Source of the DNA: Spirochaetia bacterium
GTDB lineage: Bacteria > Spirochaetota > Spirochaetia > SP-2023
NCBI GenBank assembly: GCA_965225855.1
Contig: CBDDCK010000005.1
Span: 800,001-864,000, forward strand
Length of the DNA: 64,000 bases
Direction of reading: 5' to 3'
Part shown: one piece after another, positions 1 through 64,000 of the stretch
Layout of the letters: each line of letters starts with the position of its first letter
Numbering within the stretch: the stretch's first letter is position 1
Position numbers and translations under genes: made by a program
Notes under the pieces: model-generated
What the model was told of the DNA's origin: nothing
Seen by the model: the letters and a program-made list of their open reading frames with translations, nothing else
Databases searched by the model: none

Positions 1-630
1 TACTATTTCAATTCTACTTCAAAGGAGTATGCAATGGCAATTACCTAAGCATATACCACCCCGAACTATAAATGGCCTGCAACTTTGTATTTTACGGTTA
101 GCCAAGCCATAGGGATAACAAACTAGCTTGGCAGCAGAAAAATTTTACCTATGAGGTGGTCTTTGGGTGTGTTATTTTTTGTGGGTGTATCCAATAATAA
201 TCGACCTAATCCATAACTATCGACTTCAAAATTCCAATAGTTATTGGGGTGTTTTGGTGTGGGCCTTTTTTGAGGGTTGGCCCAAAAACTTGAAATCAAA
301 GGGCTAAGTAATCAGACCTTTCATCTACATTTTTAGATGTAATAACAAAGACAAGAGAAAAAGACAAAATAATTTATATCAAATTTTATTAAATCTGCAC
401 TAAATCCTTTCTAATTTTGTCCCAGAATCAAATCTTTCAATGAAATCACCTTGACTCGTAATCTATTTTGGCTCATAACTGATGCAGGACGTGATAACTT
501 TGTGCCATCGGACGTGATAACTCGATTTTTTTCTCCATACCAAGGCTATAATTTGATAAAAGCAGCCTTGATAAAAAATTTACCAAGGCTGCAATTGGCC
601 AATGCAAGCGTTGCAACAACCAAACCCTAC

Positions 631-3129
631 TTACCAATTTACAACTTGAATAGCATTGGTTGGTACTGCTGGACTACCAATTCCAAATCCTGCTGCTGCT
701 TCAAGGTTGTATGCACCATCATTATCACTTTTACCAACCTTAACCAGTATCTTATTGGCTTCCGCTTTTACACTACCGCTTAAAATAATCCTTACGCTTG
801 TTGTACTTGCATCAGAACCTGTGGCTGTGTTTTCACCTGCAGCTGTGTGCTGGGGTAATGTGTATTTCTTACTACCATCACCGGATACAATCGTCAATTT
901 GCTAAAGTCCCACTCTGCAACTGTTGGCGGTAACCTGCTACCTTTAATAAATAACAAGCCTGTACGAGAATTGTAGACTAAGTTGGTGATCTGGCTTACA
1001 TACCCACTAACGGTAATCGGGTTATTGCTTGTGTCTGCTGCGCTACCACCTGCAAATCCTGCTGCTGCTTCCAGGTTGTATGCACCAGTATCATCACTAT
1101 CACCATTCTTAACCAATATATCCGTGGCTTTCGTTACTTCATAACCCTTTAAAGTAATCGTTAAGCTTGTTGTACTTGCTGCAGAACCTGTGGCTCTAGT
1201 AAAACCGATTGGGTTGTGGTTTTGTAATGGTTGACTCTTACGACCATTACCTGCGACAAACCTCAATTTGGTGAAGTCCCAGCCTGTAACTGCTTTTGGT
1301 AAATTAGTACCTGTAATCACTAACACGCCTGTAGCAGCATTGTAGGTTGCACGGGTAATTGCGGGTGGGTTACCACTAACGGTTAAGTCTTTGGCTGTAT
1401 CTAAACCCGCCCAAGCACCAGTGCCAACGCTAAGCAACCTATCTTTTCTACCATTGCTATCCATACCGGTCTTGCCATTCAGAGTAGCTTTATCGTCATC
1501 GGTAAGGTAAAGCCAAAGCGCTGTGCCATCGCTATGCAGGCGGTACTTACCTTTTGCAAGACCACGACTATCTGGCCCAGTGGCTGTGCCATCTGCAGTA
1601 TAGGAATCTAAAGCTATCCCATCTACCGTGATGGTTTGGATTTGGGCTTGGGTCGCAGTTGTAGGACTTAAGTTAGAACCTTGTACGGTTAACAGCGCCG
1701 TGCCAACATGGTAGGTTGCACTGGTAATTGCGGGTGGGTTTCCACTAACGGCCAAGGCTTTGGCTGTATCTAAACCCGCCCAAGTACCAGTGCTAGTAAG
1801 CAACCCATCTTTTAGACCATTGCTATCCATACCGGGCTTGCCATTCAGAGTAGTTTTATGTCGATCGGTAAGGTAAAGCCAAAGCGCTGTGCCATCGCTT
1901 TTCATACGGTACTTACCTTTTGCAAGACCGCGACTATCTGGCCCAGTGGCTGTGGCAGTATAGGAATCTAAAGCTACCCCATCTACCGTGATGGTTTGGA
2001 TTTGGGCTTGGGTAGCACTAGCTAAGAGAGTACCTTGCAAGGTTAACAGCGCCGTGCCAACATGGTAGCTTGCACCGGTAATTGCGGGGTTTCCACTAAC
2101 GGTTAAGGCTTTGGCTGTATCTAAACCCGCCCAACTACCAGTGCTAGTAAGCAACCCATCTTTTAGACCATTGCTATCCATACCGTCCTTGCCATTCAGA
2201 GTAGTTTTATGTTGATCGGTAAGGTAAAGCCAAAGCGCTGTGCCATCGCTTTTCATACGGTACTTACCTTTTGCAAGACTGCTACTATCTGCCCCAGTGG
2301 CTGTGCCATCTGCAGTATAAGAATTTAAGACTAGGTCATATACTTTGATGGTTTGGATTTGGGCTTGGGTCGCATTACCTAAGTGAGTACCTTGTACGGT
2401 TAACAGTGCCGTGCCAACATGGTAGCTTGCACGGGTAATTGCGGCTTTAGGCGACTGCTCTTCGGCTTTAGGTTGCTTAGGCGACTGCTCTTCGGTTTCG
2501 GTCTTAGACTGCTTATCTTCGACTTCTTCGGTTTGTTCGGCTTCGGGTAGTTCATGCGACTGCTTATCTTCAGCTTGTTCGACTTCTTCAGCTTGTTCGT
2601 CTTGTTCAGCTTCTTCAGTTTGCTTAGATGGCTGATTGTCATCGGATACTTTAGACTGCTTATCGGGTATATTCCTAACGGTTAAGTCTTTGGCTGTATC
2701 TAAACCCGCCCAAGCACCAGAGCCAACGCTAAGCAACCCATCTTTTCTACCATTGCTACCCACCTTGGCCTCAAGAGTAGCTTTATCTTTATCAGTAAGT
2801 CTAAGCCAAAGCTCTGTGCCATCGCTTTTCATACGGTACTTACCTTTTGCAAGACCGTTACTATCTGGCCCAGTGGCTGGGTCATCTGCAGTATAGGAAT
2901 CTAAAGCTACGCCATCTACTACGATGGTTTGGATTTGGGCTTCTGTAGGACTTAAGTCAGTACCTTGTACGGTTAACAGAGCCGTAGCAAAGTCGTAGAT
3001 GGCATTATTGATAGACGGCCCAGAAGATGGCCCAGAAGATCGATCATCGTCATCGGGTGGGGCGCAGGCCAAGGCCATAAAGGCCAGTAGCCAGGCTACT
3101 GGCAATAAAAGTAGTTTGAGCTTATACAT
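631..3129 (-). CDS. Modular repeat surface lipoprotein (4 A-type + 2 B-type ~120-aa Ig-like repeats, acidic linker)
   Basis: ATG at 3129 with GGAGG RBS at 3138-3142. Signal peptide MYKLKLLLLPVAWLLAFMALA|C. Internal repeats. Paralog of 45326-47476. Confidence 0.9.
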   Translation of the reverse strand: MYKLKLLLLPVAWLLAFMALACAPPDDDDRSSGPSSGPSINNAIYDFATALLTVQGTDLSPTEAQIQTIVVDGVALDSYTADDPATGPDSNGLAKGKYRMKSDGTELWLRLTDKDKATLEAKVGSNGRKDGLLSVGSGAWAGLDTAKDLTVRNIPDKQSKVSDDNQPSKQTEEAEQDEQAEEVEQAEDKQSHELPEAEQTEEVEDKQSKTETEEQSPKQPKAEEQSPKAAITRASYHVGTALLTVQGTHLGNATQAQIQTIKVYDLVLNSYTADGTATGADSSSLAKGKYRMKSDGTALWLYLTDQHKTTLNGKDGMDSNGLKDGLLTSTGSWAGLDTAKALTVSGNPAITGASYHVGTALLTLQGTLLASATQAQIQTITVDGVALDSYTATATGPDSRGLAKGKYRMKSDGTALWLYLTDRHKTTLNGKPGMDSNGLKDGLLTSTGTWAGLDTAKALAVSGNPPAITSATYHVGTALLTVQGSNLSPTTATQAQIQTITVDGIALDSYTADGTATGPDSRGLAKGKYRLHSDGTALWLYLTDDDKATLNGKTGMDSNGRKDRLLSVGTGAWAGLDTAKDLTVSGNPPAITRATYNAATGVLVITGTNLPKAVTGWDFTKLRFVAGNGRKSQPLQNHNPIGFTRATGSAASTTSLTITLKGYEVTKATDILVKNGDSDDTGAYNLEAAAGFAGGSAADTSNNPITVSGYVSQITNLVYNSRTGLLFIKGSRLPPTVAEWDFSKLTIVSGDGSKKYTLPQHTAAGENTATGSDASTTSVRIILSGSVKAEANKILVKVGKSDNDGAYNLEAAAGFGIGSPAVPTNAIQVVNW

Positions 3130-3192
3130 AAGCAATACCTCCAACAATGGATAAAGATTAGCCAACCCATACGGGCTAGTGCATAGAGCCCT

Positions 3193-3221
3193 ATTGTGTT
3201 AGGGGGGGGGAATTGAGTCAA
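3193..3221 (-). promoter_or_regulatory. Sigma70-like promoter with poly-C9 in spacer (17 bp)
   Basis: Minus strand TTGACT (3216-3221), 17 bp including G9 at 3202-3210, then CACAAT (3193-3198). Confidence 0.65.
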
Positions 3222-3310
3222 GGCCCATATAAGCTTTTTGTAAGTTTTTTACAAGTTTTTTTGTTTTTTAGTGTTGTAAGGTAGTTAAAAATCAATGCCA
3301 ATCAAAAGGC

Positions 3311-3356
3311 TTGAGATTATTTGAGATATCTTGAGATTGCTTGAGATACCTTGGGT
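3311..3356. repeat. 10-bp-period tandem repeat TTGAGATnnn x4 plus a degenerate fifth
   Basis: ttgagattat ttgagatatc ttgagattgc ttgagatacc ttgggt. Confidence 0.8.
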
Positions 3357-3736
3357 AAAAATTTGTAATACGCTAGACGCAGTCCGGGTGTTGCGTTGCG
3401 TATGATCGTAGTAAACATCATGGCACAAAGTATAAGAATTTGGTATAAGAATTTGAGTTTTTTGTATCGCAGTACAGCCCAGTTTTTAGCAAAATAATAC
3501 AATACAATTTTTTGCGATTTTTTTAGAGACTGCCACAGTCTCATTGGAAAATTCCCAGGTTGCAAATCAAAAAAGCTAGTAAGGTTTTCAGTCAAAACCT
3601 TACTAGCTTTTTGAGACCGTGGCCCGTTACCATGATATTTTGAAAGCATATTGTTGCCCAATTACTGCCGACAACCCATATGCCGAAAAACAAAAATTTT
3701 TTACTTGTTCCATTTGTGGATTCAGCCGAAAGGCAC

Positions 3737-3776
3737 AAAAAAGCGGTGCATGGTTTGGTTATCCTAGCACCGCTTT
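3737..3776 (-). terminator. Putative intrinsic terminator inside the element
   Basis: 10-bp stem AAAGCGGTGC/GCACCGCTTT with an A-run on the left (U-tail on the minus strand). Confidence 0.45.
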
Positions 3777-4106
3777 GGCTTTTTGAAGTTTTGAGCGTTT
3801 TTGCTCTGGTTTGGTGTTAAAAATGGATTCTGGCTTTTTCTCGTGCAATGAAAAATTTTTTACTTTTTTATTTTGGAAAGTAAGCCAATTTTTACCTTCC
3901 ATTTGTCCCAAAAATCCCGAGTTATCACGTCTTATCCCGTTCAGTTATCATGTCCTCTTTCACATAACCACTGCTTTGTTTTTGCTAAGTTTTTTATTCA
4001 ATAAAGGAATTAAATAGCCAGCCAGATAGTTTTCCAGTAGCATTTTTATCTTTTGTTCATTGCTATAGAGCGAATTTTTAACAATCTTCGCAACATTGAA
4101 TGTAGA

Positions 4107-5759
4107 ATGAAAACAGCCATTATTTCTCGCAGTAAATCTATTATTATCGTGATGTTGGGGACTTTTAGTTCTCGATTTCTAGGCTTTGCGCGAAATGCAA
4201 CTATTGCTTTTTATTTTGGTGCTGGTGAAAAAGCCGATGTATTGAATTTTATTCAGGCTATCCCATTGTTATTACGCCGTCTAGCTGCCGAAGGTTCACT
4301 GGAAACCGCATTAGTTCCCGAATTGGTACGCAGCTATGAGCAAGACCCTAGTTTTCTTAGCAGTAAAGCTATCTGGCGTAAATTATTGGCGGTGCAATGG
4401 TGTATACTTTTGCCACTGTGTTTATTGCTTTGGCTTTTTCCTAATCAAATTATTGACCTTTTAACTGAATTTCCAAAGCCGGAGCAACGGCAGCTAGCCA
4501 GCCAAATGCTGTATTACGTAAGCCCTTATGTTTTTTTACTTAGCCAAAGTGTGTTGTTAGGGGCTCTACTTTCCAGCCAACAACGTTTTACCCTTAGCTC
4601 GTTTACGCCTTTATTTTTCTCTGTAACGATTATTGCTACGACTGTTTGGCTGCAAAAATACTACAGTGTTTTTGCTGTATTATGGGGAATGCTGGCTGGC
4701 ATTGTGTTGCAATTACTGTTTTTGCTCCCGCCTATTTTACGCTCTGGTTATGCTTTATTGCCTTATTTTCGGTTATCTGATTTTCGCTTCGACCCTGCGA
4801 TAAAACGGATTTGCCAAGTATGGCTACCACTGTGGTTTAGCACGAGCCTTTTGGCTTTAATGCAGTTCGTGGCCCATTATTTGGCCTCCCAAACGCAAAG
4901 CGGCAGTATTTCGGCTTTGACCAATGCTTTAATTTTCTTTCAATTGCCGCAAGGGTTGATTTATGCTTCCATTGCCAAAGTTTGCTTACCTCAAATGAGC
5001 CAGCTTGCCGACCCGCGTACGACTCAAGTATTGCGCTACGGTTTGCAACAGTTATTGATATTATTGCTCCCAGCAACTCTCGTGTTATTTATGATGAGCG
5101 ATGCGCTGGTGGCTATAGCATTTCAGCGGGGTGCTTTTGCTTTGCAAGATACTTTGCTCACAGCCGAGGTGCTGCGCTATTATATTCTGGGAACTTTGCC
5201 GATTGCTGGTTTCCGTTTTTTGCAGCAATATCTGTATGCACAATCGCACAAGGTGCAGCCGTTGCTGCAAACTTTTTGGGTAGTGGCAATGGATATACCT
5301 TTGTCTTTTTACTTAATAGAGAAAATTGGTGTAATTGCTTTACCGATTGCCAATACTTTTAGTTATAGTGTGGTTGGGCTGTATTCTTATTTTATTACAG
5401 CAAGATATAGTCATAAAGATGGTGGTGGGCTGTTGTGTCGTGTACGTTGGCATCGCCTGTGTTTTGGCTTATTGCCAAAATTATTATTGGTGTGTGGTTT
5501 GCTACAGATACTCGATAGAGGGCTAGTTTATGCCGAGCAATACCTATTTGATAGAACTACACCCAATTTTTTGAATAATCTACGGCTTACGGCACAAGGG
5601 TTGGAACAGAGTCAACAATGGTGGTGGAGCCAAGGTGGTACCCTGCACAACTTCGGCATTTTGGCTATCCATGGTTTGATTTTACTAGGATTTTTTATTG
5701 TATTGTGCCGCATTATTCATATACCGTTGCTCAAACAATCGAAAATAAAAACAGTTTAA
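4107..5759 (+). CDS. murJ: Lipid II flippase MurJ
   Basis: SRFLGFAR, RRLAAEGSL and FQLPQGL motifs. Many TM segments. ATG at 4107. Confidence 0.9.
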   Translation: MKTAIISRSKSIIIVMLGTFSSRFLGFARNATIAFYFGAGEKADVLNFIQAIPLLLRRLAAEGSLETALVPELVRSYEQDPSFLSSKAIWRKLLAVQWCILLPLCLLLWLFPNQIIDLLTEFPKPEQRQLASQMLYYVSPYVFLLSQSVLLGALLSSQQRFTLSSFTPLFFSVTIIATTVWLQKYYSVFAVLWGMLAGIVLQLLFLLPPILRSGYALLPYFRLSDFRFDPAIKRICQVWLPLWFSTSLLALMQFVAHYLASQTQSGSISALTNALIFFQLPQGLIYASIAKVCLPQMSQLADPRTTQVLRYGLQQLLILLLPATLVLFMMSDALVAIAFQRGAFALQDTLLTAEVLRYYILGTLPIAGFRFLQQYLYAQSHKVQPLLQTFWVVAMDIPLSFYLIEKIGVIALPIANTFSYSVVGLYSYFITARYSHKDGGGLLCRVRWHRLCFGLLPKLLLVCGLLQILDRGLVYAEQYLFDRTTPNFLNNLRLTAQGLEQSQQWWWSQGGTLHNFGILAIHGLILLGFFIVLCRIIHIPLLKQSKIKTV

Positions 5760-6949
5760 AGCCGTTCATTGGTTGTTGTATTACTGGCAAGTTTGGCCCG
5801 GTCTTCAGCTAAGCTTTGTTTATTGTGTTCGCTTTCTACATCACTAAGGTTTATTTGTTGTAATTGTACGAGCATTTCTTGGCTTTTAGCTAAAATCATG
5901 GTTTGAGTTACTTTGCCTTTGGGCTTGGCATGGGGCGGGGCATCTCCAACTTGGATTACCAAACGTTTGTTGGAAAGCCATTTCAAATCCGTTAGGGCAG
6001 AATAAATACCTTCGTAAACAGCTTCTGGTTTGTCACCACCGCCGCGCAATCGGATGCCATCCAAAATAGTTTGCACTGTATCTAAATTGTTGCTGAAGTC
6101 AAAAGGTTTTACCAAATATTCTTCGCCGTAATCTCGGTACAAAACAATGCCAATACGAAAGCTATCAAATTTAGCTACTTGCTGCTTTACCATCGGGATC
6201 AATTTAGAGCGCAAAAACTCGACATTATCCCGCATGCTGATTGTCGTATCCAATACCAAGGCCACATCAATAGTGTTGCGTGATAAATCATTAATTTTTT
6301 GGTCGAGATTGTTTAAAACGGAAACAACGGCTGGTGGTGGCTCTTTTGCGTTTTCTTGTTCAGGCAACGCAGATAAGGATAACATAAACGGGTTATCCTC
6401 AAAGCTTCCTGAATAATCACCATAGGCTTTACTAAAGGTTCGGATATTGATCCATGAGTCCCTGCCGATTGTTTTGCTGCCATTGCGGCTCCAAGGGTAA
6501 CCATAGACTACTGTAAAAGGAATAAAAATATGAAAAGCCCCGTGAGGGAAATACGGGTTACTCTCTGGGGTGGAATCAATTAAAGAATACAATTCTTGTG
6601 GCAAAAACTTGCCTTCTAATAAGCGTTTTTCGTTGCCATTGTATGGGTTGTAAGTAGATGCTCGTAAAGCATAAACATGCTGTTTCTTTTCTGGGTCGTT
6701 GGTGTGGTCGGTGATCATGATCGAGCCGAGTTCCGGTTTGTTTTCAACCCATAAGTGAAAACCTGCATCTTTTGGGGTGTATTCAATGTATAATTCCCCG
6801 GGTTGCAGTTTTATATTTTTTTCTTGAGTGTGTAATTCAACGGTTATAGCCCCAAGCAAAAAATAGGCAAATAGCCATGTATGGAATGATGATGCCCACC
6901 CAATTGCCTTTTGGCATCTAGACTGAAAGTGTTTACTAAGCCTATTCAT
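5756..6949 (-). CDS. VWA-domain secreted protein
   Basis: MIDAS-like DVALVLDTTISM, YRDY, GGGDKPEAVYEG, GDAPPH. N-terminal hydrophobic segment. Confidence 0.85.
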   Translation of the reverse strand: MNRLSKHFQSRCQKAIGWASSFHTWLFAYFLLGAITVELHTQEKNIKLQPGELYIEYTPKDAGFHLWVENKPELGSIMITDHTNDPEKKQHVYALRASTYNPYNGNEKRLLEGKFLPQELYSLIDSTPESNPYFPHGAFHIFIPFTVVYGYPWSRNGSKTIGRDSWINIRTFSKAYGDYSGSFEDNPFMLSLSALPEQENAKEPPPAVVSVLNNLDQKINDLSRNTIDVALVLDTTISMRDNVEFLRSKLIPMVKQQVAKFDSFRIGIVLYRDYGEEYLVKPFDFSNNLDTVQTILDGIRLRGGGDKPEAVYEGIYSALTDLKWLSNKRLVIQVGDAPPHAKPKGKVTQTMILAKSQEMLVQLQQINLSDVESEHNKQSLAEDRAKLASNTTTNERL

Positions 6950-7136
6950 GTTGTCCTCCCTCCAAGCAACCTTATTGTTGTTTGCTGCAATGAAAATGGG
7001 AACGCCTTTTTGATCAATTTCTATTACCGCGTAAAAAAAGAGAAAATAAAGGCTGATTCATGCAAATCTCCGAAAGATTTTAGTCTCTTTGTTCCTATTG
7101 TCGTTGTAGAGTTTTACAGGATTGTAAGGAGTCTTT

Positions 7137-8276
7137 ATGCTTGTATGCCGTTCCGTGTATTCGTGTTTTTGCTGCTTGCATTGTGTATCGCTGCAGCCGT
7201 TTCCATTGCGATTGGGCAGGTTATTGTGGTTGTTTGTGTTGTTATTCAGTTTGTTCTGGGGTTGTGATCTGGCGCAAAACCTGCTAGGTTTAGCGTCCCA
7301 CGATATTCAGCCTCCAGTGTTGTTGCGCCAACAAAGCTTTGATGACTATTTTGTCTTCCATTTTAATGAACCAATAGTCAGCGCAACATTCACCAATATT
7401 GAGCCTAAATTACCTTATGATTCCATTGATTTTGAGGGTAAAGTTCTAACGATTCGGCTTTCAAAAAAGACCATACCGGGAAAGCCTTACCTGTTGCGTG
7501 CCAGTGTAGTCGATGCCAATGATAATGTACTCAACTTTTTAACAAGGGTTTACGGCCAGAATATCAACCCCGCTCACATGCTGATCAATGAATTTAATCC
7601 AGAAGGTAGCAAGCGTTCCAACTCGCCAGAAGTGGTGGAACTCTACGTTACCAAGGGCGGCAATATTGGTGGTTTGACCTTTACCTACGGCAGTCTCGAA
7701 GAGAATAAAGGCAGCTTTGTCTTCCCATCGATGGACGTTGCGAGCGGGGACTTTATTTTGTTGCATACGCGCTGGGACGAGAATCATAAACGGGATATAC
7801 GGCGTTTGAATGAAAGCCCAGAAACAGGTAAGGATGCTGCTAAGGCAAGGCTAAGCAGTGATAATGCATGGGACTTTTGGTTAGAGAATCTTACTGGTTT
7901 GAGTAACACCAATGGAGCACTGGCATTGTACCAAGCCCCGCAGCAAGATGCACCGCTGCTCGATGTGGTTATCTATTCTACTTCGGTTACCAGTAAGCGT
8001 TACCGAGGTTGGAAAACATCTTATTTGTTGCGCCAAGTAGAGCGTTTGCAAAGCGGTTGGCAGGGTGCTTTAACCCCAGATTCGCAGAATCAATTCCGCC
8101 CTCTCGTGCCAGAAGATGCCATACGGTCTAAAGACTCTACTGGTACCCGCAGTATTTCGCGCCTGCACAACGGCGGTATACCCGTTGATAGCAATAGTGC
8201 TGCGGACTGGATCATTGTGCCAACCCGCCAATATAGCTTTGGCAAAACCAACAGTTTAAAGCGTTATACCAAGTAA
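7137..8276 (+). CDS. Lipoprotein with lamin-tail-like domain (start uncertain)
   Basis: Lipobox-like LLFSLFWGC. LINEF...EVVELY motif typical of LTD domains. Confidence 0.65.
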   Translation: MLVCRSVYSCFCCLHCVSLQPFPLRLGRLLWLFVLLFSLFWGCDLAQNLLGLASHDIQPPVLLRQQSFDDYFVFHFNEPIVSATFTNIEPKLPYDSIDFEGKVLTIRLSKKTIPGKPYLLRASVVDANDNVLNFLTRVYGQNINPAHMLINEFNPEGSKRSNSPEVVELYVTKGGNIGGLTFTYGSLEENKGSFVFPSMDVASGDFILLHTRWDENHKRDIRRLNESPETGKDAAKARLSSDNAWDFWLENLTGLSNTNGALALYQAPQQDAPLLDVVIYSTSVTSKRYRGWKTSYLLRQVERLQSGWQGALTPDSQNQFRPLVPEDAIRSKDSTGTRSISRLHNGGIPVDSNSAADWIIVPTRQYSFGKTNSLKRYTK

Positions 8277-8359
8277 ATATTTGCGATTTTCTTAGTAAAG
8301 CCTTGCGATTCACATAGTAAATATTTGCGATTCTCCTAGTAAAACCTTGTGGTTTATGC
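8272..8359. repeat. 22-bp tandem repeat x4 (alternating 44-bp higher order)
   Basis: AGTAAATATTTGCGATTTTCTT / AGTAAAGCCTTGCGATTCACAT / AGTAAATATTTGCGATTCTCCT / AGTAAAACCTTGTGGTTTATGC. Confidence 0.8.
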
Positions 8360-8516
8360 TTTCTGTATTGGCGTTTGTCTCTCTCATTTTCTACTTGCTT
8401 TGCCTTGCGATTTTCCGATTTATGCCTTGGCTTTCTATGATTTACGCAAAATTACTTGCAAGCTTTACCCCAGCTCGCTTTAATGATGGCCACTTAAAAT
8501 CTGGAGGAAATACAAT

Positions 8517-9533
8517 ATGAATAGCTATCAATACTGCCAAAACATTCCGAAAGCGGAGCTGCATATCCATATTGAAGGCTCTTTAGAGCCTGAACTGATG
8601 TTCCAATTGGCACAGAAACACAGCCTGGAACTGCCGTATTCCAGTGTCGAATAGCTTAGGCAAGCCTATCAATTCTCGAATTTACAAAGCTTTTTAAACA
8701 TTTACTATCAGGGGGCCAGTGTGCTGCTAGATGAAGATGATTTTTATGAGTTGATGATGGCTTACTTGCGCAAAGCGAAGTTGGACAACATTCAACGCGC
8801 CGAGATTTTCTTTGACCCCCAAACCCACACTAGCCGAGGCGTGGCCTTTGAAACGATGGTAAAGGGCTTGCATCGCACTATGAATCAAATGCAAGAGCAG
8901 ACAGGTATTTCCTGCAGCTTGATTATGTGCTTCTTGCGCCACTTGGGCGGCGAGCAAGCCTTTCAGTTAATGCAGGAAGCATTGCCGTACAAACAATACT
9001 TTGAAGCCGTTGGTTTGGACTGTTCCGAGCAGGGCTTTGAGCCGTCTTTGTTTGTGAAAGCCTATGACTTAGCCAGAGAACATGGCTTTGACCTTGTGGC
9101 TCATGCGGGCCAAGAAGACCCGCCTTGCTACATTAGGCAAGCAATGGATTTGCTCCCATTTCAGCGAATTGACCACGGGCTACCCATTATAGAGGATGAA
9201 TAACTTATGCAAAGAGCCATTGAATCCCAGTTGCCATTGACCATGTGCCCACTGTCTAACTTCAAGCTATGCGCTGTGCCCAGCTTAGAACAGCACCGAT
9301 TGAAGAAGCTGTTAGACAAAGGTTTGTGTGTTACTATCAATTCAGATGACCCTGCTTATTGGGGGGATTACTTGGCTGAAAACTATATTCAGAGTGCCAA
9401 GGCCTTGGGTTTAAGCCGTAAAAATCTATACCAATTGGCCAAAAACAGCTTTACTGCTTGCTTGATTAGCGATGAACAATGCCAAGCGTATTACCGCTTG
9501 TTAGAGCAGTTTGAGAAGAATTTTAATGAATAA
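8517..9533 (+). pseudogene. add: Adenine/adenosine deaminase, interrupted by two in-frame stops
   Basis: GGAGG RBS, ATG 8517, [36 protein letters not shown] at 8652 and TAA at 9201 are in frame. Confidence 0.9.
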
Positions 9534-9583
9534 ATTGGCCAATCTTTGTAGCGATATCTATTAGATTGTAGGAGATTACCGTA

Positions 9584-10813
9584 ATGATATACCATTTTTG
9601 TCGTTTGAGAATACTATTGCTATCTGTTAGCTTGTGTTTTTCTATTGCCGTTTTGTATGGTGAAAGTCTATGTAAAGTAGCCCGTATATCTACGGCTAGC
9701 ACAGCAATTCGCAAGGAAAGCCAGGCCAAAGGCCAGCTTATTCAGCGCACCCAATACCACACAATTCGCTTGCAGGCCCTCTATAGTGGCTTCAATCATC
9801 CGTGGGGTATGGCTTGGTATACATCGCATTCGCGCAAAGAAAGCCCTATGATCGTGAGTGAACGCAATGGGGCTGTGTGGTTATTATCATCAGTAGGCAA
9901 CAAGCAAATCAGTGGCTTACCCAGTGATGTTTGCCAGCTAGGGCAGGGTGGTTGGTTTGATATTGTGCAGGCTAGCAATGCTACATTCTACCTTAGTTAT
10001 GCAAAAGGTAGCCGAACATCGAATAGAACTGCCGTGATTTCCTTCAGTTTGCATGAGCAAGACGTATTTGACCCAAGGCGCAAGACGGTGATAGCCCAGA
10101 ACGTTGGCCTCGTGTACCAGATGAACAAAGCAGCAAAATCGTTTAAACATTACGGGGGAATGCTTAGCATTGGCTACGATTCCAACGGCAAAGAACTGCT
10201 ATTGATTGGTTTGGGTGAACGGGGCCAAAGGTATGAAGCCCAAGACCTCAACAGCGATCACGGTACAATCCAAGCGATTTCTTTGGCGGGACACCGCAGC
10301 CGCACCGTAAGCTATGGCAACCGCAATATCCAAGGTTTGTATTATGATTCAGTGCGGCGCAAGCTCTACCAAACAGAACACGGCCCCCAAGGCGGCGATG
10401 AATTGAACCTTATAAAGCTGAATCGCTCGACGCCGGCCAACTATGGTTGGCCGGTGATTTCCTATGGTCGAGAGTATGGTTCGGGCAAACCGATAGGCCA
10501 AGGCAGCCACAAAGCGGGTATGGAACAGCCTTTGTATTATTGGCAAGTATCGCCTGCGCTTTCGGGATTAACGGGATATTACGGTGAAGAGTTTCAGCAA
10601 TGGAGTGGCCATTTGCTGGCAAGCTCCCTGAAATTCCAGCAGATTTACCGTTTAAAGCTCGATCAAAGTGGCAGCAAAGTATTGGAAGTAGAGGCCTTAC
10701 TCACAGAGAAACTGGGGCGGATTCGCTCAATCAAAAACCATAATGGCGTGCTATACATGGTTACAGACCAAAACCCGGGCAAAGTATACCGCATAGAAAA
10801 TGCCAAACTGTAA
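9584..10813 (+). CDS. PQQ-dependent soluble sugar dehydrogenase (GSDH family)
   Basis: HPWGMAW, GQGGWFDI, SYGNRNIQGL, EHGPQGGDELN, NYGWP. Signal peptide. Confidence 0.9.
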   Translation: MIYHFCRLRILLLSVSLCFSIAVLYGESLCKVARISTASTAIRKESQAKGQLIQRTQYHTIRLQALYSGFNHPWGMAWYTSHSRKESPMIVSERNGAVWLLSSVGNKQISGLPSDVCQLGQGGWFDIVQASNATFYLSYAKGSRTSNRTAVISFSLHEQDVFDPRRKTVIAQNVGLVYQMNKAAKSFKHYGGMLSIGYDSNGKELLLIGLGERGQRYEAQDLNSDHGTIQAISLAGHRSRTVSYGNRNIQGLYYDSVRRKLYQTEHGPQGGDELNLIKLNRSTPANYGWPVISYGREYGSGKPIGQGSHKAGMEQPLYYWQVSPALSGLTGYYGEEFQQWSGHLLASSLKFQQIYRLKLDQSGSKVLEVEALLTEKLGRIRSIKNHNGVLYMVTDQNPGKVYRIENAKL

Positions 10814-10931
10814 ACGCTGTACAAACCGTTTAGCAGTGATTGATAGCTGAAATCTATGCGACAATTCAATTGAGTATCGTAGAGAATAAAGCTCTATTTA
10901 GGCGATAATCTAGATCAATGCCGCAGAGATT

Positions 10932-11952
10932 TTACAGCAAAATAAAGCGCAATAAGAACAAAAGCATTAGGCTATACATGATAGGGTGCACTTCATTAGT
11001 CCGTTTTTTCGCTAGCATTCGGATTGATTAGACAAAGAAACCGATGGCAATGCCTTCGGCAATGCTAAAGGTCAACACCATGAATATTATGGTAAACAAG
11101 CAAGAAACAGTTATGGGAAAGTCGTCCCACGGTATGCTGCCCAGTTGAGTTTATCATTAAACAGCCCACCATAATCAGGGCTGGGGCGGTGATATTGGGG
11201 TTGATTACGCTAAAGTAATGGCGAAAAGAATAGAGCTAAAAGGAAGCACAGGGCTACGACTACAGCGGTTAAACTTGTTTTTCCTCTGGCTTCAATGCCC
11301 GTCATCGACTCTACATAACTGGTGATAGAAGAGGCGCCAATCACCGAGCCAACAATCGTACCTAGGGAATCTACCAGCAGAGCTTTGCTGGTTATTCTTG
11401 AGCGAACCATCGGCTTGTATTAGGCCCACTCACTGGGCTACTGCGATCAACAAGCCGTTAGTGAGGAAGAAGTCCACAAAGAAAAAGGCAAACACTACCG
11501 ACCAAAAGTCTCCAGATAACAGGGTTTGGCTGTTGAAGCCTTGCAATACTCCCAACAAGGTTGGCTGAATGCTGGGCACGGGTGCAATGATGTTGCTGGG
11601 CAATGTCGATACACCTAACAGTAAGCTTAGTGTAGCTGTGGCCATCATACCTAGGAAAATGGCTGCCGGTTAAGCGCATAATCAAAAAGATCGCTGTCAA
11701 TAAAAGGCATTGATTCCCATGCCAGAAGCTAGTGCAACTGGATAATTGGCCCACAGACCCATTAGCAAAGTGGCTACTATAGTCCCCAAGATCGTGGCTA
11801 CAAATAGCGCATTCCGATCGATACCAGCGGCACTTAAGATGTCTGGATTCACAAAGATAATGTAAACCATAGATAAGAACGTGGTCAGTCCCGCTAGGAC
11901 TTCCCTAGTAAGAGTGCTACCATTTTTGTTCTAACTGAAAGCGTTTGAGTAT
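10932..11952 (-). pseudogene. Degraded tandem duplicate of the NCS2/AzgA purine permease
   Basis: Fragments (DFWSVVFAFFFVDFF, ITSYVESMTGIE) match 12038-13339. Start codon is ATA. Frameshifts and an internal deletion. Confidence 0.85.
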
Positions 11953-12037
11953 ATGTAAAGCTCCTTTTTTGTTGGGCATTGTTTACAAGTTAATAGGAAG
12001 AGGTTGCTGAATAACGGGGTAAATATTTTGGACAATT

Positions 12038-13339
12038 TTATTGCAGCATGAAGTGTAATAAAAACAATATCATCAAGCCATACATAATAGGGTGCACTTT
12101 TTTGCCTCGTTTGCTCGCCAACATTAAGATCGGATACATGAAGAAACCGACTGCAATGCCTTTGGCAATGCTGAAGGTTAGCACCATGAATATCACGGTT
12201 AAAAATGAAGAAACGGTTAAAGCAAAGTCGTTCCAAACAATGCGGCCCAGTGAATCTACCATCAAACATCCTACAATCATCAAGGTAGGGGCGGTGATAT
12301 TGGCGTTCACTATGCTAAGTAGGGGTGAGAAAAATAGAGTCGATAAAAAGCAAAGGGCGGTTACTACGGAGCTTAGGCCAGTTCTTCCCCCCTGTTCAAT
12401 ACCTGTCATCGACTCTACATAAGTGGTTACTGAAGATGTTCCCAGAATGGCTCCAAAGATGGTTCCTACCGAATCTGCAAGTAAAGCTTGTTGACCTTTT
12501 TTGAGAGAGCCATCTTTTTTTATGAGGCCTATACGTTGCCCTACGGCAATCAAAACACCATTCGTATCAAAAAAGTCAATAAAGAAAAATGCAAAGACAA
12601 CAATCCAAAAATCATTGGATAATAAAGCCTTGCTGTTTAATTCTGTAAATAAACCAAATAGAATGGGCTCTAAGCTAGGTATGGGTGCAATGATATTACT
12701 GGGTAAAGTACAAACCCCCAAAGTTAGGCCCAAGATAATGGAAGCTAGCATACCAAGAAAAATAGCTGCAGGCAGTTTCATAATCACAAAGACAGCAGTC
12801 AAGATAAAGCCAATGATGCTAACTAATACAGGCGTTTCCGCTAAATTACCAATGGTTACAAAAGTTGCTGGGTGTGCTGTGATGATGCCTGCATTCTTCA
12901 AACCAATGAAGGTGATAAAAAAGCCAATACCCGCTGCCACCGCATTTTTTAGGGAAAGTGGAATAGCGTTGATAATGGTGTTTCGCAGACCGGTGAGGGA
13001 AATAATTGTAAAGATGATACCCGAAACAAAAACAGCGGCCATGGCCATTTGCCAAGAATAGCCCATGGTTGCGACAACGCTAAAAGCAAAAAAAGAGTTG
13101 ATCCCCATTGCTGGAGCCAAGGCGATTGGGTAATTGGCCCAAAGGCCCATCAGTAGAGTGGCAAATACACTGCTCAAAATGGTTGCCACAAATACGGCGT
13201 TTTGGTCCATACCGGTTGTACTTAGGATAGCTGGGTTCACAAAAATAATGTAAACCATCGATGCAAAAGTGGTTATGCCAGCTACAGTTTCGGTGGCAAC
13301 AGAACTACCATTCTGCTCGAGCTGAAAGCGTTTTATCAT
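12038..13339 (-). CDS. NCS2 (AzgA/PbuG-like) purine permease
   Basis: AGITTFASMVYIIFVNP, ALAPAMGINSFF, YVESMTGIEQGGRTGL. Confidence 0.93.
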   Translation of the reverse strand: MIKRFQLEQNGSSVATETVAGITTFASMVYIIFVNPAILSTTGMDQNAVFVATILSSVFATLLMGLWANYPIALAPAMGINSFFAFSVVATMGYSWQMAMAAVFVSGIIFTIISLTGLRNTIINAIPLSLKNAVAAGIGFFITFIGLKNAGIITAHPATFVTIGNLAETPVLVSIIGFILTAVFVIMKLPAAIFLGMLASIILGLTLGVCTLPSNIIAPIPSLEPILFGLFTELNSKALLSNDFWIVVFAFFFIDFFDTNGVLIAVGQRIGLIKKDGSLKKGQQALLADSVGTIFGAILGTSSVTTYVESMTGIEQGGRTGLSSVVTALCFLSTLFFSPLLSIVNANITAPTLMIVGCLMVDSLGRIVWNDFALTVSSFLTVIFMVLTFSIAKGIAVGFFMYPILMLASKRGKKVHPIMYGLMILFLLHFMLQ

Positions 13340-13513
13340 TATGGAGACTCCTCAATTACTATTGAACTATTCTTCTATCGGTCCCACCTCATACATGATA
13401 TTGAGAATAGCAATTACACAGAATATTATATAGTCAATTTGGATGTTATATGCAAGTACATTTACATTATTTATATAGTTTACTCAAGCTTTTATAGTAA
13501 ATCCATAAAGTAC

Positions 13514-13542
13514 TTGACAACCTAATGTGTTCTAGCTATGGT
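13514..13542 (+). promoter_or_regulatory. Sigma70 promoter of tRNA-Pro
   Basis: TTGACA-17bp-TATGGT, 16 nt upstream of the tRNA. Confidence 0.7.
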
Positions 13543-13558
13543 ACACGGCGATCTATTT

Positions 13559-13631
13559 CGGGCTGTAGCGCAGGGGTTAGCGTACAAGTCTGGGGGACTT
13601 GTGGTCGGCGGTTCGAATCCGCCCAGCCCGA
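13559..13631 (+). tRNA. tRNA-Pro(GGG), CCA not encoded
   Basis: Acceptor CGGGCTG/CAGCCCG. Anticodon arm CAAGT-CTGGGGG-ACTTG. T arm GGCGG-TTCGAAT-CCGCC. Confidence 0.95.
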
Positions 13632-13643
13632 TTTTTCCCGTAG

Positions 13644-14108
13644 TTGTATCGGCTTTATTTTTCTGTGCTTTTCTGCAGTATTTTGGCAAACCCAACTAAA
13701 CAATCATGGTTCTCGACAGCTATTTTTACAAAGTATTTGCCTACCGTGGGAATGGCCTTACAACAACAATAGTATTTGGCAGCTTTGTACCAAAAGAGGT
13801 TTTCTTAATGCCCATTAAGAGAGTCTCTTGATACCCATTAAGAGAGTCTGCGGGATTGATAAAGATCAAAGCCACTAGCCATAGGCGCTTGGGCTTGGGA
13901 TTGCCAAAGCTAAAATCAACAAAAACCAGCAGCATGGCCAGCAGCATGGGCATGGTTTGGGTAAAGGCAGAAATAGACTTTTTGATAAACAATCCTTACT
14001 ACAATATAATCGAGTGGAGGGATTATTGGCTAAAAAAGTAGTTGTCAAACAAAAATGAAAAAATAAACAACTCACGGCTACTTTATTGGCTTTGATTGAC
14101 TTCTTTTT
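13644..14108 (+). repeat. Dispersed ~465-bp repeat, copy 1
   Basis: Near-identical to 60055-60541. Contains two 23-bp palindromic units and TTGATA-17-TATAAT (13982-14010). Confidence 0.95.
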
Positions 14109-14760
14109 ATTTGGGGCGGTAGCCCTTACATAAAAAGTAGATTTCAAAAGATTGGTTGCGTACTGCTTGAGGTTTTAACCGTTGACAGCTGGCAAAAATC
14201 TGGCGCAGTTCGCACTGTAATTGTTGTTCGCATCCGCCTTGAAAAAGTTTAAACAGCAAGGTTCCATCATGTTGTAAAAACTGTGGTAGCATAGCGATAA
14301 TCGCTTCAACTAAGGCTTGAGAATGGCTGGTATCTACTGTGCGGTTGCCAGTAGTCTTTGGTGCCATATCACTCAAAATAACATCAAATAAGCCATTGAG
14401 TTTCATATATGGCAGAAGCTGTTGCTGAAACTCCGTGCAAGTAAAATCAACTTGGAAAAAGCTGAAAGCTGGAGAGAGTTGCATCTTTCTATTTATCTCA
14501 ACTAAATCTACCGCACAGAGCCATGAACCGTAATTATCTTTTGCAGTTTGGATACGCTGCAATACATAGCGACTCCAGCTGCCCGGTGCAGCACCCAAAT
14601 CTAATACCCGCATGCCAGGGAACAATAGCTTATGCTGCTGGTCTATTTGATTTAGTTTAAATACAGAGCGGGCCTGATAGCCTTCTTGGAAAGCTCTCTT
14701 TGTATAACTGTCGTGGACGTAGTTGCGATTTTTCGGTTTGGTTTGCTTGGTTTTCTTCAT
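14107..14760 (-). CDS. rlmE: 23S rRNA Um2552 methyltransferase RlmE
   Basis: GYQARSVFKL, VLDLGAAPGSWS, DVILSDMAP, KPQAVRNQSFEIY. Confidence 0.93.
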   Translation of the reverse strand: MKKTKQTKPKNRNYVHDSYTKRAFQEGYQARSVFKLNQIDQQHKLLFPGMRVLDLGAAPGSWSRYVLQRIQTAKDNYGSWLCAVDLVEINRKMQLSPAFSFFQVDFTCTEFQQQLLPYMKLNGLFDVILSDMAPKTTGNRTVDTSHSQALVEAIIAMLPQFLQHDGTLLFKLFQGGCEQQLQCELRQIFASCQRLKPQAVRNQSFEIYFLCKGYRPK

Positions 14761-14807
14761 TATCAGAATTTTTTAGCATAGGATTTATGTTGGTTTTTTC
14801 ACAAATC

Positions 14808-15563
14808 TTATTCTAAAGAGCGGAATGGGTCTAAAAAATTATCCCATTCGTCATCAAACTTGCTTTCTTTATGGTTTGCATCATCTTGAAAATTTTGGGC
14901 TTGATTTTGTTTGCTTTCTTGCTCCACTAATTGCAGCAAGTTTTGGTGCACTTTTGCATAAGCCACATCATCTCTGTTTCCAAATAACAAATTTAGAGCC
15001 GTTGCAATATGCTCTAAAATTGGGTCGCAATTTTCAGTTGGGAACAATAAAACATGGACAATACCGCTGGTAACTAAAGCTAGCAGCAGGTTTATCGTAT
15101 GTTCGCTGTTTTTGTGATCTGGGTTTATTTGATTGAGTAGAGCAGCCAATAAACTTTTCAATGGCCTAGTTCGTTTATGGACCAGGTTACCAATAGAATG
15201 ACCTTCTTTCTCTAAGTTCAAAATAAAGGCACTTTGGCTCACCAGCTCGCGGCGTTTTTCACTGCAAGATATGACTATATGACTCAAAATAAAACGCAAG
15301 CGGTCTAATGCTCGCAAATGCTCTAGCGTTACTACTTTATAATAATAGATCATAAATTTATCAGTAAATTGTTTAGAAGCAAAAAATAATATTTGGTGCT
15401 TGTTGCGAAAATATTGGTATAAAGTAGTTCTGGCTATTTTTGCAGCTTTGGCCACATCGGCCAAAGTCGTTGCTTCATAACCTTGCTGCGAAAATAATTC
15501 TAAGGCTTCATTTAGAATTTCCTTTTTCCGTGTTTCGTGGTTAATTTTTTTAGGCATTATCAA
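14808..15563 (-). CDS. TetR/AcrR family regulator
   Basis: N-terminal HTH ILNEALELFSQQGYEATTLADVAKAAKIARTTLYQYF. Confidence 0.9.
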   Translation of the reverse strand: MIMPKKINHETRKKEILNEALELFSQQGYEATTLADVAKAAKIARTTLYQYFRNKHQILFFASKQFTDKFMIYYYKVVTLEHLRALDRLRFILSHIVISCSEKRRELVSQSAFILNLEKEGHSIGNLVHKRTRPLKSLLAALLNQINPDHKNSEHTINLLLALVTSGIVHVLLFPTENCDPILEHIATALNLLFGNRDDVAYAKVHQNLLQLVEQESKQNQAQNFQDDANHKESKFDDEWDNFLDPFRSLE

Positions 15564-15588
15564 AAAATATAAGCTGAGGAAATATACT

Positions 15589-16788
15589 TTAAATATGGGG
15601 CATTGCTAGTGGGTCTACATCGGTTTCATAGTCAATCTCAGGGATACCAAAACCGTGGATACGCAAGTAACTTTTGCGGAAACCTTCAATATCAGAAAGC
15701 TCGGCTAGATTATAGCTATTCACTTCAGCCCATAGGCGGGCCACTTCCGTTTGAATATCTTCACGCATTTCCCAGTCATCCATTCGAATACGGCCTTTTG
15801 AATCAAGCTCTAGTTTGCCTTCTCCATACAAACGCTGGTAAAACAAACGATACATTTGCTCAATGCATTCTTCATGGATGCCTTTTGCTTTCATAACTTT
15901 ATATAATACAGCAACATACAGCGGCACTACCGGAATGACTGAAGACGCTCTTGTTACTAATGCTTTATTTACCGAAATATACGCTTGGCCCTCGATATTT
16001 GCTAAACTTTGGTTTAATTTTGCAGCAGTTTGTTCTAAATGTTCCTTGGCCCCGCCGATTGTGCCGTTCCAGTAAATTGGGTAAGTCAACTCTGGCCCAA
16101 TATAAGAATATGCAACGGTCTTGGTTCTTTGGGCTAGCAAATTATTTTCTCTTAAAGTTTCTATCCAAGCAAACCAATCTTCGCCGCCCATTACTTTAAT
16201 CGTTGCTTTTTGTTCTTCCTCGCTGGCCGCTTCGACCTTAATAGCACTAATTTTCCCCGTCATAAAATCTACAGTCTGGTTATCAAAATTCTTTCCAATG
16301 GGTTTTAATACCGAACGGTAGGTTTGACCACTAACGGGGTCGGTGCGCTGCGCAGAGGCCAAACTATAAACGACTATGTCAAACCCATCAAACCCTTGGC
16401 GACACAATTTGCGTGCAGCAGTAACTACTTGTTCTTTAATTTCATTGGAGAATGCATCGCCATTAATACTTTGACTATTGATTTTTGCTTTGGCAGCCAT
16501 CGTATCAAATGCAAAATTGCAGTAATAGCCCGGAGTGCCCGGGCGTTTGGCCGAAGCTTCTTTTTCAAAAGCAACGCCAATAGTGGTAGTGTTGGCACCA
16601 AAAGCCAAAGAAATGCGGGAAGCCAAACCAAAACCAGCAGAGCAGCCAATAATCAAAGCATTTTTCGGCCCGTTTGCAATTTTCTTCTGGTTCGATACAT
16701 AATCTATCTGGCGTTTTACATCGGCCACAATTCCCTGCGGATGTGTTGTGATGCAGACGTTGTTCAAAATTTTGGGTTCAATTTTCAT
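15589..16788 (-). CDS. fabV: Enoyl-ACP/trans-2-enoyl-CoA reductase FabV
   Basis: IGCSAGFGLASRI, VMGGEDW, YSYIGPELTYPIYWNGTIGGAK. Confidence 0.95.
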   Translation of the reverse strand: MKIEPKILNNVCITTHPQGIVADVKRQIDYVSNQKKIANGPKNALIIGCSAGFGLASRISLAFGANTTTIGVAFEKEASAKRPGTPGYYCNFAFDTMAAKAKINSQSINGDAFSNEIKEQVVTAARKLCRQGFDGFDIVVYSLASAQRTDPVSGQTYRSVLKPIGKNFDNQTVDFMTGKISAIKVEAASEEEQKATIKVMGGEDWFAWIETLRENNLLAQRTKTVAYSYIGPELTYPIYWNGTIGGAKEHLEQTAAKLNQSLANIEGQAYISVNKALVTRASSVIPVVPLYVAVLYKVMKAKGIHEECIEQMYRLFYQRLYGEGKLELDSKGRIRMDDWEMREDIQTEVARLWAEVNSYNLAELSDIEGFRKSYLRIHGFGIPEIDYETDVDPLAMPHI

Positions 16789-16872
16789 ATGGATACTTCC
16801 TCTATATTGGGTATGGGTAATGTTTATCGATCTAGTGGCTTCAAAAATTCTGGTAATGATTTCTTTGATAAA

Positions 16873-17301
16873 CTATTTGGGTACCTCACCGACAATGCAT
16901 TTCCACGAAGCTTCTGCAGCGATTTCTCCCCCCAGTATTGCTTTGCCAGACTGTACGAGCATTTTTGCACCGATGCGCTCATTGATAATTTCAAACTCCA
17001 CGCTATCCCCAGGGCTGACTTGTTTGCGGAATTTAGCTTTGTCAATGGTCGCCAAAAAAAACAGATTATCGCTAGAGAGCAAACCCGCTTTGCGTAGCCC
17101 TGCCCCGCCACATTGGGCCATCGCCTCCACCAGCAAAACCCCCGGCACTACCGGATATTGGGGGAAATGGCCGGCAAAAAAATTGTCTTTCTCTACAGAA
17201 TAGTTGCGCTTGCCAATAATTTTTTCACTTCCTGCTTCCAAAATTTCATCGACAAACAAAAATGGTTCTCGATGTGGGATAAAATCTTTTACTTCCGACA
17301 T
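16873..17301 (-). CDS. fabZ: 3-hydroxyacyl-ACP dehydratase FabZ
   Basis: IPHREPFLFVD, FFAGHFPQYPVVPGVLLVEAMAQ. Confidence 0.95.
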   Translation of the reverse strand: MSEVKDFIPHREPFLFVDEILEAGSEKIIGKRNYSVEKDNFFAGHFPQYPVVPGVLLVEAMAQCGGAGLRKAGLLSSDNLFFLATIDKAKFRKQVSPGDSVEFEIINERIGAKMLVQSGKAILGGEIAAEASWKCIVGEVPK

Positions 17302-17310
17302 GTGTTGTTC

Positions 17311-18564
17311 CTATCTTTCCGTGTATCGTTTCACTACTAAGCAGGCATTGTGCCCACCAAAACCAAGTGAAGTAGAAGCTGCTATTTCTATTTTGCATTC
17401 TTGGCCTTGATCGGCGACAAAATCTAAATCGCATTCGGGATCGGGGTTTTCTAAATTGATCGTGGGAGGCACAAATTGGTCGTGTATCGCACCAATACAA
17501 ACCATTAGTTCGATAGCTCCAGCTGCGCCAATCATATGGCCTGTCATAGATTTGGTTGAAGAAACTTTTAATTTATCGGCATGGTCTTGAAATGCCAAAC
17601 GAATTGCCTTGGTTTCTATAGGGTCGTTAATTAATGTCGAAGTACCATGAGCATTGATATAAGATATTTCTTCAGGGCTGACCTTAGCCATTTTCAAAGC
17701 TTTATCAATGGCTCTAGCTGTGTAAAAACCGTCATCTCTAGGGGAGGTTAAATGAAAAGCATCACAAGTAATGCCATAACCTAGCAATTCCGCATAAATC
17801 TTCACACCGCGTTTTTTAGCATTTTCCAAAGTTTCCAAAATTAAAACGGCTGCGCCTTCACCCATAACAAAACCATCGCGGTCGCGGTCAAAAGGCCGGC
17901 TAGCTCGATGGGGTTCATCGTTAAAATTTGTGCTTAAAGTTTGTAGTTTGGTAAAGGCCCCAATCCCCAACTCGGTCAAAGCTGCTTCTGAACCGCCGAC
18001 TACGGCTGCTTGGATTAAGCCGGATTGAATGGCGCAAAAGGTTTGGCCAATTGCATCTGTACCCGAGGCACAGGCCGTTACCACACCATAGCTAGGGCCG
18101 TGGAAATCATACAAAGTTGCCAAGGTACTTGAACCTTCGTTGATAATTAATTTGGGAATCGATAATGGCGGAATCCCACTAGGCCCTTTGCGTTCCAACA
18201 TACGGGCAGCTTCTTCCATTATTTCAAAGCCACCTATGCCATTGCCGATAATTACAGCTATTTCGTCTTTCGGGTAGAAATTTTGTTCTTTGCTTAACCC
18301 TGCGTCTTCAATTGCTTGAGCCCCTGCATGACAGAAAAATTTTGTAAAGCTGGCCATCTTTCGTAGGGTTTTTCGATCAAAATATTTACTGCTATCTAAG
18401 CCAATTACTTCTGCTGCCACTTTAGAAGGGAATAAATCTGGATTGCAGCGCGTTAATAGCCGAGTACCGCTAACACCTTTTTTCATATTTTGCCAAGTGT
18501 CTTCCCATGTATGGCCCAACGGGCTGACAGCACCCATACCTGTAATAACTACGCGTGTACTCAT
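17311..18564 (-). CDS. fabF: Beta-ketoacyl-ACP synthase II
   Basis: RVVITGMG, TACASG, INAHGTST, KSMTGHMIGAAG, GFGGHN. GGAGG before ATG 18564. Confidence 0.95.
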   Translation of the reverse strand: MSTRVVITGMGAVSPLGHTWEDTWQNMKKGVSGTRLLTRCNPDLFPSKVAAEVIGLDSSKYFDRKTLRKMASFTKFFCHAGAQAIEDAGLSKEQNFYPKDEIAVIIGNGIGGFEIMEEAARMLERKGPSGIPPLSIPKLIINEGSSTLATLYDFHGPSYGVVTACASGTDAIGQTFCAIQSGLIQAAVVGGSEAALTELGIGAFTKLQTLSTNFNDEPHRASRPFDRDRDGFVMGEGAAVLILETLENAKKRGVKIYAELLGYGITCDAFHLTSPRDDGFYTARAIDKALKMAKVSPEEISYINAHGTSTLINDPIETKAIRLAFQDHADKLKVSSTKSMTGHMIGAAGAIELMVCIGAIHDQFVPPTINLENPDPECDLDFVADQGQECKIEIAASTSLGFGGHNACLVVKRYTER

Positions 18565-18595
18565 AAAACCTCCAACTTTGTTGCCAATTTTTGCA

Positions 18596-19366
18596 TTATA
18601 TTGCCATGCCACCATCGACCGGAATTACTTGACCCGTCATATAAGTTGCCAAATCGCTGGCTAAAAATAATACAATCCGGCTAATTTCTTCAGGCTGGCC
18701 AAACCGCCCCAATGGTATTTGGGCTAGTACTTTTTCGCGCTGCTTATCGCTTAGTTTCTCCGTCATGGGAGTTTCAATAAAACCCGGGGCAATGGCATTG
18801 ACCCGCACACCACGGCTGGCAATTTCGCGCGCTACACTTTTAGTAAAACCAATCAAGGCAGCCTTAGAAGCTGCATAGTTTACCTGTCCAGCATTGCCGA
18901 TCAACCCGACAATTGAGCTCATATTGATAATACAGCCAGCCTTTTTTAGAGCCATTTGACGGGAGAGCAATTTTGTCAAATAAAATACGCTGTTTAAATT
19001 GACATCAATAACTTCTTTCCACTGTTCGCTTTTCATACTAAACAACAAGCCATCGCGGGTAATACCAGCATTGTTGACTAAAATGTCGATATGGCCATAC
19101 TCAAGAGCCACTTTGTTGAGAATCTCTTCTACTTTTGCTTCATCGGCTACGTTGGCCTCATAGCCATCGACTCGCACTTGATTTTGTAAGGCCAACTGTT
19201 GCATTTGTGAGTGCTCAGGTGATAAAGAGTTACTGATATAAACCACTTCAGCTTCGGCTTGCAACAGAGTTTTGACAATGTCTTTACCAATACCGCGCCC
19301 CCCTCCAGTAACTAGGGCTCTTTTACCTTTTAGCGATACTAAGTTTATTATTCTTTCACTTGCCAT
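18596..19366 (-). CDS. fabG: 3-oxoacyl-ACP reductase
   Basis: TGGGRGIG, NNAGITRD, NYAASKA, VDGGM. Confidence 0.95.
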   Translation of the reverse strand: MASERIINLVSLKGKRALVTGGGRGIGKDIVKTLLQAEAEVVYISNSLSPEHSQMQQLALQNQVRVDGYEANVADEAKVEEILNKVALEYGHIDILVNNAGITRDGLLFSMKSEQWKEVIDVNLNSVFYLTKLLSRQMALKKAGCIINMSSIVGLIGNAGQVNYAASKAALIGFTKSVAREIASRGVRVNAIAPGFIETPMTEKLSDKQREKVLAQIPLGRFGQPEEISRIVLFLASDLATYMTGQVIPVDGGMAI

Positions 19367-19389
19367 AAAAACCTCATATATATTGTTAT

Positions 19390-20451
19390 CTACCAGCGAA
19401 TTAAGTTGCCACCGTAGGTCAGGCCAGAACCAAAGCCAACAGTTAAAACTAAATCACCTTTGTTTAAAATATGTTTTTCTTGCATTTCACAAAGCGCAAT
19501 CGGAATGGAAGCCGAGGACGTATTTGCATAAGAAGCTATGTTCAAATAAAAACGTTCTAGCGGAATATTTTTGCGTTTAGCCACTGCTTGGATAATCCGC
19601 TCGTTTGCTTGATGGGGTACGATGTAAGCGATTTCATCAAGACATAAATTATTGCGCTGTAATAAAATTTGGATTATATCTTGATTTGCTTGTACCGCAA
19701 AATTGTAGACTGCACGGCCATCCATTTCCAATTTATTGCGCATTGTTGGGGTTGCAGCTGTAATGTTATCTTGAATATCCAATGGCACGCTCGGCACGAT
19801 TGGATTGCGACTGCCTCCATCGGGCACCAATAGGGCCTTGGCTCCCTTGCCATCAGAGCGCAATACCGAATCGATAATTTTGCTATTACCGGACTGCCGG
19901 CTCAGTAGTACGGCACCAGCACCATCACCCAAAAGTACTGCGGTGGAACGGTCGCTCCAATTGGTAATAGCAGAAAGTTTTTCCGCTGAAATAAGCAAAA
20001 CATTTTGGTACTGTTTGTCGGCAAGCATCATGCTTTTGCCAATTTGCAAACCATAAACAAAGCCAGAGCAAGCAGCCTTAATATCAAAAGCGGCAGCCTG
20101 GCTACAACTTAGTTGATGCTGAATTACACAGGCCGTAGAAGGGAAGCCATAATAATCAGGTGCAGAGCTAGAAACGATAATTAAATCAATATTTTCGGCT
20201 GTCAGCCCAGCCCGCAGCAAAACTTTTTCTGCTGCTTTTGCGCCTAAATCAGAAGAAGCCTGTTCTTTGCTAGCAATATGGCGTTGGTGAATCCCCGTAT
20301 GGGAGACAATCCATTCATCGGAGCTATCTACTTTTTGCGAAAGCTCTTGATTGGAAATACAATTTTCGGGCACGTAAAAATCAATGACTTGGATTCCAAG
20401 CTGCTCTGTATTATCAAACATAAAAGGCATTTTTTCTGTTTTTGCATTCAT
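19390..20451 (-). CDS. fabH: Beta-ketoacyl-ACP synthase III (paralog 2; start uncertain)
   Basis: AACSGF, GDGAGA, PHQAN, NTSSAS, GFGSGLT. Confidence 0.93.
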   Translation of the reverse strand: MNAKTEKMPFMFDNTEQLGIQVIDFYVPENCISNQELSQKVDSSDEWIVSHTGIHQRHIASKEQASSDLGAKAAEKVLLRAGLTAENIDLIIVSSSAPDYYGFPSTACVIQHQLSCSQAAAFDIKAACSGFVYGLQIGKSMMLADKQYQNVLLISAEKLSAITNWSDRSTAVLLGDGAGAVLLSRQSGNSKIIDSVLRSDGKGAKALLVPDGGSRNPIVPSVPLDIQDNITAATPTMRNKLEMDGRAVYNFAVQANQDIIQILLQRNNLCLDEIAYIVPHQANERIIQAVAKRKNIPLERFYLNIASYANTSSASIPIALCEMQEKHILNKGDLVLTVGFGSGLTYGGNLIRW

Positions 20452-20629
20452 AGTTTGTCGAAATGCCTCCAAGCAAGTTCCTTTCTATTTCAATTGTATC
20501 GTTTCAATGTATTGATCGGAAATCAGAAAATAACCTGTATATTAACAATTTTCCACAAAAATAGTCAATGATGACACTTCAACAAAATTTGTCAAATAAA
20601 AGCAAACCACCACTAAACATTGGGAAAGT

Positions 20630-21676
20630 TCAACAAGCCCCCCATCGCAGCAGTGTCCCTGCATAGGTTAAGCCCGCCCCAAAGCCAATAGCTAAAATAA
20701 GGTCTCCTGTTTGTAGCTGTCCACTGTTTTCCAATTCGGCCAAAGCAATCGGAATTGAGGCCGCCGAAGTATTGGCATAGTTTTCAATATTGACAAAAAA
20801 TTTTTCCATTGGGATATTTTCACGTTTAGCCACCGCCTGAATAATGCGCAAATTTGCTTGGTGTGGCACGATGTAGCACAAGTCATCAACGCAAAGTTGG
20901 TTGCGCTCAAGCATTTCATGCAATATTTCTTGATTAGCGGCCACGGCAAAATTGTAGACTGCCCGCCCATCCATTTCCACATATTGGCGTATTTCAGCCA
21001 TATTTTCGGTATTGCCGCTATCAATTGGGAATCGGCTACCGCCCTCTGGAACCCATAATTTTTCGGCCCCACTGCCATCGCTTTTGAGCAGAGTGTCTAA
21101 AATAGAGGTCGCCGGTGATTTTTTGGTACCATTCGTTGCAGCCTCACAAACTAATAGGGCGGCGCCTGCACCATCACCAAACAACACGCAGGTTGAACGA
21201 TCTTGCCAGTTGATTATTCTCGAAAGAACTTCGGCCCCCAAAACTAATACTTTGTCGTATCGAGCATTTGATTCGAGCATAGAACGCCCTATTTCTAAAG
21301 CATAGCTAAAACCAGAACAAGCAGCAGTAATGTCAAAAGCGGTTGCTTGGCAGCCCAGTTTATGCTGTAAAACGCAGGCGGTTGATGGAAAACTTTTATA
21401 ATCTGGGGTTGCGGTAGCCACTACGATCAGGTCAATTTCTTCAGCTGCTACGCCGCTTTTTTGTAAAACTTGTTGAGCAGCAGCCAAGGCTAAATCAGAA
21501 CAAGCTTGTTGTTTTGCAGCAATATGCCTTTGCCGAATACCCGTGTGAGAGGTAATCCATTCATCAGAAGTATCGAGACTGCAGGCTAATTCTTGGTTGC
21601 TGACTTTGCGCTTGGGTAGGTAATGGCCAAAAGATAAAATAGCAGCACGCCGCGTTTGGGTATGGTTCTCAGCCAA
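20630..21676 (-). CDS. fabH: Beta-ketoacyl-ACP synthase III (paralog 1)
   Basis: AACSGF, FGDGAGA, PHQAN, NTSAAS, GFGAGLT. Confidence 0.93.
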   Translation of the reverse strand: MAENHTQTRRAAILSFGHYLPKRKVSNQELACSLDTSDEWITSHTGIRQRHIAAKQQACSDLALAAAQQVLQKSGVAAEEIDLIVVATATPDYKSFPSTACVLQHKLGCQATAFDITAACSGFSYALEIGRSMLESNARYDKVLVLGAEVLSRIINWQDRSTCVLFGDGAGAALLVCEAATNGTKKSPATSILDTLLKSDGSGAEKLWVPEGGSRFPIDSGNTENMAEIRQYVEMDGRAVYNFAVAANQEILHEMLERNQLCVDDLCYIVPHQANLRIIQAVAKRENIPMEKFFVNIENYANTSAASIPIALAELENSGQLQTGDLILAIGFGAGLTYAGTLLRWGAC

Positions 21677-21984
21677 ATGAATCTTCTCCTCTTCTGCTTG
21701 GCTTTTGTTTACTTAGATTACTGGTAGCATATCTTTAGAGTCAATTAGTTTGGCATTGAAATAGGGATTTTTGCTAGATATTTTTTGCATAAAAATCCCG
21801 ACTAAAAAATAATTAAATATTTTCTTTATATGTTTTTAGAGTGGATATGGCTGCCGCACTATTGTCTGAAAAAGCAAAAAAAAGTAGACTGCTTTTTCAT
21901 AATCTTGATAGTTTTGCTCCTAAATTGATGAGGCTAACGCCCGATTGCTGGGGTTATTTTATGTTCCTTCGTTTTTTAAAATGT

Positions 21985-23139
21985 ATGTCTGAATCCAATC
22001 CTAAAACTTATGAAGCCAATTCTTTCCAAAAACGGCGAGGCTTGCGGCAATACCAACAACAGCAAGAACGTTCTAACAGTGAGCAGCAGACCGTCCTGCC
22101 GAATTCGTCAAGTTCCGTACTGCTGGAAAAACCAAAAGTTGGTACGGGTTTAGCGCATGACTTAGCGCCTGAATTTGTGAATATTGAAAATGAACAAGTA
22201 GGGATTCACGCTCTCGATCCTTATTTTTCAACCAAGCTAGGTAATGCTCTCGCTTTTGAATTTGCCAGTCCTCCTAAACCGGATACCACTATAGTAGACC
22301 GTGGGCAAACTAAGGAGCAGATTCAGCAAGTTACGGCAAAAAAAAAGCTTGGTTTAACAGCAAAATGGCAAACTAAACTAGAAGCAAAATTACCAGCAAA
22401 ACCGCAGGGTTGGACAGCAGATCAAAAGCAGCCGCAAAAAGCCAAAAAACCCGTAAAAATAAAAGAGGCGAAAACGCCTTACCAACATTTTGTCGCCGAA
22501 CTTAGCAATAAAGATATGGCTTATCTTTTGGAGCAATCCAATGCGGCTTTGCAAACTTTGTTGTTAAAAAATACAACACGCCATAAACGTTCTCAAATTT
22601 TGCAGCAGATGCCGCGCAAGCAACGCGCTTTGTTACTGCGCTCTTGGGCAGAAAGCAACGAAAAATTGGATAGCGAAGGTTTTTTACGGGCTTTTTACTG
22701 GCTGCGGCGCAAGGTTCGGCCTGAATATTCCCAAACGGAGGTGGGGGATATGATGGTAGAAGGCTATCCGGAAGTCAATGGTATGAAGATTTTAAGCACA
22801 ATTTTAGATGGGTTGAAGCCTGAGCAAGAACAAGATATTCTACAATCTTTTTTTCATAGTGATAATGAACTTGCAGCTTGGCTAGAACGCGATAGGGGTT
22901 CTACTTGGCAACGCCAAATACTTTCTGTAATTGTCCGTCAAGCAAGTGACTTGGAATTGGCCTTGTTATTTGGTATTCCACGCTATGGCCGTTTGCTGCG
23001 CCATTTGTTAGCGCCCGGTAAAAAATTGGATATACTAAACGCTAGTATTGAACTGGCTCAATTACCGCAAGACCAACGGCAAAAATTGGAAGGCAAATTA
23101 TTTGCTAGTTTTCCTGTTTTGCAAGAATGGCAAAATTAG
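21985..23139 (+). CDS. Protein with low-complexity N-terminus and FliG-like C-terminal region (start uncertain)
   Basis: GMKILSTILDGLKPEQEQDILQSF...ELAAWL resembles the FliG middle/C domain (recalled similarity). Confidence 0.5.
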   Translation: MSESNPKTYEANSFQKRRGLRQYQQQQERSNSEQQTVLPNSSSSVLLEKPKVGTGLAHDLAPEFVNIENEQVGIHALDPYFSTKLGNALAFEFASPPKPDTTIVDRGQTKEQIQQVTAKKKLGLTAKWQTKLEAKLPAKPQGWTADQKQPQKAKKPVKIKEAKTPYQHFVAELSNKDMAYLLEQSNAALQTLLLKNTTRHKRSQILQQMPRKQRALLLRSWAESNEKLDSEGFLRAFYWLRRKVRPEYSQTEVGDMMVEGYPEVNGMKILSTILDGLKPEQEQDILQSFFHSDNELAAWLERDRGSTWQRQILSVIVRQASDLELALLFGIPRYGRLLRHLLAPGKKLDILNASIELAQLPQDQRQKLEGKLFASFPVLQEWQN

Positions 23140-23182
23140 CCGTTTGGGCTATTTGGCTCACTTTAGCTTTTTATATTGGTTT

Positions 23183-24988
23183 TTATAGGCTTGGCTTTAC
23201 GATAGGCAGTGTTTGGCCTTTTTCTGTTGCTCGTTGCGCATAAGTTTTATACGGCTTTTGCCTACTGTAACCGTTGCGTGGGCTGCGGAAACGAATGCCA
23301 ATTTGCATACCCCAGCCTTTTTGGGTAGATGAATCAAAACTTAGTGCGGTATAAAGTTGCAAGTTGTCTAAATTAAAAGCTATGGAAGGCGATAATTTTT
23401 GTTGGTAATATTGCAAGGTCAAGTGTATGGTATTGTTAAACAAGCCAATTCCAAGTAAAAGGCGCAAATGGTCAATCGGTTCAAATAGAGCAGAATAGGG
23501 GCTTTGCCCTTTCGGTAACATGCCCCGGATTTGGATCAATTCTAAGCCACCAAATACTTTGAGGTATTTGGTATACCATTTTTCGGCATAAAGCCCTAAG
23601 TCAAAATCTAGGGGATAGCGAATATCTTCGTTCTTAGTCAAAATAGGTATGTTTAACCCAAGGAAGTCGGAAATCTTTAGCCCAGCGTGCAAAAATGATA
23701 GTTTGGGCGATAGTGCGCCAAAGTGGAATTGCAGACCAAAATCCAACCCAATGTTGGTGCCACCTTTGGGAATGAGTAGGTCGACTACTTCAAATTCTTC
23801 ACCAGAGGCAACTTGAGACAGAATCCTGCCGAAGGCTTCTTGATTGGTGCCAAAATAGGGGGCCACCTTAAAACCAAGCCCAAAAGTAAAACCGGGCAGC
23901 AGCTCGTCAAAGTCGTGGGCAAAAGCGATGCGTAAAGGCGCAGAAAGGTAAAATTGAAAGGCAAGCTTTACTTCAGCATCCAGTTTAGAGTCAATTCCAG
24001 GCAGCTTGAGTGATAGAGGCAATTTGGAATCTACACCAGTGCGCAGAGCAACTTTTTGTTCTAAGCCAAAATAAAAGCCCCAAGCCAAGGGGTTTTGGTC
24101 ATTGACGTGGCTAATGCCAAATGTACGCGAATACAGCTTAAAGCCTAAGTTACCCAAATCGTCAAAAAGGCCATTGATAAAACCTTTACCCACACCACTG
24201 ACAATTTCCCCAAGCGATATATTGCTTTTTATACTTGTTGTTAGATCTTTTTTTACTGCATCATCTTCTAAATTCTTGGTTGTCAGTTTCTCTTGGTCTT
24301 TAGGTAGAGATGGAACGTCTTTTGTTAGTTCTACATACTTTTCTTTGGGAATTCTCTTTAAGCCTTCGGTAAGTTTTTTCAATTGGTCTTTGTTCAATTT
24401 TGTTATATCAAAATCATCGGGTATTCTTTCGGGTATTTCTGTCGGTAATCCTCCCACAGTACTGTATAACGAAACCATGTTATACGGCAAATCGGGCAGA
24501 GTAGATGATACAGTTATAGGTGACGCAGTATAATCCTCTGTGCCTTCGGTAATGTTTTCAAGGTCTTTTATTTCATCTTCTATCTTTTTTGTAACCCCTT
24601 CTATATCCTTCAGTATTTTCCAAATATCTTTGCTCAAAAATAATCCTACAGAAATTATTTCGGTAATCCAGTCATATTTTGGGTTGGGCTTGTATTTTTG
24701 AGAATTTCGATCGGCATTGCGCAGATTTTTTCTTTTTTTCTTTTGGTTTTCATGTGGTTCAATTTTTGTTTTTATACCAGCAGGGTTGGATAAAATCGAG
24801 CTGGCTTTGCCGGGTTGAGCAACCATTGCATCGAGGCCACCACGCCGCCATTCATCATTGGGTGCTTGGGCCAATAGTGGGCTGCTAACCATCATGCCAT
24901 AAAAGATGCCATGAAGAAATATCAGTATTTGCCCATATATAGTGGTTATTCGGCTAATGGGTAAAACATTTTTTTGGGTATTTTCCAT
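23183..24988 (-). CDS. Probable outer-membrane beta-barrel protein
   Basis: Signal-like segment, then GG-x-A-x-A...SSILSNPAGI motif (FadL/PorV/TraF-like plug). Amphipathic beta strands in the C-terminal half. Confidence 0.55.
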   Translation of the reverse strand: MENTQKNVLPISRITTIYGQILIFLHGIFYGMMVSSPLLAQAPNDEWRRGGLDAMVAQPGKASSILSNPAGIKTKIEPHENQKKKRKNLRNADRNSQKYKPNPKYDWITEIISVGLFLSKDIWKILKDIEGVTKKIEDEIKDLENITEGTEDYTASPITVSSTLPDLPYNMVSLYSTVGGLPTEIPERIPDDFDITKLNKDQLKKLTEGLKRIPKEKYVELTKDVPSLPKDQEKLTTKNLEDDAVKKDLTTSIKSNISLGEIVSGVGKGFINGLFDDLGNLGFKLYSRTFGISHVNDQNPLAWGFYFGLEQKVALRTGVDSKLPLSLKLPGIDSKLDAEVKLAFQFYLSAPLRIAFAHDFDELLPGFTFGLGFKVAPYFGTNQEAFGRILSQVASGEEFEVVDLLIPKGGTNIGLDFGLQFHFGALSPKLSFLHAGLKISDFLGLNIPILTKNEDIRYPLDFDLGLYAEKWYTKYLKVFGGLELIQIRGMLPKGQSPYSALFEPIDHLRLLLGIGLFNNTIHLTLQYYQQKLSPSIAFNLDNLQLYTALSFDSSTQKGWGMQIGIRFRSPRNGYSRQKPYKTYAQRATEKGQTLPIVKPSL

Positions 24989-25061
24989 AAATTTTAGAAA
25001 GCGAGAATCGTCGATATTCCTATAAATGTCAATAATTTTTGAAGCATTTATTAAGGATGGC

Positions 25062-27911
25062 TTAGGGCAGGTTGGGCAAATTTGCCAAAAATTCATCGTA
25101 TGAATAAATGGCAATACCCCATTCTTTGGCTTTTTGTAGTTTGCTACTATTGGCTGTGGGGTTGCCACACAATAGAATATTGGTATTTTTGTTCATGGTA
25201 GAGCTCACTTGGTAGCCGTTTATTTCCAGCTTTTCCTGTAGCTGTTTGCGCGCTAGGGGGCCACTGCCAGTCATACAAATATTTTTACCACCATCTGCTA
25301 GTTGTCTATTTTGGTTGGCAACATTTTCAAATTTGAGTATGGCTATTAATTCTTGCAATAAAATTTGGTTTTCCACCAACCACTGGTTTAGATTTTCCAA
25401 AACGCTGTAGCGGCTTGCGGGCTCGTAAAATTGGCTTAAATCTTCAATTTGGCGCAGCTCTAAATAATGGGGTTGCTTGCTCAACAATATTTTTTGCCAA
25501 ATTGAGAAGCCTTTTTTCCAAAGTTCATTGCGCCCACTTTGGCTCTCCCAAGTTCGCCAAAGGGCCAAAAATCTTTGTGGGCCAGCTGCTTTTTTGGGGA
25601 ACATAGCTTGTTGCAATTCTTCAATCAGGTGCTTTGCCAGTTGTGTTTTGTGGGGGGCAGGCTCGCATTGATTGGCGTATTGATTATAGGGCTGCCAATC
25701 GCTTACAGTTTGAGAAAAGGCATGAAGCATTGCATCTTGCAAAATGGCATGTTGGCGTTCGGCTTCTGTAGCTGCCCATCGTGTTCCCATTTGTTCAATC
25801 CATATTTTCCATTTTGCGCTGTGCTCTTTTTTGGCTAGTTTGTGGCAAAATTCTTTGTTTTGTTGTTCTAGCTTTTTTTCTAACCATGGGGAAAAACTTC
25901 TGCGGTGAATTTCGTTGCGTCCAGTTTGGCTGCCCCAAGCCTGCCAAAGGTATTCTAGTTTTGTTTCTAGGCTTATTTCTGGTGGTTTCTCTAAAGTTTG
26001 TTCTGAAATTTTTAGGGGAGAGCCTAATAATGTTGCCACCAAAGAATGGCTCAATTCCCCCCAATCTAACGTTTCTTCCCATTTTTCAGAAAATAAGTCT
26101 GTTGTGTTTGTGCGAAAATACAAAGGCAGGGCAGCCTGAATAGTTTGTTCTAAACTGTCTTGCCATTCTAGGGGATTTTGCCGCAGCCTCCACTGCTGGG
26201 CAACTTGGCGGACAAAATTTTCCCAACGTGACTTGCGGCGTAATTCACCTAATTTTTGCAAGCTTTTCTGCTGTAACATTGGAATACCCAGTCGTTCCAC
26301 TAATTGCTGTACGTTTAACTGGCGAGAATTTTCCCGTTCTGAAAGAAAGCGATTGATTTTTTTTTCGGCATAGCCGGGTATTTGACCCAGGTCTTCTGCT
26401 GTAAGGTTATATAAATCTTGTAGACAATATAATTTACCTTGTTGATATAGCTGGCGAATACTCTGTTCGGCAACGTGTTCCATACTAGATTGTTTTACCC
26501 AAAACAAAATACGCTGCACCACTTGTTCTGGACAACTGCGGTTGGGGCAAATAAGGTCTACCCCTTGTTCATGCAAAGCTCCACTGCAAGAAGGGCATTG
26601 TTGTGGAATAGTTGATCTGCCAAATTGTTCACAGATTTTTTTGGCAAACAGGCAGGCTTCCTGAATGGGAATAGGATTATGCTCTTTACTATTTGCATAG
26701 CAGTTGAGTGCAAAATCCTCTGGTAAATTATGGGATTGCAAGTTGTCTAACAAACTGCCTAAATTATTTTGCACATAGGGGATAACATCTCCAGCGCGTT
26801 CTACCTCCAAAATATCGCCGCGCTGAATATTTAAGCGTTTGACGTTGGCGTAATTGTGTAAGCTGGCGCGTTCAATCATAGCCGATGCTAAGTTTAGAGG
26901 TAAAAACTCGGCTACCGGGCTAAGCCTCCCTTGGCGGCCTAATTGCCAGTGGACTTCACGCAGCAAAGTTGTACCACTTTCTGCGGGGGGCTTTAAAGCA
27001 ATTGCGTAATGGTGATGATGGCTTACCACCCATAAGGCATCAATGGCTGCAAATAGCTGGCTATCGTCTAAGCAAATAATGAGGCCATCGGTTTCATAGG
27101 GCCAGATTTGGCGCAACTCATTCAAGTATAATTGATAATATGTCTTGAGCTGGGCAATGGTAGTCTGTTTGGACTCCACTGTGTGAAATCCTAGTTTTGC
27201 TAATTGCAAAACTTGCTGGTATTCACTATTAGCTAATCGTTGCTGCGGGCATTGGTATGCGATAAAACGCAGCTGTCGCATTTCTTCTGGAGACTGCTCT
27301 TTGCGGTTGATCAGCCCAGCACAAATATTGCGTAAAGGTCGGCCACCGGTTTGTACTATATTGCCATTTTTGGGTAAGTATAATTCTCCTCGTACTTCAA
27401 AATTTGCCAAATTCTCAATGCCTTCATATTGCAAATTATGGATAGCTGTTATGTCCAGCTCTGCTGGAATGTCTTTAATGAACGGGGCTATGTGGCTGAT
27501 ATTTTGCCCTTGCCTGCCATCTCCGCGGCTGGCCACATATTGTAGTTTGTCGTTTTGGTAGTAGCAAGAAGCAGATATACCATCAATCTTAGGCTGAATA
27601 CATAGAGGGGTCTCTAGGTTGAGTTTGAGCAAGCTGCTGTCTTGCAAGCGCTGAAACCAAGCGTTGATGCCTGCTACTTGTTTGGCTTTGTCCATAGATA
27701 GCATGGCAACTTTATGGGTAATTTTGTCTGTATTGGTGTCGTCCATTACCTCAAACCCTACTTGATTGAAATACGGGTGATTGGGTTGTTGTTTGCGCAA
27801 TTGTTCTTCGAGCTGGTCAAATTCAGCATCGCTCATTAGGGGGCTGCCGTTATAGTAGGCTGCTTTGGCTTGCAATAGCTGTGTTACATCTGGTTCATCA
27901 GAGTCGTTCAT
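25062..27911 (-). CDS. ligA: NAD-dependent DNA ligase with large insertion
   Basis: AYY..MSDAEFD, QPKIDG, EVRGE, DGLII, AGDVIP, Zn finger CPSC...CPNRSC, C-terminal BRCT. Confidence 0.93.
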   Translation of the reverse strand: MNDSDEPDVTQLLQAKAAYYNGSPLMSDAEFDQLEEQLRKQQPNHPYFNQVGFEVMDDTNTDKITHKVAMLSMDKAKQVAGINAWFQRLQDSSLLKLNLETPLCIQPKIDGISASCYYQNDKLQYVASRGDGRQGQNISHIAPFIKDIPAELDITAIHNLQYEGIENLANFEVRGELYLPKNGNIVQTGGRPLRNICAGLINRKEQSPEEMRQLRFIAYQCPQQRLANSEYQQVLQLAKLGFHTVESKQTTIAQLKTYYQLYLNELRQIWPYETDGLIICLDDSQLFAAIDALWVVSHHHHYAIALKPPAESGTTLLREVHWQLGRQGRLSPVAEFLPLNLASAMIERASLHNYANVKRLNIQRGDILEVERAGDVIPYVQNNLGSLLDNLQSHNLPEDFALNCYANSKEHNPIPIQEACLFAKKICEQFGRSTIPQQCPSCSGALHEQGVDLICPNRSCPEQVVQRILFWVKQSSMEHVAEQSIRQLYQQGKLYCLQDLYNLTAEDLGQIPGYAEKKINRFLSERENSRQLNVQQLVERLGIPMLQQKSLQKLGELRRKSRWENFVRQVAQQWRLRQNPLEWQDSLEQTIQAALPLYFRTNTTDLFSEKWEETLDWGELSHSLVATLLGSPLKISEQTLEKPPEISLETKLEYLWQAWGSQTGRNEIHRRSFSPWLEKKLEQQNKEFCHKLAKKEHSAKWKIWIEQMGTRWAATEAERQHAILQDAMLHAFSQTVSDWQPYNQYANQCEPAPHKTQLAKHLIEELQQAMFPKKAAGPQRFLALWRTWESQSGRNELWKKGFSIWQKILLSKQPHYLELRQIEDLSQFYEPASRYSVLENLNQWLVENQILLQELIAILKFENVANQNRQLADGGKNICMTGSGPLARKQLQEKLEINGYQVSSTMNKNTNILLCGNPTANSSKLQKAKEWGIAIYSYDEFLANLPNLP

Positions 27912-27945
27912 ATGGCTACCTTTTTGCTTTTGGTATATCGCCTGT

Positions 27946-28923
27946 TTATGGGTGTACGGGGATATCCCATTGCCGCATAGAATCGCTAATAAAATCCAGA
28001 ATTTGCGTTTGCGTTTGTTTACCGCGGCCAACTATTTGCAGCGGTGACCCAAAGGCAAAATGGACTTTTTGTTCTGGCTTGAGTATGGGAATGTATTGAA
28101 TTGCTTTGTGTGGCGAGCGGCTCCAAAAGTTGGTACTGAGCGCAACGGGCACAACCGCTACGCCAGCTTTGGCTGCCAGCTTTACCGCAATGGAATTAAA
28201 GCGACTGCGGCTAAATTGGTTTACTTCTCGTGTGCCTTGGGGAAAGATGATAATCGAGCGTGGTTTTTTTTTACTTTCTGGACCGCAGCTTTCTGAGTGA
28301 CTATTCCCCTGTAAAATCGCGCTGCCTTCCTGCAATACTACTTCCAAATCGGTTAAAGGGTTTTTGCGCTCTAAGGCAATGTAAGGCCGAGAACAAATTA
28401 GCGGAGCAAAATAACCTTTTGTCAATGAAGATTTTACCACAAAAGTAGTGGGCATGTAAGGGGTGATATAACCGCAAATTGTTTGGGTTTCTAAAGTACT
28501 CATGTGGTTAACTGCAAACACAACAGGGCTTTTTTGCGAATTTGTCCCATTCTCTGAATTTGTGGGGGGCTGCAACCATGCTTGTAAATGCTCTAGCCCC
28601 TGGATTTCAAAATCCGCCCCATATGTTTCAAATAAACGGCTTAGCTCCAAACCACTGCGCCCCCAAAGATAATCGCTATATTCACCCTGCAAAGCCAAAG
28701 CCCTATCGCGGCGCACAACTTTCATATAGTTCCAAAACATCGAAAGGCCAGCTAAATTGCTATTTGTTCGACTAGAGAAAAATCGCTGCGGAATATAATC
28801 ACTGCGGTAGTTACCACTGCTCAAATCGAAGGGAGGGGAAAATTCCTTTAGGCATAGTAAGTCTTTAATATGCTCTTCAGAATAAGTTTGGGCTGCAGCA
28901 CTAACAGAAAATTTCGCATTCAT
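27946..28923 (-). CDS. plsC: 1-acyl-sn-glycerol-3-phosphate acyltransferase
   Basis: NHMSTLE, FVVKSSL, IFPQGTR, VVPVAL. Confidence 0.8.
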   Translation of the reverse strand: MNAKFSVSAAAQTYSEEHIKDLLCLKEFSPPFDLSSGNYRSDYIPQRFFSSRTNSNLAGLSMFWNYMKVVRRDRALALQGEYSDYLWGRSGLELSRLFETYGADFEIQGLEHLQAWLQPPTNSENGTNSQKSPVVFAVNHMSTLETQTICGYITPYMPTTFVVKSSLTKGYFAPLICSRPYIALERKNPLTDLEVVLQEGSAILQGNSHSESCGPESKKKPRSIIIFPQGTREVNQFSRSRFNSIAVKLAAKAGVAVVPVALSTNFWSRSPHKAIQYIPILKPEQKVHFAFGSPLQIVGRGKQTQTQILDFISDSMRQWDIPVHP

Positions 28924-29104
28924 GCAGCGCATGGTACAGAGATGCAAAACATTCGTCTATAAATCGTTTCTGAATCGTCTTTGAAAGGCATAATTCTTGA
29001 ATATCAAAAATAAGGCTTTACTTTTATAGCCAAGTACTATATAGTCTGGCGCACAATTTATGCTTGCATTATATATAGTTATTTTACTATAGATAGGAAT
29101 AAAA

Positions 29105-30025
29105 GTGTCGTGTGAAGAGAAAACACTGCTAACTACATTGTCCAGTCAATTGCCAAAGCCGCCGTGGTTGCGGAAAAAACTTTACAGCAATACCAAGCGT
29201 GTCGATCATGCTATTCAGCACAATGGTTTAGAAACAATTTGTAAAGAAGCTGCCTGCCCCAATCGCAGTGAGTGTTGGAATGCAGGTACCGCTACATTTT
29301 TAATTTTGGGGCGGATTTGTACCCGAAAGTGCACGTTTTGCAATGTGGAGTCGGGCCAGCCTGGTTTGCTCGATCCGTTGGAACCACAAAAAGTGGCCGA
29401 TGCGGTAGAAGCTTTGAGTTTGAATTATACGGTGATCACTTCGGTCAATCGCGATGATTTAGCCGATGGTGGGGCTCAGCACTTTGTCCGTGTTATGGAG
29501 GCTGTGCGCAAGCGTAGGCCCGAAAGTAAGATAGAAGTTTTGATTCCCGATTTTCAAGGAGATTGGAACGCACTGGAAAAAGTGGTTGCAGCAGCTCCAG
29601 AAGTGTTGAATCACAACATTGAAACTATTGAACCTTTTTACTATTATGTCCGTCCCGATGCCGACTACCAGCGTTCGCTAGAATTGTTTCGCCAGGTGAA
29701 AAGCTTGGTGCCTGAAATGGTTACCAAATCTGGCATTATGGTGGGCATGGGGGAAAACCCTGATGATGTGAAGCAAACATTTTGTGATCTAAAGGAAGCC
29801 GGTGTTGATATTTTAACGGTTGGTCAATATTTGCAGCCCAGTAAGCAACATTTAAATGTGGAAGAATATGTTTGCCCAGAGCAGTTTGCCGATTACGCTG
29901 ATTATGCTGATTCTATTGGGTTTAAAGGTGTTGCTTCGGGAGTGTTTGTGCGCAGTTCGTATAGAGCTGACAAATTGTATTTACAAGCGAAACAAAAAAT
30001 AACAGTGCAGGTTTCTGCTAGGTGA
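29105..30025 (+). CDS. lipA: Lipoyl synthase
   Basis: CKEAACPNRSEC, CTRKCTFC, RSSY. Confidence 0.96.
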   Translation: MSCEEKTLLTTLSSQLPKPPWLRKKLYSNTKRVDHAIQHNGLETICKEAACPNRSECWNAGTATFLILGRICTRKCTFCNVESGQPGLLDPLEPQKVADAVEALSLNYTVITSVNRDDLADGGAQHFVRVMEAVRKRRPESKIEVLIPDFQGDWNALEKVVAAAPEVLNHNIETIEPFYYYVRPDADYQRSLELFRQVKSLVPEMVTKSGIMVGMGENPDDVKQTFCDLKEAGVDILTVGQYLQPSKQHLNVEEYVCPEQFADYADYADSIGFKGVASGVFVRSSYRADKLYLQAKQKITVQVSAR

Positions 30026-30046
30026 ATTTGCAATAAGGAGTCCCAG

Positions 30047-32701
30047 ATGTTCCAGGATTTGGATCCAGAAGAAACAGAGGAATGGCTTGATGCTTTTGCC
30101 GCTGTCATCAAAAATGAAGGTGAGGAAAAGGCGGAATTTTTAATTGATATACTGCAGCACCGTTTAGGTGGTATTTCTCACCGGCTTTCTACGCCCTATA
30201 TCAATACGATTGCGCCCGAGCGCAGCGAGCAAATGCCAGAAAATAGGTTGATTGCGCACAATGTAGCAGCCTATGTGCGGTGGAACGCTATGGCTATGGT
30301 TGTGCGGGCCAATAAAAAAATTGACGGTATCGGTGGGCATATTGCCTCCTACACTTCTTCGTCCTTCCTTTATGAAATTGGTTTTGACTATTTTTTTCGT
30401 GGCCCTAATGCCGAAAATGGTGAAGATTTAATTTTTTTTCAGGGGCATAGTTCTCCCGGTATTTATGCTCGCGCTTTTATTGAAGGGCGGCTTTCCGAAA
30501 AGCAATTGGAAAACTTCCGCCAAGAAGTAGGTGGTAATGGTTTATCTTCTTATCCACACCCACGTTTGATGCCAAATTTTTGGCAGTTTCCCACGGTTTC
30601 TATGGGTTTGGGCCCGATTATGGCCATCTATCAAGCTCGCTTTATGAAGTACATGGAGAATCGTGGTTTCTTAAATGTTGGCAAACGGAAAGTTTGGGCC
30701 TTTTTAGGTGATGGCGAAACTGATGAGCCAGAGACGCTGGGTTCTATTGGCATTGCTGCCCGCGAAAAATTGGATAACTTAATTTTTGTATTGAATTGTA
30801 ATTTGCAGCGTTTAGATGGCCCTGTTCGCAGTGCCGGCAAAATTGTTCAAGAAATGGAAGGCTATTTTCGCGGTGCAGGCTGGAATGTAATTAAAGTGCT
30901 TTGGGGTTCTGAATGGGATGAGCTGTTTGCCAAAGATGAGAGTGGCTATTTGATGAAGCATTTGGAAGCTATTGTCGATGGTGATTTCCAACGATTAAAT
31001 GCCAATTACAAAGATGGATCCTACATTCGCGAACATTTGTTTAATACGCCAGAATTGCGTAAATTGATTGAAGGCTGGAGTGATGAGAAAATTGCAACAC
31101 TTTCGCGCGGTGGGCACGACCCACGCAAAGTCTATGCGGCAATGCACGAGGCTGTGAGGCATAAAGGCCAACCCACTATTTTGTTAGTACAGACTATCAA
31201 AGGCTTGGGTATGGGTGAAGCTGGGGAGGCTGCCAATGATACCCACAGTCAAAAGAAAATGAATCGGGAATCCTTGATCGCTTTTCGCGATCGCTTCCAT
31301 GTGCCTTTAAAAGATGATGAGCTGGAAGCGCTGCCATTTATTAAACCGCAACCCGGAAGTCCGGAAGCGGAGTTTCTCAAGCAGACTCGCAGTAATTTAG
31401 GTGGCTCTATTCCCGTGCGGCAATTTAGCCCCAATCCTTTAGATGTACCAGAGCTTAGCGAATTCCAAGCTGTGTTAGCCAGTAGTGGTGAGCGCAAAAT
31501 ATCGACCACTATGGGTTTTGTGCGCATTTTGAGTATTTTGCTGCGAAATAAAGCCATTGCTGATCGTATTGTGCCCATTGTGCCAGACGAAGCTCGTACC
31601 TTTGGTATGGAAGGTTTATTCAAGCAGTTGGGGATTTACAACCCTGAGGGTCAAGTTTATACCCCAGTAGACAAGTTTACTCTCATGTGGTACCGAGAGG
31701 ATATTAAGGGCCAATTGTTGCAGGAAGGCATTAACGAAGCGGGTGGCTTTAGTTCTTGGCTTGCTGCGGGGACTTCTTATGCCAATCACAATATTCCAAT
31801 GATTCCGTTTTTTGCTTATTACTCGATGTTTGGTTTTCAGCGTGTTGGAGACTTGGCTTGGGCAGCCGGCGATTTGCTGGCCAAAGGCTTTTTAATCGGT
31901 GCAACTGCTGGCCGAACGACGCTAAACGGGGAAGGATTACAGCATCAAGATGGTCACCATTTGCTCATTGCTGCGACTTTGCCCAGTTGCCAAGCCTATG
32001 ATCCATCTTTTGTCTATGAAATGGCGGTTATCATTCAAGATGGTTTGAAATGTATGTACAAAGATGGTAAGGAAATTTTTTATTACATTACGGCCATGAA
32101 TGAAAATTTTACCCAGCCAGCTATGCCCAATGGAATAGAAGAAGGTATTCGCAAGGGTATTTATCGTTTCCAAGTTTCCGAGGCTGAAGGGAGCAGGGCA
32201 AAAGTTCATTTGTTGGGTAGCGGTAGTATTTTCCTTGAGGTGCGTGCTGCTGCCAGAATATTGGAGCAAGATTACGATGTGGCTGTGGATATTTGGAGTG
32301 TCCCCGGAATTATTCAGCTTGCGCGTGATGGTGCCGACTGTGAGCGGGAACAGACTTTAGATATGGCTAGCCAGCGTATGCCTTATGTACAAAAAGTTCT
32401 CCATGAAGTTGATGCTAGTGGAGAAGAGCCTGTAATTATCAGTACCGACTATATGAAAGCTTACGCTAATTTGATAGCTCCTTATATCAAAAGGCCTTTT
32501 TATGCTTTGGGTACAGATGGTTATGGTCGTAGTGATTCGCGCGAGGCACTGCGTGATTATTTTGAAGTCAATCGCAAATATATTGTGATTTCGGCATTAC
32601 GTGCTTTGGTAGAGCAGGGTAAGTTGAAGGACAAAGTGTTGCAGGAAGCTCACAAAAAAATGGGTTTGGATAAAGCAAAAAACAATCCGCGGCTGTCCTA
32701 A
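30047..32701 (+). CDS. aceE: Pyruvate dehydrogenase E1, homodimeric type
   Basis: DLDPEETEEW, GGHIASY, GDGETDEPE, EGLQHQDGH. Confidence 0.97.
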   Translation: MFQDLDPEETEEWLDAFAAVIKNEGEEKAEFLIDILQHRLGGISHRLSTPYINTIAPERSEQMPENRLIAHNVAAYVRWNAMAMVVRANKKIDGIGGHIASYTSSSFLYEIGFDYFFRGPNAENGEDLIFFQGHSSPGIYARAFIEGRLSEKQLENFRQEVGGNGLSSYPHPRLMPNFWQFPTVSMGLGPIMAIYQARFMKYMENRGFLNVGKRKVWAFLGDGETDEPETLGSIGIAAREKLDNLIFVLNCNLQRLDGPVRSAGKIVQEMEGYFRGAGWNVIKVLWGSEWDELFAKDESGYLMKHLEAIVDGDFQRLNANYKDGSYIREHLFNTPELRKLIEGWSDEKIATLSRGGHDPRKVYAAMHEAVRHKGQPTILLVQTIKGLGMGEAGEAANDTHSQKKMNRESLIAFRDRFHVPLKDDELEALPFIKPQPGSPEAEFLKQTRSNLGGSIPVRQFSPNPLDVPELSEFQAVLASSGERKISTTMGFVRILSILLRNKAIADRIVPIVPDEARTFGMEGLFKQLGIYNPEGQVYTPVDKFTLMWYREDIKGQLLQEGINEAGGFSSWLAAGTSYANHNIPMIPFFAYYSMFGFQRVGDLAWAAGDLLAKGFLIGATAGRTTLNGEGLQHQDGHHLLIAATLPSCQAYDPSFVYEMAVIIQDGLKCMYKDGKEIFYYITAMNENFTQPAMPNGIEEGIRKGIYRFQVSEAEGSRAKVHLLGSGSIFLEVRAAARILEQDYDVAVDIWSVPGIIQLARDGADCEREQTLDMASQRMPYVQKVLHEVDASGEEPVIISTDYMKAYANLIAPYIKRPFYALGTDGYGRSDSREALRDYFEVNRKYIVISALRALVEQGKLKDKVLQEAHKKMGLDKAKNNPRLS

Positions 32702-32726
32702 CAAAGTAGGAAACATTGGAGAATTT

Positions 32727-34310
32727 ATGGCAAAAATAATTGATATTGTGGTCCCCGAAGGTGTTTCTGACGCAACGGTGGTGGAAATTATACAGCAAGT
32801 TGGTTGCCAGTTGGCCGAAGAGCAATCTCTGGTGGCGGTGGAAACTGATAAGGCAACGGCAGAGGTTCCATCGCCGGCAAAAGGTAGGCTGTTAGAATTG
32901 AGTGTTGCTGTTGGCGATATTGTTTCCAGTAGTGATGTGATTGGCAAATTGGAAATTGCCGGTGAAGCACAAGCAACCAAAGCTTCCGTTGAAATCGATA
33001 CGAAAGTTTTAGCAGGAGAGCTTGTTTTGAGGGATATTGTGGTGCCCGATGGAATTAGCAATGCAGCGGTGGTGGAAATTATGCAGACTGTAGGTGCCGT
33101 TGTTGCAGAAGATCAATCTTTAATCGCAATTGAGACGGATAAAGCAACGGCAGAAGTGCCTGTTCCCGTAGCAGGTGCCATCGCCGAATTGGCAGTTAAA
33201 ATAGGCGATATTGTTTCCAGTGGAGATATAATTGGCAAATTGCAAAGTGCGGATACGGTTCAAACTGTAGCGCCGGCTAGTCCTCTGCCCCCTGCGGATA
33301 TACCTATAGGCAAAACTTTAGATGCTCGGTTAGAGACAATTTCTAGCCCTGTTGCGGCAGTTCCAGCGAATGTGCAAAAAATGGGTGCTAGCGTCCATGC
33401 CTCACCTTCTGTGCGGCAGTTTGCTCGTGAATTGGGTGTGGATTTGACTCGTATAAAAGAACCCAGTGGCCCGAAAAAGCGCATCACTTTTGGTGATGTC
33501 AAGGGTTTGGTTAAAGGTGTGATGAGCAGTTCGATTGTTGGCCATACTTCCCATAGCGGGGCTGCTGGTATACCTGTGATCGAACTGCCGGATTTTAGCA
33601 AATTTGGCCCAATCGAAGAGCAAGAGCTGAGCAAGGTCAAACAAATTACGGGAGAACATTTAAGCAAAGGTTGGCTCAATATACCTTTGGTAACCCATTT
33701 TGAAGAAACCGATATTACTGGGCTGGAGGATTTTCGCAAGGAATTGAACAACCGTGTGGAAGTTAGCAAGGGTGAATTGCCTAAGGCAACGGCTCTGGCT
33801 TTTATTGTTCGGGCGGTGGTCAAAGTATTGCAGCAGTATCCTCAGGTCAACTCATCGCTCAGCAGCGACAAAAAATCTTTAATTTTGAAGAAGTACTACC
33901 ATATCGGTATTGCGGTTGATACCCCACGTGGGTTGTTGGTTCCCGTAATAAAAAATGCCGATCGGCTATCGCTAGATGAAATTTCTAGTTATATCAAAGA
34001 TTTAGGTACTAAAGGTCGTTCGGGCAAGTTAGACCCCAAAGATATGAAAGGAGGCAGTTTCACTATTTCCAGTTTGGGTGGCCTGGGGGGGACAAACTTC
34101 ACCCCGTTGGTGAATCCGCCAGAAGCGGCTATATTAGGGGTTGCCAAATCGGCATGGAAACCAGTTTGGAATGGCAAAGAATTTGTAGCGCGTTTGATGT
34201 TGCCGTTTTCTGTGTCATACGATCACCGAATCCTCGATGGTGGCGAGATAGTCCGATTTGCTACGGCATTGGCCAATTACCTGCGGGATTTGCGCTATAT
34301 TTTGGTGTAA
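32727..34310 (+). CDS. aceF: Dihydrolipoamide acetyltransferase E2 (two lipoyl domains)
   Basis: ETDKA x2, HASPSVRQFARELG, YDHRILDG. Confidence 0.96.
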   Translation: MAKIIDIVVPEGVSDATVVEIIQQVGCQLAEEQSLVAVETDKATAEVPSPAKGRLLELSVAVGDIVSSSDVIGKLEIAGEAQATKASVEIDTKVLAGELVLRDIVVPDGISNAAVVEIMQTVGAVVAEDQSLIAIETDKATAEVPVPVAGAIAELAVKIGDIVSSGDIIGKLQSADTVQTVAPASPLPPADIPIGKTLDARLETISSPVAAVPANVQKMGASVHASPSVRQFARELGVDLTRIKEPSGPKKRITFGDVKGLVKGVMSSSIVGHTSHSGAAGIPVIELPDFSKFGPIEEQELSKVKQITGEHLSKGWLNIPLVTHFEETDITGLEDFRKELNNRVEVSKGELPKATALAFIVRAVVKVLQQYPQVNSSLSSDKKSLILKKYYHIGIAVDTPRGLLVPVIKNADRLSLDEISSYIKDLGTKGRSGKLDPKDMKGGSFTISSLGGLGGTNFTPLVNPPEAAILGVAKSAWKPVWNGKEFVARLMLPFSVSYDHRILDGGEIVRFATALANYLRDLRYILV

Positions 34311-34349
34311 AGATTTTCAAAATAAAGATTTGGGAAAAGGAAATGATGA

Positions 34350-35768
34350 ATGGAAAAATATGACGTAGTGGTAGTTGGCGGTGGTCCAGGCGGTTACAAT
34401 GCGGCCTTTCGTGCAGCGGATTTGGGTAAAAAAGTTGTGATAATAGAGCGCTATAATGTGTTGGGTGGAGTTTGTTTGAATGTTGGTTGTATACCATCAA
34501 AATCTCTTTTGCATATTACAGAGAGTATTCGCGCTGTAGAAGAATTGAAAGAATTGGGTTTGGAAGCCGAAATTAGAAATCTGGATAATTCTTTGGATAA
34601 AATACGCAGCTATCGCGATTCGGTTATCAGCCGTTTGACGAGTGGTTTATTGATGTTGGCCAAACAGCGCAAAGTTACGCATATTGAAGGTTTTGCGACT
34701 TTTAAAGATGAGCATACATTTTCCGTCCAAAAAAATTCTGGCACTGAAAAATTGGAGATTGGCTTTGACCAATGTATTTTAGCCATTGGTTCGCGGCCCG
34801 TGAAAATACCCTCCTTTCCCAATGATGATCCTCGATTGATCGATTCGACTGGGGCCTTAGAGATGAAAGATTTGCCGAAAAAGCTTTTGGTTGTGGGAGG
34901 GGGGATTATCGGCTTGGAAATGGCCGAAGTCTACCATGCTCTGGGAACAGAAATTACCATTGTTGAGCTACTCGACCATATTGTGCCGCCGGCCGATAAA
35001 GATTTGGTGGAACCTTTAATGAAACGCTTTCAGACTTTTTCTACCATTTATCTGAAGACAAAAGTTACTTCTATCGATGCAAAAGCAGAAGGTTTGGAAG
35101 TTTCATTTGAAGGTGAGGCTTGTAACGATACTTTGTTGTTTGACAAAGTTTTAGTTGCGGTGGGGCGCCGACCCAATGGCGATATAATTGGGGCTGAAAT
35201 GGCCGGAGTGAAAGTTGATGAGCGCGGTTTTATTGCCGTTGATGCGCAGCAGCGCACGAATGTGGCCCATATTTTTGCAATAGGAGACGTAGTGGGCCAG
35301 CCGATGTTGGCACATAAAGCCTCACATGAGGCCCATGTTGCTGCTGAAACGATTGCCGGATTTAAAACTGCCTTTACGCCAATGGCCATACCTTCAGTAG
35401 CATATACTACTCCTGAAATTGCTTGGGCAGGTATAACTGAAAAAGAGGTCAGAGAAAAAGGTATCAAATATACCAAAGGCATTTTCCCTTGGGCAGCAAG
35501 TGGGCGTGCTATCAGTATGCAAGCAAGTAGTGGTAAAGTGAAATTACTGTTTGATGAAGAAAGCCACCGTATTATTGGTGGCGGGATTGTTGGCCTACAT
35601 GCGGGGGATTTAATTTCGGAAATTATGCTGGCTATTGAGCTTGGTGCTGATATGGTGGACTTGGGTAAAACTATCCATCCGCACCCGACTTTGGGGGAAA
35701 CCTTAGGTTTTGCCGCAGAAGTTGCACACGGCAGTATTACAGAAATTTATCTTCCCAAAAACAAATAA
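34350..35768 (+). CDS. lpdA: Dihydrolipoamide dehydrogenase E3
   Basis: GGGPGG, GGVCLNVGCIPSK, HPHPTLGE. Confidence 0.97.
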   Translation: MEKYDVVVVGGGPGGYNAAFRAADLGKKVVIIERYNVLGGVCLNVGCIPSKSLLHITESIRAVEELKELGLEAEIRNLDNSLDKIRSYRDSVISRLTSGLLMLAKQRKVTHIEGFATFKDEHTFSVQKNSGTEKLEIGFDQCILAIGSRPVKIPSFPNDDPRLIDSTGALEMKDLPKKLLVVGGGIIGLEMAEVYHALGTEITIVELLDHIVPPADKDLVEPLMKRFQTFSTIYLKTKVTSIDAKAEGLEVSFEGEACNDTLLFDKVLVAVGRRPNGDIIGAEMAGVKVDERGFIAVDAQQRTNVAHIFAIGDVVGQPMLAHKASHEAHVAAETIAGFKTAFTPMAIPSVAYTTPEIAWAGITEKEVREKGIKYTKGIFPWAASGRAISMQASSGKVKLLFDEESHRIIGGGIVGLHAGDLISEIMLAIELGADMVDLGKTIHPHPTLGETLGFAAEVAHGSITEIYLPKNK

Positions 35769-35771
35769 GTT

Positions 35772-36437
35772 GTGACAGCCAAAATTGGTATTGTTTACCT
35801 CTTAAAAATGGTGCGGTTGTGTTTGGAACAAGGGACTTTTTTGGCTGGAATTATTGCTGGCAGAATGACTCACAATAATAAAATAGGCATGCTCAGTGAT
35901 ATGGGCGAACAAGATGCGGAAATTTTGATGTATGCTTTTTATGCTTTTATTCAAGGAATTCGGCAGGTAAACCAAGATAGCCAGATTTTCATCACGCACA
36001 CAAATTCAATTGAAAGTGTGTTGGAAAATGAAACCCAAAAAATGGTTGCAACTGATGGGGTTGATATTATATTTGCCATGTCGCAGAACTATAATGATAT
36101 CATCATTTGCTCGGCCTATTATTTTGGTAAAGACGTATTTTTAATCAATAGCTGGTATGATTCAGCTTATTCCAAGCATGTGATCACTTCGCTAAAAATT
36201 TATTTTGGGCCCATAATAAAATCTTTTATTGAAGAGATCAATAATCCGGATAAATTAAATCCTTTACTTAAAATACTGTTTTATGATTTGTCCAATCCGG
36301 ATGTAATGTCTTTCTCTTGGGATGAATATAAAAATGAAACTATGCGTTTTAAAGCCCAACATTCTGGTAAATATGGCGAATTGAGCCGTAGAACGCGTAA
36401 GGAGTTGTGCGTATGGGCACAGCGCATTCGCAAGTAG
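35772..36437 (+). pseudogene. N-terminally truncated BMP-family (PnrA-like) ABC substrate-binding protein
   Basis: EQGTFLAGIIAGRMTHNNKIGM...AFIQGIRQVN matches the middle of BMP proteins. No signal peptide or N-terminal half. Confidence 0.55.
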
Positions 36438-36543
36438 AATTTACTGTAACTGTATTTAATGTCATGGAAAATAATACGGCTTTTGATACGCCTAAAAATT
36501 TTCATTATCGAGATTCTTCTAAGTATTTACAGGGTGATGATGA

Positions 36544-37902
36544 ATGAAACAAGTTCCTTTGGCCTTATTGCAGCAGATTTTTACGTTAGCCGTTTTCATA
36601 CAAGACAGGGAACAAAAAATAGCTACATTGCAGTGTGATGAATTACGAGCTCTCATTGAAAGTGCCGGCTGGCGTATTTGTGCTGAACTACAATTTCCTT
36701 TAAGAAAAATTCATGTTGGTCATTTATTGGGAGCTGGGCAAATTCAGCGTATTGCCCAGCAGATTCAGCTAGCAGAGCAAGAAATTAAAGAGCGCGATGA
36801 TTTGGCAGAAGCGGTTGACTTTGTGGTTATCGATTATGAATTGAGCCCAACTCAACTGTTTAACTTGGAAAAAACTTTGCAAAAACCAGTGATTGATCGT
36901 AAGTCTTTAATTTTAACTTTATTTGAACAGAGGGCCCAAACGCGCGAGGCGCGTCTTCAAGTACATTTGGCGCGCTTGTATTACGAAAAGCCTAGGTTAA
37001 AAAGAGCTTGGACGCATTTATCGCGCCAGCGGGGTGGGCGTTACGGTACTAGGGGCGAAGGTGAAACCCAGATAGAAATCGATGGCCGCTTGATCGATAC
37101 TCAAATCCGCAAGCTGGAAAATCAAATAATCCAAGTACAAAAGCAACGCATGCAGCAACGAAAAAAAGGTGCTGAACTTGCTCACATTGCGCTTGTGGGT
37201 TATACCAATGCTGGCAAGTCCGCCCTGATGCATGCAATGAGCCAAAAAGAGATTTATGTTGCAGACCGTTTGTTTGCAACGTTGGACCCGAAAAGTAGTC
37301 AGTTGATTTTGCCAAATGGCGAGCAAGTGATTGTTACCGATACAGTGGGTTTTGTGCGCAATCTACCACACGAATTGATCGATGCCTTTCGGGCTACCTT
37401 GGAAGAAACGGTACTGGCTGATTTGCAATTGTTAGTGTTAGATGCCAGTGATATGCAATGGCAAGAAAAATTGCATACGGTACACCAAGTTTTGCAAGAT
37501 TTGAAAGTCGATGATAAAGACCAAATTTTGCTGTTGAATAAAATTGATTTGCTAAATGAGGAACAAATTAGGGAAATGCAAATGCTATTCCCCCAAGCTT
37601 TATTAATTTCAGCACAGGAAAGAATTGGTTTAGAGCTTTTATCTACCGAGCTTAGCAAGCATTTGGCTCGGCGCGATTTGGCAAGCGGTTTGGACCAAAA
37701 GAAAAAATATTCTTTGGAAGTCCCCCATCAAGCCCAGGAAGCGGGTGCTTTGCGGGCCTGGTTGTTCCAGCACAAACTAATTTTTGAGCAACACAGTGAA
37801 ACCGAATATAGCCAGTTTTTTCACTTACAGCTTTCTGGAGCCAATTTGCAGTATTTGCGCCAAAGGTTCCCCCAATTTTTAAGTAGCCTAAACCCTTTGT
37901 AA
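36544..37902 (+). CDS. hflX: GTPase HflX
   Basis: RGEGETQIEID, VGYTNAGKS, LFATLD, DTVGF, NKID. Confidence 0.95.
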   Translation: MKQVPLALLQQIFTLAVFIQDREQKIATLQCDELRALIESAGWRICAELQFPLRKIHVGHLLGAGQIQRIAQQIQLAEQEIKERDDLAEAVDFVVIDYELSPTQLFNLEKTLQKPVIDRKSLILTLFEQRAQTREARLQVHLARLYYEKPRLKRAWTHLSRQRGGRYGTRGEGETQIEIDGRLIDTQIRKLENQIIQVQKQRMQQRKKGAELAHIALVGYTNAGKSALMHAMSQKEIYVADRLFATLDPKSSQLILPNGEQVIVTDTVGFVRNLPHELIDAFRATLEETVLADLQLLVLDASDMQWQEKLHTVHQVLQDLKVDDKDQILLLNKIDLLNEEQIREMQMLFPQALLISAQERIGLELLSTELSKHLARRDLASGLDQKKKYSLEVPHQAQEAGALRAWLFQHKLIFEQHSETEYSQFFHLQLSGANLQYLRQRFPQFLSSLNPL

Positions 37903-38068
37903 ATATTTTTTCAATATTTTAAAGTAAAGATTGGCAAAGATGGCTTGAGGGTTTGACCCAGATTTGTTAAAAATCTTGCGCCAAAATCCTCTCTCATCTT
38001 GGTTAGATCCAAACAAGTATAGAAAAGATATTTAAAATAATTTTTTCAAATGATTTAAGGCTTATAGA

Positions 38069-38938
38069 GTGGGCTTGCAAAAAATTGATTTATTATTCCA
38101 AAACTTGGGCATAACGGGCCGGTATTCGATTTGGCCATTTCCCGTTTTTGAGTTTCAAGCAGGTTTGGAAATAGGCTTGCAAGCTTTTAGCATTGCGACT
38201 GATCCTGCTGATGTTGTGGGACAATCGTTGGCAAGTCATGGGATTCAATTAAACCTATTACAACAAGTGCATGGCTGTAACTATTCAGAGCTAACTACTA
38301 CTAGAGTGGAGGCAGTTGCAGATGCTTGGTTATGGTCTGGAAAACAAGTACCGGCAGACGCGCAAAAAGCTTACGGTATCTATACCGCAGACTGTATACC
38401 CGTATTAATGTATGTAGAGTATTTGCAATGGCATGGCGGGGCCTTACTACATCTGGGGCGCAAGGGGATTGAATTGGGTTTGCTGGAAAAATGTTTTGGA
38501 GCTTTGATAGAGCGGTTGTTTCAGCAATTGCCATTAGATTTACAATGGCAACAATTGCGTGGAAAACAATTGTTAAACTTGTTTGGGGAATTACGGGGAA
38601 AATTATTTTTGGGGCCAGGCATTGGGGCTTGTTGCTATGAAGTCCCTACCTCAATGGCCCAAGAATTTTGCGTGCAAGCCCGAGTTAGCCAGGCAAGTAG
38701 GCCCTCTTTTAATGCAGGCCACCAGATGTTAGATTGTAAAATGGCGATTTGCGAACAGGCTCGCAATCTCAAGTTTTGCAATTTCAACCTTCAATGGCAA
38801 ATTTATGTGGAAGAACTTTGCACCAGTTGCCAAGCCAAAAAATACATTCAGCAGCAGGGGGCAGAAACTCTTTGCTATTCTTACCGCCAAGGCCACAGAA
38901 CAGAACGGATTTACACGATGGTTTGGTTTTGCCCGTGA
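38069..38938 (+). CDS. pgeF: YfiH/PgeF purine nucleoside phosphorylase/laccase-domain protein
   Basis: QVHG, TADCIPV, GPGIGACCYEV, CTSC, SYR. Confidence 0.85.
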   Translation: MGLQKIDLLFQNLGITGRYSIWPFPVFEFQAGLEIGLQAFSIATDPADVVGQSLASHGIQLNLLQQVHGCNYSELTTTRVEAVADAWLWSGKQVPADAQKAYGIYTADCIPVLMYVEYLQWHGGALLHLGRKGIELGLLEKCFGALIERLFQQLPLDLQWQQLRGKQLLNLFGELRGKLFLGPGIGACCYEVPTSMAQEFCVQARVSQASRPSFNAGHQMLDCKMAICEQARNLKFCNFNLQWQIYVEELCTSCQAKKYIQQQGAETLCYSYRQGHRTERIYTMVWFCP

Positions 38939-39858
38939 ATACAACGTATGCAAAATTGCTGAGCGATATAACTAACGAAAATAAAAAATTTTGCAAAAAG
39001 GATTTGCTGTTATTGCTGGCTTTTTTGGCCAACCTTTTGGAACAACCAAAATACCTGTCCACAAACCCTACCTTTACAGTTCGGCTGGACTGTTATAGCC
39101 GAATTAATAATAAAGCTGCCAAAATTTTGGGCAAAATGCAAGATAGCGTTCCCATAGAGCTGGAGCATAGTTTTCAACAAGCTGTAACTGATTTAGAAGG
39201 AGGAATGCCTCTTGCTTACATTTTGGGGCTAGAAGATTTTGCCGGGCGGAGTTTTATGGTGGGGCCCGGCGTGTTAGTTCCCCGTGAAGATAGCGAAATT
39301 TTGCTACAGCAAGCGTTAGCTTTTTGCCGGAAATTGAAATATCCGAAAGTATTAGAGCTTTGTTGTGGAACGGCTTGTATTAGCATTAGTTTGTGGTTGG
39401 AAACAATGGCAGCAGAAGTTTGGGCTAGCGATATTTCAACGGAAGCTTTGGCCTACGCTGAACAAAATAGGGCGTATTACCAACCTATTGAGCATCGAGA
39501 AATGGAATTTCATCTGCGCCAAAGCGATTTACTTGCAAATGTGGAGCTGCAGCAAAAGTATTCATTGATTTTGGCCAACCCGCCATATTTGAGCAATAGC
39601 GAATTTGATAAGCGCAATTCTTGGCTAGAGCCAATGTTAGCTTTGCGTGCGGGGGCAGATGGTTTTGCCTTATTGGGCCGTATTGTTGCCGAGACTTACC
39701 ATTATTTAAAACCTGGGGGCACTTTGTTACTAGAAGCGGCTCCGTGGCAAATGCATGAATTGAGCCGTTTGCTGTATGCTAATGGTTATGGGTATACAGC
39801 CACGCATTGTGATAATGCGGGGTTCGAACGCGCTATTAGCGCATGTCGGCCAGATTGA
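38935..39858 (+). CDS. prmC: Release factor glutamine methyltransferase
   Basis: PLAYILG, VLVPREDSE, LELCCGTACI, NPPY. GTG overlaps the upstream stop. Confidence 0.9.
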   Translation: MNTTYAKLLSDITNENKKFCKKDLLLLLAFLANLLEQPKYLSTNPTFTVRLDCYSRINNKAAKILGKMQDSVPIELEHSFQQAVTDLEGGMPLAYILGLEDFAGRSFMVGPGVLVPREDSEILLQQALAFCRKLKYPKVLELCCGTACISISLWLETMAAEVWASDISTEALAYAEQNRAYYQPIEHREMEFHLRQSDLLANVELQQKYSLILANPPYLSNSEFDKRNSWLEPMLALRAGADGFALLGRIVAETYHYLKPGGTLLLEAAPWQMHELSRLLYANGYGYTATHCDNAGFERAISACRPD

Positions 39859-39861
39859 AAA

Positions 39862-40515
39862 TTATTTGTGAGGGTAGTTTAATAATACGATTGTTGCACC
39901 CCGCCCACCGTTGCGTTCTGAAGGGTGGGAAAACTCCCAGACGCAACCTATATCTTTTGCTTCTTGCAACAAGTTGTAGACTAATCTTTGCAGTACCCCC
40001 TTATTACTAGCAGAATGATGGCCTTTACCGTGTATGATGCGCACTTTGCGTAGCCCTTTTATGTGCGCATTATGTAAAAAATTCTGCAAGCATTCGCGTG
40101 CATGTACTTGTGATAGCCCATGTAGATCAATTTCATCATCAATATTGCATCTTTTTAATTCTTGCTGAAATTGATTCTTCAGTTGCATATTCTCTTTGCT
40201 TTTGTACGATTGTCTGTAGCCTATATTTTTTTGTTTCAAGTCTTTGGCCTTAGGCAAGTATTGCTCCCATTGAGAATAAAAATCCATTACTTGTTCTGGT
40301 ATTTTACCGGTATCAGAGCATGGCTGGCTTTTTCTGCCTCTTTTGGGTGAGGCCTGTTCTCTATTAGACGATACAGAAGATAGCAGTTCTACCATATCCA
40401 TAAGAGTTTTATCAAACACAACGCTACATTGTTTTGCATTATGGCTGTGGCTGGAAACCTGTGTTTTTGCTTTTTTGTTCGCACTTTTACTTTTGGAAAG
40501 TTTTTTCTGGGACAT
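39862..40515 (-). CDS. Smr/MutS2 C-terminal domain protein
   Basis: IDLHGL, IIHGKGHHS, GGRGATIV. Confidence 0.9.
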   Translation of the reverse strand: MSQKKLSKSKSANKKAKTQVSSHSHNAKQCSVVFDKTLMDMVELLSSVSSNREQASPKRGRKSQPCSDTGKIPEQVMDFYSQWEQYLPKAKDLKQKNIGYRQSYKSKENMQLKNQFQQELKRCNIDDEIDLHGLSQVHARECLQNFLHNAHIKGLRKVRIIHGKGHHSASNKGVLQRLVYNLLQEAKDIGCVWEFSHPSERNGGRGATIVLLNYPHK

Positions 40516-40527
40516 AACACTAAAAAA

Positions 40528-41847
40528 TTAAGTGTTTTTTTGCCCAATTTGCTTGCAGCCCATATAAGGTTGCAATGCTGCAGGAATGCGTATGGAAGTA
40601 TCGGCTTGCTGGTGGTTTTCTATTAGAGCAACAATGGCTCGCGATAAGGCTAATGCAGTTCCATTTAAGGTATGTACGGCCACATTTTTGCCTTCTTCAT
40701 TGCGGTAGCGGATACCTAGGCGGCGAGCTTGGTAATCTGTGCAGTTCGAGGCTGAAGTTATCTCCCCCCAACTACCATTTTCGCCGCCAGTTTCGTGGCG
40801 GCCAGGCATCCAAGCTTCTAAATCAAATTTGCGATAGGCGGGCGCACCCAAATCTCCCGTACAAATATCGAGTACGCGGTAAGGGATTTCCAGTGCTTGG
40901 AAGATTTCTTCTTCAATTGCCAGTAATTTTTGGTGCATTTGTGATGAATCTTCTGGCTTGCACAGGATAAACATTTCGACCTTGCTAAATTGGTGTACCC
41001 GGTATAAACCTTTAGAATATTGGCCGGCTGCACCAGCTTCTTTGCGAAAACAATGGGATATTCCACCAAGAAGAATGGGTTTACTCAAGTCAACAATCTG
41101 GTTAGAATATAGACCCCCCAGGGTAACTTCTGCGGTACCGATCAAACAGAGATGTTCATCTTGTATCATGTAGGTATTGGATTCTTCACCGCGTGGTTGA
41201 AAACCGGTACCTGCTAAAATTTCTTCGCGGGCTAAATCTGGCGTGATGCACATGGAAAAGCCATGCTTTTGCAAAATATCCGCAGCAAAACGGGTGAGCG
41301 ACATTTCCAAAAATACGGCTTGGTTGCACAAATAGTAGTGCTTGGCACCGGTAACTTTGGCAGCGTTCTCAAAATCAATCCAGCCTTGTTGCTGCATCAA
41401 CTCTACATGATCTTTGGGGCGAAAATCTTCAAATTGGGGAATTTGGCCTACAACATACAGCTCTTTGCTATCGGTATCGGCTTTGCCAACGGGAACATCG
41501 GGGTGGACCATGTTGGGCAGCAGTAGGCTTTTTTGTTGCAATTGGGAATCCAGTTTGGCAAAAATTTTTTCTTTTTTGGTCAATGCTTCCTTAATTTTTT
41601 TGCCGTGGGCCATAATTTCTTGTTTTGCAATTTCGCGTTGAGTGGCCTCCATTTTATCCAAAGCTTTCGCTGCTGCCGCATTTTGGTTGCGCTGTTGGCG
41701 CAGTATATCTATTTCTTGCTTGATAGCCAGAGACGCTTTATAAAGTGCTGCAATCTGCCGTACGTCTGGGGGCTGTTCCAAAAAACGATGGTCAATATTT
41801 TTCTGCACAGTTTCTATATTCTGGACCACAAATTTTAAATCTAGCAT
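40528..41847 (-). CDS. serS: Seryl-tRNA synthetase
   Basis: LIGTAEV, CFRKEAG, GLYRVHQFSKVE, SASNCTDYQARR. Confidence 0.97.
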   Translation of the reverse strand: MLDLKFVVQNIETVQKNIDHRFLEQPPDVRQIAALYKASLAIKQEIDILRQQRNQNAAAAKALDKMEATQREIAKQEIMAHGKKIKEALTKKEKIFAKLDSQLQQKSLLLPNMVHPDVPVGKADTDSKELYVVGQIPQFEDFRPKDHVELMQQQGWIDFENAAKVTGAKHYYLCNQAVFLEMSLTRFAADILQKHGFSMCITPDLAREEILAGTGFQPRGEESNTYMIQDEHLCLIGTAEVTLGGLYSNQIVDLSKPILLGGISHCFRKEAGAAGQYSKGLYRVHQFSKVEMFILCKPEDSSQMHQKLLAIEEEIFQALEIPYRVLDICTGDLGAPAYRKFDLEAWMPGRHETGGENGSWGEITSASNCTDYQARRLGIRYRNEEGKNVAVHTLNGTALALSRAIVALIENHQQADTSIRIPAALQPYMGCKQIGQKNT

Positions 41848-41917
41848 ATGAGATATTGTTTCCGTAATTTTCTGTTATTTTAGTTTTTAAAAACCAGCTA
41901 ATAAACCTATACAAAAT

Positions 41918-43312
41918 TTATGTAAAACTTGAGGCGGCGATAGCCGCACCTAGCAATGGAGCATTTTCTACCGTTTTAAAGCGGTAGTATCGTTGCTGTT
42001 CCAGCAAGTAGTCGAGCCAATTTCGCACACGCAGTTCAAACCGGTGCAAGGCATAAAAAGTAGAACCATCTATTGTTAGGCAAATAGGGCGCAGTGGAGA
42101 TAGACCGCCATTTGTGCGGAAGATGCAAGCAGCCATGTTGACTGCAGTAAATAATGCGTTTCGTTCTAAGATGGCTTGGGTTAAGAAATACATGCGCTCG
42201 CGGGCATTCTCATCAATATCGTGTTCGTCCAACCAGGCCACCAAAGGGCTCTTGGCATTATGGGGGCTATTTCCCACCAAATGGGGCGGACGACTAGGGT
42301 TGTGTAATATTGCATTGGCTGTAGCACTATTTTGTAGCGGTAGTTGGCAAAGTTCTTTAGGCAAAAGATTTTCTGCTCCTGCTTGGCGCAACACCATACA
42401 CACCAATTCTCCCCAGTAACAACCCGAGCAAGTTTTTTCTTGTAAATACGTGCCGGGGTTTTGGGTTTGTCTATCGTATTCTTGGTCGATAGAACTTTGG
42501 GGGAAGCGGCTATAGTTGCCGGATTCGGTATTGATGATAATGCGTTTTTCTTGGTAGTGCTTATTTAGCGTGGGAATATTTTCGCTGTATTCTGCGTAGC
42601 AGCTATTGATACCAGTACCCAGAATATAGCCAATAAAATCACTATAAGCTGCATCTTGGGCCACGGATTGGCCTGCAAGTAACGCTGCCACTGTGTCGTT
42701 GATAATATAAATGTGGGCGGGCGCTTTGGCTGCAAATTTTTGTTGTAATACTGCAATTAAGCGGCTGCCGATATATTCTCCCACTAAGTCGGGAACTTTG
42801 ATTTCTTTGCTCCATTGCAAAAGCTTGCCATCTAAATTGCCGTTGCGGTCTATAACAATTTGTGTTGAGTATGAAAAACAAAAACCTAGGCAGGGTGGGC
42901 TTTGCTGGTAGCGTTGGTAATATTGCTCTAATACTGGCTGTATAAAGTCGGCAATTTCGTTTAAAAATTGCTTTGCACTGATGGTTGTTTGCAGGCCAGG
43001 CATTTCTTGCTTGGCAAAAAGCTCTAGTGATGGCTGACCCGTATCGGGTAGAGTAATCATGGCACGGCGCAAATTGCTGCCGCCAGCATCGAGCACTACC
43101 GTTGCTTGGTTGCGTTGAAACGCTTTATCTGGCGATATATAAGTGGGGATCATTTTCAGGGAGCTTGATTGTTTTAGACCTTGTGTCATTTCCGCCAGAT
43201 AATCGGCCAGTAGTTGTTTCGGCTCCAATTGGTTACAGGTCAGGCTGTGATTTTCTAAAAATAACTGCACAGCTTGGCTATTTGCTGTAGTGTTTATGAC
43301 TGTTTTTTGCAT
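41918..43312 (-). CDS. Eukaryote-type hexokinase family protein
   Basis: SSLKMIPTY, LDAGGSNLR, GFCFSY, INDTVA, ILGTGINSCY, INTESG. AGGAG before ATG 43312. Confidence 0.88.
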   Translation of the reverse strand: MQKTVINTTANSQAVQLFLENHSLTCNQLEPKQLLADYLAEMTQGLKQSSSLKMIPTYISPDKAFQRNQATVVLDAGGSNLRRAMITLPDTGQPSLELFAKQEMPGLQTTISAKQFLNEIADFIQPVLEQYYQRYQQSPPCLGFCFSYSTQIVIDRNGNLDGKLLQWSKEIKVPDLVGEYIGSRLIAVLQQKFAAKAPAHIYIINDTVAALLAGQSVAQDAAYSDFIGYILGTGINSCYAEYSENIPTLNKHYQEKRIIINTESGNYSRFPQSSIDQEYDRQTQNPGTYLQEKTCSGCYWGELVCMVLRQAGAENLLPKELCQLPLQNSATANAILHNPSRPPHLVGNSPHNAKSPLVAWLDEHDIDENARERMYFLTQAILERNALFTAVNMAACIFRTNGGLSPLRPICLTIDGSTFYALHRFELRVRNWLDYLLEQQRYYRFKTVENAPLLGAAIAASSFT

Positions 43313-43541
43313 TGGTACTCCTGCATCTTGAGCTATAAAATCAAGTCGGCCCAGTATAGTTAGACAGCAGAAAAAAGTTAAGTACTTAGCCGCTATTATC
43401 ATTTATTCAAGTTAGAATAACGTCAATTTGTCTTTGTTTTATTTGCACTTTGTTTAGATATGTTTATAATTTGCAGAAGTAAAATTTCATGAACGCAGTT
43501 TATGTATAAATATTTACAATAGCGTTATTAAGGATTTTATC

Positions 43542-44777
43542 GTGCCTAAATATTTTAGTGCAGAGAATATTTATCATAATGGTGTGTTTTGCCCCGAGAG
43601 TATTTTGGCGGTAAATGATGATGGCTATGTTATCGGGGTGTTGCCTCGCAGTTATCTCAAGGCCGAGCAGACAAAATATTGTATGGATTTTGGGGAGCGT
43701 ATTCTTGCACCGGGCTGGGTTGATTTGCAGTTAAATGGTTGCGGTGGCGGTTTGTTTAACCGTGATTTAAATTTGGCCTGTATTGAAAAAATGCTATACA
43801 GTAGCCTTAGGCATGGGGCCACCAGTGTTCAGCCCACTTTGATTACTTGTAGTGATGAGCATATTTTAGAAGCACTGGAGGTAGTGCGCCAAGCAAAACA
43901 AAAAGCAATACAAGCGCAGCAGAAAAAAGATTGTAGTCAATGGCAATTGTGGCAAACCGTTATGGGAATGCATTTGGAAGGCCCTTATATTTCGGTAGCT
44001 CGGCGGGGTGCCCACCCGGAGCGTTTTGTTCGCAAACTAGATGAAGCGATGCTGCAAAAATTAGAGGCAGCGGGCCGCAATGGTATATTGCGCTATATTA
44101 CAATTGGCGCAGAATCGGTTCAGCCCGAGCAAGTAGCCCGTTTGGCTACCAGTGGTCTGACGGTTGCTCTGGGCCATACAGGGGCTGCCATTAGAAATTC
44201 GTGTGCGTTATTGTTGGCAGGGGCCCGTTGTTTTACCCATTTGTATAACGGCATGGGGGGGATTGATAGCCGCGATCCGCACACTTTAAGTTTAGCTTTA
44301 TCAGACAGGCGAGCCTATAGCGGTATTATTGCGGACGGCTTTCATGTTGCGCCAGAAAATATTCGCATTGCCCAGTGTTTATTAGGCAACCGTTTATTTT
44401 TGGTTACCGATGCTACTGCTACCACTGATGGTGCTGGTGGTGGCGAAGACAGTGTGTTTTTTGGCGAACAAAATTGTTATATCCGCGATGGCATTATTTG
44501 TAATGAAGAGGGTCGATTAGCTGGCTCTACTTTGACGATGAAGCGTGGTGTAGAAATTTTAGCAAATTTGTTTGATTTGCAAACCGCATTGGAAATGGCT
44601 TCGGTGAATCCTGTGCAAGCTTTGAACCCTCAAAATTTAGACAATCGCAGGATTGGCACTTTTGCACCGGGCACTAAGGCCAATTTTGTAGTGCTCGATG
44701 TTTCTCGCCATAGACGGATTTGTGAAATTTCTAGCTTAGAAACTTGGGTATTGGGGCAGCGTTGGCAATACTATTAG
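43542..44777 (+). CDS. nagA: N-acetylglucosamine-6-phosphate deacetylase
   Basis: PGWVDLQLNG, HLEGPY, THLYNGM, IIADGFHV, LAGSTL. Confidence 0.93.
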   Translation: MPKYFSAENIYHNGVFCPESILAVNDDGYVIGVLPRSYLKAEQTKYCMDFGERILAPGWVDLQLNGCGGGLFNRDLNLACIEKMLYSSLRHGATSVQPTLITCSDEHILEALEVVRQAKQKAIQAQQKKDCSQWQLWQTVMGMHLEGPYISVARRGAHPERFVRKLDEAMLQKLEAAGRNGILRYITIGAESVQPEQVARLATSGLTVALGHTGAAIRNSCALLLAGARCFTHLYNGMGGIDSRDPHTLSLALSDRRAYSGIIADGFHVAPENIRIAQCLLGNRLFLVTDATATTDGAGGGEDSVFFGEQNCYIRDGIICNEEGRLAGSTLTMKRGVEILANLFDLQTALEMASVNPVQALNPQNLDNRRIGTFAPGTKANFVVLDVSRHRRICEISSLETWVLGQRWQYY

Positions 44778-45013
44778 ATTATTGCCATAAGTAATGTTTC
44801 ATCTTTAAAAATTAGTATGGAACAACCAAAGGCTGAAACAATGCAAAGGCCCACCCCCAAGCACCACCCCACCGTACCCACCCAATAACTGCCCCAGCCC
44901 AAAGCAACAAACCGAAACCAACAAGCCAAAGCAACAAACCGAAATAGCCATACAAACGCACATACAAACGCAATTGGTTTGCCGATGCCAATCTACAAGT
45001 CATCGCCTGACTT

Positions 45014-45168
45014 ACCACAATATAGCTTTCCCCACTGGATCAAGGCCTTGATCCGCATTGGTATAAAGTATTGTTCCGTATTACTACAATATAGCTTTCC
45101 GCATTGGAGTAATGCATTGTTACCCACTGGATCAAGACCTTGATCCAAGGCGGAAAGCTATATTGTAG
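45014..45168. repeat. Mosaic of direct, inverted and palindromic repeats
   Basis: Perfect 19-bp IR at 45084-45102/45150-45168. Palindrome GGATCAAGGCCTTGATCC at 45037-45054 and a variant at 45129-45146. Confidence 0.85.
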
Positions 45169-45235
45169 CAAGGCACTAAAAAACACAAAAACATAAAAAA
45201 AGCACAAAAAAACTTACAAAAAGCTTATATAGGCC

Positions 45236-45262
45236 TTGACTCAATTCCCCCCCTAACACAAT
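45236..45262 (+). promoter_or_regulatory. Paralogous promoter with poly-C7 spacer (15 bp)
   Basis: TTGACT (45236-45241), C7 at 45247-45253, CACAAT (45257-45262). Confidence 0.6.
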
Positions 45263-45325
45263 AGGGCTCTATGCACTAGCCCGTATGGGTTGGCTAATCT
45301 TTATCCATTCTTGGAGGTATTGCTT

Positions 45326-47476
45326 ATGTATAAGCTCAAACTACTTTTATTGCCTGTAGCATTGCTACTGGCCTTTATGGCCTTGGCCTGCGCACCACCC
45401 GATGACGATGATCGATCTTCTGCGCCGTCTAAGCCGACTATCAATAACGCCATCTACGACTTTGCTACGGCTCTGTTAACCGTACAAGGTACTGACTTAA
45501 GTCCTACAGAAGCGCAAATCCAAACCATCGTAGTAGATGGTGTAGCCTTAAGTTCCTATACTGCAGATGACCCAGCCACTGGGCCAGATAGTAACGGTCT
45601 TGCAAAAGGTAAGTACCGTATGAAAAGCGATGGCACAGCGATTTGGCTTAGACTTACCGATCGACATAAAGCTACTCTGAATGGCAAGGTGGGTAGCAAT
45701 GGTCTAAAAAAAGGGTTGCTTACTAGCTCTGGTGCTTGGGCGGGTTTAGATACAGCCAAAGACTTAACCGTTAGCAATATACCCGATAAGCAGACCGAAA
45801 CCGAAGAAGAGTCGCCTAAGTTACCCGAAGCCGAACAAACCGAAGAAGTCGATGATCAATCGCCTAAGCAACCTAAAGACAAACAAGTCGAACAAGCTGA
45901 AGAGGAGTCGCCTAAGCAACCTAAAGACGAACAAGTCGAACAAGCTGAAGAGGAGTCGCCTAAGCAACCTAAAGACGAACAAGTCGAACAAGCTGAAGAG
46001 GAGTCGCCTGAACTACCCGAAGCTGCAATTACCCGTGCAACCTACAATGTTGGCACGGCGCTGTTAACTGTACAAGGTACTGACTTAGGTAGTGCGACCC
46101 AAGCCCAAATCCAAACCATCGTGGTAGATGGCCTAGCCTTAAGTTCCTATATTGCAGATGCCACAGCCACTGGGCCAGATAGTCGCGGTCTTGCAAAAGG
46201 TAAGTACCGCCTGCATAGCGCTGGCACAGCGCTTTGGCTGAAACTTACCGATCAACATAAAGCTACTCTGAATGGCAAAACAGGTATGGATAGCAATGGT
46301 CTAAAAGATGGGTTGCTTACTAGCACTGGTACTTGGGCGGGTTTAGATACAGCCAAAGCCTTGTCCGTTAGTGGAAACCCACCCACAATTACCAGTGCAA
46401 GCTACAATGTATATTTAGGCTTCTTAGAGCTTACAGGTACTAATTTACCGAAAACAGTTGCAAGATGGGACTTTAGCAAATTGACGCTTGTATCCGGTGA
46501 TGGTACTAAGAGATACCCATTACCCCAGCACTCAACTTTAGGTAGAAACAGAGCCACAGGTTCTAATGCAAGTGCAACAGGCTTAGATATTATTTTAAAC
46601 GGTAGTGTAAAAGCGGAAGCCGATAAGATACTGGTTAAGGAAGGTGTTCGTGATGCTAATGGTGCATACAACCTGGAAGCAGCAGCAGGCTTTGCAGGTG
46701 GTAGCGCAGCAGACACAACCAATCCTATTACCGTTAGGGGGTATACAGCCAGCATCACCCGTGCAACCTACGATGCTAATACAGGCGAGTTATATATTAT
46801 TGGTATCAAGTTACCGAGAGCAGTTGCAGACTGGGACTTTAGCAAATTGACGATTGTATCCGGTGATGGTACTAAGAGATACCCATTACCCCAGCACGCA
46901 ACTGCAGGTGAAAACACAGCCACAGGTTCTAGTGCAGGTACAGCCTACTTAAGTATTACTTTAAGCGGTAGTGTAAAAGCGGAAGCCGAGAAGATATTGG
47001 TTAACGATGGTGATAGTGATGCTAATGGTGCATACAACCTGGAAGCAGCAGCAGAATTTGTATCTGGTAGTCCAGAAGACCCAACCAACCCTATTACCGT
47101 TAGTGGGTATGTAGCCAGCATCACCAGTGCAAGCTACAATGCTTATTTAGGCCGGTTATTGATTATAGGTAGCAGGTTACCGAGAGCAGTTACAGACTGG
47201 GACTTTAGCAAATTGACGATTGTATCCGGTGATGGTAGTAAGAGATTCACATTACCCCGGCACGCAACAGGTGAAAACACAGCCACAGGTTCTAGTGTAG
47301 GTACAACCTACTTAGATATTACTTTAAGCGGTAGTGTAAAAGCGGAAGCCGATAAGATACTGGTTGAGGCTGGTCTTGGTGATGCTAATGGTGCATACAA
47401 CCTTAAAGCAGCAGCAGAATTTGTACCTGGTAGCGCAGAAGACCTAACCAATGCTATTCAAGTAGTTATACATTAA
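45326..47476 (+). CDS. Modular repeat surface lipoprotein paralog (2 A + 3 B repeats)
   Basis: GGAGG RBS. Near-identical signal peptide and LAC lipobox. High nucleotide identity to 631-3129. Confidence 0.9.
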   Translation: MYKLKLLLLPVALLLAFMALACAPPDDDDRSSAPSKPTINNAIYDFATALLTVQGTDLSPTEAQIQTIVVDGVALSSYTADDPATGPDSNGLAKGKYRMKSDGTAIWLRLTDRHKATLNGKVGSNGLKKGLLTSSGAWAGLDTAKDLTVSNIPDKQTETEEESPKLPEAEQTEEVDDQSPKQPKDKQVEQAEEESPKQPKDEQVEQAEEESPKQPKDEQVEQAEEESPELPEAAITRATYNVGTALLTVQGTDLGSATQAQIQTIVVDGLALSSYIADATATGPDSRGLAKGKYRLHSAGTALWLKLTDQHKATLNGKTGMDSNGLKDGLLTSTGTWAGLDTAKALSVSGNPPTITSASYNVYLGFLELTGTNLPKTVARWDFSKLTLVSGDGTKRYPLPQHSTLGRNRATGSNASATGLDIILNGSVKAEADKILVKEGVRDANGAYNLEAAAGFAGGSAADTTNPITVRGYTASITRATYDANTGELYIIGIKLPRAVADWDFSKLTIVSGDGTKRYPLPQHATAGENTATGSSAGTAYLSITLSGSVKAEAEKILVNDGDSDANGAYNLEAAAEFVSGSPEDPTNPITVSGYVASITSASYNAYLGRLLIIGSRLPRAVTDWDFSKLTIVSGDGSKRFTLPRHATGENTATGSSVGTTYLDITLSGSVKAEADKILVEAGLGDANGAYNLKAAAEFVPGSAEDLTNAIQVVIH
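45860..46003 (+). repeat. In-frame 48-bp tandem repeat x3 (SPKQPKDxQVEQAEEE)
   Basis: Units at 45860, 45908 and 45956. Confidence 0.9.
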
Positions 47477-47543
47477 GTAGGTTTTGGTTTAACCTTACTT
47501 GCCCAATAGCTCTTATAGCAGCTAAGTGAAAGCTAGCGGGCAG

Positions 47544-47587
47544 GCCAACCAAGTAAATGCGGTAAGCAATGCTTGGTTGGCTTTTTT
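47544..47587 (+). terminator. Intrinsic terminator of lipoprotein copy 2
   Basis: GCCAACCAAG...CTTGGTTGGC followed by TTTTTT. Confidence 0.7.
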
Positions 47588-47700
47588 GTTGGGCTATTAG
47601 GCTGTATCTTGTTGTTGCAACGCTTGCATTGGCCAATTATAGCCTTGGTAAGTTTTTTATCAAGGCTGCTTTTGCCAATTATAGCCATTCTGGAAAGTAG

Positions 47701-47753
47701 AAAAAAATCGAGTTATCACGTCCGATGGCACAAAGTTATCACGTCCTGCATCA
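47701..47753. mobile_element. Solo transposon end identical to the 480 end (inverted)
   Basis: Exact reverse complement of 480-532. Homology stops at the terminal ...CCTGCATCA. Confidence 0.8.
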
Positions 47754-48016
47754 TTTAGTCGGGGCTCTTCCCGCAAAGAACTTTGGCAATACAGTGTTTG
47801 GGGCTTGTTGTTTGGGTGGAATGTTACGATCTTCTGCCTGAATTAAGTATCGGACACGAGATATTTTGATACGCAAGCCTTAGTGTCTTCTCAATAAAAA
47901 AGCACAAAAAGTATTTGGATAAACTTATCATAATTCGATCTTGACTATTTGAGATTTGGCTATATACTTATTCAGGATTTTTTTATTCACGATACAAACA
48001 AAAAAGGAAGATAAAT

Positions 48017-49120
48017 ATGATATTAGGTATACTGAACGAGTCAGAAGACAGACGCGTTGCAGTTACCCCTGAAGTTGTGCCGCAGCTGCAGGGAATAGGA
48101 TTAGAGATTATTCTCGAGAAAGGAGCTGGTATTGAAGCCGGCGTTCCCGATGCTGAATATACAAACTGCAATGCCAAAGTGGTTCCAGAAAAAAAAGAAA
48201 TTCTGGCCAATGCAGACATTATTTCCACGTTTTCGCCCCTTGGGGAAGCCGAGCAAAATCAGTGCAAAGACAAAGTTATGCTTGTTTCGCGCTACACACC
48301 CTATGATCAGGTGGACAAAATAGAATCTTGGGCAAAAAAACAGCACACTATTTACAGTTTGGACATGATTCCTCGCATCACCGTGGCGCAGTCAGCAGAT
48401 GTGTTGTCTTCGCTAGCTTCGATTGCCGGTTATAAGGCTGTACTGGTTGCTACAGAATATTTACAGCGTTACTTTCCCATGCTGATTACAGCTGCTGGTA
48501 GTATTCCTCCAAGTAAAGTATTGGTGCTTGGTGCGGGCGTGGCCGGATTACAGGCGGTTGCCACAGCAAAACGTTTGGGTGCTGTGGTGGAAGCGTTTGA
48601 TACTCGCGCTGCAGCTAAAGACGAAGTGATGAGCTTGGGTGCCAAATTTGTCGAGTTAGAAGGTGCCACAGATGACAAAGCAGCAGGGGGTTATGCCGTA
48701 GAGCAAACTGAGGAATACAAGGCAAAGCAAAAAGAAGCTATTGCCAAAAGTGTGGCCAAATCGGACGTGATTGTTGCAACCGCCCAGCTTCGAGGTAAAC
48801 CGGCTCCAACTCTAGTAACCAAAGAAATGGTGGAAAGCATGAGACCCGGCAGTGTCATTATCGACTTGGCAGCCATTACTGGCGGTAATTGCGAATTATC
48901 CAAAAACAATGAAATCATCAGCCACCAAGGTGTTACCATTTTAGGTGATTCGGACCTCTCGCAACGAGTGGCCAGTCATGCATCATTGTTATATGCCAAA
49001 AATACGTTGAACTTTTTAAAGTTCATGGTAAAAGATGGCAAAATTGTACTGTGTAATAATGAGCACGAAGTGGCTCAAAAAAGCTGTATCATCGAAAACG
49101 GCAAAAACATTTATCAATAG
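48017..49120 (+). CDS. pntAA: NAD(P) transhydrogenase alpha subunit part 1
   Basis: RVAVTPE, RITVAQSADVLSS, GAGVAGLQA, GGYA. Confidence 0.95.
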   Translation: MILGILNESEDRRVAVTPEVVPQLQGIGLEIILEKGAGIEAGVPDAEYTNCNAKVVPEKKEILANADIISTFSPLGEAEQNQCKDKVMLVSRYTPYDQVDKIESWAKKQHTIYSLDMIPRITVAQSADVLSSLASIAGYKAVLVATEYLQRYFPMLITAAGSIPPSKVLVLGAGVAGLQAVATAKRLGAVVEAFDTRAAAKDEVMSLGAKFVELEGATDDKAAGGYAVEQTEEYKAKQKEAIAKSVAKSDVIVATAQLRGKPAPTLVTKEMVESMRPGSVIIDLAAITGGNCELSKNNEIISHQGVTILGDSDLSQRVASHASLLYAKNTLNFLKFMVKDGKIVLCNNEHEVAQKSCIIENGKNIYQ

Positions 49121-49129
49121 GAGAAGAAC

Positions 49130-49447
49130 ATGGCTATTATTGAATTTATTGGCAACAATTTAACCAATATGACACTTTTAATTTTTGCCTCTTTACTGGG
49201 CATGGAAGTGATTAACCACGTACCGACATTACTTCATACCCCGCTTATGTCGGGAGCCAATGCGATTAGTGGTGTAACAGTAGTCGGCGGAATTTATCTT
49301 GTACGCAAAGCTGCAGAAGGCGATTACGTCTCTATAGGTCTTGGAGCCGTTGCTATATTTTTTGGCATGATTAACGTAGTCGGAGGCTTTGCTGTAACCA
49401 ACAGAATGTTGGACAAATTTAAAAAGAGTGGAAAAGACGGGAAATAA
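49130..49447 (+). CDS. pntAB: NAD(P) transhydrogenase alpha subunit part 2
   Basis: LHTPLMSGANAISG, NVVGGFAVTNRML. Confidence 0.95.
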   Translation: MAIIEFIGNNLTNMTLLIFASLLGMEVINHVPTLLHTPLMSGANAISGVTVVGGIYLVRKAAEGDYVSIGLGAVAIFFGMINVVGGFAVTNRMLDKFKKSGKDGK

Positions 49448-49449
49448 GC

Positions 49450-50835
49450 ATGGGAAATTTAGATACATTCATTGAAATTGCGTATTTGATCGGCGTTATG
49501 TTCTTCGTCGATGGTTTGAAAAAAATGAGTAACCCGAAAACAGCCCGCCAAGGAAACTTCCATGGGATTATTGGCATGGCTGTTGGTATTCTGGTAATTT
49601 TCATCGCCCCCTTAGAAGCTGCCAGCAATAACTATGGCTTAATTTTATTAGCGTTGTTAGCCGGTGGTGTTATTGGCTATATTGCTTCTGTGCGTGTGAA
49701 ACTAACGGCAATGCCAGAGCTGGTATCTTTGTTTAACGGCCTTGGCGGTGGTTGTTCCATGCTTATCGGTTTTATCGAATTATACAAAGTTCTAAACGGC
49801 CAAGAGACAACAATCCTTCAAGTCGTTACCGGTTTATTTGCCATTTTTATCGGTGCTATTACTCTTACTGGTTCACTGGTTGCTTGGGGCAAACTTTCTG
49901 GCAAATTGAGTGATAAATTGCGCTTACCTGCCTCGCAATTTATCAACTTAATTTTAATGGCTGGTGCTGTTTATGTCGGCGTAATGTTTATTCAAGATTA
50001 CCAGATCAACGGGCTGCTAATTTTCTTAGTTATATCGATGATCTACGGTTTTACTTTTGTTACCCCCATTGGTGGTGGTGATATGCCAGTGGTTATATCT
50101 TTGCTCAACTCGTTCAGTGGTATTGCCGCTGCTATATCGGGCCTATTGTACGATAATAACTTCATTGTTGTTGGAGGTATTCTGGTTGGTGCTTCCGGTA
50201 TTATTCTTACCGTTATGATGTGCCGCGCGATGAATCGTTCACTGGTAAACGTCTTGATCGGTGGTTTCGGTAGTAGCAGTGTGGCTGCAGGAGCCGAAGG
50301 TGGTGAATATCTCGAAATCAACTATTCCGATTTGGCAATTCAGTTAAAATACGCCAGTAAGGTTGCCGTGGTTCCTGGCTACGGCTTGGCTGCCGCACAG
50401 GCACAACATGCTTGTTACGAACTGGAAAAACAATTGGAATCGGACGGCGTACAATTCTTTTACGGTATTCACCCCGTTGCCGGACGTATGCCGGGCCACA
50501 TGAACGTATTGTTGGCGGAAGCCCAAGTGCCTTATGATAAGCTGCTAGATTTGGAACCCTCTAATGAACAATTCCCAACAACCGATGTGGTTTTGGTTAT
50601 TGGTGCCAACGACGTAGTAAACCCCGCAGCTAAAGATAGTCCCGGTTGTCCGATCTATGGTATGCCCATTCTCGAAGTGGACAATGCCAAGACAGTGGTA
50701 ATTTTAAAACGTGGTAGAGGTAAAGGTTATTCTGGTGTTGAAAACCCTTTGTTCTTTAAGGAAAACTCTCGAATGTTGTTTGGCGATGCTAAAGACAGCC
50801 TTTCTAAAATTAAAGCGGAAATTGCTAGTATGTAG
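49450..50835 (+). CDS. pntB: NAD(P) transhydrogenase beta subunit
   Basis: PIGGGDMPVVISLLNS, HPVAGRMPGHMNVLLAEA, GANDVVNP. Confidence 0.96.
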   Translation: MGNLDTFIEIAYLIGVMFFVDGLKKMSNPKTARQGNFHGIIGMAVGILVIFIAPLEAASNNYGLILLALLAGGVIGYIASVRVKLTAMPELVSLFNGLGGGCSMLIGFIELYKVLNGQETTILQVVTGLFAIFIGAITLTGSLVAWGKLSGKLSDKLRLPASQFINLILMAGAVYVGVMFIQDYQINGLLIFLVISMIYGFTFVTPIGGGDMPVVISLLNSFSGIAAAISGLLYDNNFIVVGGILVGASGIILTVMMCRAMNRSLVNVLIGGFGSSSVAAGAEGGEYLEINYSDLAIQLKYASKVAVVPGYGLAAAQAQHACYELEKQLESDGVQFFYGIHPVAGRMPGHMNVLLAEAQVPYDKLLDLEPSNEQFPTTDVVLVIGANDVVNPAAKDSPGCPIYGMPILEVDNAKTVVILKRGRGKGYSGVENPLFFKENSRMLFGDAKDSLSKIKAEIASM

Positions 50836-50850
50836 TTTCAAACAAGCTAT

Positions 50851-50882
50851 AAAAAAGGAGAGGCTAATAACTCTCCTTTTTT
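50851..50882 (+). terminator. Intrinsic (bidirectional) terminator
   Basis: AAAAAAGGAGAG-gctaataa-CTCTCCTTTTTT. Confidence 0.85.
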
Positions 50883-51149
50883 AGGGTTTGAGTAATTCTT
50901 AGCAATTAATGCCAAACCGCCAACAGCCCAACATTATCACCCAGCAATGGATTGTAATTTTGCCAGTTTATTTTAGGCATTGCCGTGATATAGCCAATTT
51001 TTGCGCCATTGTTGTGGCAAATTCTGTTTGGTCCATAATTATGGGCAGAGATTTTTTGTCTTCATCGCAGACTGCAATAGCACATTTGGTTTTCGTTCCA
51101 CCCATTTCTATGGTACCACAAATATATTTTTCCATTTGTTGCTTCCTCT

Positions 51150-54100
51150 TTACATGAATTCAACTTCTTTAATCGGCAATAAATTACAGTTTAGCAAATC
51201 TTGCTCTAAAGCCTTGCTAGGGCTAATACCAATATTGGGTGCAGCTTCGAGAATATATTCTGAATCTTGTTCTGTACGCACATGTAGGACAACAGGGTTT
51301 GAGCCACTGTGTTCGTAAAGTAAACTGCGGAAGTTTTCAGCAGCTTCTTCATTTTCTAACAAAGGTTGGTCTGGCTTTGGTTCCAAAAACAAATGCAATT
51401 CGGCATTGGGTTTTAGCGGAGCTTCCTCAATTGGGAATAATTCTTCAATAATTAATTGGGGTGGACGATTGCTCCTTTTTTTTACATTAGCACGCAAGCC
51501 AATAAAATTATTTTGTTGGATAAAATCAAAATAGCTGCAGCCATCTGGCAATTCTTTATTTAAAATCCTAGTGAATATAATAGCACTGATCTTGCCATAA
51601 AAATCCTCAAGTTCTAGCACAATCATCATTTTGCCCTGCTTAGTAGTAACCTCGCGCTTTTCCCGTACCATACAAATTACCGTATGTGCTCGATCACTTG
51701 GTGCATGTTCGGCTTGATCAAAACGCAGAGAACTGGAACGCTGCCATTGACGGCGATAGCGTTCTAATGGGTGCCCCGATACATATATCCTAAGCAATTC
51801 TAACTCTGCTTCTAAAATTTCGCTTGCTGGAAATTCCTCTTTTTCTTCAATATCAATTTGAATGGCCACTTCTTCACTACAATCATCAAACAAACTGGCA
51901 CCTATATTTTTATCTTTCTTACCAATAGTATGGAATAGAGATTCTAAATTGTAGAGCATGGTGGCTTGGTTATATTTTTTCTCTACATTGCGAAAAACTC
52001 CCGCTTTAATCAAAATACTCAAAGCTTTTCGGTTGACTTTTTTTAGGTCAACCCGTTCGACAAAATTCAAAAAACCTTTAAATTTCCCATGCTGTTCACG
52101 GTTTTCAATAATTTCTTCCACAACCGCACTACCCATATTTTTGATACCTTGCAAACCAAAAATAACATTACCACCCTCCACAGTAAAATAGCGCTCAGAA
52201 GTATTTATGTCAGGAGGCAGTAAATTAATGCGCATGCGGTTTAGCTCATTGATGTAATTGCGCAATGCATCTGGGTTGCCAATTTCATTCGTCAAGTTTG
52301 CTGCCATAAATTCAGCGGGAAAGTTGGCCCGTGAATAAGCTGTTTTATAGGCCAAAATGGAGTACGCTGCTGCATGAGATTTATTAAAACCATAACCAGC
52401 AAAAGGAATGAGCATTTCAAAAATCCATTCAGCTAGGCTTTGGCTATAGCCTTTTACTACAGCCCCTTCAATAAATTCCAACTTTAGGCTCTGCATTTCC
52501 TTTTCTTTCTTTTTGCCCATCGCTCGGCGCATAATGTCGGCCTTGCCCAAACTAAAGCCACCAATAATTTGAGCTACTTCCATAACCTGTTCTTGGTAAA
52601 CAATTACCCCGTAAGTTGGCTCTAGTGTTTTACACAAATCTTTATGGGGGTATTGAATTTTGCCTGGGTTCTTCTTGCCCTCAATAAACTGGTCAATAAA
52701 TTGCATTGGGCCGGGGCGATAGAGTGCATTTAAGGCAATTAAATCTTCCAGACTATTGGGTTTGGCATCGGCCAAAATTTTTTGCATACCTTCACTTTCA
52801 AATTGAAATACTGCCCGTGATTCGCCGCGGCCTAGCATAGCAAAAGTGACTTTATCGTCTTCGGCGATATTTTCAAATGAAAAATCTGGGATTCGCTTGC
52901 GTATTAAAGTCTGAATTTTGTTGAGTAGAGTTAATGTCTTGAGCCCCAAAAAATCCATTTTGACCAAACCGCAAGGCTCAATTAAATCCATGGTAAACTG
53001 GGTAGAAAATGCATCGTTTTTATCTTTGTGTAATGGCACATAGTGGCTAATGGGTTCGCGGCCAATCACAATGCCACAAGCATGGGTTGAAACATGGCGA
53101 TGCATACCTTCCAACAGAGTCGATATTTCAAATAGTTTTTTGTATTGTGGGCCTTTGTCAAAAAATTCTTGCAATCTAGGTTCTTTCTCTAGGGCTTGAG
53201 CCAAATTCTTGGCATCGTCTGGTACTAAAGAAGTAAGACTATTGGCTTCTTCAAATGGAACTTCAAAAATACGGGTTAGGTCTCTGAGAACAGCCTTGGT
53301 TTTTAGTGTACCAAAAGTGCAGATTCCAGCCACATTATCCTTACCGTATTTGCTTGTTACGTATTCAATTACTTCGTTGCGCCGCTCAAAGCAAAAATCA
53401 ATATCAAAATCTGGCATCGAAATACGTTCGGTGTTGAGGAAGCGTTCAAATAGCAAATTGTATTTCAACGGTTCTACATCGGTAATACCCAAAACATAGG
53501 CGATAATAGAGCCAGCACCCGAACCGCGCCCTGGGCCCACAGAAATACCATTGTCCTTGGCCCAGCAGATAAAATCCCAAACAATCAAAAAATAGCCAAT
53601 AAAATCCAGTTGGCAAATCGTGTTTAGCTCATACTCCACACGCTGAAAAATTGTATCGGTTAAAGATTCCCCATAGCGTTTTTTGCTACTGCGCCATACT
53701 AAGTTGCGGAAAAATTCTTCTGTCGAACTAAAGTTTGGGGGTATTTGGTAGATGGGCAGAATCGGCCCTGGCTCTGGCAGTGTTAGCTTGCATTGTTCTG
53801 CCAGTTTTACCGTATTGGCTAGGGCTTGTGGCATATCGCTAAACAACTCATACATCTCCTTTGGCGTTTTGAGATAAAACTCTGGCATGTCTAATTTCAT
53901 ACGCTTGCGATTCGTACTATTTACCGTTTCTTTGGTGGCGACACAAATTAAAACGCTATGGGCTTCTGCATGTTCTTTGCGCAGGTAATGAACATCATTT
54001 GTGGCAATAATTTCAATACCAGTGTTTTGTGAAATTTTTTGTACGGCTTTTATAACTGTTTCTTGTTCAGGGATGCCATGGCGCATCACTTCAAGCCAAT

Positions 54101-54668
54101 AATTGCCTGTTCCAAATAAATTGTGATAAAATATAGCCCGATTTTGCGCTTCTTCAAACTGGTTGGCCAAAATTAGCTGGGCGATTTCACCACCCAAACA
54201 AGCACTGGAAGCCATCAAACCTTCTCTGTGCTTGGCCAATAACTCATCGTCCATACGCGGTTTGTAGTGGAAACCTTCGGTATTGGATAGCGAAACCAGT
54301 TGCAGTAAATTGCGATAGCCAATTTCATTCTTGCAGTATAGCACCATATGGTAGTGGTAGCGTTTTTGTGCAAGTATCCGTGGATCTGGTGTTTTATTTT
54401 GGCGGTGGCTGTGGGCAATATAGGCTTCACAGCCAATAATAGGGTTTAGGCCCTTGGCCTGGCAACTTTTGTAAAAATGTATGGCACCAAATAGATTGCC
54501 GTGGTCGGTTAAAGCAATATGCTTCATACCCAATTCGCAAACGCGCTCACCATACCAAGCTATTTTTACCGCACCATCGAGCAGAGAAAAATCCGAATGG
54601 TTGTGTAAATGCACAAAAGGATATTTTTCGGCCTCACGCTGCAATTTTGTTTGTTCTATCTCAAACAT
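51150..54668 (-). CDS. dnaE: DNA polymerase III alpha subunit
   Basis: FVHLHNHSDFSLLDG, GPGRGSGAGS, MPDFDIDF, GYGFNKSH. Confidence 0.97.
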   Translation of the reverse strand: MFEIEQTKLQREAEKYPFVHLHNHSDFSLLDGAVKIAWYGERVCELGMKHIALTDHGNLFGAIHFYKSCQAKGLNPIIGCEAYIAHSHRQNKTPDPRILAQKRYHYHMVLYCKNEIGYRNLLQLVSLSNTEGFHYKPRMDDELLAKHREGLMASSACLGGEIAQLILANQFEEAQNRAIFYHNLFGTGNYWLEVMRHGIPEQETVIKAVQKISQNTGIEIIATNDVHYLRKEHAEAHSVLICVATKETVNSTNRKRMKLDMPEFYLKTPKEMYELFSDMPQALANTVKLAEQCKLTLPEPGPILPIYQIPPNFSSTEEFFRNLVWRSSKKRYGESLTDTIFQRVEYELNTICQLDFIGYFLIVWDFICWAKDNGISVGPGRGSGAGSIIAYVLGITDVEPLKYNLLFERFLNTERISMPDFDIDFCFERRNEVIEYVTSKYGKDNVAGICTFGTLKTKAVLRDLTRIFEVPFEEANSLTSLVPDDAKNLAQALEKEPRLQEFFDKGPQYKKLFEISTLLEGMHRHVSTHACGIVIGREPISHYVPLHKDKNDAFSTQFTMDLIEPCGLVKMDFLGLKTLTLLNKIQTLIRKRIPDFSFENIAEDDKVTFAMLGRGESRAVFQFESEGMQKILADAKPNSLEDLIALNALYRPGPMQFIDQFIEGKKNPGKIQYPHKDLCKTLEPTYGVIVYQEQVMEVAQIIGGFSLGKADIMRRAMGKKKEKEMQSLKLEFIEGAVVKGYSQSLAEWIFEMLIPFAGYGFNKSHAAAYSILAYKTAYSRANFPAEFMAANLTNEIGNPDALRNYINELNRMRINLLPPDINTSERYFTVEGGNVIFGLQGIKNMGSAVVEEIIENREQHGKFKGFLNFVERVDLKKVNRKALSILIKAGVFRNVEKKYNQATMLYNLESLFHTIGKKDKNIGASLFDDCSEEVAIQIDIEEKEEFPASEILEAELELLRIYVSGHPLERYRRQWQRSSSLRFDQAEHAPSDRAHTVICMVREKREVTTKQGKMMIVLELEDFYGKISAIIFTRILNKELPDGCSYFDFIQQNNFIGLRANVKKRSNRPPQLIIEELFPIEEAPLKPNAELHLFLEPKPDQPLLENEEAAENFRSLLYEHSGSNPVVLHVRTEQDSEYILEAAPNIGISPSKALEQDLLNCNLLPIKEVEFM

Positions 54669-54863
54669 AAACCCTCCTTTTAAGCTAAGGTTTGGGGAGT
54701 TTAGCCAATCAGCAAAAATTTGTCTAAGAATTTGGCTACATGTTCTAAAAAAGCAAACCTGCTTTTGCGCTATTCCAATGTTTGCTATCTCATAAAGTTT
54801 ATCCTAAGGCAAACATAGCCTAGCTATTCCATCTTATGAAATATTTTCTTACAATTCGCCGAT

Positions 54864-56327
54864 ATGAACCAAAAGATGAAAAACAAAAACAAGACAATCT
54901 TGCAAATCCGCCATGAATTTGCCCCTTCACAAGGCAAAAGTTACACCCAAATACCATTTGAAGTTTTGCCTAATACAGAATATATCTGCCTTCGTGGGCA
55001 CTACAAAAATCAAAACAAGCAAGAACATAATGGTGCGGTAGCCATAGGCTTAGCCGATGCAGCGCAACAAATCCGCGGTTGGAGCGTAAACCTAAACTGC
55101 ACCAAACAAATTTTAATTGGTGAAGAACAAGCCAGTTATGGCTATCTTGCCGGCCCCCTACAAGCGGGAACTTGGAATATTTTGCTCGGTAATAGCCGCT
55201 TCCACACCAGCCATATTGTGGTAGAAATTGAGTTAGAAATACAGCCGTGCCAACCCCGCATTATTCGCGGAGATATACATGGGCACTCGATATACAGCGA
55301 TGGTACGCACAGCGTTGAAACCAAACTACAGATGGCAAAAGAAAATAACTTGGATTTTCTGGCTTTTTCCGACCATAATTCTATAGGCCAAAATTTTTGC
55401 CTACCGACTAACCCTGATGTATTACTACTGGACTCCTGTGAAATAACCACTTACAATGGGCACGCAAATATCTTTGGTTATACAGAAAAACGCATCCCCA
55501 ATTTTATGTGCAGTAGCTCTGCTCAAATGCGCCAAGTTTTCACAGAGCTAAAACAACAAGGCAGTTATATTCAGTGCAATCATCCTATCCGAATTGGCGA
55601 TGTAAGGGGTTGCCAATGGGATTGGGATTACGATATGCCATTTGATTGGATCGAAATTTGGAATGGAGAATGGGGACTCAATTGCCGTGAAACGGTAAAA
55701 ATTTGGCAAAACTTTTTAGAACAAGGCCGCTTCTTAGCGGCGGTGGCCAATAGCGATTTTCACGATATCAATGCTAAACAGCAGGGCTACCCTTGTAATA
55801 ATGTTTGGGTAAGCAAAAAGACCAAACAAGAAATTTACCGTGCAATCGCCAAAGGCAATAATTACCTTACAGCTGCCCCACACCCGAAAAAAAGTTTTGC
55901 TGCCCAATGCCTTATTGTTAGCCAAACCTCAACTAACAATGAATTTAGGCCATTTGGTACAACCTTCCATAAATGTGCTTCTGTGTTGTTTGAATTGAGC
56001 GTGAACCAAGCATATTTAAAAAATTTGGCCACACAAGCTTCTCTAATTTTGCGTATTTGGAATGAATGGGGCTTGTGCTTGGAAATGGAATTACAAATAG
56101 CTGATTTCCAACAATGTAGCCAAAATGATGAAGGCGACCACAAATTCAGTCTAGAACTTAGCCATTTAGCAATCCAAGAAATGCAGCAGAAACGCCAAAA
56201 AGAACAACCATCTAACACTGGAAATAAGCTCTTGCGGTTTTTGCGTTTTGAATTATTCAGTTTGAAAGAGACTGACCCGAATACAGAAAAGGCCCTACTA
56301 TTGAGCAACCCAATTTTCTGGCAATAG
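54864..56327 (+). CDS. PHP-fold (CehA/McbA-like) metallohydrolase
   Basis: GDIHGHSIYSDG, FSDHN, EITTYNGHAN, NHP, NSDFH. Confidence 0.8.
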   Translation: MNQKMKNKNKTILQIRHEFAPSQGKSYTQIPFEVLPNTEYICLRGHYKNQNKQEHNGAVAIGLADAAQQIRGWSVNLNCTKQILIGEEQASYGYLAGPLQAGTWNILLGNSRFHTSHIVVEIELEIQPCQPRIIRGDIHGHSIYSDGTHSVETKLQMAKENNLDFLAFSDHNSIGQNFCLPTNPDVLLLDSCEITTYNGHANIFGYTEKRIPNFMCSSSAQMRQVFTELKQQGSYIQCNHPIRIGDVRGCQWDWDYDMPFDWIEIWNGEWGLNCRETVKIWQNFLEQGRFLAAVANSDFHDINAKQQGYPCNNVWVSKKTKQEIYRAIAKGNNYLTAAPHPKKSFAAQCLIVSQTSTNNEFRPFGTTFHKCASVLFELSVNQAYLKNLATQASLILRIWNEWGLCLEMELQIADFQQCSQNDEGDHKFSLELSHLAIQEMQQKRQKEQPSNTGNKLLRFLRFELFSLKETDPNTEKALLLSNPIFWQ

Positions 56328-56396
56328 TTTTATTACCAGATTGTGCTGACCTTTTCTAGTGTAAGAGCCAAATTTTGCCCTTACACTAGAAACTTT

Positions 56397-56711
56397 TTAT
56401 ACGTTCAACGAAAATTTTTCGATAAGCTGCTGTTTTGGAGCAAAGCCCATATGCCGGATTGTTTCCTCTCCAGCACGAAACAAAATGAGCGTGGGCACAG
56501 CCATGATATCAAACTTTCTCGCTGTCTCAGGTGCATCGCTGACATTTGCTTTTGCAATTTTTATTTTCCCCTGATATTCTTGATTTAGTTGTTCGAGTAT
56601 CGGGGCTATCATAGTACAAGGCGGGCATCCTTCACCCCAAAAATCAACTAATACGGGAATTTCAGATTTTTTAATTTCAAAGTCAAAATTGGTATCATTA
56701 ATAGCGATCAC
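56397..56711 (-). CDS. trxA: Thioredoxin
   Basis: VLVDFWGEGCPPC, VPTLILF. Confidence 0.9.
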   Translation of the reverse strand: MIAINDTNFDFEIKKSEIPVLVDFWGEGCPPCTMIAPILEQLNQEYQGKIKIAKANVSDAPETARKFDIMAVPTLILFRAGEETIRHMGFAPKQQLIEKFSLNV

Positions 56712-56749
56712 GCATATCTCCTTTGGCCTATGGCCTATAAATAAAAATT

Positions 56750-57520
56750 TTACCGATTATATTTTTTTATATTTTTTTGACTTTTAGCAAAATTAGAAAG
56801 ACGAAAATCCTCAATAATGGCAAAAAGTTTTGCCGATGCCGTTTGAATATCTTCTGGAGGCTCTTGCCTATCATTGTCTATACTTCTTTCTAATGTATAA
56901 TATAAAGTATTCAACCAAACACCAGCAAGGTGGATCGCATCTTGGGCTACGCGGACTCGTTCGGACTTGGTACCTCTATCGAGACAGACCATGTCATTAT
57001 AAAATTCAACCCCCTTGGGGGGGCGACTTTCTGTAATGCTATACACATCAGAAAGAGAACGTTCTAAACGGTCTACTTCCAATCCGATATCCGGGCTGAT
57101 ACCACCCATGTAATAGGCAGTGCCGTCCCAATAATCTCGAATAAATTGATGTATCGCACCATAAAGCTGAGAAACTTCTTTAATACTGTTATCATGAAGA
57201 GAGGCTAAAAGTGGGTATTTGGCCATTCCAGCTTGAATTTCTTTGAGAACCGATTCGGCAAAACCACCTTCATTACGCTCTTTATACGCTGCCTTTCGTT
57301 CTTTTATTGTTTCAGCTTCAGCTAAAAAACGCTCCATAAATTCCTGTTCGCCTTTTAAGAAGAATATAATATCGGCTTTCTTTTTTAGAGAATCTAAATA
57401 GCGGTCTTCAAAAGCTCTCTTGAGATAGGCTGCTTTTGGCAAATGCTCCATAATCTCATCATAGCTGCTGCGAATTCGGTCTAAGATTCTATCAATTTCT
57501 ACAAAGTAGTTATTAGCCAT
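56750..57520 (-). CDS. Hypothetical helical protein
   Basis: 256-aa ORF with natural composition, co-oriented with neighbours. No recognised motif. Confidence 0.75.
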   Translation of the reverse strand: MANNYFVEIDRILDRIRSSYDEIMEHLPKAAYLKRAFEDRYLDSLKKKADIIFFLKGEQEFMERFLAEAETIKERKAAYKERNEGGFAESVLKEIQAGMAKYPLLASLHDNSIKEVSQLYGAIHQFIRDYWDGTAYYMGGISPDIGLEVDRLERSLSDVYSITESRPPKGVEFYNDMVCLDRGTKSERVRVAQDAIHLAGVWLNTLYYTLERSIDNDRQEPPEDIQTASAKLFAIIEDFRLSNFAKSQKNIKKYNR

Positions 57521-57670
57521 AAAAGAAGCGCCTCCAGTTCAAGATATTGCTCAATTCTAAAAGTTTGTGAAAATTCAAAGTTCAAATTTTCTGATGATTA
57601 TACAAATTCAAGCAAGATTATACAATAACATACTCGCAGAAATTTAGGCTAAGCCTACAATTACCCAAAA

Positions 57671-58477
57671 TCAAGTGATGGCGCGTTGTTTGCGGATTTG
57701 CTCCCAAGCTTCTTGAATTTCACGGAAACGCTTTTCTGCACTGGCGCGCATTTCTGGCGGCAAACCCTGTTGTATTAGTGTATCGGGATGGGTCTCTTTA
57801 ACTAATTTGCGGTAGGCATTGCGAATTTCTTCGTTGCTAGCTTGAACAGAAACCCCTAAAATATCATAAGCCGTATCCATGGTAAAACTTTGTCCTTCAT
57901 AAAATTGGCTATAAACTTGACGGATGACGGTTTCATCAAAGTAAAAAGCTGCAGCGATTTCCCGCAATATCTGGTCTTCTGTGCGACTAATTTGCCCATC
58001 AATGGCTGCCATGCTTACCAGTGTATAAAAAAGTTGCTGCAATATGACCATACGATTTTGACCACGATAACTGAGCGGCATTTTATTAATAATCTGATAC
58101 AACTGGGAAGCAAATTCCTGATGGGTATAAGAACTGTTTTTAGCTTCATTAAAAGTGGAAATAGCAAATTGGCGTTGCTTTCCCTGTAGGCCCATTTGTT
58201 CGAGAATATCCAAAAAATGATGGCCTTCTTCCTCGCTAATTCGGCCATCTGCTTTGGCTACTTTGGCCAGCAAGGAAAATATTGCTGAAAAAAAGATTAC
58301 TTGATATGAATCGGTATTATAGGGGATTTCAATACTTTGGCTCTCACCTAAATTTGGGTGAGAACTTTCGTTGGCTTTATCCAACATGTGACCAATAGCC
58401 AACCCAATCATTGAGCCTATCGGGCCACCAAATAAAAAGCCAAGCCCACCTCCGAGTATGCGATTAAACCAACTCAT
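57671..58477 (-). CDS. djlA: DjlA-like co-chaperone (TM-TerB-J domain)
   Basis: GGGLGFLFGGPIG, AKADGRI, AYRKLVKETHPD. Confidence 0.85.
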   Translation of the reverse strand: MSWFNRILGGGLGFLFGGPIGSMIGLAIGHMLDKANESSHPNLGESQSIEIPYNTDSYQVIFFSAIFSLLAKVAKADGRISEEEGHHFLDILEQMGLQGKQRQFAISTFNEAKNSSYTHQEFASQLYQIINKMPLSYRGQNRMVILQQLFYTLVSMAAIDGQISRTEDQILREIAAAFYFDETVIRQVYSQFYEGQSFTMDTAYDILGVSVQASNEEIRNAYRKLVKETHPDTLIQQGLPPEMRASAEKRFREIQEAWEQIRKQRAIT

Positions 58478-58523
58478 GAAATTTCCTTCTACATTAGAAA
58501 TAAAATATAAAAATTGCGCTTTA

Positions 58524-59882
58524 CTACTTACTAAATTCCTGGCAAGCCCGATGGACTGTTGCCAAAATACGGGGAATATCTTTCTCTGGGATAGCAGAAA
58601 AGGCAAGACGCAAATATTTATTTTGCAAAGTAATTACCCCTATATCATATTTTTCCAGTATGTATTTGCGCAATGCATCTGCACTAAATGACTCTTGCTG
58701 TTTTATTTGTATTTCAAAAGTCATAAAATAGCCTGAGTTAAAAGGCAAAGCCTGAAGATATTGACTCCAATCTTTCGGGGAGGCAGCTAGGCATTGGCGT
58801 ACAGCACGATATCTTTGGGCTAAAATATTTTGCAAACTTTGGCGTTCAACTTGGGTTTCTTTCATTTGATAGGTGGCGAGCAACAATTCTTGGCTCAAGC
58901 GGCTGCTATTGGAAGTACTAAGTCGAACAGCAGCCCCAGCTTTTTGCTCCAGCACTTTACAAGCTTCGGCATTTTGATAGCCAAAACTAATAAAGCCCAC
59001 ACGCAAGCCCCAAGCAAAATCCTCTTTAGTGGCTCCATCGAGTTTCATAGCCAAAATATTGGGATGTAAGCCAGCAATAAAAGCAAACAGGGATTGTCGT
59101 TCGGTTTCTTCTTCATAGCAAAGCCCCCAGTAGGCATCATCACAAATAATTACAAGCTGCTTGCCATTTTGGGCTACTTGGAAAAATATCTCTTGCAATT
59201 TACTCATCTCATTTTTACTGGGACTATAACCAGTAGGGTTGTGCGGAAAATTAAACAATAAAACTTTTTTAATCCCAGGGGCGTCAATCTGTTCTTGGAG
59301 AGCTTGTAAATCTAAGCCATCACCATCAAACATGTTGTAATGTTTTAATCTAGCTCCACAATTGGCTTGGGCAATCAAACGGTAATTTGGCCAAAATAAA
59401 TGCGGCAATAAAAGCTCTTCCCCACGGCCCAAAAACATTTGAAACGTAATCCACAAACCCTGGGTAATCCCCCCCGTAACTACAGGAAGCGAGCTGTATT
59501 CTTTTTGCAAAGTGGTATTTTTTTCTAGCAATTGCTGTTGCCATAATTGGCGCAGTGGCAGCAAACCGTAGCTAGAGGCATACGGCACACACTGACTGGC
59601 ATCTAAATTGAGCATACGAGATATATGGCTATAATGCATGGGTTTACCCGTGTCATCTAGGGCAATACCGACTGTGGCATTGTAGCGGCTAGCTGCAGCT
59701 TCTTCAGCCTGTAGTAGTAGGCCTTGCAATGGATAATAAAGGCTCTTACCACAAGAACTTAAAATATCATATACCACAGGGGCTTGATTTTGTAATGTTT
59801 GGTTGAGAGTTTCAGCTTGTAAATCTGCATCGGGGAGCTTTAAGTTGGGCAAAGAATCTTCTGTAAAATAACTTTGGGGCAT
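58524..59882 (-). CDS. PLP-dependent class I/II aminotransferase
   Basis: NFPHNPTGY, DDAY, KLDGATKEDFAWGLRVGF. Confidence 0.9.
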   Translation of the reverse strand: MPQSYFTEDSLPNLKLPDADLQAETLNQTLQNQAPVVYDILSSCGKSLYYPLQGLLLQAEEAAASRYNATVGIALDDTGKPMHYSHISRMLNLDASQCVPYASSYGLLPLRQLWQQQLLEKNTTLQKEYSSLPVVTGGITQGLWITFQMFLGRGEELLLPHLFWPNYRLIAQANCGARLKHYNMFDGDGLDLQALQEQIDAPGIKKVLLFNFPHNPTGYSPSKNEMSKLQEIFFQVAQNGKQLVIICDDAYWGLCYEEETERQSLFAFIAGLHPNILAMKLDGATKEDFAWGLRVGFISFGYQNAEACKVLEQKAGAAVRLSTSNSSRLSQELLLATYQMKETQVERQSLQNILAQRYRAVRQCLAASPKDWSQYLQALPFNSGYFMTFEIQIKQQESFSADALRKYILEKYDIGVITLQNKYLRLAFSAIPEKDIPRILATVHRACQEFSK

Positions 59883-60054
59883 ATAAATTCCTAGGATATA
59901 AAATAATATTTTATTAGCAAAATAGAAATAATCAACTAATAATAGCGAATTATAGTAACGAATTATAGTAATAAAGGGAAGGTGGCATTTTTTCATCTAG
60001 TTTTTCAATCCAAAACTATAGCAGCTTTAACCACAGCAGCTTTAGTAGCTTAGT

Positions 60055-60541
60055 TTGTATCGGCTTTATTTTTCTGTGCTTTTCTGCAGTATTTTGGCAA
60101 ACCCAACTAAACAATCATGGTTCTCGACAGCTATTTTTACAAAGTATTTGCCTACCGTGGGAATGGCCTTATAACAACAATAGTATTTGGCAGCTTTGTA
60201 CCAAAAGAGGTTCTCTTAATACCTATTGAGAGGTTTTCTTAATGCCCATTAAGAGAGTCTCTTGATATCCATTAAGAGAGTTGCGGGATTGATAAAGATC
60301 AAAGCCACTAACCATAGGCGCTTGGGCTTGGGATTGCCAAAGCTAAAATCAACAAAAACCAGCAGCATGGCCAGCAGCATGGGCATGGTTTGGGTAAAGG
60401 CAGAAATAGACTTTTTGATAAACAATCCTTACTACAATATAATCGAGTGGAGGGATTATTGGCTAAAAAAGTAGTTGTCAAACAAAAATGAAAAAATAAA
60501 CAACTCACGGCTACTTTATTGGCTTTGATTGACTTCTTTTT
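60055..60541 (+). repeat. Dispersed repeat, copy 2 (487 bp; one extra 23-bp unit)
   Basis: Matches 13644-14108. Promoter motif at 60415-60443. Confidence 0.95.
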
Positions 60542-60652
60542 TTCAAGATTTACGACTTTAATCAGCCAATTAGCAGTAAAATGAATATTTTGGCATTGAG
60601 CAAAGAATGAGTATATCATTATGATTATCAGCCTTGGTATTAAGGATCGTCC

Positions 60653-62059
60653 ATGAATATTGATTTATTTTCCAATCTCTCACCGCTAGATCACCGCTAC
60701 CGCAATACTTATCCAGAATTGCATAATCGGCTAGGTGGCTATTTAGATGAACGGGCTGCCATTCGCTACTATATTCAAGCTGAATTTGCCTTGCTGAAAA
60801 CGCACATGCTGGAGCAAGGTAAAAAGCTTAGTGATATAGAGCAAGACCTTGCTAGCGTAGATATTTCTCCAGAAGAAGTGTATCGCGAAGAGGAAAAAAC
60901 GCAGCACAATGTACGAGCTTTAGTCAACTTGATGGTACACAAAGTTCCCAAAGCCTATCGCCCTTATGTTCACTTGGGGGCAACTTCCATGGATATTGTG
61001 GACACGGCCAATGCCATGCGTCTGCGCGATGCCATGCAACAAGTTGTCTTACCCCAACTCATTAGTTTGCAGACCCACCTGATTGCCTTGGCTGAGCGTG
61101 AAGCGGCAACCGCTCAAGTTGGACGCACCCATGGTCAATTTGCCGTTCCTATAACGTTTGGTTTTGCCATGGCCTCTTATGTTTCGCGTTTGGGCCAGAG
61201 CCTAGCCAAATTACACCAGTTGAGCGGTGATCTGCGCGGAAAACTTTCTGGGGCGGTTGGAGGCTACAATGCACTATCTTTAATTACTAGCGACCCTGAA
61301 GCGATGGAGCAAAAGTATTTGAAATTGCTGGGGCTCAAGCCTTCTGAGTATTCCAGCCAAATCGTTATGCCCGAATACCAATTGCGCTTATTGTTGGAAA
61401 TCAATATAGCCTTTGGGATTATTGCCAATTTGGCTGACGACTTGCGCCACCTGCAGCGTTCTGAAATTGACGAAGTGCGCGAATATTTTTCTCCCACGCA
61501 AGTAGGGTCATCGACTATGCCACAAAAGCGCAACCCGTGGAACTGTGAGCATGTCAAAAGTCTATGGAAGGCTTTTTCACCCCGCATATACTCATTTTAC
61601 ATGGATCAAATATCCGAACATCAGCGCGATTTGTCCAATTCTGCTTCTGCACGTTTTGTGGTTGATTTTGTTGCTGGCTTTAGTTTTGCCGTGGAGCGTA
61701 TGGATAGCATTGCCGTCCATTTATCATTATCACCAGAACGTTTGCAGCATAATTTGCAATACCTTGGAGATATGATATTGGCAGAGCCACTATATATTTT
61801 ATTATCGCTAGGTGGGGTTGAAAATGCCCATGAAATCATACGCCAGCTAACTTTTCAGTGTGAAGAAAGTGGGCAGAAACTTTGGCAGCTTTTGAAAGAC
61901 AAGCCAGAGTTAAATGCTATTATTGAAAAACAATTGGCTAAAGTGGGCTATGAGCAAAATTTTTTGGAAAATCCAGAACATTACCTAGGCTGTTGTGAAC
62001 AACGATGCTTAGCTTTATGCCAACAATATGCAAAACAATTGCAACAGCTCAATTTTTGA
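60653..62059 (+). CDS. purB: Adenylosuccinate lyase
   Basis: SPLDHRY, HLGATSMD, GRTHGQ, GSSTMPQKRNP. Confidence 0.93.
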   Translation: MNIDLFSNLSPLDHRYRNTYPELHNRLGGYLDERAAIRYYIQAEFALLKTHMLEQGKKLSDIEQDLASVDISPEEVYREEEKTQHNVRALVNLMVHKVPKAYRPYVHLGATSMDIVDTANAMRLRDAMQQVVLPQLISLQTHLIALAEREAATAQVGRTHGQFAVPITFGFAMASYVSRLGQSLAKLHQLSGDLRGKLSGAVGGYNALSLITSDPEAMEQKYLKLLGLKPSEYSSQIVMPEYQLRLLLEINIAFGIIANLADDLRHLQRSEIDEVREYFSPTQVGSSTMPQKRNPWNCEHVKSLWKAFSPRIYSFYMDQISEHQRDLSNSASARFVVDFVAGFSFAVERMDSIAVHLSLSPERLQHNLQYLGDMILAEPLYILLSLGGVENAHEIIRQLTFQCEESGQKLWQLLKDKPELNAIIEKQLAKVGYEQNFLENPEHYLGCCEQRCLALCQQYAKQLQQLNF

Positions 62060-62069
62060 AACAAAACAT

Positions 62070-63098
62070 ATGAGAATAGTGCTGAAAATCAACTTACTTT
62101 TTGCTTATCTACTACTGATAGTAGTGGTTTTGGGTTGCCGTAGTAGTAGCAAATTACTCTACCCGATAGAGGTGGAATCTTTTTACGGTTATATCAATCG
62201 CCAAGGGAGTTTGCGCATACCGCCTAAGTACCCCTATGTAGAGCGTTATTCCGAAGGCTTGGCCCCTGTGCAGCGCAGTGATGGCAGCCTGGTCTATCTC
62301 AATCTTGATGGAAAAGAATTGGAAGTACCAACCAATCACGGGCAAGATTGCCCGATCAATAAACTCGATGTCTTTTCAGATGGTATGGCCCGCGTGGTAG
62401 TGGGCCAGAAAGTAGGTTATATTGATATCAAGCTAAACTGGGCCATATTACCACAATTTCGCCGGGCGGGGCAGTTTTCCGAAGGCTTGGCAGCGGTACT
62501 CGATTTTGCCAAACGGCGTGCTGCCTATATCAATAAAAAAGGAAAGGAAGTTTTTACGTTGGAAAATGTAACTGCAGTTGGCCCCATGAAGGCGGGTTTT
62601 GCCTATTTTGTGCGTAATGAGCGCTTTGGCATTGTGAATAAAGAAGGGAAAATTTTGCGCAAGCCCAACTATCTTTTTCTAGCCAGTGCAGACCCAAATA
62701 CAGGGCTTGCCCGTGCCCAAGATGATGAGAGTGAATTATTTGGTTTTGTCAATCGCAACGGTAATTGGATTATTTTACCACGCTATCCAAATGCCAAGGA
62801 TTTTTCTGGTGGTTTTGCCGCTGTATTTATCCGCAATAAAAACGCTTACGGCTATATTGACTCACGGGGGAATATGCGTATTTCCGGACAGTATTTGGCT
62901 GCGGGTGGGTTCCAAGATGGTTTTGCCTGGGTAAAAACCGATAAAGGGTTTCGCTATATCAATAGCGATGGCCAATGGCTCTCTCCATTGATATTTACTT
63001 ATACTCATGATTTTTATGAAGGTTTAGCTGCTGCTAGCCAAGGAGAGAGCCAGTTATATATCAACACCCAAGGAGGGATTACTTGGCCCAGCCAGTAA
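62070..63098 (+). CDS. WG-repeat lipoprotein
   Basis: Lipobox VVLGC. Repeated GYI(N/D)...FSEGLA units. Confidence 0.88.
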   Translation: MRIVLKINLLFAYLLLIVVVLGCRSSSKLLYPIEVESFYGYINRQGSLRIPPKYPYVERYSEGLAPVQRSDGSLVYLNLDGKELEVPTNHGQDCPINKLDVFSDGMARVVVGQKVGYIDIKLNWAILPQFRRAGQFSEGLAAVLDFAKRRAAYINKKGKEVFTLENVTAVGPMKAGFAYFVRNERFGIVNKEGKILRKPNYLFLASADPNTGLARAQDDESELFGFVNRNGNWIILPRYPNAKDFSGGFAAVFIRNKNAYGYIDSRGNMRISGQYLAAGGFQDGFAWVKTDKGFRYINSDGQWLSPLIFTYTHDFYEGLAAASQGESQLYINTQGGITWPSQ

Positions 63099-63177
63099 GA
63101 ATATTGGTCAATAATTTATTTTATTTTTACTATATATTTTCTATACAATAATTTGGGAAGTTGTAACAACATAAAAA

Positions 63178-64000
63178 ATGGATACAGAACAAAAAGATTT
63201 GGCCCCCAGTACAGGTTCCAAAAATCAGGCCAATTCGCAACCAACACAAACGACACAGGAAGTGGAAAGCCAAGAAACAAAAAAAACAACAGTTCCGCGG
63301 CTCAATCTATTTCAGAGGCCCAAAAAACCGAGTGCCAAAGTAGTAAAATCAAACTCTGATATAGGTTTGGCAGCCAAGCCAGCAGCACAAAAAAATGCCA
63401 GTGTTATTAGCCCAAAGGAAATAAAATTTTTCCAAAGTCGCCAAATGGCAATCCATAAAAATATGTGTGGCAATATTATTGGGCAAGAAGATTTGCTACA
63501 CCATTTATTGCTAGCGTTAGTTGGTGGTGGCCATATCCTAATTGAAGGTGTGCCGGGCCTTGCTAAAACTTTGGCTGTGCGCAGCTTAGCTAAAAGTTTG
63601 CAGCTCAGTTGCAAGCGCATTCAATTTACGCCGGATTTACTGCCTGCAGATTTAATTGGAACGATGATTTTTCACCAAAGTAAAGATCAATTTGTCCCAC
63701 GGTACGGCCCGATTTTTACCCAAGTATTGTTAGCTGATGAGATTAATCGTGCACCGGCCAAAGTTCAATCGGCTTTGTTGGAAGCGATGGGCGAACAGCA
63801 GGTAACTATTGGCAATGTCAGTTATCCATTGCCAAAGCCTTTTTTTGTCATGGCGACCCAAAATCCAATTGAAGAAGAAGGTACATATACGCTGCCTGCA
63901 GCCCAGTTAGACCGTTTTGACATGAAATATGTAGTGCGTTACCCCAATCCCAAAGATGAATTGCGACTGCTGTTGCAATATCAAGAGCAAAAGCTGGATT
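63178..64000 (+). CDS. MoxR-family AAA+ ATPase (runs off the window)
   Basis: My translation from ATG 63178 gives IIGQE, EGVPGLAKT, RIQFTPDLLPAD, ADEINRAPAKVQSALLEAM. Confidence 0.93.
   Translation, partial: MDTEQKDLAPSTGSKNQANSQPTQTTQEVESQETKKTTVPRLNLFQRPKKPSAKVVKSNSDIGLAAKPAAQKNASVISPKEIKFFQSRQMAIHKNMCGNIIGQEDLLHHLLLALVGGGHILIEGVPGLAKTLAVRSLAKSLQLSCKRIQFTPDLLPADLIGTMIFHQSKDQFVPRYGPIFTQVLLADEINRAPAKVQSALLEAMGEQQVTIGNVSYPLPKPFFVMATQNPIEEEGTYTLPAAQLDRFDMKYVVRYPNPKDELRLLLQYQEQKLD

Follow-up and report, generated by a model that had tools for sequence, protein, structure and literature searches.

A probable natural mini-Mu carrying a predicted surface lipoprotein gene in a Spirochaetia bacterium

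The window, the whole stretch of DNA analysed here, comprises 64,000 nucleotides of a Spirochaetia genome (contig CBDDCK010000005.1, positions 800,001 to 864,000). Next to the host gene murJ it contains a cassette with the following features (window coordinates, strand where assigned):

474..479 (+), left copy of the 6-bp target duplication, CATAAC (sequence reading)
480-3962, cassette body with TG...CA termini, 3,483 bp (direct sequence reading)
480..542 (+), A end, TG-initial, attributed to the right end of a prophage (59/63 identity)
487-498 and 510-521, 12-mers of the A end, GGACGTGATAAC in both
541..613 (-), palindromic intergenic repeat with terminator-like hairpin (592-562)
631..3129 (-), gene for a predicted surface lipoprotein of 832 aa, from ATG
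3193..3221 (-), promoter-like TTGACT-17-CACAAT, whose spacer includes a C9 tract (G run 3202-3210)
3315..3712 (-), mosaic upstream modules, patchwise common to other family loci
3713..3962 (-), B end, attributed to the left end of the prophage, TG at 3962
3932-3921 (minus strand), inner 12-mer of the B end, AGACGTGATAAC
3955-3944 (minus strand), outer 12-mer of the B end, GGACATGATAAC
3963..3968 (+), right copy of the target duplication, CATAAC (sequence reading)
4053..5759 (+), murJ, flanking host gene outside the element (Pfam MurJ, 4e-76)

The original prediction had described a TG...CA element with paired repeats spaced by 23 bp, CATAAC flanks and a single lipoprotein gene, and direct reading of the sequence confirmed this. 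At both ends seven terminal bases precede the first 12-mer, and the two 12-mers are spaced by 23 bp. The lipoprotein gene is the only open reading frame of more than 114 aa within the cassette, which lacks an internal transposase and is a non-autonomous carrier, as proposed. About 5e-7 chance occurrences of the exact paired motif are expected genome-wide; a looser pattern of the paired motif matched 48 times in the genome, while the reversed control gave no match. Short-read contigs from runs X1 and X2 cover positions 1-505 and 3934-4979/6000 with zero differences. Both runs come from one sample, possibly the source of the assembly, and their contigs end 26 and 29 bases inside the cassette, short of the 31 bases required for bridging.

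The lipoprotein, which would be 844 aa long if translated from an in-frame TTG at 3165, consists of a signal peptide with a lipobox (Cys22), one R repeat, an acidic linker, three R repeats and two S repeats. The repeats are predicted to form Ig-like beta-sandwiches, and homology and fold suggest an adhesin or antigen. The predicted cargo of the cassette is a tethered chain of Ig-like domains that may serve attachment or surface variation. Searches with the protein gave no match in PHROGs and a single match over the cut-off in Pfam (CrtC), where no single stretch passed alone; the leads in the ESM Atlas were unnamed clusters at 0.91 and a cluster of SWM repeats at 0.88. With this query, no homologues were found in the genomes G001-G003. 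In its own genome, the family comprises 113 open reading frames, corresponding to 8.5% of 2.7 Mb. Almost all of these genes are intact (103 of the 113 are full-length), and they display more than 30 domain orders. Tiles of the window cassette differ in their best-matching family locus, pointing to segmental exchange among paralogues. The sole pair of whole-gene duplicates in the family has no A or B ends, and the palindromic intergenic repeat lies 3' of many family genes, end-bearing or end-less alike.

A stretch matching the -35 element and the C tract was found upstream of 108 of the 109 family members examined. The tract, which in a phase-variable promoter would switch length within a population, ranges from C5 to C9 across loci, with C7 in 84 of the 109 members and C9 at the window cassette only; this length was not seen in the X2 contigs, and the variation from locus to locus could be assembly error. 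Promoter-like sites were not enriched over shuffled sequences (4 versus 6.6), and the promoter and the hairpin are consensus matches only. Borrelia (vlp/vsp) and Mycoplasma (vlp) possess large paralogous lipoprotein families with a conserved signal peptide, mosaic repeats and a homopolymer in the promoter spacer. The family described here resembles them in size, signal peptide, mosaic repeats and spacer homopolymer. Silent-cassette systems of the vlp/vsp type rely on promoterless silent copies, one expression site and segmental exchange among paralogues. The promoter-like stretch at nearly all members appears to contradict promoterless silent copies with one expression site. In contrast to vlp/vsp systems, a separate promoter-like sequence and an uninterrupted frame are present at almost all copies of this family, and the copies are dispersed singly, with dispersal tied to phage ends.

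Recurrence of the cassette ends in the genome had been expected, and we indeed found 62 of them (32 A and 30 B). Since only ends with an intact motif could be retrieved, part of their conservation is a consequence of the search itself. A lipoprotein-family gene is faced by 57 of the 62 ends, 56 of them in one polarity, with the phage left end upstream and the phage right end downstream of the gene. Among the 103 full-length genes, 18 have both ends, 21 have one and 64 have none. The co-occurrence of both ends at 18 genes is above chance (odds ratio 11, p=1.6e-6). These two-ended cassettes measure 2.35-3.9 kb, and five are flanked by perfect 6-bp duplications, none of which extends to 7 bp; at the other 13 the flanks are mismatched, with no target duplication. 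A central TA is present in 4/5 duplications and at 16/48 other ends, compared to a background of 8.2% (p=7e-7). We rely only on this central-TA count, as a NYTARN target score was devised after seeing all ends. Matches between flanks of distant A and B ends numbered three, versus about 1.1 by chance. The outer flanks of the ends comprise 58 different sequences, and ends are absent from two 200-kb bins of contig C5. The longest tract that any two-ended locus shares at 98% identity or more is 385 bp. Because there is no near-identical pair among the two-ended cassettes, recent cassette movement is not supported. On an N-terminal tree (a quick tree, with 10 short or anchorless ORFs excluded) end status changes 26 times, compared to 26.5 after shuffling, and is thus random, the end-bearing genes being unclustered. 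The idea that a carrier element spreads the gene family therefore holds in part: ends lie beside 39 of the 103 full-length genes, but against it stand the genes without ends, the two-ended cassettes without a duplication and the lack of near-identical copies.

The same ends that bound the lipoprotein cassettes also bound a prophage on C5 (~1257.7-1293.8 kb), which carries genes for a terminase, portal, head, tail sheath and baseplate as well as for a repressor and a transposase. As assembled, its left end lacks the terminal 11 bp and two of its genes are split. The B end of the window cassette is identical to the prophage left end (G000:C5:1257688 onward) at 232/239 positions and to an intact phage-type end at C5:2030137 at 237/242, while the A end matches the prophage right end (G000:C5:1293766 inward) at 59/63. 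The phage right end is present at three genomic places with different flanks, and copies of it lie on C3 and C4. Judged by these identities, the cassette ends come from this resident transposable prophage of B3/BcepMu type. Its transposase (586 aa) is the sole match to PF00665 at E<=1 in the genome, and residues D144, D238 and E274 are invariant in 5/5 aligned sequences, predicting an intact DDE enzyme. Among the phage records closest to this enzyme are B3, BcepMu and phiE255 at 28-38%, and the adjacent gene contains a Walker A motif and may encode an ATPase partner. A cognate-type transposase had been anticipated and is present. Of the Tn552/Mu/IS21-type origin suggested for the ends, the Mu-like part was upheld, whereas an IS or a Tn552/IS21 transposon was not. 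According to the available text of PMC8705779, B3-type enzymes generate 6-bp target duplications, and BcepMu and phiE255 ends are described with 23-bp repeats in that of PMC2920897. In the congener G002 the paired motif has just two occurrences, one at each end of a prophage with a 55%-identical transposase and no matching 6-bp flanks. The paired motif does not occur in G001, G003 or G040, and none of 54 CRISPR spacers matched the prophage.

Of the 64 full-length genes without A or B ends, 22 are accompanied by sequences that probably derive from a second Mu-like phage; at the other 42 no phage relics were detected in the searches run. It is likely that an older round with this second phage left a second set of ends, starting with TGT. 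An origin of the TGT end as the left end of the G001 prophage at C4:15 kb was considered and discarded, since the end faces away from that prophage.

We consider it quite probable that the window cassette is a naturally occurring mini-Mu which carries host cargo, was mobilised in trans and later underwent reshuffling through recombination. Its phage ends point inward in native orientation, it has TG...CA termini with tandem sites of 23-bp period, and it is flanked by a 6-bp duplication, as are four more of the 18 two-ended cassettes. No transposase is encoded inside, and an intact enzyme of the cognate type is encoded elsewhere in the genome. Deletion or recombination would have exchanged phage DNA for the lipoprotein unit between the phage ends. 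Upon expression of the prophage transposition genes, the enzyme would bind the paired 12-mers and copy cassettes into new positions between genes. Cargo and flanks would then be swapped between ~100 paralogues through recombination and gene conversion, which may account for the one-ended copies, the mismatched flanks and the mosaic genes. The transposase of the phage thus likely contributed to the scattering of a predicted family of adhesins across the chromosome.

Laboratory mini-Mu and mini-D3112 elements share with the cassette the native-orientation phage ends, non-phage DNA between them, the lack of a transposase and a helper in trans (available text of PMC8705779 and PMC5847225). In contrast to these, the window cassette is natural and not engineered, it is of B3 type with a 6-bp and not a 5-bp duplication, and its cargo is a host surface-lipoprotein unit, with ends at 39 loci of one family. 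MIC231 of Bacillus cereus likewise has transposase-less ends around a passenger gene; its movement in trans by the cognate enzyme is demonstrated (PMC6199540, in the part available), whereas that of our cassette is inferred. With two terminal repeats, no transposase and a passenger coding sequence, the cassette fits the definition of a mobile insertion cassette in the same source. Its ends do not appear to derive from an insertion sequence, however, since they are prophage ends and no IS21/IS481 enzyme passed the cut-off. The cassettes described here also differ from mobile insertion cassettes by carrying one paralogous cargo family and not assorted passengers, and by their size, compared to ~0.7-3 kb given in the accessible part of PMC6199540. 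B3, BcepMu, phiE255 and Leptospira transposable prophages resemble the elements described here in transposase family, TG...CA termini, 23-bp period, 6-bp duplication and a genome of ~36 kb; their descriptions, in the available portions of PMC8705779 and PMC2920897, concern whole prophages and report no host gene family between the ends. A collection scan of viral contigs gave no match to the paired motif, and none of 14 genome and 21 metagenome stretches with it contained a family lipoprotein. These stretches were tandem repeats or unrelated, except for phage-end matches in L034 and L037, which we do not count as independent support. Our literature search, which lay mostly outside subscription journals, retrieved no published natural mini-Mu with host-gene cargo.

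An empty site with a single CATAAC upstream of murJ, suggested as a check by the original prediction, was found neither in contigs of four of the eight listed read runs nor in congeners. Contigs of runs X1, X2, X4 and X5 contained no joint across the element, with X4 and X5 covering the flanks in short pieces that carry substitutions. The upstream neighbour of murJ differs in G002 and G003, and comparison of gene order with G003, which is different, revealed no empty site either. None of five computationally rebuilt empty sites restores a broken gene, and a test for reciprocal exchange against G003 gave no signal (18 pairs versus 18.9 expected).

The mosaic cassettes without identical pairs could also have arisen if prophage remnants jumped first and lipoprotein genes, never transposed themselves, were swapped in later via shared intergenic modules. 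End status unlinked to gene lineage, the longer stretches of phage DNA retained at a few ends (349 bp right, ~660 bp left) and similar phage-cargo remnants in G001 point in the same direction. We regard this as improbable, since no lipoprotein-less two-ended element was found besides the prophage, the ends face family genes in a fixed polarity, and independent swaps at 18 two-ended sites, all in one orientation, are less parsimonious. It is very unlikely that the scattered ends were kept for an effect on the phage, by transposase titration or target immunity, with the lipoprotein as a passenger. Mu-like elements do make the DNA around them resistant to additional insertions (PMC8987985, available text), and the 62 ends, whose 12-mers are well preserved, are distributed across the genome, but this conservation reflects in part the search itself, two bins of C5 are free of ends, the ends are linked to a single gene family, and the 103 full-length genes among 113 point to selection on the cargo.

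Even less credit is due to the notion that the ends stem from a since-lost non-phage transposon of IS21, IS481 or Tn552-like type and were picked up by the prophage. These families, too, are compatible with TG...CA termini, tandem sites and 6-bp duplications, and the genome is 94% complete. However, no IS21/IS481 transposase passed the cut-off, the best match of both searches was the phage enzyme, and the rve_3 profile gave E=0.05 at best; an IS21/IS481 derivative was rejected on the same grounds. The G002 prophage has the same end architecture, and the lipoprotein family was not found in G002, so that these paired-motif ends appear to have largely refuted a lost transposon. Contig breaks inside phage and family repeats, as well as split phage genes and homopolymer differences suggestive of indel errors, might hint at an assembly artefact of a repeat-rich genome, which we find scarcely credible in view of the 58 different outer flanks, the five perfect duplications and the junction-reaching X1 and X2 contigs without differences. 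Moreover, the family and end regions are deeply covered in X4 and X5 from another study, although depth does not equal copy number.

Mini-Mu elements are well known from laboratory use. In this genome, a natural element with phage ends carries a host gene and is tied to a family that occupies 8.5% of a 2.7-Mb genome. A candidate cognate transposase is identified together with a short pair of ends (~63 and 75-250 bp), and the set might be of use as a genetic tool for a lineage that has none. More tentatively, and with some doubt on our side, the host may on two occasions have recruited the ends of transposable prophages, one after the other, to disperse its own variable surface proteins. Each prophage bout would copy units to new sites, perhaps also with packaging in phage heads and delivery to other strains, and the ~100 copies would then drive repertoire shuffling and wholesale chromosome rearrangement. 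If the natural mini-Mu reading is true, it would provide a concrete route to the expansion of a variable surface-protein family and to the scrambling of gene order, in which a lysogen puts the replication enzyme of its prophage to host use.

Direct reading of the sequence bore out the architecture from which the original prediction had started. The window cassette begins with TG at 480 and ends with CA at 3962, paired 12-mers with 23-bp spacing follow 7 terminal bases at each terminus, CATAAC is present on both sides, and the only large gene inside encodes a lipoprotein. The cassette is composed as follows:

480-542: A end (type of the right end of a prophage), downstream of the lipoprotein gene
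631-3129, minus strand: gene of the 832-aa lipoprotein
3713-3962: B end (type of the prophage left end), upstream of the lipoprotein gene

The two ends have TGA and the 12-mers in common, while spacers and inner sequence are unlike; they are not simple inverted repeats. A palindromic intergenic repeat at 541-613 occurs at about 90 more places in the genome (G000), after many genes of the lipoprotein family, with phage ends or not.

A DDE transposase with these ends had been expected. Such an enzyme, of 586 aa, is encoded at C5:1273165 (PHROG 310) and is the only rve-domain match in G000, but it lies in a prophage rather than in an IS element. This prophage spans 36 kb and encodes terminase, portal, head, sheath and baseplate proteins and a repressor. 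The gene next but one to the transposase gene contains a Walker A motif, as read by eye. At its two boundaries the prophage has an A end (C5:1293766) and a B end (C5:1257688), to which the window ends are identical at 59/63 and 232/239 bases, respectively. D144, D238 and E274 of the transposase are invariant across five homologues, and its nearest phage records (69, all below 60%) come from Pseudomonas and Burkholderia phages, among them B3, BcepMu and phiE255. One paper ascribes 6-bp duplications to B3-type transposases, compared to 5 bp for Mu (PMC8705779), and another describes 23-bp repeats in the ends of BcepMu and phiE255 (PMC2920897). As an independent check, the congener G002 contains the paired motif exactly twice, at both ends of a prophage and each time after TG and five bases; the transposase of this prophage is 55% identical to the G000 enzyme. 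The motif was counted 48 times in G000, and 0 times in the congeners G001 and G003, in the further genome G040 and in reversed controls. Transposases of G001 and G040 are about 40% identical to the G000 enzyme, and none was found in G003. The cassette ends are of phage origin, and since the family lipoprotein was not found in G001-G003, they probably went from the phage to the cassette. Among named records that have such ends, the closest carries the title Ca. Haliotispira prima (L034, L037), a spirochete; it was not taken as further support. In the assembled prophage the terminal 11 bp of the left end are missing and two genes are split, possibly due to assembly errors. The prophage may therefore be fixed in place, yet still able to supply the enzyme.

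The G002 prophage has, immediately beyond its left end (L016-L017, G002:C1:257,900-262,600), two pairs of similar ORFs that look lipoprotein-like and are unrelated to the G000 family. G000 also contains a CRISPR array of 55 repeats and 54 spacers (C5:899,000-906,700) beside a 1,242-aa gene labeled Cas9-like from sequence reading. None of the 54 spacers matched the prophage, and two match G000's own DNA in full (C4:45188, C5:1987539). A 312-aa ORF (C5:896,203-897,141) and a fragment (C5:1,036,406-1,036,780), both resembling IS1595-type transposases by their motif, revealed no link to A or B ends.

The proposed search for further ends in G000 (2.71 Mb, 5 contigs, 94% complete) was productive and recovered 62 with an intact terminus, 32 A and 30 B. 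A family gene is faced within 1.6 kb by 57 of these (29 B upstream, 27 A downstream, 1 A upstream); the remaining five are three phage right ends, one phage-type left end and one unexplained. The family comprises 113 ORFs and 230.6 kb, or 8.5% of G000. Of the 103 full-length genes, both ends are present at 18, the upstream one alone at 13, the downstream one alone at 8 and neither at 64, counting one hand-added B end that starts with TA. Genes with two ends are more frequent than by chance (odds ratio 11, p=1.6e-6), as would be the case if they began as two-ended units.

Perfect 6-bp duplications, five different sequences, flank 5 of the 18 two-ended cassettes, including the window one. Across all ends we counted 8 six-base matches between A and B, where shuffling gave 1.1 (at most 6 in 500 shuffles); they consist of the five duplications and three distant pairs, which alone are near chance. 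The flank CCTAAT is common to an A end and a B end separated by 26.5 kb (C5:1,590,138-1,616,622), as though a block of host genes and several cassettes had moved or been rearranged together, although this could be chance. A central TA was found at 16/48 partnerless ends versus 8.2% nearby (p=7e-7), and this target bias argues that the transposase likely made most of the 58 distinct end junctions. Further phage right ends are located at C4:334779 (6.9 kb at 99.3%, up to the end of the contig) and at C3:774 (fused to 154 bp of DNA from inside the phage), indicating that the phage itself moved too. At C5:2,030,137-2,030,826 an intact phage-type left end comes with about 660 bp of phage DNA and then cassette upstream modules, with no lipoprotein gene, a possible intermediate.

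Several findings run counter to a simple account by transposition. Flanks are mismatched at 13/18 two-ended cassettes, and the one at C5:402,010-405,934 has a 232-bp direct repeat (99%) as flanks instead of 6 bp, which may stem from local hopping and unequal recombination. There is no near-identical cassette pair; the longest tract of at least 98% identity common to loci has a median of 77 bp, and the best match of the window cassette changes from tile to tile. On the N-terminal tree of family genes, end status is distributed at random. The empty site that had been anticipated was sought in read-run contigs and in congeners, and none was found. All of this, and the state of the prophage, is consistent with old or episodic transposition, which would have been followed by heavy recombination among paralogues. 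The family's only whole-gene duplicate pair (C1:208,154-210,382 and C5:2,027,543-2,029,405; 2,520 bp, 98.8%) lacks phage ends, hence another copying route is at work. Gene order relative to G003 is kept in 0/95 intervals holding a family gene, compared to 32/140 intervals with gaps of 300-1,500 bp, 14/114 with larger gaps and 496/661 tight pairs. This loss is in line with recombination among paralogues, although tolerated insertion sites may favor unstable gaps regardless of cassettes. Simple reciprocal exchange does not explain the breaks (18 pairs versus 18.9 expected). Cumulative GC skew along the whole C5 contig does not form two clean arms, which is consistent with frequent rearrangement.

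A second set of termini was also observed. Downstream of about 13 family genes lies a terminus that starts with TGTAAC and faces the gene, and upstream of 3 lies a related TGTAAG terminus, likewise facing the gene. In G001, Mu-like remnants at two sites have a similar terminus adjacent to their minor-head and baseplate genes, and about 140 bp at 16 family loci are 73-77% identical to the G001 minor-head gene. Taken together, such relics occur at 22 of the 64 genes that have neither an A nor a B end, and the searches run found none at the other 42. A transposase for TGT ends was sought in G000 and not found, and no family locus has both TGTAAC and TGTAAG ends, leaving no duplication to compare. 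The TGT termini are likely the ends of a second Mu-like phage, and hence a second wave. Two rearranged Mu-like remnants in G001 with a TGT terminus, genes for minor head and baseplate and no transposase match (L190, C4:1,732,896; L191, C2:17,325) are possible relics of mini-Mu elements with phage cargo.

The cargo begins with a signal peptide, whose lipobox is MALAC or MAFAC in 103 of the 105 members scored, and continues with 115-120-aa repeats of two kinds and an acidic linker, in more than 30 orders. A near-length protein search returned 89 proteins, 84 on contigs as long as those of G000 and 5 from other assemblies, and a profile search 423, many of 1,500-7,400 aa. Fourteen of these relatives were scanned: five contained DUF4347, two Big_9/cadherin, two Calx-beta, one RTX repeats and four no family. 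In a predicted model (pLDDT 87), the last three repeats form three beta-rich domains, with Ig-like best matches in S-layer SbsC (Z 8.2, rmsd 2.5, 93 aligned) and titin Ig tandems; these middling scores for a model speak for a fold and not for a function. The likeliest predicted role is that of a surface-tethered adhesin or variable coat protein. In the promoter-like sequence the spacer contains a C tract, C7 in 84/109 members and C9, which gives a 17-bp spacer, in the window cassette only. Contigs of the read run X2 contain only the shorter form at this position, so phase variation through the tract stays a lead.

The window cassette would work in the way of a laboratory mini-Mu, and the anatomy is shared by the mobile insertion cassette as portrayed in PMC6199540, where the ends are IS-derived instead of phage-derived. 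A literature search of incomplete coverage did not find any natural mini-Mu described as the carrier of a family of host genes. Host cargo on such a scale is the unusual aspect. As to the proposed non-autonomous carrier that spreads a gene family, the share of family expansion owed to phage-end transposition is uncertain; the cassette itself is a real feature, and it probably moved in trans.
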